Positions 1 to 60,230 of a stretch of 60,230 nucleotides of DNA are shown here, in pieces. How positions within the stretch are numbered: position 1 is the stretch's first letter; every line of letters starts with the position of its first letter. Source of the DNA: Patescibacteria group bacterium. Lineage in GTDB: Bacteria; Patescibacteriota; Patescibacteriia; UBA9570; JAHJKD01. Where the stretch lies: positions 1-60,230 of the forward strand of contig JAZDOC010000005.1 in NCBI GenBank assembly GCA_043798935.1. The letters are read 5' to 3'. Position numbers and translations under genes: made by a program. A model generated the notes under the pieces. That model saw only the letters and a program-made list of their open reading frames with translations. It did no database searches and had not been told where the DNA came from.

Positions 1-447
1 AAATTTTTTAATGGTCCATTCGTTGTCTACACTAGCTACGACGATATCGTTGTTTTTAGGATCTCTGCCTTTTTCAACAATTACTAAATCACCCGGATGC
101 AGACCGGCGTTAATCATGGAAGTGCCTGAAACTTTTAATAAAAAGCTGGCTTGTTTATTGGAAATTAAATAATCATCCAGGCTGATGGCGTCGGATAATT
201 CTTCTTCGGCTGATGATGGAAACCCGGCCTGAACATCGCCTAAAATTTTAATACCGAATAATTTCTGAGTTGCAGATAATTTTCCAAATTTATTTTTAAT
301 AATATACTCTGCTTCTATTAGCTTATTAATTATTTTATGAATAGAATTTTTTGATTTTAAACCAAATAACCCCAGCATTTCTTGATATGAAGGCAAACGC
401 TTGTTATCAATATAAAATTTTCTTATTTTTTCAAGTTTTGTTTTCAT
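1..447 (-). CDS. lexA: LexA-like S24 peptidase/repressor; C-terminus is cut by the window edge
   Basis: Manual translation from ATG at 447: MKTKLEKIRKFYIDNKRLPSYQEM...LKVSGTSMINAGLHPGDLVIVEKGRDPKNNDIVVASVDNEWTIKKF. It has an N-terminal winged-helix-like part and the G-x-SM catalytic Ser motif. The frame stays open to position 1. Confidence 0.75.
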   Translation of the reverse strand, partial: MKTKLEKIRKFYIDNKRLPSYQEMLGLFGLKSKNSIHKIINKLIEAEYIIKNKFGKLSATQKLFGIKILGDVQAGFPSSAEEELSDAISLDDYLISNKQASFLLKVSGTSMINAGLHPGDLVIVEKGRDPKNNDIVVASVDNEWTIKKF

Positions 448-515
448 ATATTTTATATAATGAATTCTGAGTGATTTTTTTGAAGAAAAAATTGTATCGA
501 AGAATTCATGAATAC

Positions 516-545
516 ATTATATGTGAACGATTGTTCACTTGTCAA
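516..545 (-). promoter_or_regulatory. Sigma70-type promoter (TTGACA-18-TATAAT) with a GAAC-N4-GTTC SOS (Cheo-type) box in the spacer
   Basis: Minus strand reads TTGACA (545-540), AGTGAACAATCGTTCAC, TATAAT (521-516). The palindrome GTGAAC-GATT-GTTCAC lies at 523-538, about 70 nt upstream of the lexA ATG. Confidence 0.6.
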
Positions 546-584
546 GCCAAACAAAATAAATGTGCATATCTTGCCATGCTATGG

Positions 585-1592
585 TTAATGACCAGCGGTG
601 ATAGATTTTAAGACCTCAGTACGGACAAAAGTAAAATTAACGGTAACATTATTTTGTAAACGTTCAGATAAATATGAAGAAAATTTATCTATTTCGCTTT
701 GGCTTATTTTTTCAGCTGAATAAAGGTTTCCGGAAATTATATATGAATCTTGACTTTTAATAACTGCTAGATTATGCAATTCTTCGGTGGTAAAAGTTTT
801 TTCAAAAATATCTTTAGTTATTGTTTTAGCGCTAGCTAAATCAATTATATTGATGGTTAAAAATATTAAAGGTATGCAAATAATAATAAAACAAATTATA
901 GAATAGATGATAGTTTCTTTACGATGCTTAACGGCTAATTCATTAGTGGGACCGGAAAATTTAGTTAGCAAAAAAATAATCATTGATGATAGCAATATAG
1001 CGATAAAATTGGTAATAAATAATAAAAGCGCACCGCCAGCTAAATCTACCCTTCCGTTTCCGAGTAAAATCCCCACTGTGCATAATGGCGGTACCAAAGC
1101 CACGGCAATAGCTACGCCAAAAATAGTTGGCGATCTTCGACTATAAATACAAGCAAAAGCCCCGCCAAAGCCGGCCGTAAGGGCAATAATTAAATCGATA
1201 ATATTTGGTTCGGTTCGTAAAACCACTTGACTGCTTAATTCATATAATGGATAAAACATGCCCAATAAAAATGAAATTGCTAGCACTCCAACAAGAGTAA
1301 TGATTAACGTATAAATATTATTTTTAATGCTTGTTGGTCGCCAATGAATAACGGCCATAGATAATGATAGTAACGGCCAAATTAATGGAGCGATTAACAT
1401 ACCACCAATTACCACAACCGCATTATCAGCAATTAGACCGGCTGTAATAATAATGGTTGAAATAACCACCATTACATAAAAGGATGCTGTTCCCGAAGCA
1501 TTTTCTTTGATCTTTTTTTCAACTAACTCTCTTTCGTCGTGAGAAAGTCGATTAAAAATATGAATAGATTTTCCATTGATGGCAATTTTCAT
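585..1592 (-). CDS. DUF389-family integral membrane protein
   Basis: 335-aa ORF with multiple hydrophobic helices and a DUF389-like N-terminal region (VMVVISTIIITAGLIADNAVVVIGGMLIAPL). Confidence 0.55.
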   Translation of the reverse strand: MKIAINGKSIHIFNRLSHDERELVEKKIKENASGTASFYVMVVISTIIITAGLIADNAVVVIGGMLIAPLIWPLLSLSMAVIHWRPTSIKNNIYTLIITLVGVLAISFLLGMFYPLYELSSQVVLRTEPNIIDLIIALTAGFGGAFACIYSRRSPTIFGVAIAVALVPPLCTVGILLGNGRVDLAGGALLLFITNFIAILLSSMIIFLLTKFSGPTNELAVKHRKETIIYSIICFIIICIPLIFLTINIIDLASAKTITKDIFEKTFTTEELHNLAVIKSQDSYIISGNLYSAEKISQSEIDKFSSYLSERLQNNVTVNFTFVRTEVLKSITAGH

Positions 1593-1595
1593 AAT

Positions 1596-2150
1596 TTAGG
1601 CGCGGGATGCATAAGCGCCGGTTTCAGTGTTTATTCTTATAACATCACCTTTATTAATAAATAATGGAACATCTACTTCGGCGCCCGTTTCGATGGTAAC
1701 TTTTTTTGAAGCATTACCGGCCGTATCACCTTTTATTCCTGGAGGCGCATCCGTAACAGTAAAATCCATTTTAGGCGGCAATTCAATATTAAATAAAGTA
1801 TCTTTCATAAAATAGCCGTCTACTTTGCATTCTTCTTTTAAATATTTGCCGTAATCGCCAATCACTTCTTTATTTATTTGGTACTGCTCATAATTATCGT
1901 CCATGAAAAAGAAAAATTGTTCATCGCCATAGAGAAATTGTAATTTTCGACGTGATACGTCAGGATCTTCAAATTGATCAATTGGGCGAAAAGTTTCTTC
2001 TAGCACTTTACCATTTTTTAAATTTTTCAATTTAGTACGAATGAACGCACCTCCTTTGCCAGGCTTTACATGTTGGAAGCCAACAATCACCCACGGATCA
2101 CCTTTGTACAGCAATGCCAATCCATTCTTAAAATCTGATGAAGTTAACAT
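1596..2150 (-). CDS. efp: Elongation factor P
   Basis: 184 aa. The N-terminus, F.NG......G....V..FQHVKPGKGGAFIRTKLKNL, is the classic EF-P signature. Confidence 0.95.
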   Translation of the reverse strand: MLTSSDFKNGLALLYKGDPWVIVGFQHVKPGKGGAFIRTKLKNLKNGKVLEETFRPIDQFEDPDVSRRKLQFLYGDEQFFFFMDDNYEQYQINKEVIGDYGKYLKEECKVDGYFMKDTLFNIELPPKMDFTVTDAPPGIKGDTAGNASKKVTIETGAEVDVPLFINKGDVIRINTETGAYASRA

Positions 2151-2182
2151 AAATTTTGTTTAACAATAATTATTTATTAAAA

Positions 2183-3613
2183 TTAATTTTCGATTTTTTG
2201 CGGTAGACTAAAATAAAAAGTCGAGCCGGAATTTTCTTGAGTTATAAAATTTATTTCCCCGCCTAACAATTCTACCACTTTTTTAACAAAATATAAACCC
2301 AAACCTGTGCCACTCAATTCTTTTTTAATAATATTTGAAGCCCGATATAATTTGGTAAATATTTTATTTCGTTCGGTTTCTGGAATACCATAGCCATGAT
2401 CGATAACCGAAAATTTTATTTTATTATTCTCGATATTAATACGTAATTCTATATCTGTGTTTTTTGGAGAATATTTAATTGCATTGTCTAATAAATCAGA
2501 TATTATTTCTTTGAGTAAATTAGGATCAGTAAAAACTTCAAACAATTCTGGTTCTATGTTTAAATTGTAATTAATGTTTTTCTCTTTTAAACGATGCTCA
2601 ATTTCAGAATAAATTTCGACACATAAATTTTTTAAATCCACGGCTCGAAAATGAGCTTTTATCCCGTTCGCATCAAGTTTAAAAATTTTAAGCAAATCGT
2701 TGACTAAATTGATCATTCGCTGATTAGTAACGCATAATTTTTGTAAAGTATTTTGAAAAGCGACGTTAATTTCACCGTAATCCCCCTCTTTAAGCATGTG
2801 CATACACCATTTTGATGCTGATAATGGCGTTCTTAACTGGTGCGAAGCTAAAGCGATAAAATCAGATTTTTCTTGATCAATCTCTTGTAAAATTCTTAGC
2901 TCTTTGCGACGTTGTCGAATTAGGAAAAAAACTATAAATAAACTTAATATCAAAACTGCAATTAAAATAAAAAAACCAAAAAAACTTCTCTCTTGCAAAC
3001 GATAATAATCATCAGCGCCTATATCGACACCTAAAATCGCAACTACATCTCCCTGACTATTAAAAATCGGGGCATAACCAGATATTAATTTTCCCCATTG
3101 ATCAACGGTAATCTTATTATCTGTTGTCGGCTCATTAAACGCCATTTTCATAAATGGCATGTTTGAAATATTATATTTATCACCTGGTAGAGATGTTTTT
3201 TCTGATGCTTCCAGCATGCCATCACGATTAATATCTAACTCTTTTCGCGAATCCAGAGCATCGGCATCAACAATAAATTCTAAAATATTTTCATCATCAG
3301 TTTTTCGCATTATATAAACATATCGAATATCAGGATTGCGCAATCGAATCGCTTCTAAATAATCTACCAGATCAATGAATACTGGTTTATTTATATCACT
3401 TGGTGTATGGATTTCATTTAAGTTATCGCCGTCAATTTTTATCGTCGCCGTACGAGCAATGGTAACTAAATATTTTTTTAAATTATCAGCATGAAAATCA
3501 GTTAAATTTCGATAAAAAATCCAGGCAACAAGCATGGAAAACAAAATAAACAAAATAACACTTATTACTTCAATATCGATAAATATTCGATTACGCGATA
3601 ACTTATTTTCCAT
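2183..3613 (-). CDS. Sensor histidine kinase with an extracytoplasmic sensor domain; no cognate response regulator adjacent
   Basis: Two TM segments flank a roughly 190-aa loop. H-box: FIALASHQLRTPLS. HATPase_c N, G1 and G2 boxes: DNAIKYS, DHGYGIP, GTGLGLY. Confidence 0.85.
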   Translation of the reverse strand: MENKLSRNRIFIDIEVISVILFILFSMLVAWIFYRNLTDFHADNLKKYLVTIARTATIKIDGDNLNEIHTPSDINKPVFIDLVDYLEAIRLRNPDIRYVYIMRKTDDENILEFIVDADALDSRKELDINRDGMLEASEKTSLPGDKYNISNMPFMKMAFNEPTTDNKITVDQWGKLISGYAPIFNSQGDVVAILGVDIGADDYYRLQERSFFGFFILIAVLILSLFIVFFLIRQRRKELRILQEIDQEKSDFIALASHQLRTPLSASKWCMHMLKEGDYGEINVAFQNTLQKLCVTNQRMINLVNDLLKIFKLDANGIKAHFRAVDLKNLCVEIYSEIEHRLKEKNINYNLNIEPELFEVFTDPNLLKEIISDLLDNAIKYSPKNTDIELRINIENNKIKFSVIDHGYGIPETERNKIFTKLYRASNIIKKELSGTGLGLYFVKKVVELLGGEINFITQENSGSTFYFSLPQKIEN

Positions 3614-3646
3614 ATAATTTTGCGCCTATATCTTATTAAAAAATGT

Positions 3647-6019
3647 TTAATCTGTCCAGTAGTCGATAACTGGAATATTTCCTGAATATTCTTTGGCTGA
3701 AAAAGCGCGCATAGATTTATCATATTGCCCGTCAAAATTCATAACCTTCACTTCGTAAAAGCCCGGGGCCATTTGGCCAATTGGCACATTTACAGCTATA
3801 TTAGTTGCAGACTGAACATAAGTTTTGGCTTCATAAGAGCCAAAAAAAGTTCGAGTGCCATAGCGGAAATTATTGCCGGTTATTAATATCATGGCATAAC
3901 CTGTTGGGTAATCGCTGTATTTTAAAGACATGGGTTCACAACCATTAAATTCCGGTGCCGGCTCGGTATATAGAGCTTCTCCTTTTATATTAATTTTTCT
4001 AATTACATCATTAAATTCATCAGCCACAAAAAGATAATTTTTCTTGGCTACGATACCAGCCGGATTATTAAACTCGGTTTCTTTTCGAGATCCATCTTCA
4101 TAACCCAGCGATCCACTGCCGGAAACTAATTTACTTATATTTGTTTCCAGATCCATCACTCTAATTTTTTGGCTTCCAGCTTCACTTACATAGAGTTTTT
4201 TATTTTTCCAAGTAATACTAATTGGATAAGAAAATTTGTTATTTGCAAAAGTACCATCAACATAACCAGCCACACCATCTCCGGCTAAAGTTGTTACTTT
4301 GCCATCACGAATTCTTATTTTTCTTATCGCCTGATTATTACGATCAGCAACATATAAAAAAGTTCCTTTAGCATTAATAGCTATAGCAAAAGGAGCATTG
4401 AATTTTGCATTTTTTTTCTTTCCGTTCGCAAACCCGGCCACGCCAGCCATACCGGCAATCAGTTTGGTTTGGCCACGCTTTTTTCCTTTAAGGTAAACTT
4501 TTCGAATGACCTGGTTACTGGAATCTGTAATATATAAATATTTGTTTTTAGGATCAATGGCCATGCCAGTAGGATGATTAAAATAAGCACATTCGGAAAC
4601 ACCAGTTTTGAATTCATTAGCACATGCCGTTCCTTCTTGATAACCGTTATCATCACTTCCTAAAGTAGTTATTAAACCGGCCCCGGTTAAATACCCAACT
4701 TTTTTATTTTTCACGTCTACTACTCGAATTCGATTATTATATCGATCAGCCACATATAAATATTTACCGCCCGAAGTAAAAGCCATACCTCGCGGATCAC
4801 TGAATCTGGCGCTACTGCCACTATACCACGCCTCATCATTAGCCGCATAATTATCCACGACATTACCGACAAATTCTTGAACCTTTTTATTTTTTGTGTT
4901 TAAACGACTAATTTTATTATTTTGCACAAAATAAATATACTTACTATTCCGTGGATACTGTACCATGGTTCTGGGGCGACCCAATAGAGCACCGGCTCCA
5001 GCTTCATCACCATAGCGATTTTTACCGGCAAACTTTTCTTTATCAGTAGCATCATTTATATTATAACGATAAATAAAACCAATGCCCGTACTGGCTACAT
5101 AAAGATTATTATTGTATAAAGCTAAACCGCCAGGAAAATTAATGTAATTCATGTTCTTATCTTCAGCAAAAACAGTGGTTTGGCAGTTACTGTTCAAATT
5201 AATTTTTATTAAATATCCTATGCCTCTATTTAACTCACTATCGTCTACTAATGCTCCAGTACCGTCAGAAATAAATATTTCGTTTTCGTTTACTACGGCC
5301 ACTCCCCAAATATCTTTGAATTTACTAGACAAACAGTCACCAGTTTTATTTCCCGATGTACTTGATCCGGCAATGATTTGTGTTTGACCATTGCTTAAAT
5401 TAACTTTTACCAAATTATAATTTCCCGAATCAACAATGTAAGCATAGCCATTATAAATATCCATTTTTTTAGGACTGTGCAAAGAAGAAGTGATGGTATT
5501 TAAATTCGAGCCATCTAACGACACGCTTTTTAAAGCATTATTACCAGTATCTAAAAAATAAACTTTATTATTATAAATTTCTACTCCTTCCGGAGCATTT
5601 AAGCTGTCAACCAATGTACTAACAATTCCACCACTGATTTTTTTAATTTTGTTATTATTCGTATCGGCCACTACTACATTGCCGTTATCATCACAACCTA
5701 CGCCCTTAGGATAGGCAAATTCAGCGTTTGTACGCACTCCTACTTCATCACCATAAGAACCTGTACCGGCCGCAGTACTGACAATACTATTTTTATTTAT
5801 CTTCCTTATAACATGATTGTAGGTATCAGCAATATAAAATGCTCCACCACTAGTTACACAAACGTCTTCGGGAAAATCAAAATAAGCATTAGTGGCTATT
5901 TTACCATCGCCGGAATAAACTTCTCCAACAAAAGTTGCAGTATCGCCATAAGTCGCCCAAATGGCAAATGGCATAAAGAGAAAGCTGATAGCTAGTAATA
6001 ATATTTTTTTATTTGCCAT
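3647..6019 (-). CDS. Secreted NHL-repeat (six-bladed beta-propeller type) protein with a C-terminal IPT/TIG-like domain
   Basis: Signal peptide, followed by many repeats of the type Y(V/I)AD..N..IRK(I/V). 790 aa. Confidence 0.7.
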   Translation of the reverse strand: MANKKILLLAISFLFMPFAIWATYGDTATFVGEVYSGDGKIATNAYFDFPEDVCVTSGGAFYIADTYNHVIRKINKNSIVSTAAGTGSYGDEVGVRTNAEFAYPKGVGCDDNGNVVVADTNNNKIKKISGGIVSTLVDSLNAPEGVEIYNNKVYFLDTGNNALKSVSLDGSNLNTITSSLHSPKKMDIYNGYAYIVDSGNYNLVKVNLSNGQTQIIAGSSTSGNKTGDCLSSKFKDIWGVAVVNENEIFISDGTGALVDDSELNRGIGYLIKINLNSNCQTTVFAEDKNMNYINFPGGLALYNNNLYVASTGIGFIYRYNINDATDKEKFAGKNRYGDEAGAGALLGRPRTMVQYPRNSKYIYFVQNNKISRLNTKNKKVQEFVGNVVDNYAANDEAWYSGSSARFSDPRGMAFTSGGKYLYVADRYNNRIRVVDVKNKKVGYLTGAGLITTLGSDDNGYQEGTACANEFKTGVSECAYFNHPTGMAIDPKNKYLYITDSSNQVIRKVYLKGKKRGQTKLIAGMAGVAGFANGKKKNAKFNAPFAIAINAKGTFLYVADRNNQAIRKIRIRDGKVTTLAGDGVAGYVDGTFANNKFSYPISITWKNKKLYVSEAGSQKIRVMDLETNISKLVSGSGSLGYEDGSRKETEFNNPAGIVAKKNYLFVADEFNDVIRKINIKGEALYTEPAPEFNGCEPMSLKYSDYPTGYAMILITGNNFRYGTRTFFGSYEAKTYVQSATNIAVNVPIGQMAPGFYEVKVMNFDGQYDKSMRAFSAKEYSGNIPVIDYWTD

Positions 6020-6032
6020 GAATTTATATTAT

Positions 6033-7073
6033 TTAAAAATCTAAAGTAAATTCGCCACTACCTTTACCCATTGCAATCCACGGGCCATGAGATGTTTTTC
6101 CGATAAAAACTCTTACTTCTTCATCAATACCCCTACTGTAACCACCGGAATTAGTACTACCTAGCTCTCTTATAGTTACACTTTTAATGTTGCTATTTAC
6201 GGCACAGGGAAATTTAACTACTAAATATCCACCGACGCCCCCAAGCGATACAAATCCCAAATCCGACGCTCCCAGCGCTTCATCAGCATGATAATTAAAA
6301 TTAGTATTATCAACGCCACCATTAATTATGCGATAGCGAACCAGCTCATTAGCATAGTGATAGCTATTATCATCTTGGATTATTCGAATGGAATCAATAT
6401 CAGCACCCGGTGTTTTAACATCTAGATGCTCGGTAGTTAAATCTCTAATTTTCATGAAATAATTTACAGTATCGGTTCGTACATTTTTTTTAGCAGTCCA
6501 TTTGCTCCATAAATCACCATTATAAGCACGCACTCGAATTTGATACGGGCTATTAACTACTAAATCTTTGATAATTTTTTTGGTGTCATTTACGACTGAA
6601 TAACTACTAATAATTTCACCGTTTTCCAATAACTGAACTTCATACTGGGTAATTGTGCCTTTTGGTTTATTCCAACGATAAACGAACTGGTCGGCTTGTT
6701 TTTTTCTGATTCTGGGTTTTTGCGGACGAGCCGGCTTGGTAGTGTATGTATAATAATCCGACCATGAGCTATAAGTTGCCCCATTTACAGCTCGTACTCG
6801 AAATTTATATGTTGTATTTGATTTACTGACTAATTTTCCGGCTTTGCGCTTATTTTTTGTAGTATTAAATATTTTAATTAATTCTCCATTTTTATCTGTC
6901 AGCTCAACTTCATAGCCAGTAGCATCAGCAACATTATCCCAATGCAATTGAGCTGAAGAAGCATAGATATTATTAACTGTTAGATTTTCCGGCATACTTA
7001 GATCGTCAGCTAAAATTGTAAGTGGTGATAAGCATAGTGCCAAACTAACAAAAAATAAAATTTTATTTTTCAT
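6033..7073 (-). CDS. Secreted protein with two fibronectin type III domains
   Basis: Signal peptide plus two FN3-like units (L.W..V..ATGYEV ... Y.FRVRA). Confidence 0.65.
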   Translation of the reverse strand: MKNKILFFVSLALCLSPLTILADDLSMPENLTVNNIYASSAQLHWDNVADATGYEVELTDKNGELIKIFNTTKNKRKAGKLVSKSNTTYKFRVRAVNGATYSSWSDYYTYTTKPARPQKPRIRKKQADQFVYRWNKPKGTITQYEVQLLENGEIISSYSVVNDTKKIIKDLVVNSPYQIRVRAYNGDLWSKWTAKKNVRTDTVNYFMKIRDLTTEHLDVKTPGADIDSIRIIQDDNSYHYANELVRYRIINGGVDNTNFNYHADEALGASDLGFVSLGGVGGYLVVKFPCAVNSNIKSVTIRELGSTNSGGYSRGIDEEVRVFIGKTSHGPWIAMGKGSGEFTLDF

Positions 7074-7082
7074 AATAATTGT

Positions 7083-7763
7083 TTAATATATTAAAGTACC
7101 TTTAAATTTTTGCTCTTTAAAATAATTCTCTAAATTTTTTAAATCTTTACCATTCATAATACCAACTTGGATATTCTTTTTTTCAGCTAAGCGCGAGGCA
7201 ATCGGATCAAAAGGCATGTTTAACCCCGGGTCCCAAACGTTACCAACAATTTTTCTAAATTCAGCCCAAGTAATTTTTTCTATTTTTTGAGCGTCTTTAT
7301 ATTTATGCGGATCTTTATTATAAGCATAAGCAATGTTAGACAAGTTTAATACCATCTCAATTTTATTAACGACGGCAATTTTAACCGCATCAAAATCTGT
7401 GGACCAACCCGGCTTCCAACCACCGGCCAATACAATGGGTTTTTTGAATTTAATTTTTTTTGTCGGAATTTGAATAATTTTTGAATCAGCTAGATCGTTA
7501 AAAATAAAACACAATAACTTAGCATTTAAATGTGACGCGGAAATACCCAGCCAATCCATTTGCGTTTTTGATATATTACTAACCTGTTTACCAGCTGTTT
7601 GATACTCGCGGGCAATTTTTCCGCCACCCGTAAATATTATAAAATTAAATTTCTTAGTATAACGTAAAATTAAATCCTTAAATTTTTTTAAAAAATTAAT
7701 GTCGATTTTATCAGGCACTATTAAAGATCCGCCCAATGAAATAATAATTGTTTTTTTCTTCAT
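7083..7763 (-). CDS. pyrH: UMP kinase, archaeal-type (amino-acid kinase family)
   Basis: 226 aa. IISLGGSL ... FTGGGKIAREY ... GGWKPGWSTD resembles archaeal/putative uridylate kinase. Confidence 0.7.
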   Translation of the reverse strand: MKKKTIIISLGGSLIVPDKIDINFLKKFKDLILRYTKKFNFIIFTGGGKIAREYQTAGKQVSNISKTQMDWLGISASHLNAKLLCFIFNDLADSKIIQIPTKKIKFKKPIVLAGGWKPGWSTDFDAVKIAVVNKIEMVLNLSNIAYAYNKDPHKYKDAQKIEKITWAEFRKIVGNVWDPGLNMPFDPIASRLAEKKNIQVGIMNGKDLKNLENYFKEQKFKGTLIY

Positions 7764-7778
7764 AGATACTTTAAAAAT

Positions 7779-8798
7779 TTATTTATAATATTTATTTTTT
7801 TTAGCTAAATGCTCATCGTAGGTACGGCTATAAACAATATCACCGCCTGGCGTGTTTAAGAAATACATATAATCGCTTTCGGTAGGATGAACTACAGCAT
7901 TAATTGCATCTAAACCAGGATTGCAAATTGGACCTGGTGGTAAATCTGAATATTTATAAGTATTATATAAAGATTCTTGATCTAAATCTTGACTATTCGG
8001 CCGATCAGTCTTTTTACCAGTAATATAGTTAATAGTGGCATCAGATTGAAGCCTTTGCCTAATGGCTAGACGATTTAAAAATATTCCGGCCACCATATTT
8101 TTATCATCTTTAGTGCGTGCTTCTTTTTCCACAATACTGGCCAGAGTAATCACATCAAAAAGCTTCATATTACTAGCCACAACAGCATTTTGTAAATCAG
8201 TGTTATATTTAGCATTGAAATTATCGAGCATTTTTTCAATAATTTCTTCGGGCTTTGCATCCTGATAAATACGGTAAGTATCTGGAAATAAAAAGCCTTC
8301 AATACCGGTGTTTAATGGCTTACCATTTAAAAAATCATAATATTTATTGGGTAAATATATGCGTGTATCAATAGAATCGACAAGATCTAAGAATTCTTTT
8401 CTAAAAACTATACTATTTTCCTCAAGTAATGCACTCATTTCATTGGCGGTCCAGCCTTCTAAAAATGTTAGAGTGAGTTCTTCCCGTGCATCTGGAGAGT
8501 TTGTGATATGAGATACAATTTTTTGAATATTAACCTGCTTAAAAATATATTCACCGGGTTGAATTTTACTGGATTTATTATTAATAAATAAATAAGCTTT
8601 AAAAATTAGCTCACTTTTTATTAAATCAGTATCTTTAAACTCTTTAGCTATTTCACCAACTCCTTGTCCATCGGAAATTATAATAGTTACATCTTCCTGA
8701 TTGGATGAAGAAATTGAAATGCCCACAAAATAGGCTGTTATACTTAAACCAAATATGAGAATCGTTATTAAGAATAAAAAAATTAATGCTTTTTTCAT
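7779..8798 (-). CDS. mltG: Endolytic murein transglycosylase MltG (YceG-like)
   Basis: N-terminal TM. Motifs: ASIVEKEA, LQSDATINY, YNTY...LPPGPICNPG. Confidence 0.9.
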   Translation of the reverse strand: MKKALIFLFLITILIFGLSITAYFVGISISSSNQEDVTIIISDGQGVGEIAKEFKDTDLIKSELIFKAYLFINNKSSKIQPGEYIFKQVNIQKIVSHITNSPDAREELTLTFLEGWTANEMSALLEENSIVFRKEFLDLVDSIDTRIYLPNKYYDFLNGKPLNTGIEGFLFPDTYRIYQDAKPEEIIEKMLDNFNAKYNTDLQNAVVASNMKLFDVITLASIVEKEARTKDDKNMVAGIFLNRLAIRQRLQSDATINYITGKKTDRPNSQDLDQESLYNTYKYSDLPPGPICNPGLDAINAVVHPTESDYMYFLNTPGGDIVYSRTYDEHLAKKNKYYK

Positions 8799-9863
8799 TT
8801 ATAAATATTTATTTTTTTTATCTTCCTTTAACATATCAACTATTTTTTTAACTTGGGGTGAGCTATATTTATCACAGACTAATAGCGCGTCATCGGTTTC
8901 AACAATAATAATATTTTCCAAACCGATAGTGGCAATTAATTTATCTGTTTCCGAATAAACTAAAGTATTTTTTGTGTCCAAACCGATATGATTCGCTTTT
9001 ATTATATTATCGGCTTCTTGTAAACTTAATTGTTCTTTTAATCTGGCCCAATCACCAATATCGTTCCAGCCGATATCAGCCGGGATGGCTAAAATATTTG
9101 ACGCTTTTTCTATAATGGCATAATCGACAGCAATTTTTTCTAGCTCCGGATATATTTTTTCTAAAATGTTTTTTTCTTGATCAGTGCCGATAACATTTTT
9201 AATCTCCATTAATTTTCCGTACATATCTGGTAAATATTTTGCATATAAATCTAAAATTGTATCGACTCGCCAGATAAACATGTTGGCATTCCATAAATAA
9301 TTGCCGGCTTCAACAAATTCTATTGCTTTATCAACATTGGGTTTTTCATGAAAAGATTTTACAGTATAAACTTCGGGCACCACAGTTTCATTTAACTCAA
9401 TATAACCGAAGCCCGTATCCGGATATTTTGGTTTTATACCCAAACATAAAATATTTTGTGGATTGGCTTGAATAGTTTTTTCACCTAATTTTAAAAGTCT
9501 AACAAACTCGGCTTCATTTTTAATGGCATGGTCAGACCCTAAACTGGCCACTATGGCTTTGGGATCAGCCTGACTGATATAAATAGACTCTAAACCAATG
9601 GCAGCGGCCGTATCACGCCGAGCCGGTTCAATAATTAGATTATTTTCGATAACTGCGCCTAAATCTTTTCGAATAACTCTTTCGCTATTAATGTTTCCGG
9701 AAACAAAAATGTCTTGCGGTGCACAAACCTTTAGTGCTTTTTCAATGGCCTCCTGCAACATGGTTTTGGATGAAAGCAAAGCATGAAGTTGTTTGGGTTT
9801 ATTTTCTCTAGAGATTGGCCATAAGCGGGTTCCTACACCGCCGGCGCGAATTACAATTTTCAT
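8799..9863 (-). CDS. Mannose-1-phosphate guanylyltransferase-like nucleotidyltransferase
   Basis: RAGGVGTRLWPISRENKPKQ N-terminal NTP-transferase motif, 354 aa. Confidence 0.8.
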   Translation of the reverse strand: MKIVIRAGGVGTRLWPISRENKPKQLHALLSSKTMLQEAIEKALKVCAPQDIFVSGNINSERVIRKDLGAVIENNLIIEPARRDTAAAIGLESIYISQADPKAIVASLGSDHAIKNEAEFVRLLKLGEKTIQANPQNILCLGIKPKYPDTGFGYIELNETVVPEVYTVKSFHEKPNVDKAIEFVEAGNYLWNANMFIWRVDTILDLYAKYLPDMYGKLMEIKNVIGTDQEKNILEKIYPELEKIAVDYAIIEKASNILAIPADIGWNDIGDWARLKEQLSLQEADNIIKANHIGLDTKNTLVYSETDKLIATIGLENIIIVETDDALLVCDKYSSPQVKKIVDMLKEDKKNKYL

Positions 9864-10633
9864 TTAATTAATAAGTAAATAATTAGTACGACGGCCAGTG
9901 CAAATCGATAATAAGCAAAAGCGCGTAATGAATATTTTTCTAAAAATTTCAATAAAAATTTAATAGAAATAATGCCTACCACAAAAGAAGTAATTATACC
10001 TACTGCAATATAAAGCCACTGCTCCGGAGCAATGCCGATTTGCGATAAATCCCAGCTTTTTTTTAAAGTGGCACCGGCAAAAATCGGCAAGCCAATTAGA
10101 AACGAAAAACGAGCGGCTTGCTCTCTTTTTAATCCGCTAGCCATACCCGCATAAATGGTAATTCCAGAGCGAGACGTTCCGGGAATTAAAGCCAAAATTT
10201 GAAAAAAACCTATCTTTAAAGCTGACTTTACATTAATATCGATCATGGTTTTTTCTGTTGAGACTCGCTTTTCTATGAGGATGAACAAAACGCCTACTAT
10301 AATTAATGTGGCAACAATGATCCAAATGTTTCGTAAATATAAATCTATAATATCTTCTAAAAATAGGCCTGCTATGCCGGCTGGCACTGCGGCAACGATA
10401 ATTATAGCCATGAAACGTTGTTGATGACGGCAATAATTAATAATATCTTTACCAAAAAAGATTAACAAGGCTAAAAAAGTTCCGGCGTGTAAGGCAACAT
10501 CGAAAGCTATGTCTGATACTAAATTGAATGATAAGATATTATGTAGTATAATTAAATGACCTGAAGAAGAAACAGGTAAGAATTCAGTAATTCCTTGTAT
10601 GATTCCAAATATAATTGAATATAATATTTCCAT
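9860..10633 (-). CDS. uppP: Undecaprenyl-diphosphatase (BacA/UppP)
   Basis: GIIQGITEFLPVSSSGHL and PGTSRSG motifs. I place the start at the internal Met (MEILYS...) rather than at ORF-track coordinate 10738. Confidence 0.9.
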   Translation of the reverse strand: MEILYSIIFGIIQGITEFLPVSSSGHLIILHNILSFNLVSDIAFDVALHAGTFLALLIFFGKDIINYCRHQQRFMAIIIVAAVPAGIAGLFLEDIIDLYLRNIWIIVATLIIVGVLFILIEKRVSTEKTMIDINVKSALKIGFFQILALIPGTSRSGITIYAGMASGLKREQAARFSFLIGLPIFAGATLKKSWDLSQIGIAPEQWLYIAVGIITSFVVGIISIKFLLKFLEKYSLRAFAYYRFALAVVLIIYLLIK

Positions 10634-11096
10634 GAAAAATTTAATTGATTTTTTAAAAAACGGACAATTATTTATTATTCCGATTTCGGTGTTAATTATA
10701 ACACAAATCACTAAGGTTTTACTAGAAAGCAAACACAAGAAGAAAATTAAGTTATCATATTTTGGCCATTATGGTGGCATGCCATCATCTCATACGGCTT
10801 TATTCATATCTCTAACCACAATAATTTTTTATAATTTAGGTTGGAAATCCCCTATTTTTGCGCTTTCTCTGATTATTTGCGCTATTATGATGCGTGATGC
10901 ACTAGGCATACGGCACCATTTAGGTAATCACGGATTAATATTGAAACAACTCATTAAAGAACACGAGGAAAGCGATCACACTCACATTAAGCATGATCAA
11001 ATTGTTACCCGTCTAGGTCATACCCCAATGCAAGTTTTTTTGGGTGCTATTTTTGGCTTTTTATTAACAACTCTTTTTTACCTACTCATTAACTAA
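10632..11096 (+). CDS. Divergent PAP2-family (DUF212, acid phosphatase/vanadium haloperoxidase-related) membrane protein
   Basis: YGGMPSSHTA and RDALGIR...GH motifs. The start is placed at MKNLIDF. Confidence 0.65.
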   Translation: MKNLIDFLKNGQLFIIPISVLIITQITKVLLESKHKKKIKLSYFGHYGGMPSSHTALFISLTTIIFYNLGWKSPIFALSLIICAIMMRDALGIRHHLGNHGLILKQLIKEHEESDHTHIKHDQIVTRLGHTPMQVFLGAIFGFLLTTLFYLLIN

Positions 11097-12275
11097 TAAT
11101 CGACCAATTTTTATAACTGGCCCATGACGACTCACTAAATCTTCAAGACTAGTAATTTTTACTTGGCCTTGTTTGGTATCGGCTTCCATAATTTTATTAT
11201 CTGGCATTAAAAGAGCAACATAATTTTCATCTAAAAATAAAATGTCATAGGGTTTGAGATTTTTATTGTTGTTATAAAATAAGCGATTATGATGTGATAA
11301 AAAAGCTTGCCAGTTATTTGGCGAACGAGCAAAATTTTTATTTTTAGGACTACTAATATAATTATCGGGATTAATAGCAAAATCGTCGGCCATTAATTGG
11401 CTTAAAAATAATCCTATATTATCAAACACTGTTACTATTACCTCGGAATTATTAATAAATCCAGTACGAAGTGGAATTTCTAAAAATTTTCCGTTCAATG
11501 GATCATAAAAAATACCGTCGGCCAAATTAATCTGTTGAGCGAGCTGAATGGAATTTAGTATTCCGTCGCCGTCGATATCTGAATCATTAATATTTTGCAT
11601 TCCATCACCATCAATATCTTCATCGTGTTTATTAATAATACCATTATGATTATAATCGCTATAATACATGGTTAGATCGTCGCTAAATAAATGAGCGTTT
11701 ATATAAACAAGAGCTGTTAAAAATGCGATCAAAAAAATAATTAAAAAATAATAAATTTTTTTTCTTAATTTAATACTGGAAATAAAATGTTTACTAAAAA
11801 TACTAATAACTGCCGAAAAAAACAGCGCTTCCATGAAAAAATTTATAGTGAAAAAATAACCGCTGATAAAGCTATTTTCGATAATATTCAAGCTGGCAAT
11901 ACCGTAAAGATTATGATTAATCGGATAAAGCCACATAATTCCATTACCCACTGAATCGGCAAGTAAGTGTGTGAGTAAACCACCAAAAAAAAGAATATTT
12001 GCTTTAACTAAATTTCTTTTTTTTGTTATGGCAAATATTAAAAATAAAATCAGAAAAATAATAGCGTAAATAAAAAAGCTGTGCGTAGGCATTTCCCGAT
12101 GCGAAATTTGGGCGGAAAATAAATAATAATAAAACAAATCAATATCTGGAAAAAGAGAACCGATAATCGCGATTAAATAAAAAATATGAATCCACTGACG
12201 CGATAATTTTTTTTGCCAACTATTTTTAAATAAATAAGCAAAAACAAAACCGGCCGGAGCATGCGCAAAAATCAT
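11082..12275 (-). CDS. YdjM/DUF457-like membrane-bound metal-dependent hydrolase fused to an extracytoplasmic domain with thrombospondin type-3-like Ca-binding repeats
   Basis: N-terminal polytopic region with an LTHLLADS motif, plus DEDIDGDGMQNINDSDIDGDGILNS repeats. Confidence 0.5.
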   Translation of the reverse strand: MIFAHAPAGFVFAYLFKNSWQKKLSRQWIHIFYLIAIIGSLFPDIDLFYYYLFSAQISHREMPTHSFFIYAIIFLILFLIFAITKKRNLVKANILFFGGLLTHLLADSVGNGIMWLYPINHNLYGIASLNIIENSFISGYFFTINFFMEALFFSAVISIFSKHFISSIKLRKKIYYFLIIFLIAFLTALVYINAHLFSDDLTMYYSDYNHNGIINKHDEDIDGDGMQNINDSDIDGDGILNSIQLAQQINLADGIFYDPLNGKFLEIPLRTGFINNSEVIVTVFDNIGLFLSQLMADDFAINPDNYISSPKNKNFARSPNNWQAFLSHHNRLFYNNNKNLKPYDILFLDENYVALLMPDNKIMEADTKQGQVKITSLEDLVSRHGPVIKIGRLLVNE

Positions 12276-12283
12276 AATTTACT

Positions 12284-14266
12284 TTATAAACTTAAACTGC
12301 TAATTTCTTCCCAAGTATTTTCGTTAAGAACTGTTATTTTATCCGAAGCCACCAGATATAAATAATCATTAATATATACAGCCCGTTTAATATTATAACC
12401 GGAAACAGCTTTTTTAAGCTCTAATTTATTATTAGCATAAGAGAAAATATATGCACCATTGTTTCCGGGAATAAAAAATATTTCATGATCAGTGTCTTGT
12501 AAAAAAGCATGGTGATTATTACTTATATCTGTCCAATATTCTTTTAATGAATACTTTGCTTGTTCTACCGGAGTGGATGGGTTGCTAACATTAAATAACG
12601 ATAGTTTAACCTGATTATCTTCTTCACCCACACCCAAAATAATATCTTTATCTAGTTGATGCAAGTATGAAGAATAGCCCGGAATTTTAAGCTCTCCGGT
12701 TTTACTGGGATTATTAGGATCACTTAAATCAAACACGTAAAAAGGATCGGTTTGTTTAAATGTCACCAGGTAGCCTTTATCGTTAATGAACCGGGCGGAA
12801 TAAATTCTTTCACCGACACCGAGATCTTTGACCTCGCCAGAGGTTTTTAAATTGCTATCTAAAACGTACAAATCATTTATTGTCGAATCGTTTATGCCAA
12901 AACCAAAAAACCAATTACGTTCGCCAATGGTGGTAGCTACTCGCAAATGATTGTTGTATTCATCGAGTGAAAATTGATTTAATAAAACTCCTGGTACATC
13001 GCCAGTTGCTTTTATATTTAATGATTCGCGATCAATTCTAGTGATTACAGTTTTTTCATAATTCCTTAAATTTTCTTTGTAATAATCGGAAAATAAATTC
13101 GATGAATTATTTTGAATTTCTAAAGCTTCATTAGTAGTAAAACCAGAATAATATCGATCTAAAATATAGCTTAATTCACTAAACTTAGTTTGAGTAGATA
13201 AATCGTAGCTATTTAGATTGTCTAATTTTTTTATTGTTTCATCGTTTAATAATGCTTTACCCGTAGAATTGTAAAAATCATATAAAAAAGTAAAAGTATC
13301 ACCCGGATCTACATAACTTACATAAATATTTTCCGGCGACATATAAATAACCGAGCTGTCGTACGACCCGACAAATGAAATGTTTTTTATAACCTCGCCG
13401 GTTTTGCTGTTTATGGCCATAACCGTAAATGTGGAATCTATGGGTAAATTATTTATCGGACGATAAATATCAATGCATTTTATATCGAGCGCATTATTAT
13501 CCAATATAATCGGCTGTAAAGGACATGGCAAAGATGAATTAATATAAGTTCGGGAAACTAAATATAAGGTGTCATTATAAAGACGAGCTGTTTCATAACT
13601 GGTGTTTTCGCCATAATTTAATGTCCAGCTTTTTTTTGATTCAGCCGGATCAGAAATGTCGTATGCTTGAGCTTTATCATAATTAAACACTATTAAGGTG
13701 TCATTAGAAATTAGTAGTTGTCCATTAGCATCGACAGAATTTAAAAGTTCCATTTTTTCAGCCGGCAAAGCTTTGATAATATCAGTTTTAGCTTGCGAAG
13801 TTTTATATTCAGGCATATCGGAAACTGCACCATCAACGCTTATTCTTTCGGCCATTAAATAATAAATTTCTTCGGGTGAAAAATAAATATTTTCGCCATC
13901 GGTTTTAATGATATCTGGTTCGTCTATACCTGATACTTGAACATTAGTTTCGGAAGTGCGATCCACACTGAATGATGTTGCTCCTTGAATTCCTTCACCA
14001 TTTGCGCTACCTAATGAAACGTCCATTTCAGCGACCGCGACCATAGGCATAGCCGATTTAACGCCATAACCGGAATTAATTGATTCGCTTTGCGCTAAAT
14101 AATTTTTAAAATCTTGTTCATCGCTAAATTGAGTAAACCCTTGAGAGATCTTTTTTAAACCAGGTATTATCTGGGATATTTCATTATTTTGGTATAAAAA
14201 CCAAAATAATACAGCTACTACCAATAAAAAAATAACTAGTATTAGCCATTTTATTTTATTAAACAT
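12284..14266 (-). CDS. Secreted protein with a C-terminal beta-propeller domain (COG4880/PF09826-like)
   Basis: N-terminal TM/signal. LNQFSLDEYNNHLRVATT and YSARFINDKGYLVTFKQTDPFYVFDLSDP are typical of this family. Confidence 0.6.
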   Translation of the reverse strand: MFNKIKWLILVIFLLVVAVLFWFLYQNNEISQIIPGLKKISQGFTQFSDEQDFKNYLAQSESINSGYGVKSAMPMVAVAEMDVSLGSANGEGIQGATSFSVDRTSETNVQVSGIDEPDIIKTDGENIYFSPEEIYYLMAERISVDGAVSDMPEYKTSQAKTDIIKALPAEKMELLNSVDANGQLLISNDTLIVFNYDKAQAYDISDPAESKKSWTLNYGENTSYETARLYNDTLYLVSRTYINSSLPCPLQPIILDNNALDIKCIDIYRPINNLPIDSTFTVMAINSKTGEVIKNISFVGSYDSSVIYMSPENIYVSYVDPGDTFTFLYDFYNSTGKALLNDETIKKLDNLNSYDLSTQTKFSELSYILDRYYSGFTTNEALEIQNNSSNLFSDYYKENLRNYEKTVITRIDRESLNIKATGDVPGVLLNQFSLDEYNNHLRVATTIGERNWFFGFGINDSTINDLYVLDSNLKTSGEVKDLGVGERIYSARFINDKGYLVTFKQTDPFYVFDLSDPNNPSKTGELKIPGYSSYLHQLDKDIILGVGEEDNQVKLSLFNVSNPSTPVEQAKYSLKEYWTDISNNHHAFLQDTDHEIFFIPGNNGAYIFSYANNKLELKKAVSGYNIKRAVYINDYLYLVASDKITVLNENTWEEISSLSL

Positions 14267-14343
14267 TTATTTATTATTATAAATTAATTCAAACTTTAGC
14301 ATACTAAATTTTTATCTATTTGTAAATTATTTTAGGCAAATTT

Positions 14344-14368
14344 AAAACCCCTTGTTTTCAGGGGTTTT
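14344..14368. terminator. Bidirectional stem-loop terminator
   Basis: AAAACCCCT-TGTTTTC-AGGGGTTTT: a perfect 9-bp stem with A/T runs on both sides. Confidence 0.6.
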
Positions 14369-14423
14369 AAATAACTTATTTTATGAGTGTCACTAATTTA
14401 TACGCAATTAATTTTAATTTATT

Positions 14424-15146
14424 TCAACGATGTTTACATTCATTTAAACAATTTTTTTGTTTCTGATACCATGGCATTATTATTATAGCTTTAAAACTAT
14501 GTTCATCTTCTATTTCACCCAGTAAACGAACATATTCCCCTTTCATAATTAGATTATTAGGCTTAATAATTGTATCCGGATAAACTTTAATCAGCCAATT
14601 TTCTTCATTCCAATCATTTAAAATGAAATACGGGTTTTTAATGTCAATTATTTTTCCTCCTAAAATACCTAATTCCGGTTGCGACCAGTTTTTCTTTGGC
14701 ACCATTACCACATAATGATAGCTTTCTTGCTGTTCTAATTTTGCTTCAACTAACTCGCCCACTCCGGCAAAATAAAATATTCCACTTAATATTAAAGTTA
14801 ATGACATTATACCACTAACAAAATAAATAAAATTAATTTTATAACCACTTTTAGTATGGCAAAATTCATAATATGTAAAAATGGCTAAGCCTAAACATAA
14901 TAGCAACCAAAAATACGGCACTGTTTTTAACAGCATTAAATAATCATGTGACTTTTGAAACAAAAGTGAAACTTGTTGTTGATAAATAATTTCCCAATTT
15001 ACGGCCATTAATAAACCAATGATTAATAAACAAATTACTATAAACAACCAGATTAATATTTCTTTAATCGTAAAATTCCATTTGGGCTTGGGCTTAATGG
15101 CTTGTTCTTTAATGGCTTGAGAAATTTTATCGGCTAAATTATTCAT
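14424..15146 (-). CDS. Membrane protein, putative anti-sigma factor
   Basis: Overlaps the ECF sigma gene by 8 nt and has several TM helices. Assigned by position only. Confidence 0.4.
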   Translation of the reverse strand: MNNLADKISQAIKEQAIKPKPKWNFTIKEILIWLFIVICLLIIGLLMAVNWEIIYQQQVSLLFQKSHDYLMLLKTVPYFWLLLCLGLAIFTYYEFCHTKSGYKINFIYFVSGIMSLTLILSGIFYFAGVGELVEAKLEQQESYHYVVMVPKKNWSQPELGILGGKIIDIKNPYFILNDWNEENWLIKVYPDTIIKPNNLIMKGEYVRLLGEIEDEHSFKAIIIMPWYQKQKNCLNECKHR

Positions 15147-15711
15147 TTTTATTGTTCACTAATATTTTTTTTAATTTATCTTTTCCGCGACTGATTAATA
15201 CCCCAACAGTATTTAAAGGTTTTTTAATAATATCGCTTATTTCTTCATAACTATATTCGTGTAAATACTTTAATTGCAACACTTCTCGATATTTAATATC
15301 TATTTCTTGCAACGCTTTATTTACTTGCTTTGCAATTTGATCGGAGTCTATTCTTTTATCTAAATTAACTTCAGCAAGTATGGTATTGATTATCCCGCTA
15401 TTATCCAAACTAACATTTTGCCAGCGCTTGCTGTGTTTACGCCAATAAGAAATCGTTTCATTATGAGCAATCGAAAAAAGCCAGGTCGAAAACTTTTTCT
15501 CGGGATCGAAATCATTCAAATTTATATAGGCTTTTAGAAAAATCTCCTGCGCCACATCTTCAGCTTCCTCCCGCCCCATGCCTGATATTTTTATAATAAA
15601 ATTTATTATTTTGGGCTCGTATTTTTTTACCAAAAAAGTGTAGTTGTCTGAATTGGCTAAAGCTGATTTGACCGCAGAAAGATCATCTAACCGACCGTTA
15701 TCATCTGCCAT
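15139..15711 (-). CDS. ECF-type RNA polymerase sigma-70 factor
   Basis: Region 2 (AQEIFLKAY..., FSTWLFSIAHN) and region 4 (EVLQLKYLHEYSYEEISDII) are recognisable. Confidence 0.85.
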   Translation of the reverse strand: MADDNGRLDDLSAVKSALANSDNYTFLVKKYEPKIINFIIKISGMGREEAEDVAQEIFLKAYINLNDFDPEKKFSTWLFSIAHNETISYWRKHSKRWQNVSLDNSGIINTILAEVNLDKRIDSDQIAKQVNKALQEIDIKYREVLQLKYLHEYSYEEISDIIKKPLNTVGVLISRGKDKLKKILVNNKNE

Positions 15712-15830
15712 ATAAATATATACGATTTAAAACTGATTATTATTTCAAACGTATTGTAATACATTTAAATTAATTTGCCAAAAATCATAATTTATCGCAT
15801 AATGTTTATACTTAATTAATTATAAAAAAT

Positions 15831-16784
15831 ATGCAATTATCAAACGATCGTGTTACATCCATAAAAGATGCTTTCATGCATTTATTATCGATTATTATGC
15901 TGTATGCCGGGGCTATCAGTTTTTTAGTCTTAGTTTTTCAAATCACAAACATTAAATTTCCCGACATTCTAGACTTTAATGGCTATAATTCTTATGCTCT
16001 GGAAAACTGTATTTCATTAATCCGCGGTGCCCTGGCATTTTTAATTGTTACTTATCCGGTTTATATTGTTAGTTTTTATTTTTTAAAGAAAAGTTATGAG
16101 GCCAGCCCGGAAAAAAAGCAATTTGTATTACGAAAATTTTTAGTTTATTTTACTTTATTTATTGCAGCTTTAATTATTGTTGGTAATTTAATTGCCTTGC
16201 TAGCCGGTTTTTTATACGGAGAGCTTACCTTGCGTTTTATTCTTAAAATTCTTTCTATCTTTTTTGTGGCTGGTAGCACTTTTGGCTACTATATTTATGA
16301 TCTTAAAGACAAACATGAAAAAACATTACGCTATGTAGCTATTATGGTATCTTTAGTAGTATTGGTATTTATTATATTAGGATTTTTCTTTATCGGATCA
16401 CCGTTTAACCAGCGCCTACGCCGAATTGACACTGAAAAAAGATCGAGTTTGGAAAACATCAGCTACAATATCGATTCTTATATGTATGAAAAGAAAGCCC
16501 TACCTGAAAGCTTAGAAATTATAAAAAATAAATATAATACCAATATTACTGATCCACAAACTCAAAAAGAATATACTTATGAAGTTATTGATAAGGATAA
16601 TTACAAGTTATGCGCCGAGTTCAATTTACCAAGTATTAGCAAAGAATACACGGACAAATATTCATTACCGGCTTCGCAGGATATTTGGGAACACGACAAA
16701 GGCACTGTTTGTTTTACCAAGCAAGTCAATATTGATCCGGCTTTCATGAAAGAAGGGTTAGAAACCGCGCCGATTATTAATTAA
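15831..16784 (+). CDS. DUF5671-like polytopic membrane protein
   Basis: Six predicted TM helices plus a C-terminal globular part (PQTQKEYTYEVIDKDNYKLCAEF), as in Patescibacteria DUF5671 proteins. Confidence 0.45.
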   Translation: MQLSNDRVTSIKDAFMHLLSIIMLYAGAISFLVLVFQITNIKFPDILDFNGYNSYALENCISLIRGALAFLIVTYPVYIVSFYFLKKSYEASPEKKQFVLRKFLVYFTLFIAALIIVGNLIALLAGFLYGELTLRFILKILSIFFVAGSTFGYYIYDLKDKHEKTLRYVAIMVSLVVLVFIILGFFFIGSPFNQRLRRIDTEKRSSLENISYNIDSYMYEKKALPESLEIIKNKYNTNITDPQTQKEYTYEVIDKDNYKLCAEFNLPSISKEYTDKYSLPASQDIWEHDKGTVCFTKQVNIDPAFMKEGLETAPIIN

Positions 16785-17791
16785 TTTTTCTTGGCACCGG
16801 CCAGTTGGCCACAAGCACCGGCGATGTCGTCTCCGAATTCAAACCGTTGAGTAACCGTAATTTTATTTTGTTCTAATATTCTTTTGAAAATATTAATTTT
16901 TTCGCTCTTGGCTGATTTAAAAACTCTGGTATTATTATAATTAATCAAATTCACAAAAAATAATTTTGGTAAATTATCATTTAATAAAGCCGCCAATTCC
17001 AAGGCGTTTTCTTCTTCATCGTTAATACCATCGAGAATAATATATTCAATCATAACGCGACGCTTAGTTTGCGCAATATAATTATAAAGCGCCGGCATTA
17101 ATTTGCTTAATGGATAGCTTTTATTAATCGGCATGTATTCACTCCGCAGGCCATCATTTGAAAAATGTAAAGAAAGAGCTAAATTTAATTGCAATTTTTC
17201 TCGGGTTAAAGCTTTAATTCCCGGCACTACGCCACAAGTGGAAATAGATATATGCCGAGCACCGATATTGAATTTTTTTTCATCGTTTAACATCCGAACG
17301 GCTATTAGGACGGCATCATAATTTAAAAAAGGCTCGCCCATTCCCATGAACACAACGCCATTAACATGGCTATTTTTTGATTTTAAATAACGACTAAAAT
17401 ATATTACTTGTTCTAAAATTTCATAAGCACTTAAATTTCTAATAAACCCATGGCGACCGGTGGCACAAAATTTACAACCCATGGAACAACCGACTTGTGA
17501 AGAAACGCAAACCGTATTTCGACCATCTTTGTGTTGCATTAAGACGGTTTCAATTTTAGCGCCATCAGATAGTTCAATTAAAGCTTTCATGCTTTTACTA
17601 TGTTCGGATTTTTGAATTTCGGCATTAATGGTTAATGGGCATTCTTGTTCCAATTCTTCTCTTAACTCTTTGGGTAAATTAGTTGCTTCAGACCATGAAC
17701 TAATATTATTAAAATAAATAGCTTCCTCTACTTGTTTGTATCGATAGTTGGGCAAATTATGTAAAACTTTTTTTATATTCGTTAAATCCAT
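16781..17791 (-). CDS. rlmN: 23S rRNA/tRNA adenine-C2 methyltransferase, radical SAM
   Basis: CVSSQVGCSMGCKFCATG radical-SAM cluster, GMGEP, and a C-terminal GACGQL. Confidence 0.9.
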   Translation of the reverse strand: MDLTNIKKVLHNLPNYRYKQVEEAIYFNNISSWSEATNLPKELREELEQECPLTINAEIQKSEHSKSMKALIELSDGAKIETVLMQHKDGRNTVCVSSQVGCSMGCKFCATGRHGFIRNLSAYEILEQVIYFSRYLKSKNSHVNGVVFMGMGEPFLNYDAVLIAVRMLNDEKKFNIGARHISISTCGVVPGIKALTREKLQLNLALSLHFSNDGLRSEYMPINKSYPLSKLMPALYNYIAQTKRRVMIEYIILDGINDEEENALELAALLNDNLPKLFFVNLINYNNTRVFKSAKSEKINIFKRILEQNKITVTQRFEFGDDIAGACGQLAGAKKN

Positions 17792-17837
17792 AAAACTTGA
17801 TTATTAATAAATGAGAAATAAATTCTAATGAATTTTT

Positions 17838-17911
17838 TGGAGCGGGATACGGGAGTCGAACCCGTCTCTCATCCTTGGGAAGGATATATAATACCGATAT
17901 ATTAATCCCGC
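17838..17911 (-). tRNA. tRNA-Gly (anticodon CCC)
   Basis: Minus strand: GCGGGAT...TATCC-TTCCCAA-GGATG...GGGTTCGACTCCCGTATCCCGCTCCA. The cloverleaf was folded by eye. CCA is encoded. Confidence 0.8.
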
Positions 17912-17924
17912 AAAATGTCTGAAT

Positions 17925-18000
17925 TGGTCGGGGTGGGCGGACTTGAACCGCCGATCTCATCGTCCCGAACGATGCGCCTTAGCCACTAGGCCACACCCCG
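17925..18000 (-). tRNA. tRNA-Pro (anticodon CGG)
   Basis: CGGGGTG TG GCCT AGTGGCTA AGGC G CATCG TTCGGGA CGATG AGATC GGCGG TTCAAGT CCGCC CACCCCG A CCA. Confidence 0.9.
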
Positions 18001-18055
18001 ATAATACTGCATTATATTAAGCTATTTTACTGTAAAAAGCAAGACTTAAAATTTA

Positions 18056-19234
18056 CTAGTATTTAACTCTGATTATTTCACATTGAGCTACACAATCATT
18101 AACGATTCCATCTATGTCCAAGTCTTTTTCAATGGCTTGAATTTCGTGCATTTTAGCTTTGGTTTCCGGGTGCTTTGGCATAAAAACCACACAACAATCA
18201 TCATGCGGTTGTATTGAAGTTTCATAAGTACCAATAGCCTGGGCTTTAGAAATGATTTCTTTTTTATCAAAACCAATCAGAGGTCTTAAAATTAATAAAT
18301 TTACAGCTTCTTGTACAACAGACATATTGCTTACTGTTTGGGAAGCTACCTGACCGAGTGCCTCGCCGGTCACTAATACTTCAGCACTAACTAAGGCAGA
18401 AATTTTTTCAGCCACGCGCATCATAAAACGACGATAAAGAATAATACGTAATTTATCGGGGGAAATGGCAAAAATCTTTTTTTGCGCATTAATAAACGGA
18501 CATAAATATAATTCCATGTCAGGACAATATGAATTAATTATACTCGCTAATTCCTTAACTTTATAAATTGATTCTTTACCCGTGTGCGGGTAAGAGTGAA
18601 AATGCACACATGATAAGCTTAATCCCCTTTTAGCAGCATAATAGGCAGACACAGGCGAATCTATGCCCCCAGAGAGTAGACAGACAGCTCGCCCACTACT
18701 GCCAACAGGCAACCCTCCGGCACCGGCAATCTTTTCCGTATATAAATAAGCTTTTTTATCTACCAGTTCAATATAACAAGTTAACTCCGAATCTTTTAAT
18801 TTAACAGCTTTATGAAGCGTTTCATAAATAGCTTCACCAACTTTAATATTTACTTCCAGAGAGGTTAGGGGAAAATTTTTATCTGAGCGACAAGTTGTGA
18901 CTCGAAAATTTTCATATTTTTCGCTAGCAACCAATTCTAAAGCTGTCTGAATAATAACTTCAATATTTTGTTTAACGCAAACGGCTAAAGAAATATTTGC
19001 TAATCCAAAAACCCGAGTAAGTATTTTTTTAGCTTGTTCAATTTCCGTGTCAAAAAACTCTGTTATTTCAATAATGATACGACCATAAACTCTCTTTACC
19101 TTGAAGTTGCTCGATGACAAATTTTTCGCCAACTGACGATGAATATTATCTATCAGTTGCCGTTCAAAATTAATACGATTTTGGCCTTTGGTACCAATCT
19201 CGTCGTAATGGCAAATAATGCAATTATATTTCAT
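18056..19234 (-). CDS. thiI: tRNA 4-thiouridine synthase (tRNA sulfurtransferase)
   Basis: THUMP-like N-terminal domain plus the PP-loop SGGIDSPV. Confidence 0.9.
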   Translation of the reverse strand: MKYNCIICHYDEIGTKGQNRINFERQLIDNIHRQLAKNLSSSNFKVKRVYGRIIIEITEFFDTEIEQAKKILTRVFGLANISLAVCVKQNIEVIIQTALELVASEKYENFRVTTCRSDKNFPLTSLEVNIKVGEAIYETLHKAVKLKDSELTCYIELVDKKAYLYTEKIAGAGGLPVGSSGRAVCLLSGGIDSPVSAYYAAKRGLSLSCVHFHSYPHTGKESIYKVKELASIINSYCPDMELYLCPFINAQKKIFAISPDKLRIILYRRFMMRVAEKISALVSAEVLVTGEALGQVASQTVSNMSVVQEAVNLLILRPLIGFDKKEIISKAQAIGTYETSIQPHDDCCVVFMPKHPETKAKMHEIQAIEKDLDIDGIVNDCVAQCEIIRVKY

Positions 19235-19249
19235 GAATAATATATTTTT

Positions 19250-19894
19250 TTATGGTGTTCCGCCAAGACATACTAATGGTGAACCTCCATATAACCAACG
19301 ACGATTTCCTCCAGTATATCCGGAAGCATAATTACATAAATATGGTTGTTGCCCAACTTCGTAATAATTTCCTTTTCCGACTATTGTCCAGCTATCAAAA
19401 CCTAAATCATCAGAAGCATAATGATAATTCGACGGACTTTCCATGGCAACCATCAAGCCATAAGTTTGAAAATCATCTCCAGAATTAGCATCATAATATA
19501 GAAGATAATTTATACTTCCAACCAATTTGTTGATTGGGTCAACTGGTAATAATTCAATGTATGGATAAAGCTTAGAAGCTAATGAAATAGGATTAGTTAA
19601 ATCGCTCCAAGTTCCATAATTACTCGAATAAGTTCCACTTAGATCCGATGCGGGATACTTGCCATTATCTTGATAATATAAAGCCAATGCATTTTGAATA
19701 GCTTCGACGCTTGACAATCGCTGAGCATCCCGAGCTTTGACCGTGTAACTACTATATTCGACAATGCTTAAAGTAATTAATAAAGCAATAATCGAAACAA
19801 CAATCAATAGTTCAATAATAGTAAAACCATTTTTTTTATTTTGAGCTGAATTATTAGTCTGCTCTGGACAATTGTTTTTTATATTTTTCTTCAT
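19250..19894 (-). CDS. Prepilin-type N-terminal cleavage/methylation domain protein (pseudopilin/type IV pilin-like)
   Basis: KNGFTIIELLIVVSIIALL class III signal. Confidence 0.75.
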   Translation of the reverse strand: MKKNIKNNCPEQTNNSAQNKKNGFTIIELLIVVSIIALLITLSIVEYSSYTVKARDAQRLSSVEAIQNALALYYQDNGKYPASDLSGTYSSNYGTWSDLTNPISLASKLYPYIELLPVDPINKLVGSINYLLYYDANSGDDFQTYGLMVAMESPSNYHYASDDLGFDSWTIVGKGNYYEVGQQPYLCNYASGYTGGNRRWLYGGSPLVCLGGTP

Positions 19895-20900
19895 AAATAT
19901 CCCACATACTTAATAAAAAAGCTGTAATAACCGGGCCGATTACAACTCCGGTAATACCAAATGTTAATAAACCTCCTAATGTGGCAAAAAAGATAAACAA
20001 CGGATGCATCTGGGCATCTTTTCCCACGAGTGGTGGACGCAAAATATTATCAATAAAAGAAGCTGCAAGCATAAAAATAACTACTATTACAGCCGGCCAA
20101 AAATTACCTAGAATAAATAATATTAAAGCGGCCGGACCCAAAACTATAGCCGCGCCTAAATTAGGAATAATGCAGATCATTACCATAATCATTCCCCAAA
20201 AAGCACTACCCGGCACATTAGCAATAAACAAGGCCATGCCACCCAGTAAACCCTGGATTAAACCAATTAAAAGCGTGCCTTTCAATGTGGCGCGGGAAGT
20301 GGAAACAAACCGCTGGAATAATATTTTTTCATATCTATCGCCCAGTGGCAAAAGAAACATGGCTTTTTTTAAAATTAAATTTCCATCGCGTAAAAAGAAA
20401 AATAATGTATAAAGCATTATGAAAAATTGCACTAAAAATTTTACTGTTCCTTGCCCACTAGTGACAACAACCTGATATACAAAACCGCTAATATCGACAC
20501 TCCAGGAAACTAATTTAGATTTAATATCAATGTTACCAAAAATATTTTTAATGGGCTCCCACTGCATATATGTCTGAATACTATCGGCTAGATTATTAAA
20601 CGTCTCAGCATTGCCAAATTTTTCGTAAATATCTATGGTTTGTTTTACGACAAGAGACGCAATGCCGGCTAGTGGAATTAATAAAATCAGAATAATTAAC
20701 AATAATGTAATATAAGCGGCTAAAGATTTGCGATGATTGAACTTTTTTAGAAAAAATTCGTAAACTGGATAAAACAAAACCGCAATCACGGCTGCCCAAA
20801 AAATAGCATAAATATATGGGCTAAGAACCCATAAAAATAGAATGCTAACTCCGATTAGAATACCAATGAAAGAATAGGATTGAATTTTTTTATATTCCAT
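19854..20900 (-). CDS. AI-2E family (PerM/UPF0118) transporter
   Basis: 348-aa polytopic protein with a typical family C-terminal region (PLFIFFATLGGLLTFGITGVVIGPV). Confidence 0.8.
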   Translation of the reverse strand: MEYKKIQSYSFIGILIGVSILFLWVLSPYIYAIFWAAVIAVLFYPVYEFFLKKFNHRKSLAAYITLLLIILILLIPLAGIASLVVKQTIDIYEKFGNAETFNNLADSIQTYMQWEPIKNIFGNIDIKSKLVSWSVDISGFVYQVVVTSGQGTVKFLVQFFIMLYTLFFFLRDGNLILKKAMFLLPLGDRYEKILFQRFVSTSRATLKGTLLIGLIQGLLGGMALFIANVPGSAFWGMIMVMICIIPNLGAAIVLGPAALILFILGNFWPAVIVVIFMLAASFIDNILRPPLVGKDAQMHPLFIFFATLGGLLTFGITGVVIGPVITAFLLSMWDIYEEKYKKQLSRAD

Positions 20901-23525
20901 TTATTTGATTCGATAAAACTTTCCACTGCGATTTATTTTCCAAATTTTCTTGTGCTTGTTTATAGTGGTAATAAAGCGATTGGCTTTGGTTTTTATTTTT
21001 AATTTAACAGATTTTATACTGCGCGCGACACTAACTTTTTGGCGTTTAACAATAGTTACATTTTCACTCGCATCTACTCGTAAAGTTACAAGGACAGCAC
21101 GATTTCTAAATACGGCATATACAATTATTTCGGTTAGCCCATCTCCATAATAATCCGTAGATTTTACTTCTACAGAAACTGGTTTTTCATTAAATAATTT
21201 TATTTTCTGATCATTAATATAAATATAACGGTAATGCGCGGAAATGCTCAATTCAGGCTCTGGTGCTGGATCTGGTGGATAAACATCTGTAATAGCTGCG
21301 TCAGTATCATTTAAATCTGTGTTATTAATAACATAGCCACTTGGTGCACTATTTAAACAAAATTCTTCTCCATTTGCCTGACCATAAGTATCGCCATCAT
21401 TATCCTTATAATAAATATTCATATTCGCTAACTCATTATCATTATCATCGCAATCACTGTCAGTAGAAACACCATCATTATCATGATCATTATCATTAAG
21501 ATCATCGCTGTTTATAACATAGCCCAGTGGGGCTAAACTTGAGCAAATTGAAGTTAAAACATCAGAGCCTAAACCGTCATTATCTAAATCTTGATAATAA
21601 GCTTGATTAGAATGTACGCTATCGTCTGTATCATTGCAATCTGTATGATTAGATACATAGCCGGTTGGAGCATTATTAGCACAGAAACTTGTACCACTCG
21701 ACACACCATAAGAATCATTATCAGCATCACGATAATAAGTGTGATTTACTGTTAAGCCTGCATCATTATCGTTGCAATCTGTGCCGGTTGCATAACCGTC
21801 ATTATCATGATCATTGTCGTTAAAGTCATCGCTGTTGGATACATAGCCTGTTGGAGCTGATGAAGAACAAATTGAAGTAGAAACATCAGAGCCTAGACCA
21901 TCATTATCTAAATCTTGATAATAAGTTATGTTTACATGCACAGTGGCATCATTATCATTACAATCATTCTCGACCGTGTATCCGTCATGATCATTATCAA
22001 TCGGCTCTGGATCAGGCTCTGGCTCAATTAAAGTGCCGTTAGCGTAAGAAATCATGTTTAATAATAAATCATGATATGAAGAGTTTGATTCAGGATGAAC
22101 TGCTGAATAAATAATATTGTTATAAGCAAAAATTGCCGGTTTATCAATGGCTGAATAATAAGGATCGATTAAATCATTTGTGTAATTTGCGATTACATCT
22201 AAATCATCTAAGTTATAATTTTTTGGCACCGGACCACCATAATATAAACTCGCTGTACTAGCGCTAGTATGATCGCCGGCAATATAATTATCAGTAAATT
22301 GAACACCTGGTTTTTGACTGATAGTTAGCCATTCAGTATGCGTTTCAGAGTCAACCGGTACTAATTCGGCCATGGCGATATCAATATCAAATCCATAATA
22401 AGTGGTATAAATATTACCACTGATAATATCTGCGCCACCGCAAATAGCCACTACCCCACCCGTATAATTCTGTAAATTATTTATAATATCTGAATCCAAA
22501 GATACGGTTGAATAATTAATATAATCTACAAAATCAGTGCCCCCGGAAATTACCACCATATCAGCACCTTGCGGAATACCCAAGTATTTTATTTGAGCTA
22601 AATTAATTGTGTATTGGTCATACAAACCAGAATCGCTAATTACATCTTGAATATTCGATAAAAAAGAACTGCCATTATCAACAATTACAATGTCGTCTCG
22701 ACTAGTATTTTGCGTACATTGAATTGGGTAATTATTATATTTTTTAAGAGCTCCGGAATCTTCAGCAATATATATGCTCGTATCATTATCAGGACAAGCT
22801 GATTGTAAAGCTATACCTTCTTGTGCATTGCCTGGTAGTTCATATTCATTTACAATAGTACCGTCGGAATACATTTCCACTAGCGTGTTATCTGTATCAA
22901 AAACTGCATATATTAATCCGGTTTCGGCTTCATAATGCAAACCGGCTAAATCTCGGCTATATGGAGTGTTAATAACTGACGCATAAGACACTGTGGCACT
23001 AGAACTTAAATTTATATTATAAACGTAAATTTGTCCGTTATATTGTGAACCAACATAAAATTGATTTGTATCTGAATTGTAAGTTAGGGCTTCAGCACCT
23101 TCGCTACCACAACTCACAGGTAAATTACTTAAAGTCCATGTTTTACCAGTTGTTGCCCACGTCGAAATATTATATTCAATGATTCTAGCTGGGCATTCTT
23201 GTAATAAATAAATATAATTTGTGCTGGAATCTACCACAGTTATACCTTCCAAATCTCCTCCGACATATGTAGTAGCATGTAAAACATTTCCGTTTTTATC
23301 GAGTTGTGTTAAATAGCCGTTATCCCAAACCGTAAATAAAGTGCTGGTATCTTTATGCCATAAAACACCACTAGGCTCATAGCCAGAATCTAAGTGAGTA
23401 CCAATATTTGTACCGCTATCAACTGGCCAAGCAGATGGAGCTGACACGGCGCTATATGAGATAACCGGTAAAAATAAAAAAGTGATAGCGATTAAGGCTA
23501 ATAATGGTTTGATTCTTGTAATCAT
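20901..23525 (-). CDS. Large secreted multidomain protein: beta-propeller-like N-terminus, a central glutamine-amidotransferase/BPL_N-like region, four MopE-like putative metal-binding repeats, and a basic C-terminal domain
   Basis: Signal peptide. Four repeats of D.D.DGY...DCND.D..V......YY.D.D.D..G.......C....P.GYV.N..D.ND.D. Confidence 0.55.
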   Translation of the reverse strand: MITRIKPLLALIAITFLFLPVISYSAVSAPSAWPVDSGTNIGTHLDSGYEPSGVLWHKDTSTLFTVWDNGYLTQLDKNGNVLHATTYVGGDLEGITVVDSSTNYIYLLQECPARIIEYNISTWATTGKTWTLSNLPVSCGSEGAEALTYNSDTNQFYVGSQYNGQIYVYNINLSSSATVSYASVINTPYSRDLAGLHYEAETGLIYAVFDTDNTLVEMYSDGTIVNEYELPGNAQEGIALQSACPDNDTSIYIAEDSGALKKYNNYPIQCTQNTSRDDIVIVDNGSSFLSNIQDVISDSGLYDQYTINLAQIKYLGIPQGADMVVISGGTDFVDYINYSTVSLDSDIINNLQNYTGGVVAICGGADIISGNIYTTYYGFDIDIAMAELVPVDSETHTEWLTISQKPGVQFTDNYIAGDHTSASTASLYYGGPVPKNYNLDDLDVIANYTNDLIDPYYSAIDKPAIFAYNNIIYSAVHPESNSSYHDLLLNMISYANGTLIEPEPDPEPIDNDHDGYTVENDCNDNDATVHVNITYYQDLDNDGLGSDVSTSICSSSAPTGYVSNSDDFNDNDHDNDGYATGTDCNDNDAGLTVNHTYYRDADNDSYGVSSGTSFCANNAPTGYVSNHTDCNDTDDSVHSNQAYYQDLDNDGLGSDVLTSICSSLAPLGYVINSDDLNDNDHDNDGVSTDSDCDDNDNELANMNIYYKDNDGDTYGQANGEEFCLNSAPSGYVINNTDLNDTDAAITDVYPPDPAPEPELSISAHYRYIYINDQKIKLFNEKPVSVEVKSTDYYGDGLTEIIVYAVFRNRAVLVTLRVDASENVTIVKRQKVSVARSIKSVKLKIKTKANRFITTINKHKKIWKINRSGKFYRIK
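21278..22013 (-). repeat. Intragenic tandem coding repeats (4 units of about 55 aa, MopE-like)
   Basis: Near-identical DNA stretches, for example tcagagcctaaaccgtcattatctaaatcttgataataag (about 21560) versus tcagagcctagaccatcattatctaaatcttgataataag (about 21888). Confidence 0.7.
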
Positions 23526-23667
23526 AATTTCCTCCTGAGTTTATGATTTAAATAATATGTAAAAATGCTAATTTTTAATTCTTGAATAAATACGCAAACA
23601 TATAAATATTATTTTTATTATAACACATCTTTTTTAAAATGACTATAAAATTTGGGCCGGGTTAAAA

Positions 23668-24429
23668 TCACTCGCGATAAAAACTTTCCGTTTCAAAATG
23701 ACGGTGTAATATTAATAATATATATACTTGTTTTACTAATTCGGAAATTCGTTTATTATCATGTGGTTTTGGTTGTACATCTGGCGAGCGGGTGTAAATA
23801 TAATTTAACAGGATATTAAAATCCGGCTTTCTAGCATCTCTGGTTTTGGCTAATAATTCGTTTAACACTTCAAAAATTGCTTTGGGATCTCTTTCTAACA
23901 TGGCATGGATTTCTCGCGGTAAATGCATTAAACCTAAATAATCAGGATCAATATTTTTTAAACAAGCATTAATGTTGGCTTCAGCATTATCAATAACTGA
24001 TTCCCGAGTAATTTCCGGATAAAGTTCACGGCAAACATCCATAATAATATCCTCATGATCTCTCTGGCGATCTAAATGATCTTCTTCAATTTCTTTACCA
24101 TCAGCTACCTGCTGATAAATATCATGGCATTGATTTAAATATATAAGCATTAAAAGGCCCATCGGTTCGGCCATAACTTCGGGACGTTTTCTAATCTCTC
24201 TTATTTGCTTTGGATCAGCTAAATATTTAAAATAACTTAAATGTTTGGTAACCGCAGTGGAAATAGCGATATTACGAGCACCGTCAGTATTTATTATATT
24301 CTCACCGTTAATACTATCATAATTATTCAGCGCCATACTAAGGCTTTGTTGGCTAATATCCGAATAAAACTGTTTTAATTTGGTTAAAAAAGCTGGTTCA
24401 TTTATTTTTAGTTCTCTTGATTCTGGCAT
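23668..24429 (-). CDS. Hypothetical protein (no family recognised)
   Basis: 253-aa uninterrupted ORF. Soluble and acidic. Confidence 0.45.
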   Translation of the reverse strand: MPESRELKINEPAFLTKLKQFYSDISQQSLSMALNNYDSINGENIINTDGARNIAISTAVTKHLSYFKYLADPKQIREIRKRPEVMAEPMGLLMLIYLNQCHDIYQQVADGKEIEEDHLDRQRDHEDIIMDVCRELYPEITRESVIDNAEANINACLKNIDPDYLGLMHLPREIHAMLERDPKAIFEVLNELLAKTRDARKPDFNILLNYIYTRSPDVQPKPHDNKRISELVKQVYILLILHRHFETESFYRE

Positions 24430-24506
24430 ATTTTTAATATCAGAAACTTGATTAGAGCGGATTATTGTTTAATAGTAATGTATTTTTCCATATTAATAAA
24501 GACTTT

Positions 24507-25025
24507 TTATTTAACTAATTTTAATAATAAACTGCCGGCAGGATTTAATTTCTTTACCTGAAAAATTTTAAATTTAGCTGGATTAATTAATTTTAGATCA
24601 ATCAAACTTAAACCCTGACCAAAAATAACCGGTTCAATCGTTAAATACATCTCATCAATAAAATTATTTTCTAGAGCCCAATTATAAACTTGTGTACCGC
24701 CTAATATACAAATTATCGAGTATTGTTTTTGCTTGATATATTTTTGAACATTAAGTTTTTGCGGATTTATATAGGCACAATTATTATTGCTAACTTTAAT
24801 GTCTTTAATTTTTTTAGTTAAAACAATGCAGTTTCTTTTAGCTAAAGCTTTCTGAGAAATTTTATAAGTATTATTTCCGATTATACAAACATCGCACTTA
24901 TCTAAAACATTTTTTAAATGCTTTTTATCTTCCAGGCTTGTCCAATTAGATGCCTGTTTTTTGCTCTGGGCGATTTTTCCGTCTAAGCTTATCGCAGCTA
25001 ATAAAATGTATTTTATTTTTTTCAT
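24507..25025 (-). CDS. RibD C-terminal domain/dihydrofolate reductase-family protein
   Basis: LAAISLDGKIA ... IGNNTY ... ILGGTQVYNWALENNFIDEMYLTIEPVIFG pattern. Confidence 0.65.
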   Translation of the reverse strand: MKKIKYILLAAISLDGKIAQSKKQASNWTSLEDKKHLKNVLDKCDVCIIGNNTYKISQKALAKRNCIVLTKKIKDIKVSNNNCAYINPQKLNVQKYIKQKQYSIICILGGTQVYNWALENNFIDEMYLTIEPVIFGQGLSLIDLKLINPAKFKIFQVKKLNPAGSLLLKLVK

Positions 25026-25207
25026 TATTCTCTTTTAAATGGCCGGGGTTAAATCTTTGTTTTTGGTAAAATTTTCATGATTTTCATATCTATTGCAATA
25101 CTTCTTCTGAATAATTTATTTTATAGTATTGTTATTATCAATGTAAAAGTATCAAAATTATCACGTTTTGTCCATTTTTATTATTAGCTGTTGTATCAAC
25201 CAAATTT

Positions 25208-25465
25208 TTAATTTTGAATAAGTTCTTTCTTATAATTTCGCGAAAGTTTTTTAATGGCGACTTCCCGTTTTAAAGCAGTGCTTTTATCTGCATACAATTT
25301 AGAATATACAATTTTCTTTGCTTTGTGTGCACGAGTATAACGACTGGCAGTTCCGGCCATGTGCTGAACTAGGCGTTTATTAACATCTATAGCAATGCCG
25401 GTGTAAAGCGAACCATCAACACATTCAAGCATATAAACATAATATGGTTGCTTATTTATTTTCAT
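25208..25465 (-). CDS. GIY-YIG nuclease family protein (UPF0213-like, 85 aa)
   Basis: YYVYMLECVDGSLYTGIAIDVNKRLVQH ... ALKREVAIKKLSR. Confidence 0.85.
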   Translation of the reverse strand: MKINKQPYYVYMLECVDGSLYTGIAIDVNKRLVQHMAGTASRYTRAHKAKKIVYSKLYADKSTALKREVAIKKLSRNYKKELIQN

Positions 25466-25470
25466 TTTTT

Positions 25471-26934
25471 CTAAACCAAATTAAAGTATTTGTTTAGATC
25501 AATGGTGTGATCGATTTCTAATTGATTAACAAATTCCTGATCATGACTCACCACTACAATAGCGCCTTCATAATTATTTAGCGCCTTAGCGATCACTGGT
25601 AAGTGGCGAAAATTAATGTGATTTGTTGGTTCATCTAAAATGAGTAAAGCCGGTTCTTGTAAAACAAATTGAGCGTAAGACAATAAACCCTTTTGCCCTT
25701 CGGATAATGATCCGATCGGATTATGCATAAAATTACTTGTAATGAAAAAATGAGCTGCGGTGGCATAGATTTTTTCTAAATCTGCATCAAATTTAGATTC
25801 TTCTAAAATTTGCATGGGAGTTTTTTCATAATCTAACCCGGAAAAATCTTGCCGATAATAACCAACCCGAACATCTTTTTTGATTGTTAAACCCTCGTGA
25901 GTATTTGAAGCCAAAGCTTCCAACATAGTAGTTTTACCAATTCCGTTTGGTCCGGTAATTAATACTATTTCTTTTTTACGAATTTCTATGTTCACTTCCT
26001 TGCTAATTGAATCGCCGTTTTGAATAATGCTTAATTTTTTTAAATGAGCAACTAGCCCGCTGAATTCTTGAACCGGAATTGTAAACGGCATGATGGTTCT
26101 ATCTTCTTTACGCACTTCAACCATTTCTTGTTCATCTTCCGCAATTTCTTCTTTTAATTTACTGGCCAGCTTTCTCATTTTTCCGCCTTTAAAAGAAAAT
26201 TGATTTACCTTGGCTTTGCGATCAATAATATTTTTTTTAAGCTGAGCGTTTTTGTGTTGTTCACGTAAAATTTGTGCTTTAATTTCTTCAACTACATTAT
26301 AATAACCTCCTACATATTGTTGAACTTTTTTAGTGAAAATATCAAGATGCAATACACCTTCGGTAAATACATTTAAAAAATCTGCATCATGAGAAATAAC
26401 GATGACGGTTTTTTCATAACCAAGTAAATACGCAATTAAATGATCAATACCTTCTGCGTCTAGATTATTTGTCGGTTCGTCGAGCAATAATATATCTAGC
26501 TCATGAATAATGGCATGAGCTAATAATAGCCGTGCTTGTTGGCCGCCAGATAAATCGCCGACTGTCCAGTGGGTAGGCACAGATAAATTTACAACTTCAA
26601 GTACTCGTTTTATATCTCTATCAATGTCAAACTTTTCTTCTTTAAAAGCGGTTTTAAAAAAATCCTTTACGGTTAATGTAGTATATTTTCTGGGCATTAC
26701 TTGCATAGCAATTCCGATAGAAGCACCAGGTCGAATATGAACTCCGCCTTTATTGGGTTTAAGCTCGCCAGTGATCATTTTAAAAATGGTAGATTTGCCG
26801 GCACCATTTTGACCCATAATAGTGATTTTAGAATTTTCTCTAACCGAAAAGTTCGCATCTTTTAAAATTGGTTTCTTAGCACTATATTCAAATGTTACCT
26901 CGCTGAATCTTATAATAACGTCTTTATGTTCCAT
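25471..26934 (-). CDS. ABC-F type ATPase (two ABC domains, no TM domain)
   Basis: Two sets of Walker A (GQNGAGKS, GPNGIGKT), signature (LSGGQ, LSEGQ) and Walker B (LLLDEPTN, LILDEPTN). Confidence 0.85.
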   Translation of the reverse strand: MEHKDVIIRFSEVTFEYSAKKPILKDANFSVRENSKITIMGQNGAGKSTIFKMITGELKPNKGGVHIRPGASIGIAMQVMPRKYTTLTVKDFFKTAFKEEKFDIDRDIKRVLEVVNLSVPTHWTVGDLSGGQQARLLLAHAIIHELDILLLDEPTNNLDAEGIDHLIAYLLGYEKTVIVISHDADFLNVFTEGVLHLDIFTKKVQQYVGGYYNVVEEIKAQILREQHKNAQLKKNIIDRKAKVNQFSFKGGKMRKLASKLKEEIAEDEQEMVEVRKEDRTIMPFTIPVQEFSGLVAHLKKLSIIQNGDSISKEVNIEIRKKEIVLITGPNGIGKTTMLEALASNTHEGLTIKKDVRVGYYRQDFSGLDYEKTPMQILEESKFDADLEKIYATAAHFFITSNFMHNPIGSLSEGQKGLLSYAQFVLQEPALLILDEPTNHINFRHLPVIAKALNNYEGAIVVVSHDQEFVNQLEIDHTIDLNKYFNLV

Positions 26935-26992
26935 GGATTATATACTAATTAATTGAAATTAAAGAGCCTGGCGCATACCAGGCAACTTAAGC

Positions 26993-27021
26993 AGTATAAG
27001 TCAATATATTGCTATGGTCAA
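26993..27021 (-). promoter_or_regulatory. Candidate sigma70 promoter TTGACC-17-TATACT for the ABC-F gene
   Basis: Minus strand: TTGACC (27021-27016), a 17-nt spacer, then TATACT (26998-26993). Confidence 0.45.
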
Positions 27022-27322
27022 GTATAATCTACACCCACACCCACCCACCCGCCTGCCACGCATGGCATTGCGGACAGGTAAAGGGCGGGGCTTAACTTTA
27101 AATTATTAATGATATTTATTCAAAAATTAGCCCCTGGCTTTATGCCAGTGGGCTAATTCTAATTAACACCACTGTTTGTTTAAAATGAATATTTTAATAT
27201 TTCTGATTGCTCTAAATCACTTTTTTATTTTATACTGTTGGCTAATTTAATAATATAGTGTATTCTTATATCACTTGTTCCCACATTAAACTTGGAGCAA
27301 AAAATCATTAATAATAATTTAT

Positions 27323-27445
27323 ATGGCAAAACGACGCGGTTCTTTAACTGTTCATACCAAAAGCAAACGTTCACCAAAAACAAAAAAACGTTTAGCGGTG
27401 AAAGCCGACATGATAATAGCTAGAAAAGCTAAAAAAGGAAGATAA
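27323..27445 (+). CDS. Small, highly basic 40-aa ORF (MAKRRGSLTVHTKSKRSPKTKKRLAVKADMIIARKAKKGR)
   Basis: Found by manual translation; it is not in the ORF track (<60 aa). A long hairpin terminator follows directly. No family recognised. Confidence 0.3.
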   Translation: MAKRRGSLTVHTKSKRSPKTKKRLAVKADMIIARKAKKGR

Positions 27446-27451
27446 AAATAT

Positions 27452-27504
27452 AACAGCCCTTCGACAAGCTCAGGATTATAACCTCACGTCAGGGCTGTTT
27501 TTTT
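27452..27504. terminator. Long imperfect hairpin with U/A runs on both sides; a convergent (bidirectional) terminator
   Basis: AACAGCCCT...(30 nt with internal GAC/GTC and AGG/CCT pairs)...AGGGCTGTT followed by T7. Abuts the stop codon of the DUF2779 gene. Confidence 0.55.
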
Positions 27505-29041
27505 AGTAAAGAGTTTTTAAAAACTCATATATTTTTACCATGGCCCAAGTATCTAATCTACAATATTCAAGTAAGTCCATCTTAATTTGCTCTTTCTCGG
27601 TATCGGAAACATCCTCTGAAATCATTTTTTCCCAGCGCTCGCTAGCCTGATCCCCTTTGCAAATATTTAAATTTTTATAGGTTAACTCGGGTACAATCAC
27701 GGGCAAAACTTTTTTAATACTAGCACTTCCTTTAAATGCCGCGTCAACATAATAATTATTTGAAAATATGGTCATTAAATCAAACATATTATTATTTATG
27801 TTTTGCAAAAACTGAGCGTATTCGGGATGAATGTCGGCCAATTTTTCATTGCGCTGTTTTTCATAAGAGCTATACCAGGCAATAACAGTCCCCTCTGATC
27901 CCAAATCCTTTTTCATTCTCTCAACTAAAGGCAACGTTAAATCTCCTTGAGGATCAGTAATTAAAAACTCTTTATGCTGAGTAGTCCCATCTGCTTGCAT
28001 GGTATGCAGAGAATACTGAAAAGGAGTTTGCTCATAAGCGCTAAAATTATCGAACCTGGGAATTGCGCTCACATAGCCTTCGTAGTCAAAAAAATGTAGC
28101 GGAAAAACAAGTTGGTCTAATGTTTTCTGTATGGCCATAGTATTAATGATGGGTCGCCCTAGCATGTATGCATCATATTGAGCCTTTTTAGCACCGGTCA
28201 AGGCTTCCGGGTTATCGATATCCTCCAGCGCATAAATCCCGCGGTCCATCCAATCATAAAGCAATTTCTTGCTAGCGCCAATTCTATTTATATTATGAAC
28301 AGAATATTCGGGCACATTTGGGTTAGAATATGCAAAGGTAGTACATTGAGCATTGTTCCCTCGGTATAAACACTCACAACCTTTTTCCTCAGGCATATTC
28401 AAATATTGTTTCATTCCAGACATCTGCAGTTTTACTTTTGGCTGAGCCTCTACAACCTCGTCCGTTAAATCCACGATTACAAACAATTCCTGATAATTAA
28501 TTTTCCCAACTTTTTTATACTCTCTGTTTAAATGGATCACTCCGGTCTTAATAATATTTATTCCGCTTTTAATCTTTGCTCCACTTTTAATATTTATTTC
28601 ATTTTTTTCAACAATACATTTCTCAATAACGCTTTTTTGAAAAGCTAAATCATTTATATAATGATGTGGCTCTTTTCTTTTCACATCGTTAGAGGCTTTT
28701 ACTTCATAAAGCTCGTAGCCATCTTGTTCCTGATTATAAATTAAAATATCCGCGCGAATAAAAAAAACGTCTTCTTTAAAAGTCGCCTGAAATATGGTCT
28801 GCTCTTTATTCTCGATATACTTTTTAGTATCATCAAGCGCGCGTTGTCCGTGGCAATCTACCAAAATTCCGCCCGGAAATAAATTCCGCGCCTCTTCATC
28901 CGCCACGTTCCCCTCTTCTATTATCTTTTTTTCAAAATCAGATAATTCGACTCCGTCAAAAAGTTCTGGCTTGTGCTTTTTAAGCCAAAGATTCTTTTTG
29001 CAGAATGTGTATTCGAGATAGTCGGTTTTAGTTATTTGCAT
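27503..29041 (-). CDS. DUF2779-like protein (PD-(D/E)xK/Cas4-like nuclease N-domain plus RNase H-like C-domain)
   Basis: ITKTDYLEYTFCKKNLWL start, YELYEVKAS motif, Cys cluster CECLYRGNNAQCTTF, and a C-terminal DYE...Y..E exonuclease-like part. The start is moved to the internal Met at 29041. Confidence 0.6.
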   Translation of the reverse strand: MQITKTDYLEYTFCKKNLWLKKHKPELFDGVELSDFEKKIIEEGNVADEEARNLFPGGILVDCHGQRALDDTKKYIENKEQTIFQATFKEDVFFIRADILIYNQEQDGYELYEVKASNDVKRKEPHHYINDLAFQKSVIEKCIVEKNEINIKSGAKIKSGINIIKTGVIHLNREYKKVGKINYQELFVIVDLTDEVVEAQPKVKLQMSGMKQYLNMPEEKGCECLYRGNNAQCTTFAYSNPNVPEYSVHNINRIGASKKLLYDWMDRGIYALEDIDNPEALTGAKKAQYDAYMLGRPIINTMAIQKTLDQLVFPLHFFDYEGYVSAIPRFDNFSAYEQTPFQYSLHTMQADGTTQHKEFLITDPQGDLTLPLVERMKKDLGSEGTVIAWYSSYEKQRNEKLADIHPEYAQFLQNINNNMFDLMTIFSNNYYVDAAFKGSASIKKVLPVIVPELTYKNLNICKGDQASERWEKMISEDVSDTEKEQIKMDLLEYCRLDTWAMVKIYEFLKTLY

Positions 29042-29168
29042 TAAGTTTCGTAATATCTTTAATTTTTTACTTTCTGAAAAGTTGCCATTGCTAGCGTGGC
29101 ATAAATAAATGGCCGACCGATATGCTGGTGCCAAGTTCGCTCTCTTTTGACTTGTCCGTTTTCAGGTC

Positions 29169-29834
29169 TCATTTCCGGCATATTTGAATTATATATTTAT
29201 CAAATTGAACAAGATAATCTTTAATTACAATATCAATTTTCTTAATTATATATTTCTTTAGTAAATTTGAACTTAAAACAAGCTGGCTGAGTTTCAAATA
29301 ACACCTTACTTTCCGATTACTACTTAGATTATTATTGTTAAATACTTCTTGCGTGACAGTATTTATAGAAAGCGTGAAAATAATTTTTGAAGTACTGGAA
29401 TAAAACCTATTAAAACTTTCCTTGCTTATTTCTAGATTATTAAATTCTTCGTAATAATTATTAGATATTTCTAATTTTTTCTCTTGTTTTAATTTTTCTA
29501 AAAAATACAGATCCAAAAAAATATTTACGATATTAGGTTTAATAATATTTTTTATTATGCAAGGAAAACAATTTCTAACTTTAGAATATAATTCAAACTC
29601 TTGAATAAATTTATCTGATAATAAATGAACTGCATATCCGTTTAATAAATCTTTATTTATATTGTGTAATTTATTATTCAGCTCATGAACAGTAAAATGC
29701 GTTTTGCTTCTTGGAACATCGACAAAATATCTGATATCGGGCAATATTGAAGCTAAATAATATTCCTTTTCATCAGAAATCTGAAAATTATTCTTTACTT
29801 CTTTGGCCAAATATAGATGTGCTAGTAATAACAT
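29169..29834 (-). CDS. Hypothetical protein, possibly zinc-dependent phospholipase C-like fold
   Basis: H-x-x-LA ... ILPDIRY ... THF ... GYAVHLLSDKF spacing resembles the Zn_dep_PLPC signature. Weak. Confidence 0.35.
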   Translation of the reverse strand: MLLLAHLYLAKEVKNNFQISDEKEYYLASILPDIRYFVDVPRSKTHFTVHELNNKLHNINKDLLNGYAVHLLSDKFIQEFELYSKVRNCFPCIIKNIIKPNIVNIFLDLYFLEKLKQEKKLEISNNYYEEFNNLEISKESFNRFYSSTSKIIFTLSINTVTQEVFNNNNLSSNRKVRCYLKLSQLVLSSNLLKKYIIKKIDIVIKDYLVQFDKYIIQICRK

Positions 29835-29849
29835 AGATTATAATTTATC

Positions 29850-29876
29850 AAAAAACAGCCATGAAATCAATAGCTG
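29850..29876 (-). terminator. Intrinsic terminator (minus strand): CAGCTAT-TGATTTC-ATGGCTG then T6
   Basis: 7-bp stem including one G-U pair, followed by a U run. A near-copy lies at 30415-30442. Confidence 0.55.
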
Positions 29877-29897
29877 CAAAATTTTATTTAATTAATT

Positions 29898-30373
29898 TTA
29901 AGAAAGATTTTTTAAAGCCCATTTATTATATATTGCGTCGGCCTCTTTCTTGGTGTTAGCAATTTTAATATCGTGCCTGGTTACTGAAAACAACAATTGT
30001 AATAGCACATGAAATGATGTGGTGCCACCATAAAAAACACCCTGATTAATTTGTTCATTATTTAACACCTCTTTATATAATTTTAGAGATTCCGGCGGTA
30101 CAAATTCACTATCATTAGCACCAGGAATATCAACAATTAAAAAAAATGTTTTTTGAGGATATTTTTCGGCTAACTTAAATAAAAAATTCTTTACGAACTT
30201 GGCTTCGCCAATATTGGTTTCTTCAGTATGAGTAGCGCTACCGTAATGAATATGAACTTAATTTTTTTCGGATAAACAATCAGCCAATCGTTAGCAGGCT
30301 CATAAATTGCAAAATCTTTCTTTTTTTGCAATTGGCATTGTTCACATACATATGGTAATTGAATTTTATCCAT
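29898..30373 (-). pseudogene. Frameshift-disrupted gene of unknown function (about 158 aa if repaired)
   Basis: The ATG ORF (MDKIQLPYVCEQCQ...VYPKKIK) runs on into low-complexity sequence. A second frame, VHIHYGSATHTEETNIGEAKF...KWALKNLS (118 aa), has no Met at all and opens just after an in-frame TAA at the ATTAAGTTC junction. Confidence 0.45.
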
Positions 30374-30414
30374 GTCTTTATAATACTACTATTATAATTT
30401 TTTACCAATTTTAA

Positions 30415-30442
30415 ACAAAAAACAGCCAAAAATCAATGACTG
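30415..30442 (-). terminator. Intrinsic terminator after tRNA-Trp (CAGTCA-TTGATTTT-TGGCTG then T6)
   Basis: Stem-loop plus U run immediately 3' of tRNA-Trp on the minus strand. Confidence 0.55.
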
Positions 30443-30450
30443 CTAATATT

Positions 30451-30527
30451 TGGCAGGGGTGGCAGGATTCGAACCCGCAACACGCGGTTTTGGAGACCGC
30501 TGCTCTAGCCATTGGAGCTACACCCCT
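30451..30527 (-). tRNA. tRNA-Trp (anticodon CCA)
   Basis: AGGGGTG TA GCTC CAATGGCTA GAGC A GCGGT CTCCAAA ACCGC GTGTT GCGGG TTCGAAT CCTGC CACCCCT G CCA. Confidence 0.9.
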
Positions 30528-30579
30528 TTATAACCCCGAGTGATTGCCCAAATGGCAATTGTATCGAGGGGTTACGATA

Positions 30580-30741
30580 TTATTTTGTTTCTTTATGTGG
30601 AGTGTGTTTGCGGCAATGCTTGCAATGTTTTTTTAATTCAAGTTTACCAGCTTGATGCAGTTTCTTTTTATTCTTTTTAGTATAATGCGTTACACGTTTG
30701 CATTCCTTACATTCCATTTTTGTCAGATTGTCTTGAGACAT
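30580..30741 (-). CDS. rpmG: 50S ribosomal protein L33
   Basis: Manual translation: MSQDNLTKMECKECKRVTHYTKKNKKKLHQAGKLELKKHCKHCRKHTPHKETK (53 aa, below the ORF-track cutoff). Zn-ribbon form of L33. Confidence 0.9.
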   Translation of the reverse strand: MSQDNLTKMECKECKRVTHYTKKNKKKLHQAGKLELKKHCKHCRKHTPHKETK

Positions 30742-30780
30742 ATTGTATATTAATTTTCAATTATTAGAAATTGCTATTTG

Positions 30781-30853
30781 AGCCAGCGAAGGGACTCGAA
30801 CCCCCGACATGCTGTTTACAAAACAGCTGCTCTACCAACTGAGCTACGCTGGC
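30781..30853 (-). tRNA. tRNA-Thr (anticodon UGU); 3' CCA is not encoded
   Basis: GCCAGCG TA GCTC AGTTGGTA GAGC A GCTGT TTTGTAA ACAGC ATGTC GGGGG TTCGAGT CCCTT CGCTGGC T, followed by CAA. The T-stem has two G-U pairs. Confidence 0.8.
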
Positions 30854-30856
30854 ACT

Positions 30857-30943
30857 TGGTGGGCAGGGAGGGATTTGAACCCCCGAAGGTCGAAGACCGC
30901 TTGGTTTACAGCCAAGTCCATTTGACCACTCTGGCACCTACCC
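30857..30943 (-). tRNA. tRNA-Tyr (anticodon GUA), long variable arm
   Basis: GGGTAGG TG CCA GAGTGGTCAAA TGG A CTTGG CTGTAAA CCAAG CGGTCTTCGACCTTC GGGGG TTCAAAT CCCTC CCTGCCC A CCA. Confidence 0.9.
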
Positions 30944-31168
30944 ATTTTCTATATTGAAAAATTTTTCAATATATTTCCGTTTCTTGTTTCTTTTTACGTT
31001 TTTCTCGGCGGAATATGCTTTTCTAACATCTAGATATTCTTTACATGCAATTAATTTCCAAGGAGCTTTCGACTTTGTATATTGTGATTTACCTGTATTA
31101 TGTTCTTTAAGCCTTCTTTTAATGTTATTTGTTGTACCAACATAATAACTTGAATCAACTGTCTCCAA
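30938..31168 (-). pseudogene. N-terminally truncated GIY-YIG (UPF0213-like) ORF; TTG start; stop codon inside tRNA-Tyr
   Basis: ..SSYYVGTTNNIKRRLKEHNTGKS..APWKL keeps the YIG and R..EH motifs but lacks the first GIY strand. The TAG stop (30940-30938) lies within nt 1-6 of tRNA-Tyr. Confidence 0.5.
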
Positions 31169-31262
31169 AATTTTTCAAATTTTGTGAGAAATCGAGAATC
31201 CTCGATTTTTCAACTGCGATGCTATGCATCGCCGGAAAAATCGGGACTCTGGCACCTACCCA
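31161..31262 (-). repeat. Two-hairpin element (copy A) preceded by a 17-nt duplicate of the tRNA-Tyr 5' end
   Basis: 31246-31262 equals 30928-30944 (actctggcacctaccca). Hairpin: TCCCGATTTTT (31246-31236) / AAAAATCGAGGA (31210-31199) enclosing GCGATGC-ATA-GCATCGC (31232-31216). The second hairpin is degenerate. Confidence 0.6.
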
Positions 31263-31293
31263 AAAACAATAAACCGTGAAAAAACACCACTAT

Positions 31294-31322
31294 AATATAA
31301 ACTAAATTTTTAAAATGGTCAA
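31294..31322 (-). promoter_or_regulatory. Candidate promoter TTGACC-17-TATATT of the tRNA/rpmG transcription unit
   Basis: Minus strand: TTGACC (31322-31317), a 17-nt spacer, TATATT (31299-31294). It lies 32 nt upstream of the duplicated tRNA-Tyr 5' fragment. Confidence 0.4.
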
Positions 31323-31329
31323 TATATGG

Positions 31330-31827
31330 TTACTCAACGTTAATAACAATGCTAATTTCGTCGTTTTCTTCATATGAATAAATTCCAACCGACAAATTAC
31401 GACCGTCTTTTTTAGCCACAAAAATCGAAGTATTTCCGCTAATTGCCATTATATTATGACTTTCAATGGTCCAACCATTGCTTTCTAGCTCTGTTTGATA
31501 AAATTCATCAATTTCATTATAGCTGTCGGTTGAAGACATGGTTAGAGCAAATTGATTTTCGGCTGTTGTTGAAGCTGCTAGAATTTTTTTATCTGTGTAA
31601 ACCGGCACATCACTCGGAAAATCATCAGGCAAGCTGATATTCTGGCCAGTTGTAATGGTGTTACCGTCTGCAGTTGTAATGTTTACATTACTATTATCAA
31701 TATCCACCTCTGCACCAGTAGCATTTTCGATAGCCTTTTCCGCAGTTGTTTCAGCAATTTTCTCGCTTGCTCCACAACCGGCGAATATTATTGTTAATAC
31801 TGCCAACATGATTAATGTTTTTTTCAT
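31330..31827 (-). CDS. Lipoprotein, unknown function
   Basis: Signal peptide with lipobox IFAGC. Confidence 0.55.
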   Translation of the reverse strand: MKKTLIMLAVLTIIFAGCGASEKIAETTAEKAIENATGAEVDIDNSNVNITTADGNTITTGQNISLPDDFPSDVPVYTDKKILAASTTAENQFALTMSSTDSYNEIDEFYQTELESNGWTIESHNIMAISGNTSIFVAKKDGRNLSVGIYSYEENDEISIVINVE

Positions 31828-32001
31828 AGAAATTAAATTTAATGATTTTGTTTATAATAACATTTATTAATAGCCTAAGCAACAAAAACTAGTTTGATAA
31901 TGATTTATATTCTACGCCCTGTTATTATATATAATTTTGCCACTGGCTTTACTCTACGCCCACGCCCATAAAGGGCGGGGCTTATAATGAACGGTCTAAA
32001 G

Positions 32002-32658
32002 TTAAACTTGCAAACGACCGATAACAGGATATTTGGATAAAACTTGTTTCGCATGATAGCTGTAAAAAGCATTTGTTAATTCTGTTCCGGCTAAATGTGA
32101 ATAATGACGACCACTTTGAAATGTGCGTGATAAATCGTAAACATCTCCATCTACCGCTACATAAGCCGGCATATTATTCTGACCATTATATTTTGCTAAA
32201 TCGCTAAGAGTAAAAGTTTGAATGTTGGTTTTAGTGGTCGAGTTTGTAGAAGAATTAAAATCTATTTTAATATCAATATTTGTATTAGCATTAGTTGTAG
32301 CACTATAATTTGAATTGTTTAATGAGCTTGAATTATTACTATCGTTGCTTTCGGGTTTATAAAATTTATCAGCATAAATAAAAAAACTAATAAATAAAAC
32401 AAAAAAAACAACTAAAGCTAAAATTCCCGAGGCTTTCCAAATATGCCAACGTTTAAAAGCTAAATGAATTGCAAATGAAGTGTGAATAACAAAAACAATT
32501 AAAATTATATAGCTTAAATAATCCATGTGCACTTTAGCACTAAAAGCCGGATCAATTATACCTTTGCTCATTCCAAAGCCACTGATAAAATAAAATAGGA
32601 TCCCGATAAATAAAATCCACGCCGAAATACGGTCGATCTTAAATAGATATTTTGGCAT
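32002..32658 (-). CDS. Membrane-anchored cytochrome b5-like heme/steroid-binding domain protein
   Basis: Four N-terminal TM helices, an Asn/Ser-rich linker, and a C-terminal LAKYNGQNNMPAYVAVDGDVYDLS....GRHY..AG. Confidence 0.6.
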   Translation of the reverse strand: MPKYLFKIDRISAWILFIGILFYFISGFGMSKGIIDPAFSAKVHMDYLSYIILIVFVIHTSFAIHLAFKRWHIWKASGILALVVFFVLFISFFIYADKFYKPESNDSNNSSSLNNSNYSATTNANTNIDIKIDFNSSTNSTTKTNIQTFTLSDLAKYNGQNNMPAYVAVDGDVYDLSRTFQSGRHYSHLAGTELTNAFYSYHAKQVLSKYPVIGRLQV

Positions 32659-32697
32659 AATAACTTTTAATATTAATTAACTAATGGTTAGTTTAAA

Positions 32698-33204
32698 CTA
32701 ATTTTGATTATTTTTCAACTCTTCAAACTGCGCTTTTTCTTCGGCGCTAACTTCTCCATCGGCGCAAATTGTTTGAATTAATTGCATTTGCACTCGCATT
32801 GTTTCGGGATTAAAATTGGCATCTTGAGAACCTCCGGCAAAATCTCCCCGGTTTACATTTCGATTAAAATTAGAATCGCCGTTGCCTTGGCGCCTTTGTT
32901 GAAAATCTTCAGCGTTAACATTATCTGGCATTTGCCTGTTGGCACGATTTACATTAGTTGGTCTATCCTGCATGTTATTACAAATATCTTCGATACTCAT
33001 ATTATTAAAATCAATTCGACCTGATCGCTGATCGCTTTTTACAGCAAAATATTTATCATAAACCATGTACCCGACAACTGAAAATATTACTAATAATGCA
33101 ACTACATTAATAATAATTATTACTTTATTGATTTTTTTCTTTTCCGGTTTTGATTTTATTTCAGTATTATCTTTTTGTTCCTTATTAATTATTTTTTCTT
33201 CCAT
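32698..33204 (-). CDS. Hypothetical membrane-anchored protein
   Basis: 168 aa with a single TM after a basic N-terminus. No family recognised. Confidence 0.4.
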   Translation of the reverse strand: MEEKIINKEQKDNTEIKSKPEKKKINKVIIIINVVALLVIFSVVGYMVYDKYFAVKSDQRSGRIDFNNMSIEDICNNMQDRPTNVNRANRQMPDNVNAEDFQQRRQGNGDSNFNRNVNRGDFAGGSQDANFNPETMRVQMQLIQTICADGEVSAEEKAQFEELKNNQN

Positions 33205-33218
33205 ATTTTTAATATTAA

Positions 33219-34433
33219 TTATTCATATCTTAAAGCATCAATCGGGTTTAATTTAGCTGCCCGTCTAGCCGGATAATAACCAAAAATAATACCAATGGCC
33301 ACGGAAACTCCAAAAGCTAACCCGACGGAAGATAACGTGACCGCGGTCGTGGTGCTTAAAAATTTACTGACTAACATTGATGATATATATCCTAAAATAA
33401 TACCGATCACTCCGCCAATAAAAGTAAGCATTACCGATTCGGCTAAAAACTGTTTGCTAATATCGCCGCGTTTCGCGCCAATCGCTTTACGCAGTCCAAT
33501 TTCTCTGGTTCTTTCAGTAACAGAAGTTAGCATCATATTCATAATACCGATGCCACCGACAATTAATGATATGGCCGCGATCGAACCCAATAGTATTGTT
33601 AGTGTACTGGTTATTGAACTGGCCATATCTATCATTTCAGTTGAACTGCGAACCATAAAATCAGCACTGTCGGCATCAATAATATTATGACGTTGCATTA
33701 ACAGATCAGTAATGTCTGTTTGAAGCTGCGTCATCACTTCCTGTGATGAGGCTTTGACACTGATATTTGAAACATTTTTACTACCAGTAAAATATCTTTG
33801 TAAAACTGTTAGCGGAATAATTATGGCATCATCAGCACTGTTAAAACCAGTACCGGTTTCAGTAAGAATGCCGATTACTTTAAAGTTCATATTATTAATG
33901 CGAATGGTCTCCCCGATCGGATCTACCCCTTCACCAAATAAATCTGTTGTTACAGTTGCACCAAGCACCGCCACTTTCGAAGCGCTCTTTAATTGACTCT
34001 CTGTAATAAAATGACCATTATTCACTTCAATACTTTTAGCGATTTGGTATTCTGGGTAAACCCCGGAGATGGAAGAATTACTATTATTACCTTTCGCTGT
34101 CACCTGATACCGACTGGAGCTCTCGGGTGATACAACTTCAACGCCATTAATATTTCTAATGGCTTTAGCATCCTCTAAAGTTAAGCTATCGGCGCTACCT
34201 TGTGCACTGCTAACCGGTCCGAAAGATCTTTGCCGACCGGGGCTAATAGTAAGTAAATTTGCTCCACCCGCTTCAATTCTATCGGTAATAGACTGTTGAG
34301 CGCCTTGCCCGATTGACACCATGGCAATTACAGAACCAATGCCAATAACAATGCCTAAAATTGTTAGAGCCGAACGCGCTTTATTAGCAGCCACGGCTAA
34401 ATATGTTTCTTGTAATAAATCTTTTATGAGCAT
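33219..34433 (-). CDS. MacB/FtsX-type ABC transporter permease
   Basis: MacB_PCD-like periplasmic domain between TM1 and TM2, plus a C-terminal FtsX region ([14 protein letters not shown]...[18 protein letters not shown]). Confidence 0.85.
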
Positions 34434-35101
34434 ATTTCTCCGTCTTTAATTTTTATGGTTCGATTAGCTTGCGCGGCAATTTCCTGGCTGTGTGTAATCA
34501 TAATAATTGTACATTTTTTTTCCCGATGCAGTTTCTTAAATGTGTCGATTACTAAAGCACCAGTTTTACTGTCTAGGTTGCCGGTTGGTTCGTCAGCTAA
34601 TAATATTTCTGGTTCATTAACTAACGCTCTGGCGATGGCGACACGTTGCATCTGGCCGCCGGAAAGCTGATTGGAATAATGATGCCATAATTCAGGTTCA
34701 TTAAACCCAACTCTTTTTAAAGCGGCAATGGCCTTGGCTTCACGCTCTTTATTATTTTTCGGAACGCCTGAATAAATAAACGGCAACATTACATTGCGCA
34801 AAACCGTGGATCTCTTAAGTAAATTATAACTTTGAAAAATGAAACCAATATTATTTAAGCGAATATCAGCTAAAGCATCGTCATTTAAATTTGCGACATT
34901 TTTATTATTTAACAAATAACTGCCGGATGTAGGATTATCAAGCATGCCAATAATATTCATGAGCGTAGATTTCCCTGAACCCGATGGCCCCATAATGGCA
35001 ATAAATTCACCATCCGCCACGGATAAATTAACATCAATTAAAACCCGTTGTTTATTTCCACCGATGGTATATTCTTTGATAATATTTTTTAATTCAATCA
35101 T
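34424..35101 (-). CDS. ABC transporter ATP-binding protein (MacB/LolD-type)
   Basis: [35 protein letters not shown]. Confidence 0.9.
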
Positions 35102-35102
35102 A

Positions 35103-36548
35103 TTAATCGCGCATCATCCCGCCACCGCCCATATTGAGAATTGAGCCACTACTGCGTTGGCCGGAGCTGTTGGTATTAGAGCTAGTATTAGTATTTGTAG
35201 AATCCGGAGTTATTATTTTAGTGATAACTATATCACCGGAATTCAAACCGCTAATAATCTCGGTATTAACATCATCCGAAATGCCGGTTTCGACATCAAC
35301 CATTCTGACACTGTTATTTTGATCTAAAGTTTGAATATAACTTCCTTGACCCGATGTTTTAATAGCACCACTCGATAAAACTAAAATATTTTCTTTTGAT
35401 GTTGTAATAATATCAGCATTAACGGTCATGCCATTTCTTAAACGCTCATCTTGATCATCAAAATTAATGGTAACGTTATTTGAAACAACATTTTGTGTAA
35501 TGGTTCCAATGAGGTCAACTTTGCTGACAGTACCAGTCATGGTTAAATCCGGCAGGGCATCAAAAGTAAGATTGACTTTCTGGCCTGCCGTAATACTCGG
35601 AATATCCACTTCATTAATTGCCACGACGGTATTTTTATTTTGCGAGATCATTACGGCCAAAGCGGTAGAACTGCTGGCACTGCCACCGGCTGAAATTTTT
35701 TCTCCGACTTGATAATTAATAATGGCTACAATTCCATCTTTCGGCGCGGTCACTAAATAATCGTTCCTTTGCGAAATTAAATCATCGAGTTTGCTTTGTT
35801 GATCTTGCAAATTAATTTTTTGCGATCTTAATTCATCGGCCGTCGGTGGCGCCTGTAATTTAGCCAAAGCTTGTTTAGTTTCTTCGATTCTGGATTCAGC
35901 CGCATCAATATCCATGGGCTGAGTGATATTTAATTTTTCGATTTTCCTTTTAGCTGAATCAAGCGCATCATTATAGGTTGCTTTTTTTGTTTTATAATCA
36001 GGGTCGCTTTTTTTTAAATCGTTTAAATTATCTTTAGCAGTTTGTTTTTCTTTTAAAGCGACGTTCATTTCGTCTTCCTGAGTTAGCTTTAATTTTACTA
36101 AATCATTTTCGGATGAAGTAATACTTTGTTTAGCTTTATAAATATCGCTATCATCGGCCGACGCATTTAGCTTATTAAAATTAATTTGCGCTGTTTCCAC
36201 GGCTAATTGAGCCTGATAAATCTGACTCTCAAGTGATGCGCTGTCGATTTGGGCGATTAAGTCGCCGGTTTTAACGCTGTCGCCTTCGCTGACAGCGATT
36301 TTTAGTATCTCGCCACTGACATCCGGCATAATATTAATCTGATTGTCGTCAGCTACCTGACCACTGGTTGATACTAAAGTTTCAATACTACCTTCTCGGA
36401 CGGTTGTAGTTTCATATGAAGTTTCAGCCGGAGTGGCACCATAATGCGTATAAATATAATATGTTCCCAAAGCTAGGGCAATGAGCAGAATTATAGCTGT
36501 AATTTTATGCTCCCTTACAAAACCAAATAATTTTTTAATCATGTTCAT
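35103..36548 (-). CDS. HlyD/MacA-type periplasmic adaptor (membrane fusion protein)
   Basis: N-terminal TM, a lipoyl-like segment (GDSVKTGDLIAQID), a long coiled coil and a beta-barrel region. Confidence 0.8.
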   Translation of the reverse strand: MNMIKKLFGFVREHKITAIILLIALALGTYYIYTHYGATPAETSYETTTVREGSIETLVSTSGQVADDNQINIMPDVSGEILKIAVSEGDSVKTGDLIAQIDSASLESQIYQAQLAVETAQINFNKLNASADDSDIYKAKQSITSSENDLVKLKLTQEDEMNVALKEKQTAKDNLNDLKKSDPDYKTKKATYNDALDSAKRKIEKLNITQPMDIDAAESRIEETKQALAKLQAPPTADELRSQKINLQDQQSKLDDLISQRNDYLVTAPKDGIVAIINYQVGEKISAGGSASSSTALAVMISQNKNTVVAINEVDIPSITAGQKVNLTFDALPDLTMTGTVSKVDLIGTITQNVVSNNVTINFDDQDERLRNGMTVNADIITTSKENILVLSSGAIKTSGQGSYIQTLDQNNSVRMVDVETGISDDVNTEIISGLNSGDIVITKIITPDSTNTNTSSNTNSSGQRSSGSILNMGGGGMMRD

Positions 36549-36587
36549 AATATTTCATTAATTAACTTGTAAATCATATATAATATC

Positions 36588-36606
36588 AAGTGAAATCAAA
36601 GTGAAA
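36588..36606 (-). promoter_or_regulatory. Direct repeat AAGTGAAA-N3-AAGTGAAA (11-nt periodicity); candidate OmpR-family response-regulator box
   Basis: Lies 40-58 nt upstream of the adaptor ATG (36548). A related box is at 38529-38545. Confidence 0.45.
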
Positions 36607-36689
36607 AAAAACAACCCTAAAAGTTAAATAAAACGGCTTATTTTAGCCATTTTTTTAAATTAATAAATATTTAATCAAAAGCCCATGCC

Positions 36690-37817
36690 TTATAATTCAA
36701 TCTTAACTTCGGTTCCCAAATTTAAAGTTGAATTTAAAGTTATCTTACCTTGGTGAAATTCAATGATTCTTTTTGTTATGGCTAATCCTAAACCAGTACC
36801 ACCGGATTTACGCGAACGCGATTTGTCTATTCGATAAAATCTATCAAAAACTTTGTCTAATTTATCGGGTGGTATACCAATGCCATTATCAATTATTGAA
36901 ATGGTTTGTTTGTTATCTTTATTTTCTAATTTAACAATTATTTCTCCGCCAGCTTGGGAATAATTTATTGCGTTTTCGATTAGATTCATAATTGCTCTTT
37001 GCAATAATGGTTTGTTACCTTTGATAATACTTTCATTACCATCGGCAATTTTTAAATCCATGCCAATATTTTTTGTTTTGGCTATCATGGCTAGCTGGCT
37101 GACTGTTTCCTGCATGAGCTGGCTTAATTTAACTTCTTCAAATTTAATATCTTTATCGGCTAAAGATAACAATAATAAATCTTCGATCAACTTGTTCATA
37201 AACACAGTTGATTTTAGTGCTGTTTGAATATTATCATTTTTCACTTCCAACTGTGATAAATCCAGATTAATTTTTATTATAGACAAAGGTGTTTTTAATT
37301 CATGGGAGGCATTCTCGACAAACTGCTTTTGTAAAGAGAAAGAATTATTAAGACGCTTAATCATTTCATTAATATGGTTTATCATTTCGCTGATTTCATC
37401 ACCGGTGTCATCATGTTCGATTTTTTTATCCAAATTATATGAATTTATTTCTTTGGTCAGGGCATTGATTTTTTTCAGAGGTTTTAACATCCAACCAGCG
37501 ATAATATAGCCACTGCCAAAAGAGAAAATTGCCAGGATAATAAATAACAAAATTAATATTTTCTGTATCTGATACAAATCGTTAGATCGGGTGCGATTCA
37601 TGACTTGCTGAAAATCAGCATTATTTTCAAAAGGCAAAGCCATATTCGGCTGACGCATTGCCATCTGACCATTATTTTGCAAAAAATGCGGTAAACGATT
37701 CTGATAATGTTCGGTGATAATATAATTGGCCGCTAAAATAAACAGCAGATTAGTAATGATAAACAATAGCGAATACCAAAGAGTTAATTTAAATCGAATT
37801 GTTTTGTGAAATTTCAT
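36690..37817 (-). CDS. Sensor histidine kinase (HAMP-HisKA-HATPase)
   Basis: H-box ENASHELKTPLS, N-box NLIENAINYS, and G-boxes DNGIGIP and GGTGLGLAI. Confidence 0.85.
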   Translation of the reverse strand: MKFHKTIRFKLTLWYSLLFIITNLLFILAANYIITEHYQNRLPHFLQNNGQMAMRQPNMALPFENNADFQQVMNRTRSNDLYQIQKILILLFIILAIFSFGSGYIIAGWMLKPLKKINALTKEINSYNLDKKIEHDDTGDEISEMINHINEMIKRLNNSFSLQKQFVENASHELKTPLSIIKINLDLSQLEVKNDNIQTALKSTVFMNKLIEDLLLLSLADKDIKFEEVKLSQLMQETVSQLAMIAKTKNIGMDLKIADGNESIIKGNKPLLQRAIMNLIENAINYSQAGGEIIVKLENKDNKQTISIIDNGIGIPPDKLDKVFDRFYRIDKSRSRKSGGTGLGLAITKRIIEFHQGKITLNSTLNLGTEVKIEL

Positions 37818-38491
37818 AAATCTATTTTATATCCTTTGTTTCTTATAGTTTGAATGATCTTTTTATCCGGATCAATTTTTTGACGTAATGTTTTAATGTG
37901 AGTTTTTACCGTATCAGTAAACATGTTCACTTCACTGTCCCAAACATGTTCTAAGAGCTCTTCGGTAGAAATTATGCGATTACTGTGACGAATTAAATAT
38001 TCTAAAACTGCGGTTTCTTTGGTGTTTAAAATTATTTTATTAATTATTTTATTACCCTGATAGCAGATTACCATATTCTGCATGGGCAATAATTCAAAAT
38101 CTTTAAATTTTAATTTATCTTGCTTATTAACAGAGTCGCGTTTTATAACAGCATTAATCCGCGCTATCAACTCATCTAGGTCAAACGGTTTTGTAATATA
38201 ATCATCGGCGCCATTTTTAAATCCATCCAATTTATTATAAATTTGGCTACGCGCGGTTAGCATAATAATTGGCACGTTCTGTCCGACACGGCGCAGTTTA
38301 TCTGCCAATTCTAAACCATCAATTCCGGGTAAGTTTAAATCTAAAAGCAAACAATCATAAGCATTTAATTTAGCAGTCGCAAAACCCTGTTCACCGTCTG
38401 GCGCATAATCCACCGCAAAGCCGTGTATTTCAAGCATTTTTTTCAAGGGCAAAGCCAGATCTTTTTCGTCTTCAATAATTAATAATCGCAT
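37814..38491 (-). CDS. OmpR/PhoB-family response regulator
   Basis: MRLLIIEDE..., LLDLNLPGIDG, and a C-terminal winged helix (TVKTHIKTLRQKI...IQTIRNKGYKI). The start is placed at the ATG at 38491 rather than the upstream TTG. Confidence 0.9.
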   Translation of the reverse strand: MRLLIIEDEKDLALPLKKMLEIHGFAVDYAPDGEQGFATAKLNAYDCLLLDLNLPGIDGLELADKLRRVGQNVPIIMLTARSQIYNKLDGFKNGADDYITKPFDLDELIARINAVIKRDSVNKQDKLKFKDFELLPMQNMVICYQGNKIINKIILNTKETAVLEYLIRHSNRIISTEELLEHVWDSEVNMFTDTVKTHIKTLRQKIDPDKKIIQTIRNKGYKIDL

Positions 38492-38528
38492 ATCGTTTGT
38501 ATTGTACAAGTAAGAATAATAAAATAAT

Positions 38529-38545
38529 AGTGAACTGAAAGTGAA
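38529..38545 (-). promoter_or_regulatory. Direct repeat AGTGAA-N5-AGTGAA upstream of the response-regulator gene
   Basis: Lies 38-54 nt upstream of the ATG at 38491, just upstream of a TACAAT -10 element (38506-38501). Confidence 0.45.
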
Positions 38546-38576
38546 TTAAAAATAATGCTAAAATAATATTTAAGTA

Positions 38577-38777
38577 CTAAAAAATAAATAATTTTTCAAT
38601 GCTAGTTTTTAATGCTGATGCAACATCATGAGCTAATTTTAAAGACGGATTATATTTTCCCTGTTCTAGAAAAACAATGGTTTCCCGACGCACTTTGGCT
38701 TTTTGCGCTAATTCTTCCTGAGTCATTTTTAATAGTAAGCGCAACTCTTTTATTTTATTTTTCATAATTATTTGCAT
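38577..38777 (-). CDS. XRE-family helix-turn-helix transcriptional regulator (66 aa)
   Basis: [41 protein letters not shown]. Confidence 0.85.
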
Positions 38778-39313
38778 TCACTTATTGGCATGGCACTTTG
38801 CGGATGACCATGTGCTACCCATTTTCCTTCTTTACAAATCCAATCATCTTCGCCATTAAAAAATCTGAGCATGCCAATTAAGAGAACTAAAATTATACCA
38901 ACCCCAAACACAATGTAGATCCCCTTTTTCTCTAAATGAATAAATTTTTGATAATAAATATAGAAAAGTTTTTGCAAGAAAAAAATAATTGTGATAGAAA
39001 CAATAAAAGTAATAAAAATAGCCGAATATTCAGGTTTAGATAATGACCCTAAAGATAACAAAATAATCGTAATTGTAGCTAAAACAGCGTAGCCATAAAC
39101 AGCCACTCTAAAAGCTTGATTATTTAAAGCCTGATCCCTTTCATCTAAAACCACATCTTTAACTGTTTTCCTAATAACATAAACGCCAATATAAGCCAAT
39201 ATCATTATAAGCACGGCTATAAAATAATGATTTCCGGTTAAGCAAAAATACAAGCCAATTAAAGTTATGAAACTGATAACATTTTGCACTTGATGATAAT
39301 TTTTTAATTGCAT
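38768..39313 (-). CDS. Membrane protein (DUF2178-like) co-transcribed with the XRE regulator
   Basis: Four TM helices. The 10-nt overlap with the XRE gene is the typical arrangement for this pair. Confidence 0.45.
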
Positions 39314-39321
39314 ATTATTTG

Positions 39322-39361
39322 TTAGAATTAATTAACATGATGTCATGTTATATTATTCTAA
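39322..39361. promoter_or_regulatory. Nested inverted repeat; candidate operator of the XRE module
   Basis: TTAGAAT(39322-28)...AACATGA(39334-40) TG TCATGTT(39343-49)...ATTCTAA(39355-61). A TTGACA lies at 39373-39368 (minus strand). Confidence 0.35.
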
Positions 39362-39460
39362 CAATATTGTCAAATTAATTAGACTGTATATATAATTTTA
39401 GCCCCTGGCTTTATGCCATGGGCTTGATTATTTATTTCTTCCAGTTGAAAAGATTAATAG

Positions 39461-40177
39461 TTAATCTATGGAAGTGGTATTTCTTTTAGGGGGTATTGTT
39501 TTGAAAGTCGAAAGCCGCATAGCCGAAAAAGAATTTTTAACCGAGCTTTTCTTTTTATGAATATAGTGGCGCCGGACAAAAGACTTGCCATTAATTTCTT
39601 CTCCTTCATCCTGAAAAATAAAATCCGAATCAGGATTGCCTTCATGAAAATCTTTTAAAATTTGCGCTACCTGTTCTTCGTCTTCGGGCCGCAAGGCATA
39701 ACCATTCTTTATGGCCCATTCCAGTACATGCACCTGTGCTGCTCCCATACGTAATTCTATGTCTTCACCTTTTCTATTAGCTAGGAGCTGAAAAAATTGT
39801 TCAGCTCTTTTTAATAACGCCGTGGGCATGCCACGCCGGCTGGGTTTATCCATTTCAACGTATCGATGTTGCGATGAATATTTAACTTCGCCACTGCGTA
39901 CAAAATCCACTTCGGCAGCGGGACCGTCTTCGTTGCTATAAATAAAATATATTTGTTGCCAGCAAACACCTTCTATGGTATAGGATGGTTTGTATAAAAT
40001 TTCAAAGCGCACTTGTTCACCATTATAAACTTCCGGCGTGCTAAACAATAAATATCCTTCGCTATCTATGTATTCTACTTTCGGACATTTTTCAAGCTGT
40101 TCTTTATCTGAAATTATATCCATTAAATTTTCCAGCATTTTCGGCAATTCGGGTATGGATCTTTCTGTTATATTCAT
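39461..40177 (-). CDS. Hypothetical protein (possible acetyltransferase-like motif RRGMPTALLKRAEQF)
   Basis: 238-aa ORF, visibly more G+C-rich than its neighbours. No confident family. Confidence 0.45.
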   Translation of the reverse strand: MNITERSIPELPKMLENLMDIISDKEQLEKCPKVEYIDSEGYLLFSTPEVYNGEQVRFEILYKPSYTIEGVCWQQIYFIYSNEDGPAAEVDFVRSGEVKYSSQHRYVEMDKPSRRGMPTALLKRAEQFFQLLANRKGEDIELRMGAAQVHVLEWAIKNGYALRPEDEEQVAQILKDFHEGNPDSDFIFQDEGEEINGKSFVRRHYIHKKKSSVKNSFSAMRLSTFKTIPPKRNTTSID

Positions 40178-40187
40178 ATTATTTAAT

Positions 40188-40340
40188 TCAATGATTTTCC
40201 AAACTAATATTTTCTAAATTAGAAACCGTCCCTAGCTCTTCTTCCAAAGGCTTGGTAACAGCGCTTTCAACTTCGGTCGGAGTTTTTTTTGTGTCAAATA
40301 ATTTGTGAATGATAAAAAATAAAATCGAAATAATGCTGTT
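40188..40340 (-). pseudogene. Remnant of the N-terminus of an RND (AcrB/HAE1-type) efflux permease
   Basis: Open frame without a Met: ..IISILFFIIHKLFDTKKTPTEVESAVTKPLEEELGTVSNLENISLENH*. It resembles the conserved RND segment (.sp.evE..vT.plE..l....gl..i.S). Confidence 0.35.
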
Positions 40341-40424
40341 TTAATTAAAATTATTATATCATTAATTCGATAAATTTGGAATCATAGCATTATTTTTTCC
40401 ATAATAATATGCTACAATGCTAAT

Positions 40425-42185
40425 ATGAAAAAATTGATTTTATTATTGATTCTATTAATAACCCCTATTTTCTCACTTGCCGCTATAGCCGATAATTTTA
40501 TTTACCCGGTTTCCACCTGGGATGTCGGCTCTCAGCACGGCGAGGAAATTTATACTGGCATGTATCACATGGGAACGGACGCTGATTTTGCTCAAGGTGA
40601 AGGCGCGCCTGTTTATGCTGTCGCTAACGGCGTGATTAAACAAGTGCAAGAACACACCCAGTTTGGTTTGGTTATTTTAATTGAACATACTTTAACCAGT
40701 GGTGAAAAAGTTGTATCTTTATACGGACACTTAAAACCATCTGATCGCAAAGTAAGCGTGGGGCAAAGCGTATCGGCCGGAGATTTAATCGGCACCTTAG
40801 GCAACTCTTCGGAAAACGGCGGTTGGACACCGCACATTCATTTTGGTATTCATAAAAATGCCTATACTGGCGCCTGGGTTTATGCCGGTCATGTACCAAA
40901 TCCGGCCACGGCCAATGATTGGTACGATGCTGAAACTTTTATTCCTGAACATTTAACTACGGACAATTGGTCACCGGAAGTTTCTCTGGATATAGCCAAA
41001 GATTCGATAATAAGTAATTATGAAATTATAAATATTTATGCCACTGATATTGGATCCACTATCGACACTGTGACGCTGAAAGCTTCCAACAATAAAAAAA
41101 CCTGGACAACTATCGGAAGTTATTCCGGATATGAAATGTACCCTTATTATTTTTATGCTTCTTTTAATGGTCTTAGCGATGGCACGCTTTACATTCGCGC
41201 CGTCGTCACTGACGAATTTGGTAACAAAACAAAAAAAACCAAAAGCGTAATAAAAAAAGCTGATGCTTCGAGCACTAAATATTTCGCCGCGATCAAAGGC
41301 ACAGGCAGTTCGGCCAATGTAAAATCTTATTATCAAGACGGAGCTTTATATAAAGAGTTTAATACAAATAAATCTACCTGGACAGACAATGGTGATATCG
41401 CCATTGGTGATGTGACCGGTAATGGGATTAAAAATATTGTCATAGTCCCCGGTAAAGGTAAAAAAGTGACTGTTAAAATATATTCTCCAAATGGAAAAAA
41501 AATAGCTAGTTTTCAAGCATTTCCAGATTCAAATAAAAATGGCGGTCGAGTTGCGACCGGCGATATTGATGGTGATGGAAAAGATGAAATTATTGTTGGC
41601 TCCGGGCCGGGCAGAACCAGTCTAGTAAAAGTTTTTTCACAACGTGGCACTCTAAAATGGAAATCTAATGCATACCTAAAAAAACGTACCAACGGTATTG
41701 ATGTGGACAGTGGCGATATTGACGGTGATGGTAAAGATGAAATTATTGTCGGGTCGTTAAGTGGATCAAAATCTACGATTGCCATATTTGATGAAACCGG
41801 AAAGCGCATCAAAGTTTTTCGGGCTTTTGGCGCTAACTATAAAGGTGGTGTAAATGTAGCTACCGGAGACATCGATCAAGATGGCCAAGATGAAATTATT
41901 GTTGGTACCGGTGGAAATACTAAAGGTAAAGTTCGTGTTTTTGAAAGTAATGGCAAACAAAAAGAATATACTTTTATACCGTTTGGATCTGGCTTTACGG
42001 GCGCGGTTGATGTAAGTACAACTGATTGGGAAAATGATGGTAAAGACGAAATTATTATGAGCCAAGCATCTAATGGTGAAGCTTGGGTTAAAACTTATCG
42101 ATATAATAAGAATCAAACTATTCTAACTACTAGAAGGGTTTTTGAAGAGGGGTTTGAAGGCGGGGCTAGAATTGCCGGTTGGTAA
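40425..42185 (+). CDS. Secreted M23 metallopeptidase fused to FG-GAP/VCBS-type repeats
   Basis: HMGTDA ... LYGHL ... GWTPHIHFG M23 motifs, plus five or more GDIDGDGKDEIIVG repeats. Confidence 0.8.
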   Translation: MKKLILLLILLITPIFSLAAIADNFIYPVSTWDVGSQHGEEIYTGMYHMGTDADFAQGEGAPVYAVANGVIKQVQEHTQFGLVILIEHTLTSGEKVVSLYGHLKPSDRKVSVGQSVSAGDLIGTLGNSSENGGWTPHIHFGIHKNAYTGAWVYAGHVPNPATANDWYDAETFIPEHLTTDNWSPEVSLDIAKDSIISNYEIINIYATDIGSTIDTVTLKASNNKKTWTTIGSYSGYEMYPYYFYASFNGLSDGTLYIRAVVTDEFGNKTKKTKSVIKKADASSTKYFAAIKGTGSSANVKSYYQDGALYKEFNTNKSTWTDNGDIAIGDVTGNGIKNIVIVPGKGKKVTVKIYSPNGKKIASFQAFPDSNKNGGRVATGDIDGDGKDEIIVGSGPGRTSLVKVFSQRGTLKWKSNAYLKKRTNGIDVDSGDIDGDGKDEIIVGSLSGSKSTIAIFDETGKRIKVFRAFGANYKGGVNVATGDIDQDGQDEIIVGTGGNTKGKVRVFESNGKQKEYTFIPFGSGFTGAVDVSTTDWENDGKDEIIMSQASNGEAWVKTYRYNKNQTILTTRRVFEEGFEGGARIAGW

Positions 42186-42211
42186 TATTATTTCAAAATA
42201 ATTTATATATT

Positions 42212-42865
42212 TTATTGAATATTTATAGTTTCACCTAAAAACTTTGGTTGTTTATTAATAATTATATTCCAAAAAACTTTTACCCGGGCCAAGCGCTCTC
42301 TCAGCCAAACTCGCGGGCTAATTCGAACCGGAACTTCCTGCGCATTAAAACCAATGGCTTCAATGTTGTTTTGCTGTGCAATATAAACCGCTCGTTGATT
42401 ATGAAATTTTTGTGAAATTATTATGATATCATTTTCAAGAAATACTTTATTACTTCTGATAATAGAATCCCAGGTATCAAATCCGGCATAATCTAAATAA
42501 ATTCTTTCTTCGGGCACGCCCCGGGAGATTAGATCGTCTTTCATGGTTTGCGGTTCATTGTAATTTGAAACACTGTTATCACCGCTGATTAATATGAATT
42601 TAATTTTATTATTTTTATATAATTCTTCGGCGGCGTTTAATCTGTATATATAAAATAAATTCTGCCGACCGTCGGAAACATACTTAGAAGTGCCTAGCGA
42701 TAATCCGATTTTTTTGGATTCAATATTTTCAATGTTATCAAACAAAGAATTTTGGGTTTGATAATCAATTATCAGATCACAAATAATAACCAGCATTAGG
42801 GTTGTTAATATAAAAACTATTATTGCTATTATTAGATTCTTAATTAATGGATTTTTAAATTTCAT
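42212..42865 (-). CDS. SanA/YdcF (DUF218) family protein
   Basis: N-terminal TM. ISGDNS...NEPQTMKDDLI..GVP...I.LDYAGFDTWDS pattern. Confidence 0.75.
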   Translation of the reverse strand: MKFKNPLIKNLIIAIIVFILTTLMLVIICDLIIDYQTQNSLFDNIENIESKKIGLSLGTSKYVSDGRQNLFYIYRLNAAEELYKNNKIKFILISGDNSVSNYNEPQTMKDDLISRGVPEERIYLDYAGFDTWDSIIRSNKVFLENDIIIISQKFHNQRAVYIAQQNNIEAIGFNAQEVPVRISPRVWLRERLARVKVFWNIIINKQPKFLGETINIQ

Positions 42866-42931
42866 GATCTAATTATAACCTTTCTTACAGTGTATAATCA
42901 ATAACAACATCGTCTTTTAGACGGATGTTTT

Positions 42932-43007
42932 TGGAGCCGTTGTGCGGAATTGAACCGCAGACCTTCCCCTTACCATGGGGATGCTCTACCAACTGAGCTA
43001 CAACGGC
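42932..43007 (-). tRNA. tRNA-Thr (anticodon GGU)
   Basis: GCCGTTG TA GCTC AGTTGGTA GAGC A TCCCC ATGGTAA GGGGA AGGTC TGCGG TTCAATT CCGCA CAACGGC T CCA. Confidence 0.9.
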
Positions 43008-43019
43008 AAATTTTTACAA

Positions 43020-43120
43020 GCTGCTCTACTCCCGATTTCAGCTTTGCTGAAATCGGGGATCCTCGATTTTTCTATGTCGATGCTTTGCATCGATCATGAA
43101 AAATCGGGACAACTGAGCTA
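43020..43120 (-). repeat. Two-hairpin element (copy B) embedded in a tRNA-Thr(UGU)-like D-arm/anticodon-arm fragment
   Basis: Minus strand: TAGCTCAGTTG | TCCCGATTTTT...TCGATGC-AAA-GCATCGA...AAAAATCGAGGA | CCCGATTTCAGC-AAA-GCTGAAATCGGG | AGTAGAGCAGCTTGTAAA. Confidence 0.6.
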
Positions 43121-43121
43121 T

Positions 43122-43153
43122 TTACCCGCCACATCAAATACCAGGGCGGGTAA
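43122..43153 (-). terminator. Stem-loop (TTACCCGCC / GGCGGGTAA, 14-nt loop) downstream of the TPR gene
   Basis: 9-bp GC-rich stem. No clear U tract on the minus strand, so terminator function is uncertain. Confidence 0.35.
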
Positions 43154-43176
43154 CGGCATATTTTAAAACTAATAGA

Positions 43177-43968
43177 TTACAATTCTGCAACTTGTTTTTT
43201 ATAATAATTTAATTTATTATTTTCCGGATTCACTTCTTCTAATTTCTTTAAACTTGTAATAGCCAAATATTTATCTTTAACTTTCAAGCTGGTTTCAATT
43301 AATAAATCCAGATTTTTCGGACTATTGGGTGCCAAATCAACAGATTTTTTATAGCACTTTACAGCTTCATCTGCTTTATCAAGTAAAATATTAATATTAC
43401 CCAATTGACGCCAAATGCCGTCATCATTCGGATTAATTTGTTTAATGAAGTTTAATGTTTCCACGGCTAAATCGTGATCCTTTTTGATAATATATAATTC
43501 GGCTAAACCTTTATAAGCCTCGATGTTTTGTTTATCTAAACTAATCACTTCAATATACTTTTTCTCGGCTTCACCATATTTCTCTTCATGAATTAATTTT
43601 TCAGCTTCAGCAATCAAGGTATTGTTTTTTTGACGCAAACTTTCTTTATCTTCCTGTTTTAGTGAGCTGGCTAATTTTTCTTCGCGATATTTTTTTTCTA
43701 AACTAACAATTTTTTGATATTGTTGTTTAAACCAAGAAATAATTTTCGAAAATAACGGTCGCATAAATTTTTGAATCAAGCTTCCCAGCTCTTTCATCTT
43801 GCGCTCCAACCGTTCTTCCACAATAGAAACTTTTACCTGCGCATGTTTATGATGCTTCATGGCGTCTAAATCCAGTGCGCTTAATTTAGGAAATTTGCCA
43901 ATTATAATAATAGCAATAATCGCAACACACAAAATTATTATGGCACCGATTACAAAATATACTATCAT
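43177..43968 (-). CDS. Membrane-anchored tetratricopeptide (TPR) repeat protein
   Basis: N-terminal TM, a coiled-coil region, then TPR-like units (YGEAEKKYIEVISLDKQNIEAYKGLAELY...). Confidence 0.65.
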   Translation of the reverse strand: MIVYFVIGAIIILCVAIIAIIIIGKFPKLSALDLDAMKHHKHAQVKVSIVEERLERKMKELGSLIQKFMRPLFSKIISWFKQQYQKIVSLEKKYREEKLASSLKQEDKESLRQKNNTLIAEAEKLIHEEKYGEAEKKYIEVISLDKQNIEAYKGLAELYIIKKDHDLAVETLNFIKQINPNDDGIWRQLGNINILLDKADEAVKCYKKSVDLAPNSPKNLDLLIETSLKVKDKYLAITSLKKLEEVNPENNKLNYYKKQVAEL

Positions 43969-44834
43969 GCTTTTTCTTTATATTTATTAGCTTTGCAGCC
44001 CGAGCAACCGCTGGCTTTACAACCAAAGAATTTTTCAACTATATTTTCACGATCTACTCTCACTAAAACTGAATGCTTAATAACATTCCATTCAATAACC
44101 CGCCCTTCGCCTTTTTCAGTTTTTACTATACTATCAAGCGCCGGTAAATTACGGCTACAAGTTCGATACCCCTCAGCTTCATAATTTAAACAGCATTTTA
44201 AACGCCCGCATGAACCAGATAAACGATCGCTCCCGCGTTGTTGTACTTGCTGAAGACGCGCTAAATCGGTAGTAATGTTTCCTAAGTCATCCAGAAAAGA
44301 AGCGCAACAAGTTTCACGTCCACACGGCCCGATGGTATGAATTTGTTTTAATTCATCACGAATACCGATTTGTTGTAAACGAATTGCTTTTTGAAAATTA
44401 TTAATCAGCTCTTTTACTAATTCTCGGAAATCCACGCGACATTCGGCCGTAAAAGCAAATACAACTTTTTTATTATCAATAGTGTAAATACAATCGACCA
44501 ACTTCATGGGCAACTCAAATTTACGAATATACTGTTTACAAATGCGCAGAGTCTTTTTCTTGTCGGTTTGCTGATCTTTAATAATTTTTAAAGTTTCCAA
44601 GTCAGCCGGAGTTTTAATCTTTTTTAATGGTTCATTTAAATTTTCTTCTTTACACTTTCCCACATTAACAACTTTTCCAGCTTCCACACCATGCTCGGTT
44701 TCGATTAAAACCCAGTCGTCTAATTTTAGATTGTAATTTTCGCCGTCATAAAGAGCCGGCTTGTCCCACGGACGAAGCTTGATAGAGACACATTGTTTCA
44801 ATGTATTATTGGATTCGGGCGAAAGTTCGGTCAT
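43965..44834 (-). CDS. PSP1 C-terminal domain protein (RicT/YaaT-like)
   Basis: PSP1 core (FAFTAECRVDFRELVKEL) and a Cys-rich segment CGRETCCASFL...CGRLKCCLNYE. Confidence 0.8.
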   Translation of the reverse strand: MTELSPESNNTLKQCVSIKLRPWDKPALYDGENYNLKLDDWVLIETEHGVEAGKVVNVGKCKEENLNEPLKKIKTPADLETLKIIKDQQTDKKKTLRICKQYIRKFELPMKLVDCIYTIDNKKVVFAFTAECRVDFRELVKELINNFQKAIRLQQIGIRDELKQIHTIGPCGRETCCASFLDDLGNITTDLARLQQVQQRGSDRLSGSCGRLKCCLNYEAEGYRTCSRNLPALDSIVKTEKGEGRVIEWNVIKHSVLVRVDRENIVEKFFGCKASGCSGCKANKYKEKA

Positions 44835-44839
44835 AGGTA

Positions 44840-45430
44840 TTAAAGGCTAAATCTACTAAATCTGGCGACTTTAATATTTTCACCAATTTTAGCGATATTT
44901 TCAGTAATAAACGCTTGGACTTTAATTTTATCGTTTTTTAAAAATTTTTGCTCGGAAAAACAAACCTCTTCGTAAAACTTATTAAGTTTGCCTTGGATAA
45001 TTTTCTCTTTCACATCGGCTGGTTTATTATCATTTTTCATTTGTTCCATGTAAATTTCTTTTTCTTTATCAACAATTTCCTGTGGTACGCATTCCGGGTT
45101 TAAATATTGCGGGTCAAAAGCTGCAATGTGCATGGCTAAATCGTGAACCAATTGTTGAAAAGCTTCATTCTTGGCCACGAAATCGGTTTCGCAATTCACT
45201 TCAATTAAAACGCCAATTTTATTTCCAGGATGAATATAAGAATCAATTAATCCCTGGTTAGTGGTGCGACCGGCTTTTTTATTAGCAATTTTTTGGCCTT
45301 CTTTGCGAAATATTTCAATGGCTTTATCAAAATTACCATCGGCACTGGATAAATATTTTTTACAGTCCATCATGCCGGCACCGGTTTGATCGCGAAATTT
45401 TTTTATTAAATTGGTAGTAATATTTGTCAT
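44840..45430 (-). CDS. tsf: Elongation factor Ts (short form)
   Basis: LIKKFRDQTGAGMMDCKKYL UBA-like N-terminus and VNCETDFVAKNEAF. Confidence 0.9.
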   Translation of the reverse strand: MTNITTNLIKKFRDQTGAGMMDCKKYLSSADGNFDKAIEIFRKEGQKIANKKAGRTTNQGLIDSYIHPGNKIGVLIEVNCETDFVAKNEAFQQLVHDLAMHIAAFDPQYLNPECVPQEIVDKEKEIYMEQMKNDNKPADVKEKIIQGKLNKFYEEVCFSEQKFLKNDKIKVQAFITENIAKIGENIKVARFSRFSL

Positions 45431-45439
45431 TTTTTTATT

Positions 45440-46195
45440 TTAATTATTTTGTTGCTTCAACTTTTTTTCTTCTACTTTGTTTGCTTCAACTTTTATTGCT
45501 TCCAGAGCTTGTGGAATTTTAAAGTTTTCTGTAATAGTTTCGGCGACAGCTTTAGTGATGTATTCAATAGATTTTACAGCATCTTCATTAGCCGGAATCG
45601 GATAAGTAATCGGATCCGGGTTAACATTGGTATCACACATAGCAATAATCGGGATACCACGGCGAGTTGCTTCGCGGACAGCAGTTTTTTCTTTTTTAAC
45701 ATCAACTACAAAAATAGCATCTGGTAATTTAGTCATGCCTTCAATTCCACCTACTACTTTATCTAATTTTACGATTTCGCGTAAAAAATTTAATTGTTCT
45801 TTTTTAGTATATTTTTTTAATTCGCCAGTGTCGCGCTCTTTTTTAAGCCGAGTTAATTTTCTGGATAATTTAACAACGTTTGAAAAATTAGTGAATAAAC
45901 CACCAATCCATGTTTCCACCACGTAAGGCATATTGCAGGCCGTAGCATATTTCTTAATAATTTCTTTAGCCTGACGTTTGGTGCCAACAAACAGAACACT
46001 GCGCCCCTGGCTGGCTAAATCTTTAACCACTTTAAGAGCTTCTTCTAATTGTTCTTTGGTTTTCTCCAAATCAATGATGGAGATGTTTTGTTTTGTGGTA
46101 AAAATAAAAGGACACATTTTTGGGTGTCGCTTACTTTTACGATGCCCAAAGTGAATACCACATTTAAGCATCTCTGATAATGAGATTTCTTTCAT
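45440..46195 (-). CDS. rpsB: 30S ribosomal protein S2
   Basis: MLKCGIHFGHRKSKRHPKM... The start is placed at the ATG at 46195, preceded by an AAGGA Shine-Dalgarno-like motif, not at the upstream TTG. Confidence 0.95.
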   Translation of the reverse strand: MKEISLSEMLKCGIHFGHRKSKRHPKMCPFIFTTKQNISIIDLEKTKEQLEEALKVVKDLASQGRSVLFVGTKRQAKEIIKKYATACNMPYVVETWIGGLFTNFSNVVKLSRKLTRLKKERDTGELKKYTKKEQLNFLREIVKLDKVVGGIEGMTKLPDAIFVVDVKKEKTAVREATRRGIPIIAMCDTNVNPDPITYPIPANEDAVKSIEYITKAVAETITENFKIPQALEAIKVEANKVEEKKLKQQNN

Positions 46196-46438
46196 AAATT
46201 TCCTTTTTTCTACTGTTTTTTGCAAAAATTGAGGATCCTATTAGCTTAAGCGTTTTAAAACACTTAATATATTGGACAAGGTTCGATTTTTAACGCAAAA
46301 ACAGGATTTTTATTAATTTATTAATTTAAAACATGTCTTAATAAAGACAAAAATAATTCTAATACATATCTTAATTTTTGGCAAGGGCTAATGCCACAGT
46401 TGACAATATATTTAAAAATCAATAAAATATACTGGTCT

Positions 46439-47038
46439 ATGAATAACTTTATTAAAACTTACCGCCGATGGAGCGAAAACAAATACTTTGAAACCGTTAA
46501 AGTAATTGTAATATCTTTAGCTATTATTATTCCAATTCGAACATATCTGGTTGAACCTTTTTATGTGAAAGGAACTTCCATGGAAAATAATTTCTTCAGC
46601 TACGACTATTTATCGATAAACAAGCTTGAATATCGATTAAATCAGCCCGAACGAGGTGATGTGGTTGTTGCTAAATTTGCAGTTAATAAACCTTACGTGA
46701 TTAAAAGAGTAATAGGTTTACCAAATGAAAAAATCGAGCTCGACGGTAAAAAAGTTTATATCACTCCGCCAAACGGCGAAAAAACTCTTCTAATTGAAAA
46801 CTATTTATCCGAAGATAACCTGAAAAATGACCATCTAACCTTTGATCTCGGTGATGATCAATACTTAATTATGGGAGATAATCGTCGCGTTAGTTATGAT
46901 TCTCGTCAACAAGGACCAATTTCGCAAGATCACATTAAAGGTAAATTATTATTTAACATTGTAAATTTTGCACCTTTAGCCGAAATTTATCATAAAATAA
47001 TTCCCTATCCAGATTACACCTTGACTTCCAATTATTAA
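46439..47038 (+). CDS. lepB: Signal peptidase I
   Basis: [10 protein letters not shown] (catalytic Ser), [14 protein letters not shown] (Lys box), [11 protein letters not shown]. The start is placed at MNNFIK. Confidence 0.85.
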
Positions 47039-47058
47039 TAATGTATTATATTTCAAGT

Positions 47059-47367
47059 ATGAAAAAAGATATTCACCCAACTTATTATCCTAATGCCACT
47101 GTCACTTGTGCGTGTGGTAACACTTTCGCTACCGGCTCAACAGTCGAGAAGATTGAAACCGAAATTTGTTCGGCTTGTCATCCTTTTTTTACTGGAAAAC
47201 AAAAATTTGTTGACTCAGCTCGCCGGGTAGAGAAATTTGAAGCTAAACAAAAAAAAGTGGATGCCGCTAAAGCAACGCACTCTTCTGTTAGCAAAAAAGT
47301 TAAACGCGCAAAAAAAGACCTGGCCAAAAAAGGAACTGTTTCTGCTAAGGCTAAAACCAAAGCTTAA
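47059..47367 (+). CDS. rpmE: 50S ribosomal protein L31 with a lysine-rich C-terminal extension
   Basis: [11 protein letters not shown]...CACGN...[12 protein letters not shown]. Confidence 0.9.
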
Positions 47368-47385
47368 CTAAACTTAAATAATAAT

Positions 47386-47420
47386 ATCCTCATTACTTTT
47401 AGTTATGAGGATTTTATTTT
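47386..47420 (+). terminator. Intrinsic terminator after rpmE
   Basis: ATCCTCAT-(11 nt)-ATGAGGAT followed by TTTTATTTT. Confidence 0.6.
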
Positions 47421-47432
47421 ATAATAATATTT

Positions 47433-48512
47433 ATGGAAGACCTTACAAAACATATAACCAAATTAAAAATCGAATTAAATGAATTGGAAGCGCAATTGCA
47501 AAATCCTGATATTATTAGTGACCAAAAAAAATATAAAACCGCGGCTAGAGCATATGAAGATGTTAACGCACAATTAGATGATTTTAACTTGATGAGCAAT
47601 ATTGAAAAAGCTTTGGGTGAAGCCCAACAAATTCTTAATGATGAGACCGATTCGGAGATGCGTTTAATGGCCGAAGAAGAAGTTGTCCGATTAGAAACTG
47701 AAAAAAATAATCTGGGGAAAAAGATTAAAATTTCTCTTATCCCCAAAGACCCCTTAGATGAAAAAGATATTATTATTGAAATTCGTGCCGGTGCCGGGGG
47801 TGATGAAGCGGCTTTGTTTGCGGCTAACTTATTTCGAATGTACACTCGGTATGCCGAAAATCATAAATGGTCAACCAGTATTTTAAGCAGTAATCGCATT
47901 GGCATTGGTGGTTTTAAAGAAGTTATTTTTGAAATTACCGGCTTAGGTGTTTATAGCCAATTGAAATACGAAAGTGGCGTACACCGTGTTCAGCGTGTTC
48001 CGGAAACTGAAAAATCCGGTCGCATCCATACTTCCACGGCCACAGTAGCAGTTTTACCCCAGGCTGAAGATATTGAAATTGATATTAAAGACGCCGATGT
48101 CAGAATTGATGTTTTTCGAGCGGGTGGAAACGGCGGTCAATGTGTTAACACAACAGATTCAGCTGTCCGTATTACTCACTTGCCTTCGGGTTTAGTAGTG
48201 ACCTGCCAAGATGAAAAATCGCAGCATAAAAATAAAGCTAAAGCTTTTACGGTTTTAAAAACCAGACTATTGGCTTTAAAACAAGAAGCCGAAGTAAAAA
48301 AATTAGGTGATGCCAGACGAAGCCAAATCGGTAGCGGCGACCGATCGGAAAAAATCCGCACCTATAATTATCCGCAGGATCGAATTACAGATCATCGGAT
48401 TAAACAAAGCTGGCATGAAATTGAAAATGTTTTAAATGGAGATTTGGATAAAATAATCGATGCTATTAAAGAAGAAGATTATCAGAGAATCGTTGCTCAA
48501 TCACAGGCTTAA
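47433..48512 (+). CDS. prfA: Peptide chain release factor 1
   Basis: [25 protein letters not shown] (GGQ motif) and overall RF1 architecture. Confidence 0.95.
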
Positions 48513-48517
48513 TTAGC

Positions 48518-49489
48518 ATGAAAAAAATTTTAATATCTTTCTGGATTTTTGCAACCACCATATTAATTGGTACTGGTTGTAATTTTACTTCATCAGATAA
48601 TGTTGAACTGATAAACATCAACGAGATGGATCTTTTTAATATTTATATTGATACTTTAAATTCAAATCAAAAACAAATTAAATCTCTGCAGGCAAACTAT
48701 GAAAATCGCATTCCTTTAGAAATTAACAGTAATGATGATGTAAATATGGATGATGTGGATTTAACACCCTTAGCTAATGTGCTAACCGAGACCCAAACAA
48801 ATTTACTCGATAAAAATTATAAAATTGCTGATGCTCTGAAACAGACAGTTCTAGAAAATTTATTAAAACAATACTTAAACTCGGGCCAAGAATATATTAA
48901 TGTTTATACTCAAATTATTAATTATTATCATGGTGATTATCAGAATAATTTAGAAAAATCAGTTCAGCTCGAAACAGATTTACAAGATGTATACACTAAT
49001 GTTGAAGATCTTGAAAATAATATTTACGATCAAATTAAAGAATACCAACAAACATCTGATTACAAAGTTGAAATTAATAGTGAAAACCCACTGGAAAAAA
49101 TTAATGCCGCCATCGAGTTGTTTACCGGGCAGGTTGAAGAAATATATTCAGCTTATATGAACCAATGGCAAATCAATAACCCGCCGGATGAAATTGAACA
49201 AAAATATTTGCTATTAAAAGATGAACGTGAAAAAATAGTTGCTTCTTTAGAATTAGCTGATTATTCCGACGCTTACGTTTATCCCATCAAACAATATTTT
49301 GATAATGAATATCTTTCTACTCTCGATGCTTATTTAGAAGCTCTTAACATCGTAATTAATGATTATCCAAAAGGATTAGTTGCCTTAGATAGCATCGAAA
49401 GTTATGATAAAGTAATTCAGTCGACTTACGAAGAAGTTATAAAAGCACACAACCAAATTATTTCTCTTACTCAAGAAATTCTAAATTAA
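48518..49489 (+). CDS. Lipoprotein, unknown function, inserted between prfA and prmC
   Basis: Signal peptide with lipobox LIGTGC. Asn/Glu/Gln-rich helical protein. Confidence 0.5.
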   Translation: MKKILISFWIFATTILIGTGCNFTSSDNVELININEMDLFNIYIDTLNSNQKQIKSLQANYENRIPLEINSNDDVNMDDVDLTPLANVLTETQTNLLDKNYKIADALKQTVLENLLKQYLNSGQEYINVYTQIINYYHGDYQNNLEKSVQLETDLQDVYTNVEDLENNIYDQIKEYQQTSDYKVEINSENPLEKINAAIELFTGQVEEIYSAYMNQWQINNPPDEIEQKYLLLKDEREKIVASLELADYSDAYVYPIKQYFDNEYLSTLDAYLEALNIVINDYPKGLVALDSIESYDKVIQSTYEEVIKAHNQIISLTQEILN

Positions 49490-49500
49490 TAAATATATTT

Positions 49501-50331
49501 ATGAATATTAAAAACACATTATTTTACACAGCTTCTAAATTACATAAATATTCACCCACGTCAGATTTAGATGCTGAAATTTTTGTTAGTTTTGTAATTT
49601 CTAAACCACGGGAATTTTTATATACTTATCCGGAAAAAGAATTAACCGCCTTTCAGTTAAAAAAACTTAATCAATTCATTGATCGTCGCTTAAATAATGA
49701 GCCAGTGGCATACATCGTGGGCCAAAAAGAATTTTATGGTTTAGATTTTATTGTGAATAAAAACGTTTTAATCCCCCGCCCGGATACGGAAATCCTAGTA
49801 GACCAAATATTAAAAATTAAAAATGATAAATTTAAAATGATCGATATGGGAACAGGTTCGGGGTGCGTTGCCATTGCCTTAAAAAAATTATTGCCTCAGG
49901 CTAATATAATTGCTTCCGACATTTCAAATTCGGCCTTAACCATCGCTCGTAAAAACGCCAAATTTAATCTATGTGATATTAAATTTTACTGTTCTGATTT
50001 GTTCGATAAAATCCCTCAAAATATATATCATAATAATTTTGATATCATTATTTTCAATCCGCCGTATCTTACTAAAAATGAAGCTAAGAAAAAAAATTTA
50101 AAGCACGAACCACAAATTGCGCTAACGCCGAAAAATTTTACTGCCCTTATTAATAAATTCTTTTTACAATCAAAAAGCTTTATTTCTAACGACGGTTATT
50201 TTTTCATTGAAATTGGACATCGCCAAGCAAGCTTAATTAAAAAAATTGCTTTGCGGTATTGCCCAAAAGCTAAAATAGTTGTTATTAAAGATTTAGGTGG
50301 GTTTGATCGAGTTGTTAAAATAAAAATTTAA
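49501..50331 (+). CDS. prmC: Release factor glutamine N5-methyltransferase (HemK)
   Basis: LIPRPDTE, DMGTGSGC, IIFNPPYL. Confidence 0.85.
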   Translation: MNIKNTLFYTASKLHKYSPTSDLDAEIFVSFVISKPREFLYTYPEKELTAFQLKKLNQFIDRRLNNEPVAYIVGQKEFYGLDFIVNKNVLIPRPDTEILVDQILKIKNDKFKMIDMGTGSGCVAIALKKLLPQANIIASDISNSALTIARKNAKFNLCDIKFYCSDLFDKIPQNIYHNNFDIIIFNPPYLTKNEAKKKNLKHEPQIALTPKNFTALINKFFLQSKSFISNDGYFFIEIGHRQASLIKKIALRYCPKAKIVVIKDLGGFDRVVKIKI

Positions 50332-50376
50332 TCTTTCAATTTTAAATTGATTTATAATTGATTATTTAAAATTTAT

Positions 50377-51525
50377 CTATCTAACAAAGTCTTTATAATC
50401 TTTAAATTTCCAATTTTCAGCGTTGCAAGAAGAATTTTTAGCCGGGCCAATACGAAGTTTTTTGTTACTTCTCATTTTAATTAAAAAAACTTGGCTGCTA
50501 GCCTCATAGCAATAAAGTTTATTGTTAGGCCTTACTTCATTAAATTTACGGTCAATAAATTCGCTCTCCTGTGGTGAAAATGTATATGCGCCAGCGCTAA
50601 TGCCTTTATTTTTTAGAGCCTGGCCCACGGAAATAACACTTAATTCCGGATGGTTATTATCGCTTATTAGCGCTAACTGATAATCTTCGTCCCAATTTGT
50701 GCCACTGGCTTTTTTATTAAACCATACTCCTTTGGCTCTCTTTTTCATATCCTGAACATATTTTCCACAAATTGGTTTTTTTGTCCGTAAAATTTTGTTT
50801 TGTAATAATGTTTTTTTTGCGCTACCGAAGTAATCGACCGGACAGACAATTTTATTTCTGCCTTCATACCAATAAGATGGGCTGGCAAATTTTAAATTTT
50901 TAATTCTGTAATCTTTTAAAGTTAAATCTAGCGCGTATTGACCTTGGTTGCCACCGGCAGTTCCGATCTTTTTGCCCTTTTTGATTTTTACACTTAACTG
51001 CTTATTACAACGCTGATATTCACTGTCCCCAGCCCAATATGTGAAACAGTCTCCCTCGGCTCGGTTAAACGCATCGGCTAATTTATTGCTTAAAGAAGAT
51101 ACATGACCAAATGAACCCACTACTTCGCTACACGGGCTAAATTCAATATCATAGTCTGTAAAAACCGGATCAGCTGATAAATGGGTACTGGAAGAAATGC
51201 TAGTTATCCAAATCCTACCAGGAGCGTACAGGTTTGTGGTTAAAGGCACTCCATAATATTCGCCTTCACCTTGCTTTAAATAAAAATATATATGATCAGT
51301 TGGTAAAACATGCCCGCCGGTAGGATTAAGATTGCCCAGAGGCACTATTTCATTTATATTGCTGTAAGCAACCGGATAGCGCGAAAATAGAGAATAATCA
51401 TCTTGGCAAGACGGAATTTCACTAGCCGTAGTCAATTTAATATTTAATAAAAAAACAAATAAAAAAGTAACCAAGATTAATAATATTCTGGAATTTAACG
51501 AATTGATTAATGATTTTTTATTCAT
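50377..51525 (-). CDS. Secreted hypothetical protein
   Basis: Signal peptide/TM at the N-terminus. 382 aa, several Cys. No family recognised. Confidence 0.45.
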   Translation of the reverse strand: MNKKSLINSLNSRILLILVTFLFVFLLNIKLTTASEIPSCQDDYSLFSRYPVAYSNINEIVPLGNLNPTGGHVLPTDHIYFYLKQGEGEYYGVPLTTNLYAPGRIWITSISSSTHLSADPVFTDYDIEFSPCSEVVGSFGHVSSLSNKLADAFNRAEGDCFTYWAGDSEYQRCNKQLSVKIKKGKKIGTAGGNQGQYALDLTLKDYRIKNLKFASPSYWYEGRNKIVCPVDYFGSAKKTLLQNKILRTKKPICGKYVQDMKKRAKGVWFNKKASGTNWDEDYQLALISDNNHPELSVISVGQALKNKGISAGAYTFSPQESEFIDRKFNEVRPNNKLYCYEASSQVFLIKMRSNKKLRIGPAKNSSCNAENWKFKDYKDFVR

Positions 51526-51572
51526 AAAATAAATTAATATTTATAAATTAATTATATCAGAGCATTGCCAAA

Positions 51573-52100
51573 ATGTCGCGCACCTTTTATAATCAGCTCA
51601 TGAGATTACCAAACAGACAACCTGGAAAATATACATTTCAAACTTACGACAAAAACCTGACTCAAGAAAAATTTGATGAACTGCAAAGTAAGTTAGAAAG
51701 AATTATTAAAATTACCCGCCCCCAAGCAATTAAAGATGTTAAACTATATGCCCAAAATGGGGATTTTTCTGAAAATGCTGAATACCAAATTGCAAAAAGT
51801 AGGCTTCGTGGCCTTAACCGTGCCATCGATGAAATTCGCGAACAATTAAAGGATGTTCATATCATACAACCGTCAAAAAATACGAATACGGTTCAATTGG
51901 GGCACAAAGTAAAAATAAGTTCTAATAACAAAGAATTCACTTTTCAAATTTTAGGGTCCTCTGAAACAAACCCATCGACCGGGATCATCTCATATAGCTC
52001 TCCTATCGGTTCGGCTCTAATGGGGAAAAAAGTTGGTGATATTGTCCAAATTAAAATTCAAGATAAAACCATAGAATATACAATTTTAAATATCGAGTGA
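51573..52100 (+). CDS. greA: Transcription elongation factor GreA
   Basis: GDFSENAEYQIAKSRL coiled-coil tip, and a C-terminal ISYSSPIGSALMGKKVGD. Confidence 0.85.
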   Translation: MSRTFYNQLMRLPNRQPGKYTFQTYDKNLTQEKFDELQSKLERIIKITRPQAIKDVKLYAQNGDFSENAEYQIAKSRLRGLNRAIDEIREQLKDVHIIQPSKNTNTVQLGHKVKISSNNKEFTFQILGSSETNPSTGIISYSSPIGSALMGKKVGDIVQIKIQDKTIEYTILNIE

Positions 52101-52109
52101 TATTTAAAG

Positions 52110-53780
52110 TTATATTTTAAAAACTGCCCAGTGCATCTTTCGATAATCCACGGGTGAAAATTTGTCTTTAAATTGGAATAAGCCGGAAGTTTCCGATCCA
52201 CCAAGATTTAAATATTTATAGCCTTTTGCATAGAGCATTTTGCAAATATAAATTATCAGATATTCAGATAAATATGAGTACTCTTGATATAAAGTAATAT
52301 TAGCATACAAACCGACAGTATCGTATGTTATTTTTTCAGCTGCGAAGAATGCACACGGTTTTTTATCAATATATATTATTTGAGTAAAATAATTTCGTCC
52401 ATTTGTTCCTATTGGAGGGCAATATATTAAATTTGAATAATCACTCGGTGTTGATATGTGCATCTCTTTAATTTCTAAATATTCAAAAAATTGATTCACT
52501 AAATTTTGTGCTTCAGAATAGTTTAATGGTTCAAGATTTTTTGAGCTAATACAATCCTTATACTTTGAAATAAATCGAAGATATTTATCTTTTAATTCGC
52601 CTCTGCCCGGATTTTCAATTTCTTTAATTATTTTTTTTATCTCTATTGTTTGTTCAGGAAAAGTATCATCTTCTTCCATGGCTTGAGAATGCCAAGAATA
52701 TTGTTCTATAGAAGAAAAGCCAACGTTAAATAAAATATCAGTTTGACTTTTATTGATTTTTTTTATATATACCGGATTACCGCTTATTTCCATCATTACT
52801 GTTGCTAAACTACGTAATTTCTCCTCTTCAAATTTTCCCATTGGATGAACTATATGAAAATGCCAACCGCCGCCTAAACTTACTCGATTAAAAATACCAA
52901 TCGTAGCTAACATTTCACCATCAAAATATTTTAACCCTAATTTATCAGGGCCTAAACCATTAGCAGCTTGACAGAGATAATAAAAACTATTTCCATAAGT
53001 ATTGTGTTTTTCTTTTGTTAAGAAATTTCTGAATAATTTTGTATCTTTTGATGTAATAAAAGATACACGACCGCCAAATCGACGTAATATTGTCTCCTGC
53101 AATCTATCGCGTTCATCCTCGGTTACCTTTTTTTTTGGTGGTACTTTAGCTCGTTCCCAAATAAACAAAAACTGTTTTCTGTAAGCATCGGCTAGTGCAA
53201 AATTCTCTATAATCACTACTTGCTGAGGTGGACCCCAAACAATAATAGCAAGTTTATTGCCATAAACATAAATCGGAGTGGGATTAAACATATTTTCAGG
53301 CACCCAACGATAAATAGATTGCGGACCGGAAAAAAAATTAATATCACCATCTCGCGAAAGAAGTCTTTCCTTTATTTTTGCTTTCGTTAAGCGTCTGATG
53401 TGAGCCATGATAAGTTTTTTATTCAACTTTAAAAACTTGCTCTCATCAATTCCACTTATAAATACCTCTCCTTTGTTTTTTAATAATGTAAAATAAACAT
53501 CATCTAATAACTTTGAAATACAGTCTTCTTCATTCAAAATTTTAACTATACTAGACTGACTTGTAATATTCTCCATTTGAACTTCTAGTGCATGAGAAAT
53601 TTTTTCAATAATATTAATAGATGGGTTCTTAACAGCTCCTGATTCAATTTTTATCAATGAAGAATAAGATATTCCAGCTTTATGAGCTAAAAATTCTTGA
53701 GTGTAATTATTTATATTACGAAGTTCTTTTATCCGGCTCCCAATGTTAATATCAGTCTTATCATTTATCATATTTACCAA
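52110..53780 (-). CDS. Fusion protein: N-terminal XRE helix-turn-helix, a middle domain of unknown function, and a C-terminal DUF2156-like domain (phosphatidylglycerol lysyltransferase C-terminal/GNAT-like fold)
   Basis: HTH: IKELRNINNYTQEFLAHKAGISYSSLIKIESG. The C-terminal end, YKYLNLGGSETSGLFQFKDKFSP, resembles the DUF2156/LPG_synthase_C terminus. The domain call is from memory, not from a search. Confidence 0.55.
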   Translation of the reverse strand: MVNMINDKTDINIGSRIKELRNINNYTQEFLAHKAGISYSSLIKIESGAVKNPSINIIEKISHALEVQMENITSQSSIVKILNEEDCISKLLDDVYFTLLKNKGEVFISGIDESKFLKLNKKLIMAHIRRLTKAKIKERLLSRDGDINFFSGPQSIYRWVPENMFNPTPIYVYGNKLAIIVWGPPQQVVIIENFALADAYRKQFLFIWERAKVPPKKKVTEDERDRLQETILRRFGGRVSFITSKDTKLFRNFLTKEKHNTYGNSFYYLCQAANGLGPDKLGLKYFDGEMLATIGIFNRVSLGGGWHFHIVHPMGKFEEEKLRSLATVMMEISGNPVYIKKINKSQTDILFNVGFSSIEQYSWHSQAMEEDDTFPEQTIEIKKIIKEIENPGRGELKDKYLRFISKYKDCISSKNLEPLNYSEAQNLVNQFFEYLEIKEMHISTPSDYSNLIYCPPIGTNGRNYFTQIIYIDKKPCAFFAAEKITYDTVGLYANITLYQEYSYLSEYLIIYICKMLYAKGYKYLNLGGSETSGLFQFKDKFSPVDYRKMHWAVFKI

Positions 53781-53930
53781 ATTTTATTAATAAAATATTA
53801 TTATCCTAATTTTATTACCCCAATATTAATTGCCGAATAATAATAACCATTTATTACTGGTTTAATACTACTAACCTAATAATACAATTTATACTTAATA
53901 AATCAACTTTTTTTGTGAATAACTTCTCTT

Positions 53931-54779
53931 TTAGAATAATCTGCTTTTCAGGTTATACAGAATAATATCTAGCAACACAAAAATTCCAAAAGCTAAAATA
54001 ATATAATAATTTGTAATAGGCAGATAAATAATAGCTGATAATGAAAATGCATGAAAAAATAATCTTATTATCCAGAAAAAATAATGTTCTTCTGTTTTAT
54101 GCATGACAAATGATTTATTGTATTTATATTTTTCATATAGAGCGATTATGTATGCTAGGATAAAAAAAACAAAGATAAATATAATTTGTCCTGATTTACT
54201 AAATGCAAAATAATTAACCGTGTTTTGATAACCACCAATAATTATTAATGAGACAAGATAAGAAAAAATTGGTACTAAATAGAATAATTTATTATTTTTC
54301 CAAACATGATAAAAACTTAAAAATATAATTGTCACTACAAACCAACCTAGGTAATTAACCGCCGGCACACCAAAAAAACCATCGTTCAATGAATAACCTA
54401 TCCAATGCCAAAAATTTAATCGAATAGCAAAGATGTCGATAGACAAATCCACTAGAACCACAGACAATGTTGATAAAAAAATATTTTTCCAGGCACTAAT
54501 TTTAAAATTACTCTGCCAAAAATAATAACTACTAGTAATTAAAAGTGCCCAGGATAAGATTACAAATAAAGGTGTGTCAAATACAAATAATTTAAAATTA
54601 GTATCATAATAATAGCCGGCTTCCAAACCACGGCTCAGATACATGTTGAAATTTTCAAAAATTATAGCGTACAGTGCGGCCAGCAACAGCATTTTTCTGT
54701 GCGCCCAATCAAAATAAAAAAAACCGGCCACAAATAGCAGGGTTATCACAATATTTATTATTAAATATATGCCAGTCAT
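53931..54779 (-). CDS. Polytopic integral membrane protein (possibly DUF422/carotenoid-biosynthesis-like)
   Basis: About 9 hydrophobic helices. The GVPAVNYLGWFVV motif is the only family hint. Confidence 0.4.
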   Translation of the reverse strand: MTGIYLIINIVITLLFVAGFFYFDWAHRKMLLLAALYAIIFENFNMYLSRGLEAGYYYDTNFKLFVFDTPLFVILSWALLITSSYYFWQSNFKISAWKNIFLSTLSVVLVDLSIDIFAIRLNFWHWIGYSLNDGFFGVPAVNYLGWFVVTIIFLSFYHVWKNNKLFYLVPIFSYLVSLIIIGGYQNTVNYFAFSKSGQIIFIFVFFILAYIIALYEKYKYNKSFVMHKTEEHYFFWIIRLFFHAFSLSAIIYLPITNYYIILAFGIFVLLDIILYNLKSRLF

Positions 54780-54998
54780 TTAATTTAAATTTTAGTTATT
54801 CAAATTCATTTCAAAAATTTTATAAAAACAACATAAAACTATCATTATTTTACAAATGGGTCAATGCTTAAAAATTTTAATTTATGGGTGTGGGCGTAAT
54901 ATTTTATAAACTGCTTATTATTGAACCTGCTAGAATACTAGACAAAAAGTAAAAAAACTGATATAATTATATTAATCAAGTTAAATAATATTACTTTC

Positions 54999-57185
54999 AT
55001 GATTAGCCAAAAGAAAGCTTTACTTATTCGCTTTCCACTTACTTCCATCGAAAACCATATCGATAAATTCGATAAGCTTTTTCATAATCTTTATTATTTA
55101 CTGCTTCAAGAAGATGGCCTGCATAACAGCGTAAGTTGTGAAATTATTATTATTAAAAATAAAATTAATTTTTACATCACTACGCCAGAAACTTTGGCTG
55201 AGCCAATTACGAATGTAGTTTTTGGTTTATTTCCGGAAATTGAAATAGATAAAATGAATAATTTTTTAAACATTGAAAAAGCTCCTGATCGGGCAATTGG
55301 TTATGGCATGAAATTACTCCAGGATGAAATGTATGCAATTAGAACTTTTCAGCAATCAGCTCCGCATGACCCATTAAGCTCTTTTCTAAATATCTTAGCC
55401 ACCGTACCGGCTACAGATGCTTTATTTTACCAAATAGTCTTTGAACCGGCTCATGATGAGATGAACACGGAAAACTCTGGATTATTCTACGGTGAAACTA
55501 AACGAAGCAGTGAGGCTGTTGACCAGCCAAAAGTAAACGCCTCTATGAGATTCATTTATCTTTTTCCTCAAGGTCGAAAAGATAAAGCATTGATTAAAAT
55601 TGAAGAAATTAAAAAAACATTTGATGTTTATTCAACTGAAAAAAATAAAATCGTTTTCAAGGAAGCGCAAAATATTCAAACATTTATTAAAGATTTTTTT
55701 GATCGAAAATTGAATCGTGACGTTGTTTTAACTCGTGAAGAATTAACCTCGCTTTTTCATATTCCGGATCCGGCTTTAAGAATGCCAGCTATTGATTGGA
55801 TTCTTTCCAAACGCGCTCAACCCCCTTTTAACTTACCCACGCCATATAATTCCGAGCCGGGTGAAGCCAGCTATTTTGCAACTACAAACTTTCGTGGCTC
55901 TAATATTTTGTTTGGTATCAAACGTGAAGACCGCCGACGTCATTTATATATTATCGGTAAGTCTGGCGTTGGTAAATCTAAATTACTGGAAGGTTTAATT
56001 CTAGATGATATCAGAGACGGCAAAGGCGTTTGTGTAATGGACCCTCATGGAGACCTTATTCAAAATATTATTAAATTTATTCCAGAAGAACGAGTTAAAG
56101 ACACAATTTATTTTAATGTTCCCGAGCTGGATTGGCCAGTTGCTTTTAACCCATTAGAAGGCATCTCGCTCGACATGAAACAGCAAATGACACAAGGGTT
56201 TATTGAAGTATTTAAGAAATTCTTCGGAGCAGACTGGTCGCCAAAAATCGAACATGTATTTCGGTTTACAGTACTCGCGCTTTTAGACTGCGAAAAATCA
56301 ACGGTTGTCGGCATGATGAAAATGCTTACTAACCGAAAATATCGTCAGACTATTATCCCCCAAATTCAAGATAGTGTAGTAAAACATTTCTGGGCAAATG
56401 AATTTTCTTCTTGGTCAGAAAAATTCGATAATGAAGCTATCTTGCCATTAGTAAATAAACTGGGGCAATTTTTATCTAATAATATTATTCGTAATATTGT
56501 AGCCCAGCCGGAAAACACAATCGATTTTAATGACGTATTAAATAATGAAAAAGTTCTTTTGATCGAAATGAGCAAAGGTAAATTGGGCGAGGAAAACTCG
56601 AACTTGCTTGGCGCGATGTTGATTACAAAAATTTATCAGACTGCCATGGAAAGAGCGAAAATTCCAGAAGCCGAGCGTAAAGAATTTTATTTATATATTG
56701 ATGAGTTCCAAAATTTCGCCACCGAAACATTTGAAAATATCTTGTCTGAGTCGAGAAAATACAAATTAAATCTTACTTTGTCACATCAATATTTAGCCCA
56801 GGTTCCGGCCGCTATTAAAGGCACTGTGTTTGGCAATGTAGGCAGTATGATATCTTTTAGAGTCGGTGCTGATGACGGCACTTATTTATCTAATGAGTAT
56901 CATCCAATTTTTGCAGTTGATGATTTTATTAACCTGGGTGTTAGAGAAATTCTAGTTAAAATGAGTGTTGAAGGAGCTACTACTCCTCCATTTTCAGCCC
57001 GCACCAAAGACGTTCCATTTATTCCCGAAAAAGATATGAGCCAAGCTGTTATCGATTACTCACATGAGCATTATGCCAAGAAACGTAAAGTTGTTGATGC
57101 CATGGTAGCTGAACTTTATAATGCCTCTGAAGATACTAATCCCGTAGCCGGACAGGAAGAAGAATTCGAACAACCGATTGTTTAA
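54999..57185 (+). CDS. VirD4/TraD/TrwB-like (type IV coupling protein/HerA-FtsK superfamily) P-loop ATPase with an N-terminal domain of about 300 aa and unknown function
   Basis: Walker A IIGKSGVGKSKLL, Walker B FYLYIDEFQNF, and a downstream LTLSHQY motif. No TM segment is evident. Confidence 0.65.
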   Translation: MISQKKALLIRFPLTSIENHIDKFDKLFHNLYYLLLQEDGLHNSVSCEIIIIKNKINFYITTPETLAEPITNVVFGLFPEIEIDKMNNFLNIEKAPDRAIGYGMKLLQDEMYAIRTFQQSAPHDPLSSFLNILATVPATDALFYQIVFEPAHDEMNTENSGLFYGETKRSSEAVDQPKVNASMRFIYLFPQGRKDKALIKIEEIKKTFDVYSTEKNKIVFKEAQNIQTFIKDFFDRKLNRDVVLTREELTSLFHIPDPALRMPAIDWILSKRAQPPFNLPTPYNSEPGEASYFATTNFRGSNILFGIKREDRRRHLYIIGKSGVGKSKLLEGLILDDIRDGKGVCVMDPHGDLIQNIIKFIPEERVKDTIYFNVPELDWPVAFNPLEGISLDMKQQMTQGFIEVFKKFFGADWSPKIEHVFRFTVLALLDCEKSTVVGMMKMLTNRKYRQTIIPQIQDSVVKHFWANEFSSWSEKFDNEAILPLVNKLGQFLSNNIIRNIVAQPENTIDFNDVLNNEKVLLIEMSKGKLGEENSNLLGAMLITKIYQTAMERAKIPEAERKEFYLYIDEFQNFATETFENILSESRKYKLNLTLSHQYLAQVPAAIKGTVFGNVGSMISFRVGADDGTYLSNEYHPIFAVDDFINLGVREILVKMSVEGATTPPFSARTKDVPFIPEKDMSQAVIDYSHEHYAKKRKVVDAMVAELYNASEDTNPVAGQEEEFEQPIV

Positions 57186-57202
57186 TCATTTATAATTACT
57201 CT

Positions 57203-57233
57203 AAGCCCCGGATGAATTCGGGACTTTTATTTT
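57203..57233. terminator. Convergent terminator between the ATPase gene and cysK
   Basis: AAGCCCCG-GATGAATT-CGGGACTT (one mismatch) followed by TTATTTT. Abuts the cysK stop codon. Confidence 0.5.
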
Positions 57234-58132
57234 AACAATTCTGATTTAAATAAATCAGTACTCAAATACTTTTCACCTCGATCGGGTAAAATAACCACGA
57301 TTGTTTTGTTTGTTAATTTTAAACTGATTTGTTTAGACACAAATAAACTTGCACCTGAACTCATGCCCACTAACAATCCTTCGTGAGTTGCAATCCATCT
57401 AGCCATATTATAAGCTTGTGGTGGCGAAACTAAATACTCTTTGTCTATCAAATTATTATTAAATATTGCCCCACTAAAATCGCGCTTAGGATTTTGAAGT
57501 CCTTGAATTTTATAACCAGGAGTTGGTATAACACCGATAATTTTCGTGTGAGGCGAATATTTTTTAAATCTATTTGCCAATCCCATTAGCGTTCCTGACG
57601 TCCCGCTACCAGCAATTAAATAATCAATTTTATTTACTTCATTTAATATTTCCTTAGCCGTATCATGATAATGTGCTCTAACGTTATCGGGATTATTGAA
57701 TTGATTTACAAACCAATATTTTTGCGGATATTTTTTTTCTAATTCCTTAGCTTTATCTATCGCACCACATGTACCAAATTTGGGATGAGTTAAAATTAAT
57801 GTGGCTCCCAATGCTTTTAGCATGGATTTTCTTTCGGCACTCATTCCGGCCGACATCACTATATGCACTTGATATTTTTTATAGGCCCCGATCATAGCCA
57901 GTGATATTCCCATATTACCGCTAGTCGCTTCTAATATAATCTTTCCGGGTTTAAGTTGTTTTCTTTTTTCTGCTTGCTTAATCATAAATAAAGCTACTCT
58001 GTCTTTAACGGACCCGCCTGGATTTTGCCCTTCTAATTTTGCTAAAATTTTTACTTGTTTATTATTAGACAAATTATTAAATTCAATCATTGGTGTATTG
58101 CCTATACTTTGAATTAAATTTTGATATTTCAT
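57227..58132 (-). CDS. cysK: Cysteine synthase (O-acetylserine sulfhydrylase, PLP-dependent)
   Basis: IGNTPMIE..., LEGQNPGGSVKDR (PLP Lys), EATSGNMGISLA, GSGTSGT. Confidence 0.88.
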   Translation of the reverse strand: MKYQNLIQSIGNTPMIEFNNLSNNKQVKILAKLEGQNPGGSVKDRVALFMIKQAEKRKQLKPGKIILEATSGNMGISLAMIGAYKKYQVHIVMSAGMSAERKSMLKALGATLILTHPKFGTCGAIDKAKELEKKYPQKYWFVNQFNNPDNVRAHYHDTAKEILNEVNKIDYLIAGSGTSGTLMGLANRFKKYSPHTKIIGVIPTPGYKIQGLQNPKRDFSGAIFNNNLIDKEYLVSPPQAYNMARWIATHEGLLVGMSSGASLFVSKQISLKLTNKTIVVILPDRGEKYLSTDLFKSELLK

Positions 58133-58148
58133 AAATGTAATTTTTAAA

Positions 58149-58174
58149 TAAAAAAATCTCGGTAAGGCCGAGAT
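58149..58174 (-). terminator. Intrinsic terminator in the cysK leader
   Basis: Minus strand: AUCUCGG-CCUUA-CCGAGAU followed by U7, ending 16 nt before the cysK ATG. Confidence 0.7.
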
Positions 58175-58204
58175 ATAATAAGATGTTGGATTGATATCGC
58201 TTCA

Positions 58205-58282
58205 TTAACAACAACACAAAGATCTCGGCTTATAGCAAAGATCGCTACAACAATTGTCGATATTAATGAATTTAAACTTCAT
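58205..58282 (-). CDS. Cys-rich 25-aa leader peptide ORF (MKFKFINIDNCCSDLCYKPRSLCCC)
   Basis: Manual translation. ATG at 58282-58280, TAA at 58207-58205. Cys codons at positions 11, 12, 16, 23, 24 and 25. Not in the ORF track (<60 aa). Confidence 0.55.
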   Translation of the reverse strand: MKFKFINIDNCCSDLCYKPRSLCCC

Positions 58283-58381
58283 GCTATTATTTTAACATTA
58301 TAATATAATAATGCAATATTTAATTTTACAAAAAGAATGTATTTATTATTACTGTCGACTTAAAAAACTAGAAGCTAATAT

Positions 58382-60082
58382 TTAATATGTCTCTTTATTA
58401 TAACAATCTTCACAATATATTAACTCTTTTCCGTTAGGAGAATAAGCGGTTTCAAACGACTTAATGCATTTCCCTGAATGATTATGATCAGGCTGAGTGC
58501 ACATGCATTCTCGCTTCCAGATGGCACGCGGGGTACATAATTGCATGCGGGCATAGCGTCGGCAATGATGGCAATTTTTTGGAATTGGCAAACCTTGTTT
58601 TTTATAAAAAGCTAATTCTTGAGGAATTATTTTGTAATTCTTTTGGCACGTTTTACAAGATAAGACTTGTTTACAAATATCATCTTCGACTTGATTAATA
58701 TCTAGTAGTACTCGATATTTTTGCGTTTGATTATTATTTTCCCTTTGATACCAGCGCCATTCTTTTTGCATAACACTGTCTTCTTTCATCGGAAAATAAT
58801 CTTGAGCAACAGTTTCATTATATGCGAAAATAGAATCAGCAATAGAAAATAATTCTCCCCACTCTCCACTCTTTTGCATGTAATTAATTATTTTTCTTTT
58901 CATTTTAAAATATTCATCTTTTGAATATTGCTTATTCAAAATACAATATTCTTGCTTATTCATAGAAACACAACCAAATAAATCATGCGAATCTCGACAA
59001 CGTTCGCAATAATCTAAATTATGAGATTTCCATATAAATAAACCAAAACGACAATTATTAATTCGATTTCCCCCCGATATTTCATAGCATAACTCAACAT
59101 TTTCGTTGTTAGATAAATCATAGCTGTCTTTTACTTCCTGGGCCTGATTAATATATTTACAATTGTCCAACTTATCAACGTCAAAACAATTAAAAGCATT
59201 ATTAGAATTATTAATATAATTACCACTCACTTGTTCGTTCTTAATACCGGTCATAAAAATGCGAGCATGTTTAAGCTTTTGTTCATTAAAATTTTTCCAT
59301 AAATACTTCACTTTTTCCGGATCACAGAAATCAATTTTAGAAGCAATTATTTTATATTCCTCTTCAGAATATTGTTTATTATTAATACAATAATTTTTAT
59401 TTCTAAGACCAGCACAACCCATGCAATCTGAACAACCTTTACAATCATAACAATACTTCGAATTATTAGAATCAAAACAATCCTGACAATAAAAACAATT
59501 ATATAAATTATCGGAATTAATACACTCATAACATAGTTCACTGTTTCTAAGAATTAAACTATCTACGCAACTAAAACAATTATAAGGATTACCATAATAA
59601 CAATCTTCACAATTAATCGATCCGGCAATTAAATAACAATTTTTGGAATAACCAATTACATTGCTATAATCACAATTTTCACAATCTTCAATTAGAATAT
59701 TGAATCTCGGTGTGCGATATTGAAGCTCTTTATATTGCTCAAAAAATGGTTGTGAAAAATCAAACTCTTTTCCGTAATCTCGAGCATCCCCGCCCACATC
59801 GCTACGCGAAGCGTTGCAGGCAGGCCATTTATCTGAATAAAAACAATCGCTACAATAAACAGTTAGAGGCAACACTCCGGAATAAGTTGAAAGTATCTTT
59901 TTCTTGCATAAATCGCATTCGTCATTATACAGCGATATTTCATTCCGGTGCGACATTCGGCGTTGAGCGCGGCAATCCGGGCAGAGTGTCGGCGTTGGCA
60001 CGTCTATCCGATCATAAAAAACTTGGTCAGTATCGGTTATTTTAAATGTTTTGTGACAATTTTTACATTGAATGTTTTTCAT
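58382..60082 (-). CDS. Cysteine-rich multi-zinc-ribbon protein (566 aa, about 47 Cys by my count)
   Basis: Related CxxC...FY...P.P..C..CR..R modules at both termini, and a central array of CxxC/NC repeats (NCEDC, NCFSC, LCYEC, NCFYCQDC, YCYDCKGCSDCMGC). Confidence 0.6.
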   Translation of the reverse strand: MKNIQCKNCHKTFKITDTDQVFYDRIDVPTPTLCPDCRAQRRMSHRNEISLYNDECDLCKKKILSTYSGVLPLTVYCSDCFYSDKWPACNASRSDVGGDARDYGKEFDFSQPFFEQYKELQYRTPRFNILIEDCENCDYSNVIGYSKNCYLIAGSINCEDCYYGNPYNCFSCVDSLILRNSELCYECINSDNLYNCFYCQDCFDSNNSKYCYDCKGCSDCMGCAGLRNKNYCINNKQYSEEEYKIIASKIDFCDPEKVKYLWKNFNEQKLKHARIFMTGIKNEQVSGNYINNSNNAFNCFDVDKLDNCKYINQAQEVKDSYDLSNNENVELCYEISGGNRINNCRFGLFIWKSHNLDYCERCRDSHDLFGCVSMNKQEYCILNKQYSKDEYFKMKRKIINYMQKSGEWGELFSIADSIFAYNETVAQDYFPMKEDSVMQKEWRWYQRENNNQTQKYRVLLDINQVEDDICKQVLSCKTCQKNYKIIPQELAFYKKQGLPIPKNCHHCRRYARMQLCTPRAIWKRECMCTQPDHNHSGKCIKSFETAYSPNGKELIYCEDCYNKETY

Positions 60083-60230
60083 AAATACACAGTATCAAAT
60101 TGCCAAAACGCGGTCAACTAGTCTTTGACATTTTATCGATTGAAGTAATTATGATGCTAGAGTTAGGTAAATATTTAAACCGAGATGTAAAATAATATTA
60201 TATATTAAAATAAAATACATTTATATTTAG

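Follow-up and report, generated by a model that had tools for sequence, protein, structure and literature searches.

Why should a bacterial tRNA gene begin twice, with hairpins and part of a nuclease gene lying between the two beginnings? The tRNA-Tyr locus raises this question within the stretch of DNA analyzed here (hereafter the window), which comprises 60,230 nucleotides of contig JAZDOC010000005.1 from a Patescibacteria group bacterium. A first-pass annotation had read the arrangement as the scar of a homing-endonuclease cassette, similar to SegB of phage T4, that invaded the tRNA gene in its D-loop region. Our comparison with other genomes makes it rather likely that two selfish elements, both of which exploit tRNA genes in Patescibacteria, have combined at this locus and since decayed.

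The repeated tRNA start and the truncated reading frame

Two exact copies of the 17-mer ACTCTGGCACCTACCCA, and no more, are present in the window (30928-30944 and 31246-31262); by chance, no second occurrence would be expected, even allowing two mismatches. Because ARAGORN and Rfam (tRNA model, 57 bits) place an intact tRNA-Tyr(gta) at 30857-30943 on the minus strand, the proximal 17-mer represents nt -1 to 16 of this tRNA; the distal one, found by searching for the 17-mer, is a displaced 5' fragment (31246-31262, minus strand) that copies the intact start exactly. About 301-302 nt separate the two. The duplication around an insert, as originally described, was thus confirmed, and the coordinates given at that time proved correct at every position that we checked. 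Downstream, tRNA and ORF calling placed tRNA-Thr(tgt) (30780-30853), rpmG (30580-30741), and tRNA-Trp (30451-30527), all on the minus strand. The same gene order is found in the Buchananbacteria locus L059, where tRNA-Tyr and tRNA-Thr(tgt) have both been invaded and tRNA-Trp has a 5' pseudo-fragment upstream. In our analysis, this tRNA/rpmG synteny and the hairpin-element family described below are what place the window in Patescibacteria; a further protein search reached only a YjiK-like family.

Two other origins of the repeat were considered and rejected. A tandem duplication reaching beyond the 17-mer would have to include 30949-30976 and 31300-31327, which are only 70-73% similar over 26-27 nt and out of register. 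A tRNA intron, either group I or of the bulge-helix-bulge type, does not agree with an uninterrupted tRNA-Tyr after the insert and a fragment that has no 3' partner, and Rfam detected no intron or ribozyme at the insert.

Upstream of the displaced fragment lies the promoter-like site TTGACC-17-TATATT (31322-31294, minus strand) to which the first-pass annotation attributed transcription of the whole unit. The site is present and matches at 10 of 12 positions, but such matches are no commoner around this A/T-rich region than in shuffled sequence. Its TTGACC is kept in L143, an 882-nt contig that carries a 79%-identical relative of the upstream lipoprotein and stops 20 nt beyond that gene; an exact-protein look-up of the lipoprotein itself returned no record. 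We infer that tRNA-Tyr may be transcribed from a promoter upstream of the fragment and then freed by RNase P.

The insert contains an N-terminally truncated, TTG-initiated ORF of 76 codons (30938-31168, minus strand; ORF calling and Pfam) that matches the GIY-YIG profile PF01541 with an E value of 1.8e-13 over positions 11-77 of 78. Since the match begins at profile position 11, the first GIY strand is missing, as had been noted from the sequence. The stop codon TAG (30940-30938) is formed by nt 4-6 of tRNA-Tyr, and the TTG start is preceded, at a distance of three codons, by an in-frame TGA (31175-31177). In an alignment of 13 sequences, Y16, G18, R26, H30, and E62 are invariant in all 13, the window ORF included, and the column-5 Tyr, the nearly invariant Tyr of the first-strand "GIY," is absent from the window ORF. 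Tested against the features of the GIY-YIG superfamily, the ORF possesses the second strand ("YIG") together with the Arg, the His/Asn, and the metal-binding Glu, and it lacks the first strand, whose two Tyr positions are now ATT and AAA codons with the TGA between them. With both first-strand Tyr codons gone, the ORF probably represents either a pseudogene or a nuclease-dead binder; a pseudogene is most likely, and a protein that binds without cutting would be the best that could be expected of it. Reading UGA as Gly was rejected as a way to rescue the ORF, because code 11 works normally for long ORFs throughout the window. A protein search with the 76-aa ORF gave one match, on a 772-nt contig. 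We also observed that GAAAATGGGTA at 30953-30943 weakly resembles the right-arm sequence AAATCGGGA, a resemblance on which we do not rely.

A double-hairpin element and its second copy

The other part of the insert is made up of two hairpins on the minus strand. Hairpin 1 (31200-31246) reads (T)CCCGATTTTTC, GCGATGC-ATA-GCATCGC, and GAAAAATCGAGGA, with outer arms that can also be given as TCCCGATTTTTC…GAAAAATCGAGGA; it folds at -24.2 kcal/mol (z = -5.5), and its left end abuts the displaced fragment in the D-loop, at about nt 15-17. Hairpin 2 (approximately 31160-31199) is degenerate, weaker, and A/T-rich. Comparison with intact copies, for which 38 copies and the twin loci L043 and L037 (see below) served as the reference (TCCTCGA…TCGGGA), shows that its 5' arm TTCTCGATTTC is still recognizable and that the beginning of the ORF stands in place of its 3' arm or is fused to it.

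Hairpin 1 had been called conserved, and this holds far beyond the locus, with a second copy at 43030-43109 and about 57 further copies in other genomes. These copies belong to what we refer to as the R-type element, which is non-coding, spans 60-95 nt, and consists of two hairpins bounded by TCCCGA…TCGGGA. Its 23-nt core was found in 62 genome loci, about 57 of them with the full two-hairpin form and nearly all in Patescibacteria MAGs, and no copies of the core were found in viral contigs. Up to six contigs of a single MAG carry R-type matches, and the 60-kb window carries two copies. Rfam gave no match to the hairpins at either the gathering or the E-value threshold. The C-terminal KxNKKR motif of the window ORF is of the type found beside R-type hairpins.

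R-type elements are inserted in the D-, anticodon-, and T-loops of tRNAs and also in frame inside protein genes. A tRNA is found within 600 nt of 22 of 59 copies, and 7 of 38 copies are read through in frame inside long ORFs, in both orientations; in folD, the loci L004 and L018 share one insertion site that reads …G PDFSS…RKIEDPR…NRD K…. The left flank is usually G and often TTG, but it is variable. Excision of the element restores the tRNA sequence exactly at the tRNA-Thr locus of the window and at L015, L019, L039, and L043, and in these five loci the ends are exact and no target-site duplication is present. The outer ends contrast with a hypervariable interior: 38 copies have 37 distinct inner sequences, almost all of which fold as hairpins, and the inner stem differs between copies yet is always self-complementary, with double changes at inner pairs. 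The inner loops are mostly 3 nt long and of the GCGAAGC/GCAAAGC type, which is typical of stable DNA mini-hairpins. In being short, non-coding, multicopy, bounded by terminal inverted repeats, and inserted in frame in protein genes, the element has the properties of a MITE- or RPE-like sequence; the target-site duplication of a MITE is absent.

The second copy in the window (43030-43109, minus strand; sequence comparison and folding) is a complete R-type element without an ORF, and it occupies the D-loop of a pseudo-tRNA-Thr (43013-43157, minus strand; sequence comparison) directly upstream of an intact tRNA-Thr(ggt) (42932-43007, minus strand). Read along the minus strand, the pseudo-tRNA consists of GCCGTT (43152-43157), a G+C hairpin insert (43124-43151), TAGCTCAGTTG (43110-43120), the R-type element, and GTAGAGCAGCTTGTAAA (43013-43029). 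Removal of TCCCGA…TCGGGA joins CTCAGTTG to GTAGAGC and gives a normal tRNA D-loop. The 146-nt region that holds this copy folds at -66.9 kcal/mol (z = -9.7), and a repeat of tRNA-Thr nt 8-18 lies 113 nt ahead of the intact tRNA-Thr(ggt).

Related loci and a proposed history

Besides the R-type copies in many genomes, the whole layout was found in two loci, L043 and L037. These are architectural twins of the window, with a tRNA fragment, hairpin 1, hairpin 2, the GIY gene, and the tRNA in the same order, inserts of 323 nt and 319 nt, respectively (302 nt in the window), and a GIY ORF that reads into the tRNA in both cases. Beyond the hairpin element the tRNA fragment resumes, with nt 12-17 in L043 and nt 24-30 in L037, and the D-loop break in the window can therefore be understood as the insertion point of the hairpin element. 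Judged against the same two loci, the truncation of the window ORF is a deletion that joined the second hairpin to about codon 6. The idea of a mobile relic in the 5' part of a tRNA gene that kept an intact tRNA consequently stands, while its form does not: there are two elements, and the D-loop break is the left end of the double-hairpin element, not the junction of a nuclease cassette.

At least 10 independent loci, which involve different tRNAs, show the order tRNA 5' fragment, GIY-YIG ORF, and intact tRNA; in these the ORF stops at the tRNA or within it. The search for GIY loci was seeded with a 4-sequence alignment, conserved columns were taken from the 13-protein alignment, and the sample used for 5' duplications was chosen by protein similarity only. 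When the GIY stop lies within 10 nt of a tRNA, 6 of 7 loci have an exact copy of tRNA nt 1-10 or 1-11 immediately 5' of the ORF, and such an exact copy also precedes the ORF in L132, whose stop is 16 nt from the tRNA. The seventh close case, L125, repeats nt 9-30 and L136 repeats nt 9-35, which are parts of an interrupted pseudo-copy of nt 1-35. Among the 105 tRNAs of all loci, 36 have a same-strand fragment upstream and 31 have one downstream, with about 4 per side expected by chance. The duplicated segment varies in length (10-11, 16-17, 23, 27, or 35 nt), so one simple mechanism does not fit.

The arms can also enclose more than a nuclease gene. In L024, hairpin 1 contains the GIY gene and hairpin 2 a tRNA-Ala, whereas hairpin 1 of L034 contains both the GIY gene and a tRNA-Glu. 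In L039, L055, and L059, hairpin 2 carries a tRNA that is placed within a resident tRNA of the same anticodon; excision of 159 nt from L059 restores a tRNA-Thr(tgt) that ARAGORN recognizes. The inner and outer tRNAs of L059 differ, and L076 has diverged duplicate flanks.

These observations lead us to propose the following history. Element A would be a small cassette with a minimal GIY-YIG nuclease of about 80-95 aa (UPF0213/SLX1-like) that lodges within the 5' part of a tRNA gene or immediately ahead of it and so gives rise to displaced tRNA nt 1..x, the nuclease gene, and a complete tRNA, with the ORF running up to or into the tRNA. Element B, the non-coding double hairpin, would insert precisely and without target duplication, prefer tRNA loops, and persist only where the invaded tRNA copy is dispensable. 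In the window, a type A cassette may first have come to lie between a displaced 5' fragment and the functional tRNA-Tyr, a type B element may next have entered the displaced fragment at the D-loop position (nt 16/17), and a deletion may finally have taken the remainder of the fragment together with the right arm of hairpin 2 and approximately the first five nuclease codons. The suggested order of cassette, hairpin element, and deletion comes from the two twin loci only, and the presumed mobility of the window insert derives from the comparison with other genomes; at the window locus itself neither an empty site nor a presence/absence polymorphism was found, the one close relative, on L143, giving sequence only to 20 nt past the upstream gene. 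The window has hairpins only upstream of the ORF; at the 3' end there is only an internal palindrome, the perfect 24-nt TATATTGAAAAATTTTTCAATATA (30950-30973, repeat search), which lies inside the ORF 6 nt upstream of the tRNA and may be the relic of a flanking arm.

The best-surviving alternative, although we consider it unlikely, is that two unrelated parasites share a safe site, that the GIY-YIG ORF is a resident gene co-transcribed with the tRNA and perhaps has a DNA-repair or RNA role, and that the fragment arose by local repair or duplication after hairpin insertions. In its favor, R-type hairpins are lacking near most GIY ORFs of the protein-selected sample, 58 of 86 of these ORFs are not followed by a tRNA on the same strand, and inserts of 47-124 nt that lack an ORF also separate a 5' fragment from an intact tRNA (L003, L039, L054, L097, and L118). 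Moreover, prokaryotic SLX1-like proteins are regarded as mostly vertically inherited (Dunin-Horkawicz et al. 2006, PMC1564403). However, where the GIY stop abuts a tRNA, the copy of the 5' end nearly always adjoins the ORF on its 5' side, so the ORF and its arms are exactly what separates the two tRNA copies. Furthermore, exact inverted repeats, 11-23 nt long, stand on either side of 54 of 75 GIY ORFs (after shuffling, 63 of 75 had no such repeat, and the longest that occurred measured 11 nt), the ORF-less derivative L118 keeps the same arms and the same junctions, and the C-terminal type of the nuclease tracks the type of the arms. In the protein-selected sample, a tRNA starts within 100 nt of only 14 of 86 GIY ORFs and R-type motifs are rare nearby, which indicates that the nuclease family is broader than tRNA invasion; the link between nuclease and R-type hairpin comes from about nine loci.

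It is much less probable that the tRNA-Tyr/Thr/rpmG/Trp transcript has a functional leader, made up of the hairpin and the small ORF, that the host retains, for example for processing, stability, or attenuation. The hairpin is indeed very stable, hairpin-2 arms bracket tRNAs like a processing stem in several genomes, and the whole insert is downstream of the only good promoter match. Yet the element is found in either orientation, within protein-coding genes as well as between genes, its mostly 3-nt loops are of the DNA mini-hairpin type, it matches no Rfam family, and both hairpin 2 and the ORF of the window show visible decay.

We give even less weight to the 17-nt repeat being the att scar of an integrase island or the fixed-length target-site duplication of a conventional transposase. 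Direct repeats do surround the 301-bp insert, and an archaeal precedent exists in which a recombinase-bearing element lies between a tRNA 5' fragment and a tRNA (PMC3293823). The neighboring ORFs include no integrase, recombinase, or transposase, however, the repeat ranges from 10 to 35 nt depending on the locus, and the R-type element makes no target duplication. Integrase-borne islands usually duplicate the 3' end of a tRNA, while it is the 5' end that is duplicated here. An assembly artefact, a concern already raised when the locus was first described, can for practical purposes be dismissed: many independent assemblies, made in different projects, show this layout, and the 17-nt repeat is shorter than typical assembly k-mers. 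This holds even though the window is probably from a metagenome assembly, repeats can cause mis-joins, and the contig of a relative breaks 20 nt after the upstream gene.

Returning to the composite of a nuclease cassette and a hairpin element, we speculate, by analogy with the SsnA nuclease discussed below, that the nuclease would recognize the flanking hairpins as single-stranded DNA and nick nearby, after which repair or strand transfer would copy the cassette into tRNA DNA. Such an insertion may compensate for itself, because the ends of the arms mimic the ends of a tRNA or because a tRNA travels as cargo. More tentatively, Patescibacteria may harbor undescribed, self-compensating invaders of tRNA genes in which a minimal GIY-YIG nuclease with cognate hairpin arms enters tRNA loops or 5' or 3' ends; the host would be kept alive by a replacement tRNA of the same anticodon, by regeneration of the lost end from an arm, or by target duplication, and the displaced pieces would become landing pads for hairpin mini-elements.

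If this is true, single-copy essential tRNA genes of ultra-small bacteria are serially invaded and replaced by tiny nuclease cassettes; they would be sites of continual replacement, and tRNA genes would turn over and pass horizontally by a route so far unrecognized. For the bacterial stand-alone GIY-YIG proteins of this study, the primary role would then be a selfish, mobile one, which gives proteins of about 80-95 aa a concrete and testable function, and the hairpin-repeat idea put forward for Ssn in 2025 would come to include a new hairpin family and new hosts, with the tRNA gene as a defined target. Should the nucleases be hairpin specific on single-stranded DNA like SsnA, they would also be candidates for new single-stranded DNA-cutting specificities. 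For genome annotation, pseudo-tRNAs and tRNA fragments upstream of real tRNAs are to be expected in these loci, where they are common (36 of 105), the peptides of 20-30 residues of the type PDFS…RKIEDPR in enzymes such as FolD are translated mobile DNA, and contigs may break at these repeats.

Comparison with known systems

The literature that we searched contains no description of tRNA invasion by these GIY-YIG cassettes, and several known systems share parts of the picture. The relatives of the window ORF are single-domain GIY-YIG proteins of 79-95 aa that consist of the catalytic domain alone; their best solved relatives are the UPF0213 proteins 1zg2 and 1ywl, followed by SLX1. NCBIfam returned no family above its cut-off for the GIY proteins, and TIGR01453 (group I intron endonuclease) reached 18-24 bits against a cut-off of 56. 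By sequence, the window nuclease is of the minimal single-domain, UPF0213/SLX1-like kind, and the SegB-like homing-endonuclease identity of the first-pass annotation had to be abandoned.

With the Seg proteins of phage T4 the cassettes share a GIY-YIG gene beside tRNA genes, segB being located in the tRNA cluster, and an expected spread via DNA breakage and repair with co-copying of the flanks, with which L076 and L059 may be compared (PMC2330249). Seg proteins, however, have a separate DNA-binding domain and cut double-stranded DNA (PMC2330249). The proteins described here have no C-terminal DNA-binding domain and are bare catalytic domains surrounded by inverted repeats in cellular genomes, with the 5' end of the tRNA duplicated.

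The R-type element resembles IS200/IS605 and PATE/REP elements in its hairpin ends, its precise insertion without target duplication, and its short non-autonomous derivatives. No Y1 (HUH) transposase was seen beside the R-type copies examined, the GIY-YIG nuclease being the sole associated protein, and no fixed target word of 4-5 nt emerged from them. Rickettsia palindromic elements (RPE), reportedly described by Ogata and colleagues in 2000, are short palindromic non-coding repeats in a reduced genome. Like these and bacterial MITEs, the R-type element is a short palindromic repeat that is inserted in frame in protein genes and translated and is also found in RNA genes; it is set apart by another sequence, by being built of two hairpins whose inner hairpins are hypervariable, by its strong preference for tRNA loops, and by arms that can enclose a nuclease or tRNA gene.

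In Archaea, tRNA genes are disrupted by integrative elements, and there too a mobile insert can separate a tRNA 5' fragment, located upstream, from a complete tRNA of matching type (Sugahara et al. 2012, PMC3293823). The archaeal insert is 1.8 kb long, encodes a recombinase, and concerns intron-bearing tRNAs, whereas the present one is about 0.3 kb long, has no recombinase, and is found in a bacterial host (PMC3293823).

The closest described system is the Ssn family, which we regard as a functional analogue. SsnA is a GIY-YIG protein of 94 aa that cuts single-stranded DNA beside a hairpin repeat that flanks its own gene, and its Y6A mutant keeps binding and loses cleavage (PMC11893778). The authors of that study described the architecture as IS-like and compared it with IS200/IS605 and REP/RAYT (Chenal et al., Nat Commun 2025, PMC11893778). 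The Ssn SRM search motif matches neither the window, the R-type hairpin, nor the CTCAC/CCCCCACACC arms, while the same expression matches the NTS control (PMC11893778). A term search of the Ssn paper found no mention of tRNA or Patescibacteria, and its passages on Ssn do not describe target regeneration, cargo tRNAs, or in-frame insertion (PMC11893778). The likeness, as far as those passages reach, nevertheless extends from a single-domain GIY-YIG protein of about 90 aa to the same hairpin scattered in multiple copies and, in relatives of the window ORF such as those of L024 and L034, to a gene between hairpin repeats (NTS-ssnA-NTS in the Ssn system), and the catalytic positions Y6, Y17, and E64 of SsnA have their counterparts in columns 5, 16, and 62 of the present family (PMC11893778).

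The tRNA-Tyr locus

The 5′ end of tRNA-Tyr occurs twice in the window: the 17-mer ACTCTGGCACCTACCCA lies at 30928-30944 and again at 31246-31262, there is no other site at up to two mismatches, and no second copy would be expected by chance. Because the proximal site coincides with the start of an intact tRNA-Tyr(gta) called by ARAGORN (30857-30943, minus strand), it represents nt -1 to 16 of that gene, and the distal site is an orphan 5′ fragment, with 302 nt between it and the tRNA. Between them, all on the minus strand, lie a strong hairpin (31200-31245; -24.2 kcal/mol, z = -5.5), a weaker A/T-rich hairpin, and a 76-codon GIY-YIG ORF with a TTG start (30938-31168); tRNA-Thr(tgt) (30780-30853), rpmG (30580-30741), and tRNA-Trp (30451-30527) follow downstream on the same strand. 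The ORF matches the Pfam GIY-YIG profile (E = 1.8e-13) at positions 11-77 of 78 only, retains the second Tyr, Gly, Arg, His, and Glu of the conserved columns, lacks the first Tyr, and terminates at a TAG formed by nt 4-6 of tRNA-Tyr.

The first-pass annotation had described this duplication around an insert and an ORF that lacks the first GIY strand and stops inside the tRNA, and its factual statements all hold on rechecking of the coordinates, repeat, tRNA, ORF, and promoter-like site. The promoter it proposed upstream of the displaced fragment (TTGACC-17-TATATT, 31322-31294, minus strand) is present, but matches of this kind are no more frequent here than in shuffled sequence. Neither here nor near the tRNA-Thr locus described below was an integrase or transposase found.

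A perfect 24-nt palindrome, TATATTGAAAAATTTTTCAATATA, lies at 30950-30973, within the final codons of the truncated ORF and just before tRNA-Tyr. Between rpmG and tRNA-Trp, the hairpin CCCCTCGATACAATTGCC-ATTT-GGGCAATCACTCGGGG (30534-30571, minus strand) has a base in which CC-T-CGA, with a bulged T, pairs with TCGGG, a signature shared with hairpin 2 in the R-type element described below; from its sequence it may be a solo degenerate unit of this type or simply the rpmG terminator. An 882-nt contig (L143), a 79% identical relative of 31312-32236, stops 20 nt past the lipoprotein gene at the conserved TTGACC, which is where the repeat-rich tRNA region would be expected to start, so that assemblies may break at these elements.

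A double-hairpin element and its insertion sites

When the insert served as query in a short-word search of the window, a second copy came up upstream of tRNA-Thr(ggt); it reads TAGCTCAGTTG ^ TCCCGATTTTTC…GAAAAATCGAGGA TCCCCGATTTCAGC-AAA-GCTGAAATCGGGA ^ GTAGAGCAGC… (^, junction). Excising TCCCGA…TCGGGA (43030-43109) fuses CTCAGTTG to GTAGAGC, the normal tRNA-Thr D-loop, and the element's position is therefore exactly within a pseudo-tRNA D-loop, with the intact tRNA-Thr(ggt) 22 nt downstream. The inner stems of hairpin 1 in the two window copies differ by a compensatory change (gCGATGC/GCATCGc versus tCGATGC/GCATCGa). This pseudo-tRNA-Thr (43013-43157, minus strand), directly upstream of the intact gene, carries two different inserts, a G+C hairpin ACCCGCC…GGCGGGT after nt 6 (43124-43151) and the double hairpin in its D-loop, and its remnant GTAGAGCAGCTTGTAAA is closer to tRNA-Thr(tgt) than to tRNA-Thr(ggt). 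G+C-rich inserts of ~21-35 nt that split pseudo-tRNAs after nt 6-9 form a further class, seen at window 43124-43151, upstream of tRNA-Glu(ttc) in the comparison loci L136 and L125, and in L024 (for example, GGCCCTAT[TCCGCCTCCGGCAGACCGGGG]CGTCTAG).

A single scan of a species-representative genome collection with the pattern CCCGATTTTTC-N15-40-GAAAAATCGAGG returned 62 loci. In five of them the ATCC expected next and the second hairpin are absent, and for that reason these look fortuitous. The remaining 57 follow a common plan, (G)T^CCCGATTTTTC - variable hairpin - GAAAAATCGAGG - A - TCC(T)CGA - variable stem-loop - TCGGGA^, which we call the R-type element. Nearly all hosts are Patescibacteria metagenome-assembled genomes (MAGs) (Saccharibacteria, Buchanan-, Yanofsky-, Wolfe-, Lipton-, Portnoy-, Taga-, and Paceibacteria), a few bearing the labels Bacteroidales, Rikenellaceae, Chlorobiota, or Gammaproteobacteria, and several MAGs have matches on up to six contigs. 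Among 38 well-delimited copies, the interior of hairpin 1 takes 37 different sequences, almost all of which form hairpins better than their own shuffles, and an alignment of 20 copies has both-side changes in 5 to 8 sequences at each of four inner pairs. Most loops have three bases and are of the GCGAAGC/GCAAAGC kind, a type that stable DNA mini-hairpins typically have; this is a hint that single-stranded DNA is where the relevant structure forms. Neither Rfam nor the viral contigs searched contained a match to the element.

R-type elements are biased toward tRNA loops. A tRNA gene lies within 600 nt of 22 of the 59 family copies (57 from other genomes and two from the window), and we estimate that a random 1.2-kb stretch of a 1-Mb genome with ~45 tRNAs would contain one about 5% of the time. 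At loci for which a reference tRNA was available, junctions map to the D-stem or D-loop (window Tyr at 16/17, window Thr at 18/19, L015, L019, and, at 11/12, L043), the anticodon loop (L039, L024, L055, and L059), and the T-loop (L055, L059, and L024). Because these joins rebuild the tRNA exactly, the element makes no target duplication; it is found in both orientations, consistent with its near-palindromic ends, GTCCCGA…TCGGGAC. Seven of 38 copies lie inside long open frames. In two different Patescibacteria genomes, folD carries the element at the same codon (L004, 3417-3511; L018, 3227-3298), translated in frame without a stop (…G-PDFSS…RKIEDPR…NR(D/E)-K…) and with differing inner hairpins; the shared site reflects either an old common insertion or a hot spot. 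In-frame read-through insertion is a behavior described for Rickettsia palindromic elements.

Nuclease cassettes, duplicated tRNA ends, and decay in the window

Searching the window and the 62 hairpin-selected loci with a profile of the window ORF and its relatives gave 17 GIY-YIG ORFs, most of them immediately 5′ of a same-strand tRNA. A second sample, picked by protein similarity alone to avoid circularity, comprised 80 metagenome loci with 86 GIY ORFs; a tRNA starts within 100 nt of the stop codon in 14 of these and within 10 nt in seven, and R-type motifs are rare nearby, which indicates that the protein family is broader than its association with tRNAs. Its members are bare catalytic domains of 79 to 95 aa, and a 13-member family profile matches the UPF0213 proteins 1zg2 (E = 8e-17) and 1ywl, then eukaryotic SLX1, with only sub-threshold similarity to intron endonucleases in NCBIfam. 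The window itself contains another, full-length GIY-YIG gene (25208-25465, minus strand; 85 aa, MKINKQPYYVYMLECVDGSLYTG…), flanked by genes that read in translation as an ABC-F-like ATPase and a RibD-C-like protein; with no adjacent tRNA, hairpin arms, or R-type motif, it looks like a different, possibly resident, subfamily.

Duplication of the tRNA 5′ end around the nuclease gene is recurrent. The ORF stop abuts the tRNA in L118, L122, L141, L121, and L113 and lies 16 nt before it in L132, and all six loci repeat tRNA nt 1-11 exactly (10 nt in L132) directly 5′ of the ORF, 291-304 nt upstream, in the layout GGGCxxxTAGC + CC + CTCACTTGRAAA… ORF …TTTYCAAGTGAG + intact tRNA, the arms CTCACTTGRAAA and TTTYCAAGTGAG being two 16-nt inverted repeats. 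L118 also has a 124-nt ORF-less derivative with unchanged arms and junctions. L125 and L136, with stops 7 and 5 nt before the tRNA, repeat nt 9-30 and nt 9-35 upstream, respectively, within an interrupted pseudo-copy of nt 1-35. At other loci the duplications span 12-35 nt and nearly always start within two bases of nt 1, a spread of lengths at odds with any single simple mechanism.

Exact inverted repeats of 11-23 nt bracket 54 of 75 ORFs, while shuffled controls have none in 63 of 75 and reach 11 nt at the longest. Arm ends often mimic those of tRNAs: the left arm recreates the tRNA 3′ end (…CACCA) in L091 and L098, with the displaced original after the right arm, and in L063 and the cassettes with CTCAC-type arms the right arm terminates in GGG, as tRNA nt 1-3. 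In L076, ~70 nt of a protein-gene 3′ end (the last 20 or so codons) are duplicated; a cassette with CCCCACACC arms (1303-1600) lies between the copies, which have visibly diverged, and it looks as if a donor gene end was imported along with it. L084 (124-750) holds a tandem pair of cassettes with identical arms and ATAA as the sole spacer.

Every tRNA-associated locus inspected has an intact tRNA of the same type within ~450 nt, at several loci inside the R-type element itself, and the anticodon of such a cargo tRNA equals that of the disrupted host tRNA. In L039, tRNA-Ala(tgc) is split at CATTTG^CAATG by hairpins 1 and 2, hairpin 2 has as its loop a second, non-identical tRNA-Ala(tgc) that is complete, and ARAGORN calls the outer tRNA once the whole insert is excised. 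In the Buchananbacteria contig of L059 (5050-7050, minus strand), where Tyr, Thr(tgt), rpmG, and Trp follow in the order of the window, a 159-nt element with an inner tRNA-Thr(tgt) interrupts the outer tRNA-Thr(tgt) at TTTTG^TAAAC, and excising this element makes the outer gene callable; the upstream tRNA-Thr(ggt) is built in the same way, with an extra element in the T-loop of the outer copy. L059 also shows a 35-nt 5′ fragment, two GIY-YIG genes, and 3′ fragments at tRNA-Tyr, a 5′ pseudo-fragment upstream of tRNA-Trp, and another hairpin type (CCACCGCC…GGCGGCA). In L024 the GIY-YIG ORF occupies the hairpin 1 loop and tRNA-Ala the hairpin 2 loop, and in L034 the arms TCCCGATTTTCTAAAATTTTT…AAAAATTTTTAGAAAATCAGGGA enclose a full-length GIY-YIG ORF and tRNA-Glu. 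Across the 143 comparison loci and the window (105 tRNAs), exact same-strand fragments of at least 10 nt within 600 nt lie upstream of 36 tRNAs, mostly beginning at nt 1, and downstream of 31, mostly extending to the 3′ end, against an estimated chance expectation of ~0.04 per tRNA per side.

Two twin loci clarify the window. In L043, tRNA-Glu(ctc) has nt 1-11, R-type hairpins 1 and 2, nt 12-17, a short linker, a GIY ORF that enters the tRNA and stops at nt 12-14, and the intact tRNA (insert, 323 nt); in L037, tRNA-Met has nt 1-23, hairpins 1 and 2, nt 24-30, a linker, and a GIY ORF running into the tRNA (319 nt). As the tRNA fragment resumes past the hairpins, it had already been displaced when the hairpin element entered it secondarily, which puts the cassette junction further 3′. 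The window insert lacks the rest of the fragment, the ATG, and the first-strand codons, retains only the 5′ arm of hairpin 2, and reads …CAC AAA ATT TGA AAA ATT TTG GAG… where relatives encode M-F-Y-V-Y-(I/V)-L-(K/E); this is most simply read as the loss of DNA between a point inside hairpin 2 and roughly codon 6. The L043 Glu(ctc) copy, too, is disrupted: its first strand carries a 1-nt frameshift. At its C-terminus the window protein has the motif KRNKKRKYIEKF, which belongs to the K-x-W-K-K-R type; this type accompanies R-type hairpins in 6 of 7 cases. The window finding is real and no artifact, and to judge from its sequence the locus is a fossil, in which an intact tRNA-Tyr adjoins a nuclease gene that has lost the catalytic first strand and a hairpin element that is half decayed.

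Proposed mechanism and relation to known systems

By analogy with the meningococcal nuclease SsnA, and in view of the DNA-type loops, we propose that the nuclease recognizes arms or hairpins as single-stranded DNA and nicks nearby. Insertions in single-copy essential tRNAs would persist only if self-compensating, whether by bringing a cargo tRNA, by arm ends resembling those of tRNAs, or by duplicating the target; such a requirement would explain why the cargo anticodon always equals that of the host tRNA and why elements without an ORF accumulate in displaced fragments. The right arm could be deleted, leaving fragment, element, and intact tRNA, if the inner tRNA recombined with the outer 3′ remnant. 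In the window, the displaced fragment and cassette would have come first, then the hairpin element, and then the deletion from hairpin 2 to codon 6, and tRNA-Tyr would be cotranscribed with the insert and released by RNase P.

Prokaryotic SLX1-like proteins have been treated as mostly vertically inherited (Dunin-Horkawicz et al. 2006, PMC1564403). Phage T4 SegB (PMC2330249), cited earlier as a precedent, shares the GIY-YIG fold and the tRNA neighborhood with the cassettes but differs from these bare catalytic domains in domain structure. In an archaeal case, a recombinase-bearing element lies between a tRNA 5′ fragment and a tRNA (PMC3293823), an outcome analogous to that in the window but reached by different machinery.

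The closest described system is the Ssn family. SsnA of Neisseria meningitidis (PMC11893778) is a 94-aa GIY-YIG protein that binds the NTS hairpin repeat solely as ssDNA and cuts a few bases upstream; its Y6A, Y17A, and E64A mutants keep binding and lose cutting, ssnA is often bracketed by NTS, of which hundreds of copies exist, and the authors note an insertion sequence-like architecture. The family described here resembles it in architecture. The published SRM motif fits neither R-type hairpins nor the other arm types, and a term search of the paper returned no mention of tRNA or Patescibacteria (PMC11893778). One match to this motif, TGTCATCCCGCACTCGATGCGGGATCCAG, occurs at 2481-2509 of L043, whose genome also has R-type elements. 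The full-text literature searched, with subscription journals outside its coverage, held no description of tRNA invasion with regeneration by such cassettes. The window locus is an entry point to an apparently undescribed family-level phenomenon in which hairpin-associated minimal GIY-YIG cassettes occur with a palindromic mini-element.

Follow-up and report, generated by a model that had tools for sequence, protein, structure and literature searches.

The window, by which we mean the whole 60,230-nt stretch of DNA analyzed here, holds two copies of a two-hairpin element, each lying between a dead tRNA fragment and a live tRNA gene. The complete one, copy B, sits on the minus strand downstream of a TPR-repeat gene, and the features of this site are, in reading order:

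43152-43157, minus strand: GCCGTT, acceptor 5′ strand (nt 1-6) of a dead tRNA-Thr (sequence; synteny with loci L170 and L171)
43124-43151, minus strand: third hairpin, hp0, ACCCGCC-N14-GGCGGGT, between nt 6 and 8 of the dead tRNA-Thr (fold of 43008-43156)
43110-43120, minus strand: TAGCTCAGTTG, nt 8-18 of the dead tRNA-Thr, 5′ of copy B (11/11 nt shared with either tRNA-Thr gene)
43030-43109, minus strand: copy B, a complete short two-hairpin element with termini TCCCGA...TCGGGA and no cargo (sequence, fold, covariance model)
43109-43060, minus strand: copy B hairpin 1, TCCCGATTTTT...AAAAATCGAGGA (sequence)
43059-43030, minus strand: copy B hairpin 2, TCCCCGATTTCAGCAAAGCTGAAATCGGGA, a perfect 12-bp stem (sequence)
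43029-43008, minus strand: GTAGAGCAGCTTGTAAAAATTT, between copy B and the live tRNA-Thr(GGU), read as GTAGAGCA (nt 19-26 of the dead tRNA-Thr) and then the junction GCTTGTAAAAATTT (sequence)
42932-43007, minus strand: live, intact tRNA-Thr(GGU) (ARAGORN; Rfam tRNA, 68.8 bits)

Copy B spans 80 nt, contains no ORF and ends in 9-bp perfect inverted termini, TCCCGATTT...AAATCGGGA. Its two hairpins together fold at −45.9 kcal/mol (z = −12.0), and hairpin 1 alone reaches z = −6.9. The minus-strand sequence bears out the layout proposed in an earlier note on this DNA (flank, hairpin 1, hairpin 2, flank), including the perfect stem of hairpin 2. The insertion point follows TTG, between G18 and G19 of the dead tRNA-Thr D-loop, and the D-loop sequence is contiguous across the insert (G18|G19). 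As that note also described, a tRNA 5′ fragment is split in its D-loop and lacks a 3′ half; the live tRNA-Thr(GGU) begins 22 nt past copy B.

The origin of the split fragment has to be revised. It had been assigned to tRNA-Thr(UGU), and the match of nt 8-18 indeed holds, but for both tRNA-Thr genes alike; beyond A26 the supposed identity dwindles to GCT plus TGTAAA after a 4-nt gap, and the acceptor strand GCCGTT is identical to that of the live tRNA-Thr(GGU), not to that of tRNA-Thr(UGU). GCCGTT starts 19 nt past the stop codon (43177) of the TPR-repeat gene. In L170, the closest relative among the matches listed (64% amino acid identity in the neighboring PSP1-domain gene), the TPR-repeat gene stop is followed by 9 nt and then tRNA-Thr(GGU), with nothing inserted, and in L171 (55% in the PSP1-domain gene) the copy B site is occupied by the 5′ remnant of a dead Thr(GGU), and a complete short element lies in another place. 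On the basis of this acceptor strand and of the position after the TPR-repeat gene, as in L170 and L171, the fragment more probably derives from a tRNA-Thr(GGU) that formerly resided here than from a Thr(UGU)-like gene. The origin of TGTAAAAATTT, near copy B, is ambiguous, as it also matches the stop codon and spacer that precede tRNA-Thr in L170. The hairpin hp0 resembles the TCCCGCC...GGCGGGA mini-hairpins found in dead tRNAs of L125, L140 and L155 and is not detected by the hairpin covariance model R1 described below. The GCCGTT start and hp0 had been missed earlier, as had the GIY-YIG gene as cargo and the pattern of a dead beside a live tRNA.

Copy A lies at a tRNA-Tyr gene, where the corresponding features are:

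31294-31322, minus strand: promoter-like site TTGACC-17-TATATT, preceding the dead tRNA-Tyr fragment (consensus match only)
31247-31261, minus strand: dead tRNA-Tyr fragment GGGTAGGTGCCAGAG, repeating nt 1-15 of that tRNA without mismatch (15 nt, identical to the tRNA-Tyr start)
31199-31246, minus strand: copy A, hairpin 1 of the element seen in copy B (alignment; fold z = −5.5; model 45.8 bits, training sequence)
31184-31198, minus strand: remnant of the hairpin 2 5′ arm, TTCTCGATTTCTCAC, with the 3′ arm missing (alignment to copy B)
30938-31177, minus strand: truncated GIY-YIG nuclease ORF (translation; Pfam PF01541, E = 9e-14, from profile position 9 of 78)
30857-30943, minus strand: live tRNA-Tyr(GUA) (ARAGORN; Rfam)
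30780-30853, minus strand: tRNA-Thr(UGU), after tRNA-Tyr(GUA) (ARAGORN; Rfam)

The alignment agrees with the earlier description of hairpin 1 as common to both copies, including its outer stem and bulged A, and the compensatory change of the inner stem is real (GCGATGC/GCATCGC in copy A vs TCGATGC/GCATCGA in copy B). Hairpin 2 of copy A is decayed, as had been said, to the extent that its 5′ arm survives as the remnant above and its 3′ arm is gone; the remnant carries the center motif TCGAGGA-TTCTCGA, as in L007 and L084. Both insertions fall in a D-loop, but not at the same relative position, as had been claimed: copy A follows G15 of tRNA-Tyr, whereas copy B lies at G18|G19 of tRNA-Thr. The GIY-YIG ORF, whose stop codon is inside the start of tRNA-Tyr, shares 35-46% identity with tRNA-associated GIY-YIG proteins elsewhere; it lacks the first β-strand and the first catalytic Tyr, so it is probably dead. 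Consensus matching found no promoter-like site between the copy A element and the live tRNA-Tyr, and since the sole such site lies upstream of the dead fragment, this tRNA is probably transcribed through the element. A fourth relic was suspected in a hairpin, CCCCTCGATAC...CACTCGGGG, just upstream of tRNA-Trp (30532-30573); R1 does not see it at E values up to 10, and this hairpin is left unassigned.

The pattern CCGATTTTT-N15-45-AAAAATCG occurs twice in the 60-kb window vs 0.01 expected occurrences. The covariance model R1 was built from 61 hairpins and detects three in the window with E below 0.2, namely copy A hairpin 1 and copy B hairpins 1 and 2. Copy B hairpin 1 scores 37.8 bits (minus strand) and hairpin 2 20.8 bits (plus strand); since both window copies of hairpin 1 are in the training set and hairpin 2 is not, only the match of copy B hairpin 2 is independent. 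Pairing is conserved family-wide, in 94.5% of cells (shuffles reach 74.3%, and sliding the partner gives no more than 59%), and double changes affect 10 of the 16 pairs (179 cells vs 53 in shuffles), so that covariation extends far beyond the single pair noticed in the window. G-U is found in just one of 366 cells in the varying pairs 7-12 of the conserved outer stem. Moreover, the element skeleton is two-fold symmetric, and the bulged base is A in hairpin 1 and T, C or G in hairpin 2; in L007, CGAC/GTCG in hairpin 1 stands against CGAT/ATCG in hairpin 2. The two-fold symmetry and the near-absence of G-U point to a DNA palindrome rather than to a selected RNA. The structure that the earlier note had called selected is thus upheld insofar as compensatory changes maintain its pairing, but it cannot be read as a selected RNA. 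A four-way fold, in which ends would pair with ends and the center with itself, was considered and rejected, as covariation beyond the CGA core stays within each hairpin. The element had not been recognized as any known RNA family: Rfam searches, at gathering scores over the whole window and at E values up to 10 on 42900-43250, returned tRNAs only and no group I core, and we found no description of the element in the literature searched.

An exact-pattern scan of species-representative genomes, in which most loci come from metagenome-assembled genomes, yielded at least 118 loci, at least 59 of them with a CPR-type center (AAAAATCGAGG then A-T/C-T/C-C). The skeleton TCCCGA[x]TCGAGGA-TCCTCGA[y]TCGGGA is present in at least 59 loci from Patescibacteria, Saccharibacteria, Bacteroidales and Chlorobiota genomes, the short versions measuring 60-95 bp, and several contigs of one genome can carry the hairpin (four in JBBUDS01 and three in MHII01, among the matches listed). 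A tRNA called by ARAGORN lies within 400 nt of 26 of the 59 listed copies (44%); for control positions taken from these loci the figure is 3.9% (p = 3e-21). The earlier note had asked whether all copies abut tRNAs; about half of the listed short copies are not near a recognizable one. The 5′ flank shares at least 11 nt of exact identity with an intact tRNA of the same locus in 13 of 61 listed cases vs 18 of 1220 random positions. A target-site preference, also suggested in that note, is evident as a 5′ flank consensus T-T/G-G, and the flanks of 76 copies show no repeat that would mark a target-site duplication. About 45 Bacillaceae matches to the search pattern belong to a different repeat, continuing CATCCGCCGGAGGC, and were set aside, and a pattern specific to the inner stem had no match in genome_contigs or in metagenome_contigs. 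A phage origin was rejected, the hairpin pattern being absent from viral_contigs. A search for RNA or DNA reads of this genome found none (one run matched 4% of sampled words), two neighboring proteins had no database record, no population polymorphism was seen, and the sequencing-run search with a Pedobacter locus returned only DNA or unclassified runs. Apparently, this is selfish DNA that is widespread, has gone undescribed and is linked to a very small GIY-YIG nuclease.

The link to the nuclease is seen in longer versions, which carry a gene for a GIY-YIG nuclease of ~83 residues inside hairpin 1 and, in some cases, a complete tRNA inside hairpin 2. The ORF lies exactly between TCCCGATTT and AAATCGAGGA in six distinct loci (L084/L119, L007 with two sites, one of which is L122, L008/L121, L113 and L149). 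The 5′ arm of hairpin 2 leads into a complete tRNA in L084/L119, L122 and L149, and the closing 3′ arm and the remainder of the outer tRNA can be read in L084 only, since the L007/L122 contig ends first. In some longer versions the carried tRNA lies within a disrupted tRNA of its own type. When TCCCGA...TCGGGA elements of 181-374 nt that hold an intact tRNA are excised in silico, L028, L115 and L010 each yield an outer tRNA call that spans the junction and has the isoacceptor type of the inner tRNA; in L010 part of the 5′ side is supplied by an adjacent element arm. Several generations of insertions are nested like Russian dolls in L007 and L010, L019 and L091 show nested TCCCGA-loop-TCGGGA arrangements in which one copy is inserted in the loop of another, and nearly every dead tRNA copy bears additional hairpins. 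In L007 and L121 the C-terminus of a protein gene, of transketolase-family appearance by eye, is duplicated.

A protein-side search with a nuclease profile from a three-sequence alignment, in which the hairpin was not used, recovered at least 51 nuclease loci from Patescibacteria, from the cultured Pedobacter, Algoriphagus and Tangfeifania, and from Ignavibacteria, Zixibacteria and Marinimicrobia. In 31 of the 51 listed loci, from several phyla, a tRNA lies on one side of the ORF and its own fragment on the other (fragment upstream in 21, downstream in 12), all co-oriented with the ORF. The dead and the live tRNA segment often agree at every position (100% identity), and for these cases a local partial duplication at insertion would fit better than the import of a foreign tRNA. 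R1 matches five of the 51 listed loci, all of Patescibacteria type and none from Bacteroidota or Ignavibacteria, so the link between this hairpin and the nuclease is lineage-limited; nuclease loci of other phyla have different mini-hairpins. The nuclease itself is a single GIY-YIG domain of 79-85 residues (Pfam PF01541, E = 2e-13 for L007) with no separate DNA-binding domain, and its presumed catalytic Tyr, Arg and Glu are invariant or nearly so in the alignment of element-type nucleases. The closest solved structure is 1ywl_A, the 96-residue UPF0213 protein EF2693 (E = 0.002 over residues 3-81); a large protein search for closer relatives gave a single match, at 41% identity. This minimal domain and its sequence similarity to a UPF0213 structure place the protein with the standalone Slx1/UPF0213-type GIY-YIG proteins, which form part of the Slx1 cluster and whose function is unknown (PMC1564403).

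Our data are best explained, with a probability of roughly two in three, by a family of palindromic mobile DNA elements that insert in tRNA-gene loops, are linked to a nuclease and leave a dead tRNA beside a live one. Within this same explanation copy B would be a decayed, cargo-less and non-autonomous (MITE-like) member, and copy A a more decayed one still carrying its truncated nuclease gene. A full element would read TCCCGA-[X]-TCGAGGA-TCCTCGA-[Y]-TCGGGA and fold as two bulged hairpins, X being the Slx1/UPF0213-type gene of ~83 codons and Y, in some elements, a complete tRNA, whereas in short versions both would be small palindromes. Insertion would occur without target duplication, usually 3′ of TTG or TGG, in the D-loop, the anticodon loop or the T-loop. 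The struck tRNA copy would die and its function would be kept by a whole or partial tRNA copy brought by the element, the predicted outcome being a hairpin-studded dead tRNA fragment beside or around a live tRNA of the same isoacceptor. At the Thr site, the tRNA-Thr(GGU) that once followed the TPR-repeat gene would have been displaced and would now hold hp0 and the two-hairpin element, any nuclease gene that arrived with the insertion having since been lost; at the Tyr site the putative leftovers are the nt 1-15 duplicate, hairpin 1, half of hairpin 2 and the truncated gene. We further infer that the GIY-YIG nuclease cuts tRNA-gene loops or its own hairpins, with subsequent repair from an element-bearing copy, that the hairpins act at the DNA level and that the window copies are no longer active. 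To our knowledge, no GIY-YIG protein is an established transposase, and given also the lack of a DNA-binding domain, the nuclease could instead be a co-travelling homing gene, with another enzyme moving the hairpins.

A rival explanation would make the elements REP/REPIN-like or IS200/IS605-like repeats moved in trans, for instance by a Y1 HUH transposase (RAYT), with GIY-YIG genes and tRNA fragments merely sharing their hot spots. Bulged imperfect palindromes in inverted doublets, insertion 3′ of a short motif (TTG) without target duplication, the targeting of hairpin loops, including those of other copies (L019, L091), and the occurrence on several contigs per genome (JBBUDS01, MHII01) all agree with it. 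However, the nuclease ORF lies precisely between the element's own arms in six independent loci, which goes beyond mere proximity, the REP signature GTAG is absent, and a casual, unsystematic look at the retrieved loci revealed no HUH transposase. We regard this explanation as improbable. Marginally better placed, yet still unlikely, is a functional RNA module in a leader transcript running from the old tRNA promoter through the element to the live tRNA, with selection on the RNA structure; the hairpins might then be RNase III or RNase P stems that free the nuclease mRNA and the tRNA, or might guard against mispairing of the dead fragment with the live tRNA. Such a module would be consistent with the strong covariation, with the co-orientation of ORF and tRNAs in 31 of 31 classified loci, with the location of copy A's only promoter-like site upstream of the dead fragment, with the pairing of the nuclease start codon with the ORF 3′ end inside hairpin 1 of L007 and L084, and with the extra hairpins in nearly all dead tRNA copies. 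On the other hand, an RNA would not need hairpin 2 to mirror hairpin 1 so exactly, down to the bulge on the opposite arm, and the near-lack of G-U in the outer stem, the half of the short copies located away from tRNAs and the failure to match Rfam all speak against it; besides, it is compatible with a mobile DNA origin, to which it would only add a role.

That the insert is a tRNA intron, or separates split-tRNA halves, and is removed from the transcript to give a working tRNA is very hard to maintain, and for the window copies it is refuted by the sequence. Although the insertions lie in tRNA loops and the removal of the three long elements mentioned above leaves an outer tRNA that ARAGORN recognizes, these three each hold an intact tRNA of their own, and none of 78 short copies, counted on both strands and each tried with six variants of its boundaries, gives a junction-spanning tRNA. 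Copy B has no 3′ half before the live tRNA 22 nt away, outer copies decay and collect several insertions, each has an intact tRNA of its isoacceptor type next to it, and Rfam finds no group I core. Finally, the presence of only two copies in 60 kb might suggest that they are alike by chance, or that one tRNA leader was recently duplicated locally, the latter being what the earlier note had named as able to undo its proposal. The expected 0.01 copies, the different flanks (tRNA-Tyr vs tRNA-Thr) and the diverged loops speak against both, and the skeleton shared by dozens of genomes of several phyla refutes them. The same note had allowed for no further copies being found, and other genomes hold many.

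The mobile DNA family can be compared with several known systems. MITEs and REP doublets (REPINs), the latter mobilized by RAYT transposases, are likewise short, non-coding, bounded by terminal inverted repeats and strongly hairpin-forming. Multiple copies per genome may be a further common trait, with two copies here in the window and 3-4 contigs per genome in some assemblies, as may longer relatives that have the same ends and encode an enzyme, which in the cargo versions is not a known transposase. Unlike MITEs and REPINs, the elements described here lack a target-site duplication, are associated with a GIY-YIG rather than a DDE or HUH enzyme and strongly prefer tRNA loops. With IS200/IS605 elements they share bulged hairpin ends, insertion 3′ of a short motif without duplication and an affinity for single-stranded or hairpin DNA, but they have no TnpA (HUH) or TnpB gene, and their hairpins are mirror images whereas IS608 has both on a single strand. 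Genomic islands with an integrase, and phages, also integrate into tRNA genes, which they restore. There, as here, the insert is bordered by directly repeated tRNA sequence, and the tRNA stays functional as the element supplies the displaced part; here, however, neither a tyrosine nor a serine recombinase is present, it is usually the 5′ portion of the tRNA that is repeated, and the inserts measure 0.1-0.5 kb instead of tens of kb. Phage T4 SegB is a GIY-YIG homing endonuclease that is encoded in a tRNA gene cluster and cuts it. It resembles our system in the placement of a GIY-YIG gene among tRNA genes and in its tRNA-gene target, which for the element nuclease is a prediction, but it is a larger, two-domain phage enzyme, and we know of no hairpin module, tRNA fragment duplication or cargo-less derivatives described for it. 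The absence of a separate sequence-specific DNA-binding domain also distinguishes the element nuclease from I-TevI-type enzymes.

The classic case of a homing endonuclease gene beside a partial duplication is atp6 of Allomyces. In fungal mitochondria, free-standing homing endonuclease genes (GIY-YIG, LAGLIDADG) lie beside partial C-terminal duplications of atp6 and cob (PMC6279837). As in these genes, a small nuclease sits at a conserved essential gene, the duplicated piece keeps the function and the displaced fragment is a pseudogene, and the end of a protein gene can be duplicated too (L007, L121). The differences are that the targets here are bacterial chromosomal tRNA genes, that the nuclease is a bare 83-residue Slx1/UPF0213-type domain, and that symmetric hairpin ends, cargo-less derivatives, carriage of whole tRNAs and nesting occur. 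The rRNA genes of CPR bacteria contain non-intron inserts with GIY-YIG ORFs, as well as short ORF-less inserts, at stem-loop tips (PMC11270868). Judged by description only, these inserts are alike in their Patescibacteria hosts, in GIY-YIG ORFs outside group I/II introns, in ORF-less short forms and in the use of stem-loop tips of RNA genes; the tRNA genes, hairpin ends and replacement copies described here are outside that study (PMC11270868).

A broader proposal, to which we would give a little under even odds, is an undescribed, multi-phylum "cleave-and-rescue" class in which a minimal Slx1-like nuclease, flanked by the symmetric pair of hairpins, invades tRNA loops (and some protein-gene ends), brings a replacement for the gene that it destroys, invades again and again to give tRNA-in-tRNA nests and spawns hairpin-only, MITE-like derivatives. 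If true, this would provide the first biological role for standalone bacterial UPF0213/Slx1-like GIY-YIG proteins, tying a very common small family to a concrete genomic behavior, and a first case of a GIY-YIG enzyme that acts on the termini of the very element encoding it. As several carriers are cultured (Pedobacter, Algoriphagus, Tangfeifania), cleavage and mobility are directly testable. The elements would explain the tRNA fragments and hairpin clusters beside tRNA genes in Patescibacteria and Bacteroidota, which can mislead annotation and gene counts, and a relationship to the non-intron inserts of CPR rRNA genes, so far unexplained, is possible. The family would represent an element that harms an essential gene yet carries the cure.

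The stems, bulge and double change that the earlier note described for the two-hairpin element hold on re-reading: the outer stem and bulged A of the more decayed copy A (31246-31199, minus strand) are identical to those of copy B (43030-43109, minus strand), and the inner stems differ by one G-C to T-A double change. The stem pattern occurs twice in the window, against 0.01 occurrences expected, and the hairpins fold with z from -5.5 to -12 relative to shuffles. A scan with the exact pattern, using one genome per species and recovering loci mostly from metagenome bins (L-numbers hereafter denote loci fetched from other genomes), yielded at least 118 loci. Among the matches listed, 59 continue as the window copies do, and the consensus reads (T/G)G followed by TCCCGATTTTT, a small palindrome, AAAAATCGAGGA, TCCTCGATTTTGT, a small palindrome and ACAAAATCGGGA. 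The hosts are Patescibacteria (including Saccharibacteria, Buchananbacteria, Yanofskybacteria and Paceibacterota), Bacteroidales and Chlorobiota, with a few bins labelled otherwise. Among bins with Patescibacteria-type synteny or elements, L171 (CAZNEH010000001.1), L046, L120, L165 and L168 are labelled 'uncultured Gammaproteobacteria', which is probably wrong. About 45 of the listed matches correspond to an unrelated Bacillaceae repeat, CCCGATTTTTTTCGAGCTTGCTCGAAAAATTTCCTTTGAAAAATCGAGG then CATCCGCCGGAGGC, present many times per genome (L001, L006, L012-L014, L020 and about 40 more, from Bacillus, Fredinandcohnia and Litchfieldia).

The element skeleton is two-fold symmetric: read on the opposite strand, hairpin 2 becomes a hairpin 1, bulge included, and no orientation can therefore be assigned to short copies. 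An alignment of 61 hairpins comprises 16 consensus pairs, 10 of which show double-sided changes; 94.5% of its cells are paired, compared with 74.3% in shuffles and at most 59% with the partner slid, and double-change cells number 179 versus 53 in shuffles. The hairpin structure is thus conserved, as the earlier note had argued from the double change. G-U, however, occurs in 1 of 366 cells at the varying pairs 7-12 of the conserved outer stem; this near-absence and the mirror symmetry suggest a palindrome at the DNA level rather than a constraint on RNA alone. The stems may in addition serve at the RNA level, in processing or in insulating the leader's duplicated 5' fragment. A covariance model built from the 61 hairpins finds the three known hairpins alone in the window; both hairpin 1 copies belong to its training set and the hairpin 2 match alone is independent. 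No Rfam family matches the element. Another hairpin, CCCCTCGATACAATTGCC-ATTT-GGGCAATCACTCGGGG, lies 5 nt upstream of tRNA-Trp (30532-30573, minus strand); its arms are hairpin-2-like (CCC(T)CGA/TCG-GGG), yet the covariance model gives no match at E up to 10, and we do not count it as a further relic.

Copies are associated with tRNA genes: of the 59 listed copies, 26 have one within 400 nt, whereas the share among controls placed in the same loci is 3.9% (p = 3e-21). Their 5' flanks exactly copy at least 11 nt of a nearby intact tRNA in 13 of 61 cases, versus 18 of 1220 random positions. The broken ('dead') tRNA copies are interrupted in the D-loop (after TTG or TGG), the anticodon loop (after TTG) or the T-loop, often by several hairpins at once, and an intact ('live') tRNA of the same isoacceptor recurs, in the contexts read, directly downstream of the broken copy or inside it. 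No target duplication was seen at the copies. Were the copies introns, their removal should restore a tRNA; this happened for 0 of 78 short copies, and the broken tRNAs are therefore pseudogenes rather than intron-bearing genes. Excision of long elements (181-374 nt) gave an ARAGORN call of an outer tRNA with the isoacceptor of the inner one in L028, L115 and L010, the junction following linear position 35; in the L010 call, an adjacent element arm supplies some of the 5' side. In L096 (about 2400-2600, minus strand), a dead tRNA-Arg upstream of tRNA-Arg(UCU) has a decayed T-arm and an anticodon that is now TCA, which would read UGA if functional.

Long versions carry cargo. An ORF of about 83 residues encoding a GIY-YIG nuclease occupies the loop of hairpin 1, exactly between TCCCGATTT and AAATCGAGGA, in L007, L084, L008/L121, L113 and L149, and a complete tRNA follows the hairpin 2 5' arm in L084/L119, L122 and L149. 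In L084, the closing arm (...ATCGGAA) and the remainder of the outer tRNA follow the inner tRNA, whereas the L007/L122 contig ends earlier. Two to three generations are nested in L007 and L010. Hairpins and nuclease are directly linked in six loci; elsewhere the link is indirect. The nuclease is a bare GIY-YIG domain, its nearest solved structure being the UPF0213 protein 1ywl; a 2006 survey of the superfamily placed standalone bacterial GIY-YIG proteins in an Slx1 cluster without known role (PMC1564403). A second, full-length GIY-YIG gene of the window (25208-25465, minus strand; 85 aa, MKINKQPYYVYMLECVDGSLYTG...) has neither hairpin arms nor an adjoining tRNA; it belongs to a different subgroup and shares 48% identity with a similarly free gene in L010.

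The copy B site comprises, on the minus strand:
43177, minus: stop of a TPR-repeat gene, then 19 nt to GCCGTT
43157-43152, minus: GCCGTT, acceptor strand of tRNA-Thr(GGU)
43151-43124, minus: hairpin hp0, ACCCGCC-N14-GGCGGGT, then AAA
43120-43110, minus: TAGCTCAGTTG
43109-43060, minus: hairpin 1 of copy B, TCCCGATTTTT...AAAAATCGAGGA
43059-43030, minus: hairpin 2 of copy B, TCCCCGATTTCAGC-AAA-GCTGAAATCGGGA
43029-43008, minus: GTAGAGCAGCTTGTAAAAATTT, between hairpin 2 and the live tRNA-Thr(GGU)
43007-42932, minus: intact tRNA-Thr(GGU)

The dead fragment begins further upstream than the earlier note saw, with a Thr(GGU) acceptor strand and a third hairpin. Since it starts where the resident tRNA is expected to start and has this acceptor strand, we read it as the displaced old tRNA-Thr(GGU), of which nt 1-26 would remain, interrupted by hp0 and the two-hairpin element, with any nuclease gene lost. 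The match to tRNA-Thr(UGU) proposed earlier is weak beyond A26, where TGTAAAAATTT equally fits the L170 stop codon and spacer, leaving the origin ambiguous. These 11 nt before the live tRNA-Thr (43008-43018, minus strand) equal the TPR-repeat stop codon plus spacer of L170 (5123-5133), and may be a trace of donor flank or a chance identity in AT-rich DNA. The hp0 hairpin (43124-43151, minus strand), which separates nt 6 from nt 8 in the dead tRNA-Thr, looks like the TCCCGCC...GGCGGGA mini-hairpins of dead tRNAs in L125, L140 and L155. In L170 the site is empty, with 9 nt separating the stop of the TPR-repeat gene from tRNA-Thr(GGU); L171 has a 48-nt dead Thr(GGU) 5' fragment ahead of the live gene and a complete short element at another place. 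The adjacent PSP1-domain gene, with the closest neighbour-gene identities, is 64% identical to that of L170 and 55% to that of L171; the host is a Patescibacteria bacterium without close representative.

Upstream, copy A adjoins an exact repeat of tRNA-Tyr nt 1-15 (31261-31247); downstream of it come half of hairpin 2, a GIY-YIG ORF without its first strand (the Pfam match begins at profile position 9) and the intact tRNA-Tyr. This is the fragment-upstream layout of L157-L163, in which tRNA nt 1-15 precede a nuclease ORF whose end overlaps the live tRNA start; in copy A, the expected place of the ORF start is taken by hairpin 1 and half of hairpin 2. Being truncated and devoid of the first conserved Tyr, the ORF is probably inactive. 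The sole promoter-like site is upstream of the dead fragment, so that transcription of the live tRNA-Tyr probably runs through the relic.

In logic, the element is closest to the free-standing homing endonuclease genes of fungal mitochondria, which adjoin duplicated C-terminal portions of atp6 and cob (PMC6279837). A putative transketolase-family gene, identified by eye, carries the same nuclease-plus-hairpin element at its 3' end in L007 (about 1700-2200) and L121 (1400-1900), with its last ~15 codons duplicated (...SIKGAVRKVISR* upstream, ...SIKEAVKRVISRK* downstream). In anatomy, short copies are closest to MITEs, REPINs and IS200/IS605 ends, but show no target duplication, and no HUH transposase was noticed in the fetched loci; both are among the features by which those families are defined. 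GIY-YIG ORFs also occur in non-intron inserts of CPR rRNA genes, and short ORF-less inserts at their stem-loop tips (PMC11270868); these may belong to the same family. In L110 (Bacteroidales), a dead tRNA-Ala with an element and a live tRNA-Ala precede an apparent 23S rRNA gene start, and the family thus appears to reach rRNA operons. Our literature search, whose incomplete coverage precludes proof of novelty, found no description of this tRNA-associated element.

What the sequences show is an element with defined symmetric ends that enters tRNA-gene loops without duplicating the target and bears, between its arms, a nuclease gene and a tRNA; they also show dead/live tRNA pairs, nesting and an empty site in a relative. 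We infer that the nuclease makes the break. Lacking a DNA-binding domain and being of one family with the structure-specific Slx1, it may recognise folded DNA, for instance the cloverleaf loops of a tRNA gene or hairpins of the element itself, instead of a long sequence. The element and a working tRNA part would then be installed by repair from a copy that bears the element, or by recombination via the carried tRNA segment. This would account for the direct repeat of a tRNA segment and for the fact that dead and live segments are often 100% identical. Short copies would be derivatives without cargo, mobilised in trans.

A genome search with the nuclease alone returned 51 loci from Patescibacteria, cultured Bacteroidota (Pedobacter, Algoriphagus, Tangfeifania), Ignavibacteria, Zixibacteria, Marinimicrobia and others. 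At 31 of these loci, the ORF is flanked on one side by an intact tRNA and on the opposite side by a fragment of that tRNA, invariably in the orientation of the ORF; the fragment is upstream (5' fragment) in 21 and downstream (3' fragment) in 12, two loci having both patterns. Fragments end at about 13-21, 34-41, 44-45 and 57-59, mainly in or beside loops. Dead copies outside Patescibacteria bear other mini-hairpins, such as TCCCGA-N4-7-TCGGGA in place of the anticodon arm and, in Bacteroidota, TCCGAAGGACTCCTATGGAGA. The latter type, which resembles a miniature TCC...GGA-TCC...GGA skeleton, forms 21-nt double mini-hairpins in the D-loop and anticodon loop of dead tRNA-Ser(GGA) (L127, L128, L135, L137-L139, L143, L146, L147, L152; Pedobacter and other Bacteroidota), an arrangement common to several Pedobacter species. 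In dead tRNAs of Bacteroidota and Ignavibacteria (L026, L130, L131, L154, L164), a bare TCCCGA-loop-TCGGGA replaces the anticodon arm or follows the anticodon, as if the element's two ends alone remained. Within the nuclease set, matches of the window-hairpin covariance model are confined to Patescibacteria-type loci, which makes this two-hairpin module a lineage variant within a broader system of nuclease and tRNA.

Follow-up and report, generated by a model that had tools for sequence, protein, structure and literature searches.

A leader element on the minus strand of the window, as the whole stretch of 60,230 nucleotides analysed here will be called, very probably acts as a trp/his/leu-type transcription attenuator, mediated by the ribosome. 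The element (58147-58293) would sense the supply of cysteinyl-tRNA(Cys) and control the cysteine synthase gene that follows it. Attenuation of this kind had been put forward in the original prediction; the proposal is now supported by conservation of the leader at 27 loci and by compensatory changes in the antiterminator, evidence that comes from comparison of sequences.

In the proposed mechanism, transcription would begin at the leader AUG or a few nucleotides before it, and a ribosome would translate a 25-codon open reading frame (ORF) carrying tandem Cys codons. When Cys-tRNA is plentiful, the ribosome would pass Cys codons 11-12, after which segment 1 of the RNA (58243-58234) could pair with segment 2 (58230-58221); alternatively, segment 2 would be covered by the ribosome itself. 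Segment 3 would then be free for segment 4, and the resulting hairpin, with its U tract, would halt RNA polymerase 16 nt before cysK. If Cys-tRNA runs short, the ribosome would stall with codon 11 or 12 in the A site and with its footprint over segment 1, leaving segment 2 to pair with the newly made segment 3 through 8 bp (GCCGAGAU:AUCUCGGC). Once this antiterminator had formed, the terminator would be blocked and cysK transcribed.

The leader ORF and its initiation

The regulated gene (57227-58132, minus strand) encodes a PLP-dependent cysteine synthase family protein of 301 residues, CysK/CysM-like, with a Pfam PALP match at E = 7e-67. Against the NCBIfam model TIGR01136 (cysKM) it scores 331.5 bits, just below the cut-off of 344, and cysteine synthase activity is for that reason presumed. 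The leader ORF (58282-58205, minus strand) lies 72 nt upstream. It consists of 25 codons and a TAA stop (58207-58205) and encodes MKFKFINIDNCCSDLCYKPRSLCCC, with homologous leader peptides at 26 other loci. The six Cys codons, at positions 11, 12, 16 and 23-25, are present exactly as first described. Seen in the light of the sequence and the family, they fall into a first cluster, the proposed sensing codons 11-12 (UGU UGU, 58247-58252), and a second, family-conserved cluster at codons 23-25 (58208-58216), while the Cys16 codon is specific to the window and falls inside segment 1. The leader peptides match no family in Pfam or NCBIfam. Throughout the 60-kb window, the leader ORF is the only short one of this kind (15-40 codons, at least three Cys, a CC pair) with a terminator 3' of it; the background for such a combination is two cases per 1.36 Mb of unrelated loci.

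A putative promoter (58289-58316, minus strand), read from the sequence, comprises a -35 box TTGCAT (58316-58311), a 16-nt spacer and a -10 box TAAAAT (58294-58289), with the ATG following after 6 nt. An alternative candidate, TTGTAA/TATATT, is found at 58331-58302, and others score equally, so that the promoter and the transcription start in the window are ambiguous. Over the family, exactly 6 nt separate the best -10 box from the ATG in 11 of 25 leaders, a geometry which suggests that the leader ORF stands at the very start of a leaderless mRNA. That no Shine-Dalgarno sequence is evident before the leader ORF holds true, but just 4 of the 46 genes in the window have one, and cysK itself does without. 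Since the genome rarely uses such sequences, their absence from the leader is no obstacle. We infer that ribosomes translate the leader ORF, the mRNA being probably leaderless, and that their stalling upon it would make termination responsive to cysteine.

Conservation of the leader

The same layout is found upstream of cysK in 20 of the 20 fetched homologues with at least 53% identity, together with six at 47-52%, and the leader is absent at about 135 more distant cysK homologues. The element is thereby known from at least 27 loci including the window, with the same gene family downstream and unrelated neighbours around it. Its hosts comprise several Patescibacteria/CPR lineages, Bacteroidota-type genomes, and MAGs labelled Omnitrophota and Krumholzibacteriota. 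The leader is thus not confined to CPR genomes. Its presence in normal-sized Bacteroidota-type genomes should make tests possible in tractable hosts. Relatives on genome contigs were found with an alignment-based query, a single CysK protein query having given none; metagenome contigs added at least two family members among the matches listed, which were mostly distant cysteine synthases. The comparison with relatives to which the original prediction had pointed, namely a Cys-codon ORF and a terminator before cysK/cysM orthologues, with covariation, accordingly reveals conservation at 27 loci and a helix that covaries.

A covariance model (R1) was built from 25 loci, and most of the family statistics given here refer to these 25 leaders. 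Their effective number is 14.6: many members are close relatives, and the covariation counts given below are therefore not all independent events. R1 assigns the window element 99.4 bits (E about 1e-15), its sole credible match in the 60-kb window. Two leaders that were not part of the model, both directly upstream of cysK, are recovered with 96 bits (L173) and 62 bits (L174). Over 84 sources (the window and 83 fetched loci), R1 found neither further copies of the motif nor other downstream genes. The shared layout consists of an ATG-initiated ORF of 21-32 codons, a CC or CCC(C) run at codons 9-17, and a 1:2 hairpin right after the Cys codons. The U run follows the stop codon by 43-56 nt and precedes the cysK ATG by 16-31 nt at 23 of 25 loci. 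A hairpin-plus-U terminator is present at all 25, with energies from -7.8 to -18.9 kcal/mol.

Does the hairpin belong to cysK at all, or to a neighbour? In such AT-rich DNA short ORFs are frequent, and the hairpin indeed follows a 566-aa gene, which it might serve as terminator while the ORF in the spacer arose by chance. The hairpin is however 208 nt beyond the stop of that gene, with a promoter-like region in between, and the low background given above also speaks against coincidence. Flanking genes vary from locus to locus, and at some loci (L164, L165 and L170) the same leader follows a gene of opposite orientation, from which it follows that the terminator belongs to cysK. The chance reading is already contradicted by these comparative data and deserves next to no credence.

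The reading frame is conserved as well. At 27 of 27 loci the frame is kept open, with its start codon and an in-frame run of Cys, even though it is AT-rich and differs in sequence and length towards its N-terminus. Within cluster 1, UGU and UGC exchange synonymously while the remaining N-terminal peptide varies, and Cys codons are missing elsewhere in the frame, the stretch from the ATG to cluster 1 being free of them in all 25 leaders. Judged by this pattern, the leader Cys codons are selected as codons. The same observations weigh against a riboswitch or protein-binding leader that would act without translation, the ORF being incidental. It is true that the terminator and antiterminator helices are the best-conserved parts and that the leader ORF has no Shine-Dalgarno sequence. 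Yet the placement of the -10 box suits a leaderless AUG, and outside the three helices little conserved RNA is left for a ligand pocket. Nor does any Rfam family match: there is no relevant hit at E <= 10 in 57900-58600, and neither the window nor three family loci give any at the gathering score. A mechanism independent of translation is on these grounds quite improbable.

Could the ORF instead code for a small Cys-rich peptide with a function of its own, say the precursor of a RiPP or a metal- or redox-binding product, the hairpin being simply its terminator? Six Cys among 25 residues, and a gene for a Cys-rich protein upstream in the window, would fit that idea, but this upstream gene is missing at the other loci. 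Neighbours differ at every locus, with no conserved modification, transport or immunity genes adjoining, and the ORF is always joined to cysK with a fixed spacing. Moreover, Pro-Arg, the conserved residues other than Cys, correspond to codons in the CCGAGA strand of the helix, and the interior of the ORF covaries with the terminator; such covariation would not be needed for a plain terminator. Such a peptide is considered highly unlikely, and the attenuator remains the preferred reading.

Mutually exclusive helices and the second Cys cluster

The terminator hairpin of the window starts 30 nt after the leader stop codon. Its G+C-rich stem of 7 bp is made of AUCUCGG (58174-58168) and CCGAGAU (58162-58156) around a CCUUA loop, and is followed by the tract UUUUUUAUUU (58155-58146), that is U6AU3. 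Both the hairpin and the distance of 16 nt between its end at 58149 and the cysK ATG (58132) stand as proposed; the U7 that had been reported is reached only by counting the last U of the stem, the run being otherwise of six. By folding, the 5' arm of the terminator is segment 3 (AUCUCGGC, 58167-58174), which doubles as the 3' strand of the antiterminator, and the 3' arm is segment 4 (CCGAGAU, 58156-58162). Inside the leader ORF, GCCGAGAU (58229-58222) can pair with AUCUCGGC over 8 bp without a mismatch. The perfect complementarity was thus correctly recognized, although its assignment to codons 18-20 was not exact, since it starts at the third base of codon 18 and extends into codon 21 by one base.

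Segment 2 (AGCCGAGAUC, 58221-58230) has two possible partners, as indicated by duplex energies and covariation. It may pair through GCCGAGAU with the 5' arm of the terminator, or with segment 1 (GAUCUUUGCU, 58234-58243), giving an anti-antiterminator hairpin that appears in the MFE folds and as a family helix. This 1:2 hairpin, overlooked in the first description, comes directly after Cys codons 11-12 and would complete the 1:2, 2:3 and 3:4 logic of a trp-type attenuator. The 171-nt region as a whole folds better than its shuffles (z = -2.8), and the 2:3 duplex of the window has -14.0 kcal/mol vs -6.8 +/- 2.0 for shuffles (p = 0.003). Taken on its own, the 1:2 hairpin gives E = -6.1 with p = 0.17; it is present in the MFE fold. 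When the minus strand is folded and the energies of the competing helices are compared, as had been advised, the terminator fold is favoured in the free RNA (-32.0 kcal/mol for 1:2 plus terminator vs -25.3 with a forced antiterminator). With codon 11 or 12 masked by a ribosome, the two folds have practically equal energies (-17.1/-16.9 and -18.1/-18.2 kcal/mol). If the RNA is cut at the terminator loop, as in a partial transcript, the antiterminator forms in the predicted fold.

Across the family, 84% of the cells of the antiterminator helix 2:3 are paired and 6 of its 9 pairs show compensatory changes. Its covariation score was reached by none of 500 shuffles, and slid controls were at most 64% paired. 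Cognate 2:3 duplexes average -15.7 kcal/mol vs -12.2 for non-cognate ones, and the duplex beats its shuffles (p <= 0.05) in 23 of 25 leaders. The terminator helix 3:4 is 92% paired, with compensatory changes in 7 of 9 pairs. One column of segment 2 covaries both with segment 1 (UA:15, CG:4) and with segment 3 (AU:17, GC:6), and the partner column of segment 3 covaries in turn with segment 4 (UA:16, CG:6). The 1:2 hairpin is 72% paired over the alignment and significant against shuffles in 13 of 25 leaders. RNAalifold, run on a MAFFT alignment, returned the terminator alone, and for this reason the 1:2 and 2:3 helices were set by hand and tested by counts and controls; realignment with the covariance model gave no better register for segment 1 in divergent members.

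With respect to the Cys codons, the segments are placed as would be expected of an attenuator. Segment 1 occupies median positions +10 to +18 and segment 2 positions +21 to +29, measured from the first Cys codon, from which a ribosome stalled at the Cys run would be expected to hide the former and free the latter. Equilibrium folding with a simple ribosome mask reproduces the expected switch at about half of the loci, the remainder being permanently in the terminator or permanently in the antiterminator state.

What, then, is the second Cys cluster for? It is found in 25 of 25 leaders, strongly in frame (TGY by frame 50:22:2), and lies 1-13 nt 3' of segment 2. A ribosome decoding it covers 60-100% of segment 2 at 24 of 25 loci, but hardly any of it is covered once the ribosome has reached the stop codon. 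The masking of the antiterminator strand by a stall at codons 23-25, raised at first as a complication, is therefore real and conserved in the family. By its position, such a stall would cover segment 2 and favour termination, and the simple attenuator model has no explanation for the cluster. An outer helix between the N-terminal coding region and cluster 2, strong in the window, is kept in only 5 of 25 leaders and was dropped as the reason for it.

The decisive signal might lie beyond a shortage of Cys-tRNA at cluster 1. Either cluster 2 or, within the exit tunnel, the Cys-rich nascent peptide could hold the ribosome on segment 2, perhaps responding like TnaC to cysteine in free form, to thiols or to metals; termination would then be actively enforced in a two-checkpoint switch. 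Such a role would account for a cluster that is present in every leader, strongly in frame and placed to cover segment 2, and for which RNA pairing fails to provide a reason family-wide. On the other side, the simple model already yields on/off logic, since the first ribosome reaches cluster 1 first; the U/G-rich tract could serve instead as RNA-polymerase pause sites; and, apart from its Cys, the peptide is little conserved beyond the RNA helices. This reading is deemed unlikely. Two checkpoints might also be combined in one attenuator, a conjecture that is itself rather unlikely. Its first Cys run would switch the gene on when Cys-tRNA is scarce, while the second cluster, about one ribosome length downstream, would park a ribosome on the antiterminator strand and enforce termination, maybe in response to cysteine, a thiol or a metal through the nascent peptide. 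If true, an arrangement of this kind would make the response ultrasensitive or band-pass, on a leaderless mRNA, in lineages mostly without Shine-Dalgarno-led initiation. The simple attenuator, acting through cluster 1, is the reading retained in what follows.

Relation to known attenuators

Gene regulation is almost unknown in Patescibacteria/CPR, most lineages of which are without cultures. An attenuator of this type would imply that organisms with such small genomes produce cysteine themselves and keep it under regulation. It would also imply that transcription and translation are coupled in them, with initiation occurring without Shine-Dalgarno sequences and probably on leaderless mRNA. The Cys codons further offer independent evidence, drawn from sequence only, that this divergent CysK/CysM clade works in cysteine synthesis.

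No description of the family was found in Rfam, Pfam, NCBIfam or the literature. Among its closest known counterparts are the classical leader-peptide transcription attenuators. Like trpL, hisL, leuL, thrL, pheL and ilvL, it has 1:2, 2:3 and 3:4 hairpins that are predicted to exclude one another, an intrinsic terminator just 5' of the first structural gene, and regulatory codons placed so that a stalled ribosome would hide segment 1. Contrary to these enterobacterial attenuators, with which it shares no sequence or Rfam-model similarity, it would sense cysteine and control a single cysK/cysM-like gene, in Patescibacteria/CPR and Bacteroidota-type hosts. Its ORF lacks a Shine-Dalgarno sequence, is probably leaderless, and runs about 19 nt beyond segment 2 with a second Cys cluster.

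The T-box leaders found before cys genes in Firmicutes read the charging of tRNA(Cys) and set a terminator against an antiterminator. They bind the tRNA directly, through a structured RNA of 200 nt or longer, and do not need translation. The signal and output proposed for the window element are T-box-like, but it measures only ~135 nt, has no T-box sequence and does not match the Rfam T-box (RF00230). At one related cysK (L010, 49% identity), a weak T-box-like match (34 bits), whose specifier codon is not reliably readable, replaces the leader ORF.

Similar in its codons is uORFC-8-2, a predicted ribosome-mediated attenuator of cysS in Rhodobacterales, with Cys codons 14-15 in its uORF (Brewer et al., 2021, PMC8632094). 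Both are computational predictions with tandem Cys codons, stems and a terminal U run. The former is however alpha-proteobacterial and controls cysteinyl-tRNA synthetase, whereas the present family is non-alpha-proteobacterial and precedes a cysteine synthase. Its Cys codons lie inside the first stem, while here the Cys run precedes it, and no second Cys cluster is described for it; the two are set apart by these descriptions, without an Rfam match.

Polycysteine leader ORFs are also known in mycobacteria and other actinobacteria, before cysteine-biosynthesis genes including cysK1 (Seliverstov et al., 2005, PMC1262725; Canestrari et al., 2020, bioRxiv 10.1101/834739). These short ORFs are leaderless, and their response to cysteine was shown experimentally in M. 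smegmatis. Their regulation is translational, the Cys tract pairing with and occluding a downstream Shine-Dalgarno sequence, with no terminator (10.1101/834739). Runs of Cys codons in short ORFs upstream of cysteine-biosynthesis genes are thus common to both systems. In mycobacteria, though, the Cys tract is C-terminal, whereas here the main run is in the middle of the ORF, a terminator and an antiterminator are conserved, and cysK has no Shine-Dalgarno sequence to occlude. No described case of a classical terminator/antiterminator leader-peptide attenuator for a cysteine-biosynthesis gene was found in the literature. The cysteine cases that were found are mycobacterial leaders acting on translation and the cysS leader predicted in Rhodobacterales; to these, the present family would add the canonical cysteine synthase version.

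The leader and its competing helices

The leader ORF lies on the minus strand at 58282-58205 and encodes MKFKFINIDNCCSDLCYKPRSLCCC, with six cysteines at codons 11, 12, 16 and 23-25. Both a reading of the minus strand over 57000-59200 and an ORF listing agree here with the original prediction, which had proposed a cysteine-sensing transcription attenuator upstream of cysK. The predicted terminator was also recovered, from the sequence and by a terminator scan: the hairpin AUCUCGG/CCUUA/CCGAGAU (58174-58156, minus strand) begins 30 nt past the leader TAA and is followed by UUUUUUAUUU, although the stem precedes six U residues and not the seven first reported. Position 58149 is 16 nt upstream of the cysK ATG (58132). 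The cysK product, a 301-aa member of the PLP-dependent cysteine synthase family, matches Pfam PALP (7e-67) and scores 331.5 bits against TIGR01136 (cysKM), slightly under the 344 cut-off. Within the ORF, the 8-mer GCCGAGAU (58229-58222, minus strand) is indeed the perfect complement of AUCUCGGC (58174-58167) in the terminator 5′ arm, but it starts at the third base of codon 18 and reaches one base into codon 21 instead of filling codons 18-20. In the window's 120 kb (both strands), this is the sole ORF of 15-40 codons combining a Cys-Cys pair, at least three Cys and a downstream terminator, and the background for a Cys ORF with a terminator is two cases in 1.36 Mb of non-family loci.

Folding the minus strand of 58300-58130, as had been suggested, gave a minimum free energy (MFE) of -34.2 kcal/mol (z = -2.8 against shuffles). 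The MFE structure contains the terminator and a long hairpin within the ORF that the first account lacked, in which segment 1, GAUCUUUGCU (58243-58234, minus strand), directly 3′ of Cys codons 11-12, pairs with segment 2, AGCCGAGAUC (58230-58221, minus strand). The antiterminator strand is therefore normally sequestered. As modelled, the layout is of the trp-attenuator type, with a 1:2 anti-antiterminator hairpin, a 2:3 antiterminator and a 3:4 terminator.

The competing antiterminator helix is borne out by family-wide conservation and covariation of the 2:3 pairing. When, for each leader, the terminator 5′ arm was paired optimally with the stretch of ORF that follows the Cys run, cognate pairs averaged -15.7 kcal/mol versus -12.2 for non-cognate ones, and 23 of the 25 leaders surpassed mononucleotide shuffles at p <= 0.05 (in the window, -14.0 against -6.8 +/- 2.0, p = 0.003). 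Pairs were counted on A2, a MAFFT alignment of the leaders. Antiterminator columns are 84% paired, with changes on both sides in 6 of 9 pairs; the covariation score was reached by 0/500 shuffles, pairing fell to 17-63% when the partner was slid by 1-3 columns, and a repeat with 27 sequences left the outcome unchanged. The terminator helix is 92% paired (7/9 pairs compensatory) and the 1:2 hairpin 72% (7/10). Tested alone, this last hairpin is significant in 13/25 leaders and weak or absent in five; the window's core duplex is modest (-6.1, p = 0.17) and is strengthened by an outer stem that other leaders do not conserve. One segment-2 column covaries both with its segment-1 partner (UA:15, CG:4) and with its segment-3 partner (AU:17, GC:6), and the segment-3 column so linked covaries in turn with segment 4 (UA:16, CG:6). 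Such linked covariation across segments 1-4 is the signature expected of mutually exclusive helices. The window contributes its own compensatory changes, for example G-C replacing the family U-A at the pair adjoining CCG/CGG. The conserved Pro-Arg of the leader peptides is mere translation of the CCGAGA strand.

A leader family that travels with cysK

The window CysK has no close relative, its best matches (69% identity) being in Peregrinibacteria and other Patescibacteria. Fetching 172 loci around cysK homologues (alignment-based genome scan, metagenome scan and ten exact-protein look-ups) and listing by script the short upstream ORFs with at least three Cys, a search the original prediction had proposed, revealed a homologous leader in every fetched locus of at least 53% identity. 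It is present too at L008, L009, L015, L018, L020 and L084 (47-52%), and is missing from roughly 135 more distant fetched homologues (Actinomycetota, Chloroflexota, most Bacteroidota and others). By record labels, the relatives include Peribacteria, Moraniibacteriota, Dojkabacteria and unclassified Patescibacteria, together with Omnitrophota, Krumholzibacteriota, Bacteroidales and Bdellovibrionales MAGs, the last probably mislabelled. Gene neighbourhoods differ at every leader-cysK locus, and in several the upstream gene is divergent; the leader thus travels with cysK, and the terminator cannot be a neighbour's.

Family members share an ORF of 21-32 codons, a first Cys run (CC, CCC or CCCC) at codons 9-17, and a hairpin plus U tract in 25/25 loci (-7.8 to -18.9 kcal/mol), the U run lying 43-56 nt past the stop codon and, in 23/25 loci, 16-31 nt before the cysK ATG. 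The core consensus peptide is MKxxNxYNQxNNCCCGLGIVPRSACLCL; from its Cys run onward, the window peptide gives an ungapped alignment with this consensus as far as the C-terminus (NCCSDLCYKPRSLCCC against NCCCGLGIVPRSACLCL). In two leaders, L161 (2830-2977) and L006 (2317-2463), the first run is degraded to C-R-C and to a single Cys, respectively, while helices, terminator and second Cys cluster are kept; these may be decaying or differently tuned attenuators.

R1, a covariance model for which A2 and the 1:2 and 3:4 helices served as input, has one credible match in the window (58293-58147, 99 bits) and, across 84 sources (the window and 83 fetched loci), none in front of other genes. Two loci fetched later and outside training were matched directly upstream of cysK: L173 (96 bits; 4.27-Mb genome, SusC-like neighbour, cysK 62% identity) and L174 (62 bits; Bacteroidales MAG, 60% identity). 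The element thus extends beyond CPR genomes. The L173 leader encodes MNFNKTLTKIISCCCGTGTVPGSACLCM and, relative to the core family, carries A/U to G/C substitutions common to all segments 1-4.

Around the window's unit, the upstream gene (58382-60082, minus strand) encodes a 566-aa protein dense in CxxC pairs with an N-terminal treble-clef zinc-finger match (PF13451, E = 4.5e-6); it falls outside the attenuator unit, since it adjoins cysK in no related locus. Convergent with cysK is a 728-aa TraG/VirD4/TrwB-like type IV coupling-protein homologue (54999-57185, plus strand; weak Pfam matches), and a G+C-rich hairpin, CCCGGATGAATTCGGG (57207-57222), lies in the 41 nt that separate their stop codons. 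Elsewhere, a tRNA gene (L001, 2-90; Rfam tRNA match) immediately precedes the leader-cysK unit, and the sequence some 150 nt ahead of the leader at L018 resembles a tRNA by eye, possible hints that the cassette has been inserted or is mobile.

Other cysK homologues have other leaders. L010 (1145-1354) and L013 (upstream of cysK at 2501), from MAGs labelled Bdellovibrionales (48-49% identity), lack the Cys ORF and have instead a longer structured leader containing the T-box core sequence AGGUGGAACCACGG. The L010 match to Rfam T-box (49% identity locus) is weak, at 34 bits and E = 1e-4, below the gathering score; if a T-box, it would be a functional analogue of the Cys leader. Two Dehalococcoidia loci, L019 and L090, have in common a different short ORF at -112..-19 relative to cysK, MILFSNPGEFF[A/T]CCLDRFPQNALNCAGTIQN, with a CC pair and ending 19 nt before the homologue; it could represent a Cys leader of another type. 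Finally, upstream ORFs with Cys runs of other kinds occur in GC-rich L125 (-186..-87) and L152 (897-986), whose cysK homologues are distant (41% identity): one ends ...LACCCCPHPC, a C-terminal poly-Cys resembling the mycobacterial type, and the other reads MSTLLRSGCTCCRPM... and precedes a terminator-like hairpin.

Ribosome position, second cysteine cluster and translation start

Constrained folding of the free window RNA favours the terminator state (1:2 plus terminator, -32.0) over the forced antiterminator (-25.3). A ribosome footprint brings the two close together, at -16.9 versus -17.1 with codon 11 in the A site and -18.2 versus -18.1 with codon 12, and RNA ending at the terminator loop forms the antiterminator. 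In these models, near-equal energies under the mask are the balance that a kinetically controlled switch would need. Relative to the opening base of the first Cys codon, the median positions across the family are +10..+18 for segment 1, +21..+29 for segment 2 and +48 for the stop codon; when the second or third Cys codon occupies the A site, ribosomal protection reaches about +15..+21, which takes in segment 1 and leaves segment 2 exposed. When a ribosome mask was applied in a crude equilibrium simulation, about half of the loci switched as expected (terminator for free RNA or a ribosome on the stop codon, antiterminator for a stalled one), the remainder keeping one fold whatever the mask; such partial success is not unusual for kinetically controlled attenuators, yet is no proof.

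The original prediction had cautioned that a stall at codons 23-25 would mask the antiterminator strand, and this holds generally across the 25 leaders. All have at least one in-frame Cys codon within the last eight codons (at least two in 19), and none of the leaders analysed has one between the ATG and cluster 1, the first Cys run. TGY counts by frame are 50:22:2, and 26:6:2 among 13 divergent members. Cluster 2, as these later Cys codons are called here, opens 1-13 nt past segment 2, most often at +36. With its first codon being decoded, the ribosome would hide 60-100% of segment 2 in 24/25 leaders, so a stall there should favour termination; on the stop codon it would hide hardly any of that segment. 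The simple model is not upset by this, because the first ribosome under starvation meets cluster 1 first. Speculatively, cluster 2 could keep the ribosome on segment 2 long enough for the terminator to form, supply UG steps at which the polymerase pauses once past the 1:2 hairpin, or exert a nascent-peptide effect.

As noted originally, no Shine-Dalgarno (SD) sequence precedes the leader ORF. This carries no weight, because an SD-like sequence precedes only 4/46 large ORFs in the window, cysK not among them; the genome (33% G+C) is nearly SD-free, most start codons in the window being preceded by A/T-rich sequence only. In 11/25 leaders, exactly 6 nt separate the leader ATG from the -10 hexamer of the top-scoring sigma-70-like promoter, and 17/25 fall within 4-9 nt; the 11 include divergent members whose promoters are near consensus, for instance L007 (TTGACA-17-TATATT-6-ATG) and L081. 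This spacing points to a leader ORF that is probably leaderless or nearly so. The window's putative promoter (minus strand) is TTGCAT (58316-58311), a 16-nt spacer and TAAAAT (58294-58289), 6 nt from the ATG; another candidate scores equally well.

Relation to known attenuators

The element itself is real and conserved, and doubt falls entirely on its function. Its best explanation, which we hold with good though not full confidence from the comparative sequence evidence, would be a cysteinyl-tRNA-sensing, ribosome-mediated transcription attenuator of the cysteine synthase gene. No family matching the leader element is present in Rfam 15, nor one matching the peptide in Pfam and NCBIfam. In the literature covered, which spans part of the journals and makes this absence of evidence only, neither a terminator-type Cys leader before cysK nor leader-peptide attenuation in Patescibacteria was found. 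Cys leader peptides without terminators were predicted before actinobacterial cys operons (Seliverstov et al., 2005; PMC1262725). Mycobacterial leaderless polycysteine sORFs were shown to be cysteine-responsive translational attenuators, uORF-mediated attenuation for cysteine being stated as previously undescribed (Canestrari et al., 2020; bioRxiv 10.1101/834739), and a Cys-Cys uORF with an intrinsic terminator was predicted before cysS in Rhodobacterales (Brewer et al., 2021; PMC8632094). The element would belong to a well-known kind of regulator. Two of its traits may set it apart: a leader ORF that is probably leaderless, and the second Cys cluster, whose decoding would place a ribosome over the antiterminator strand.
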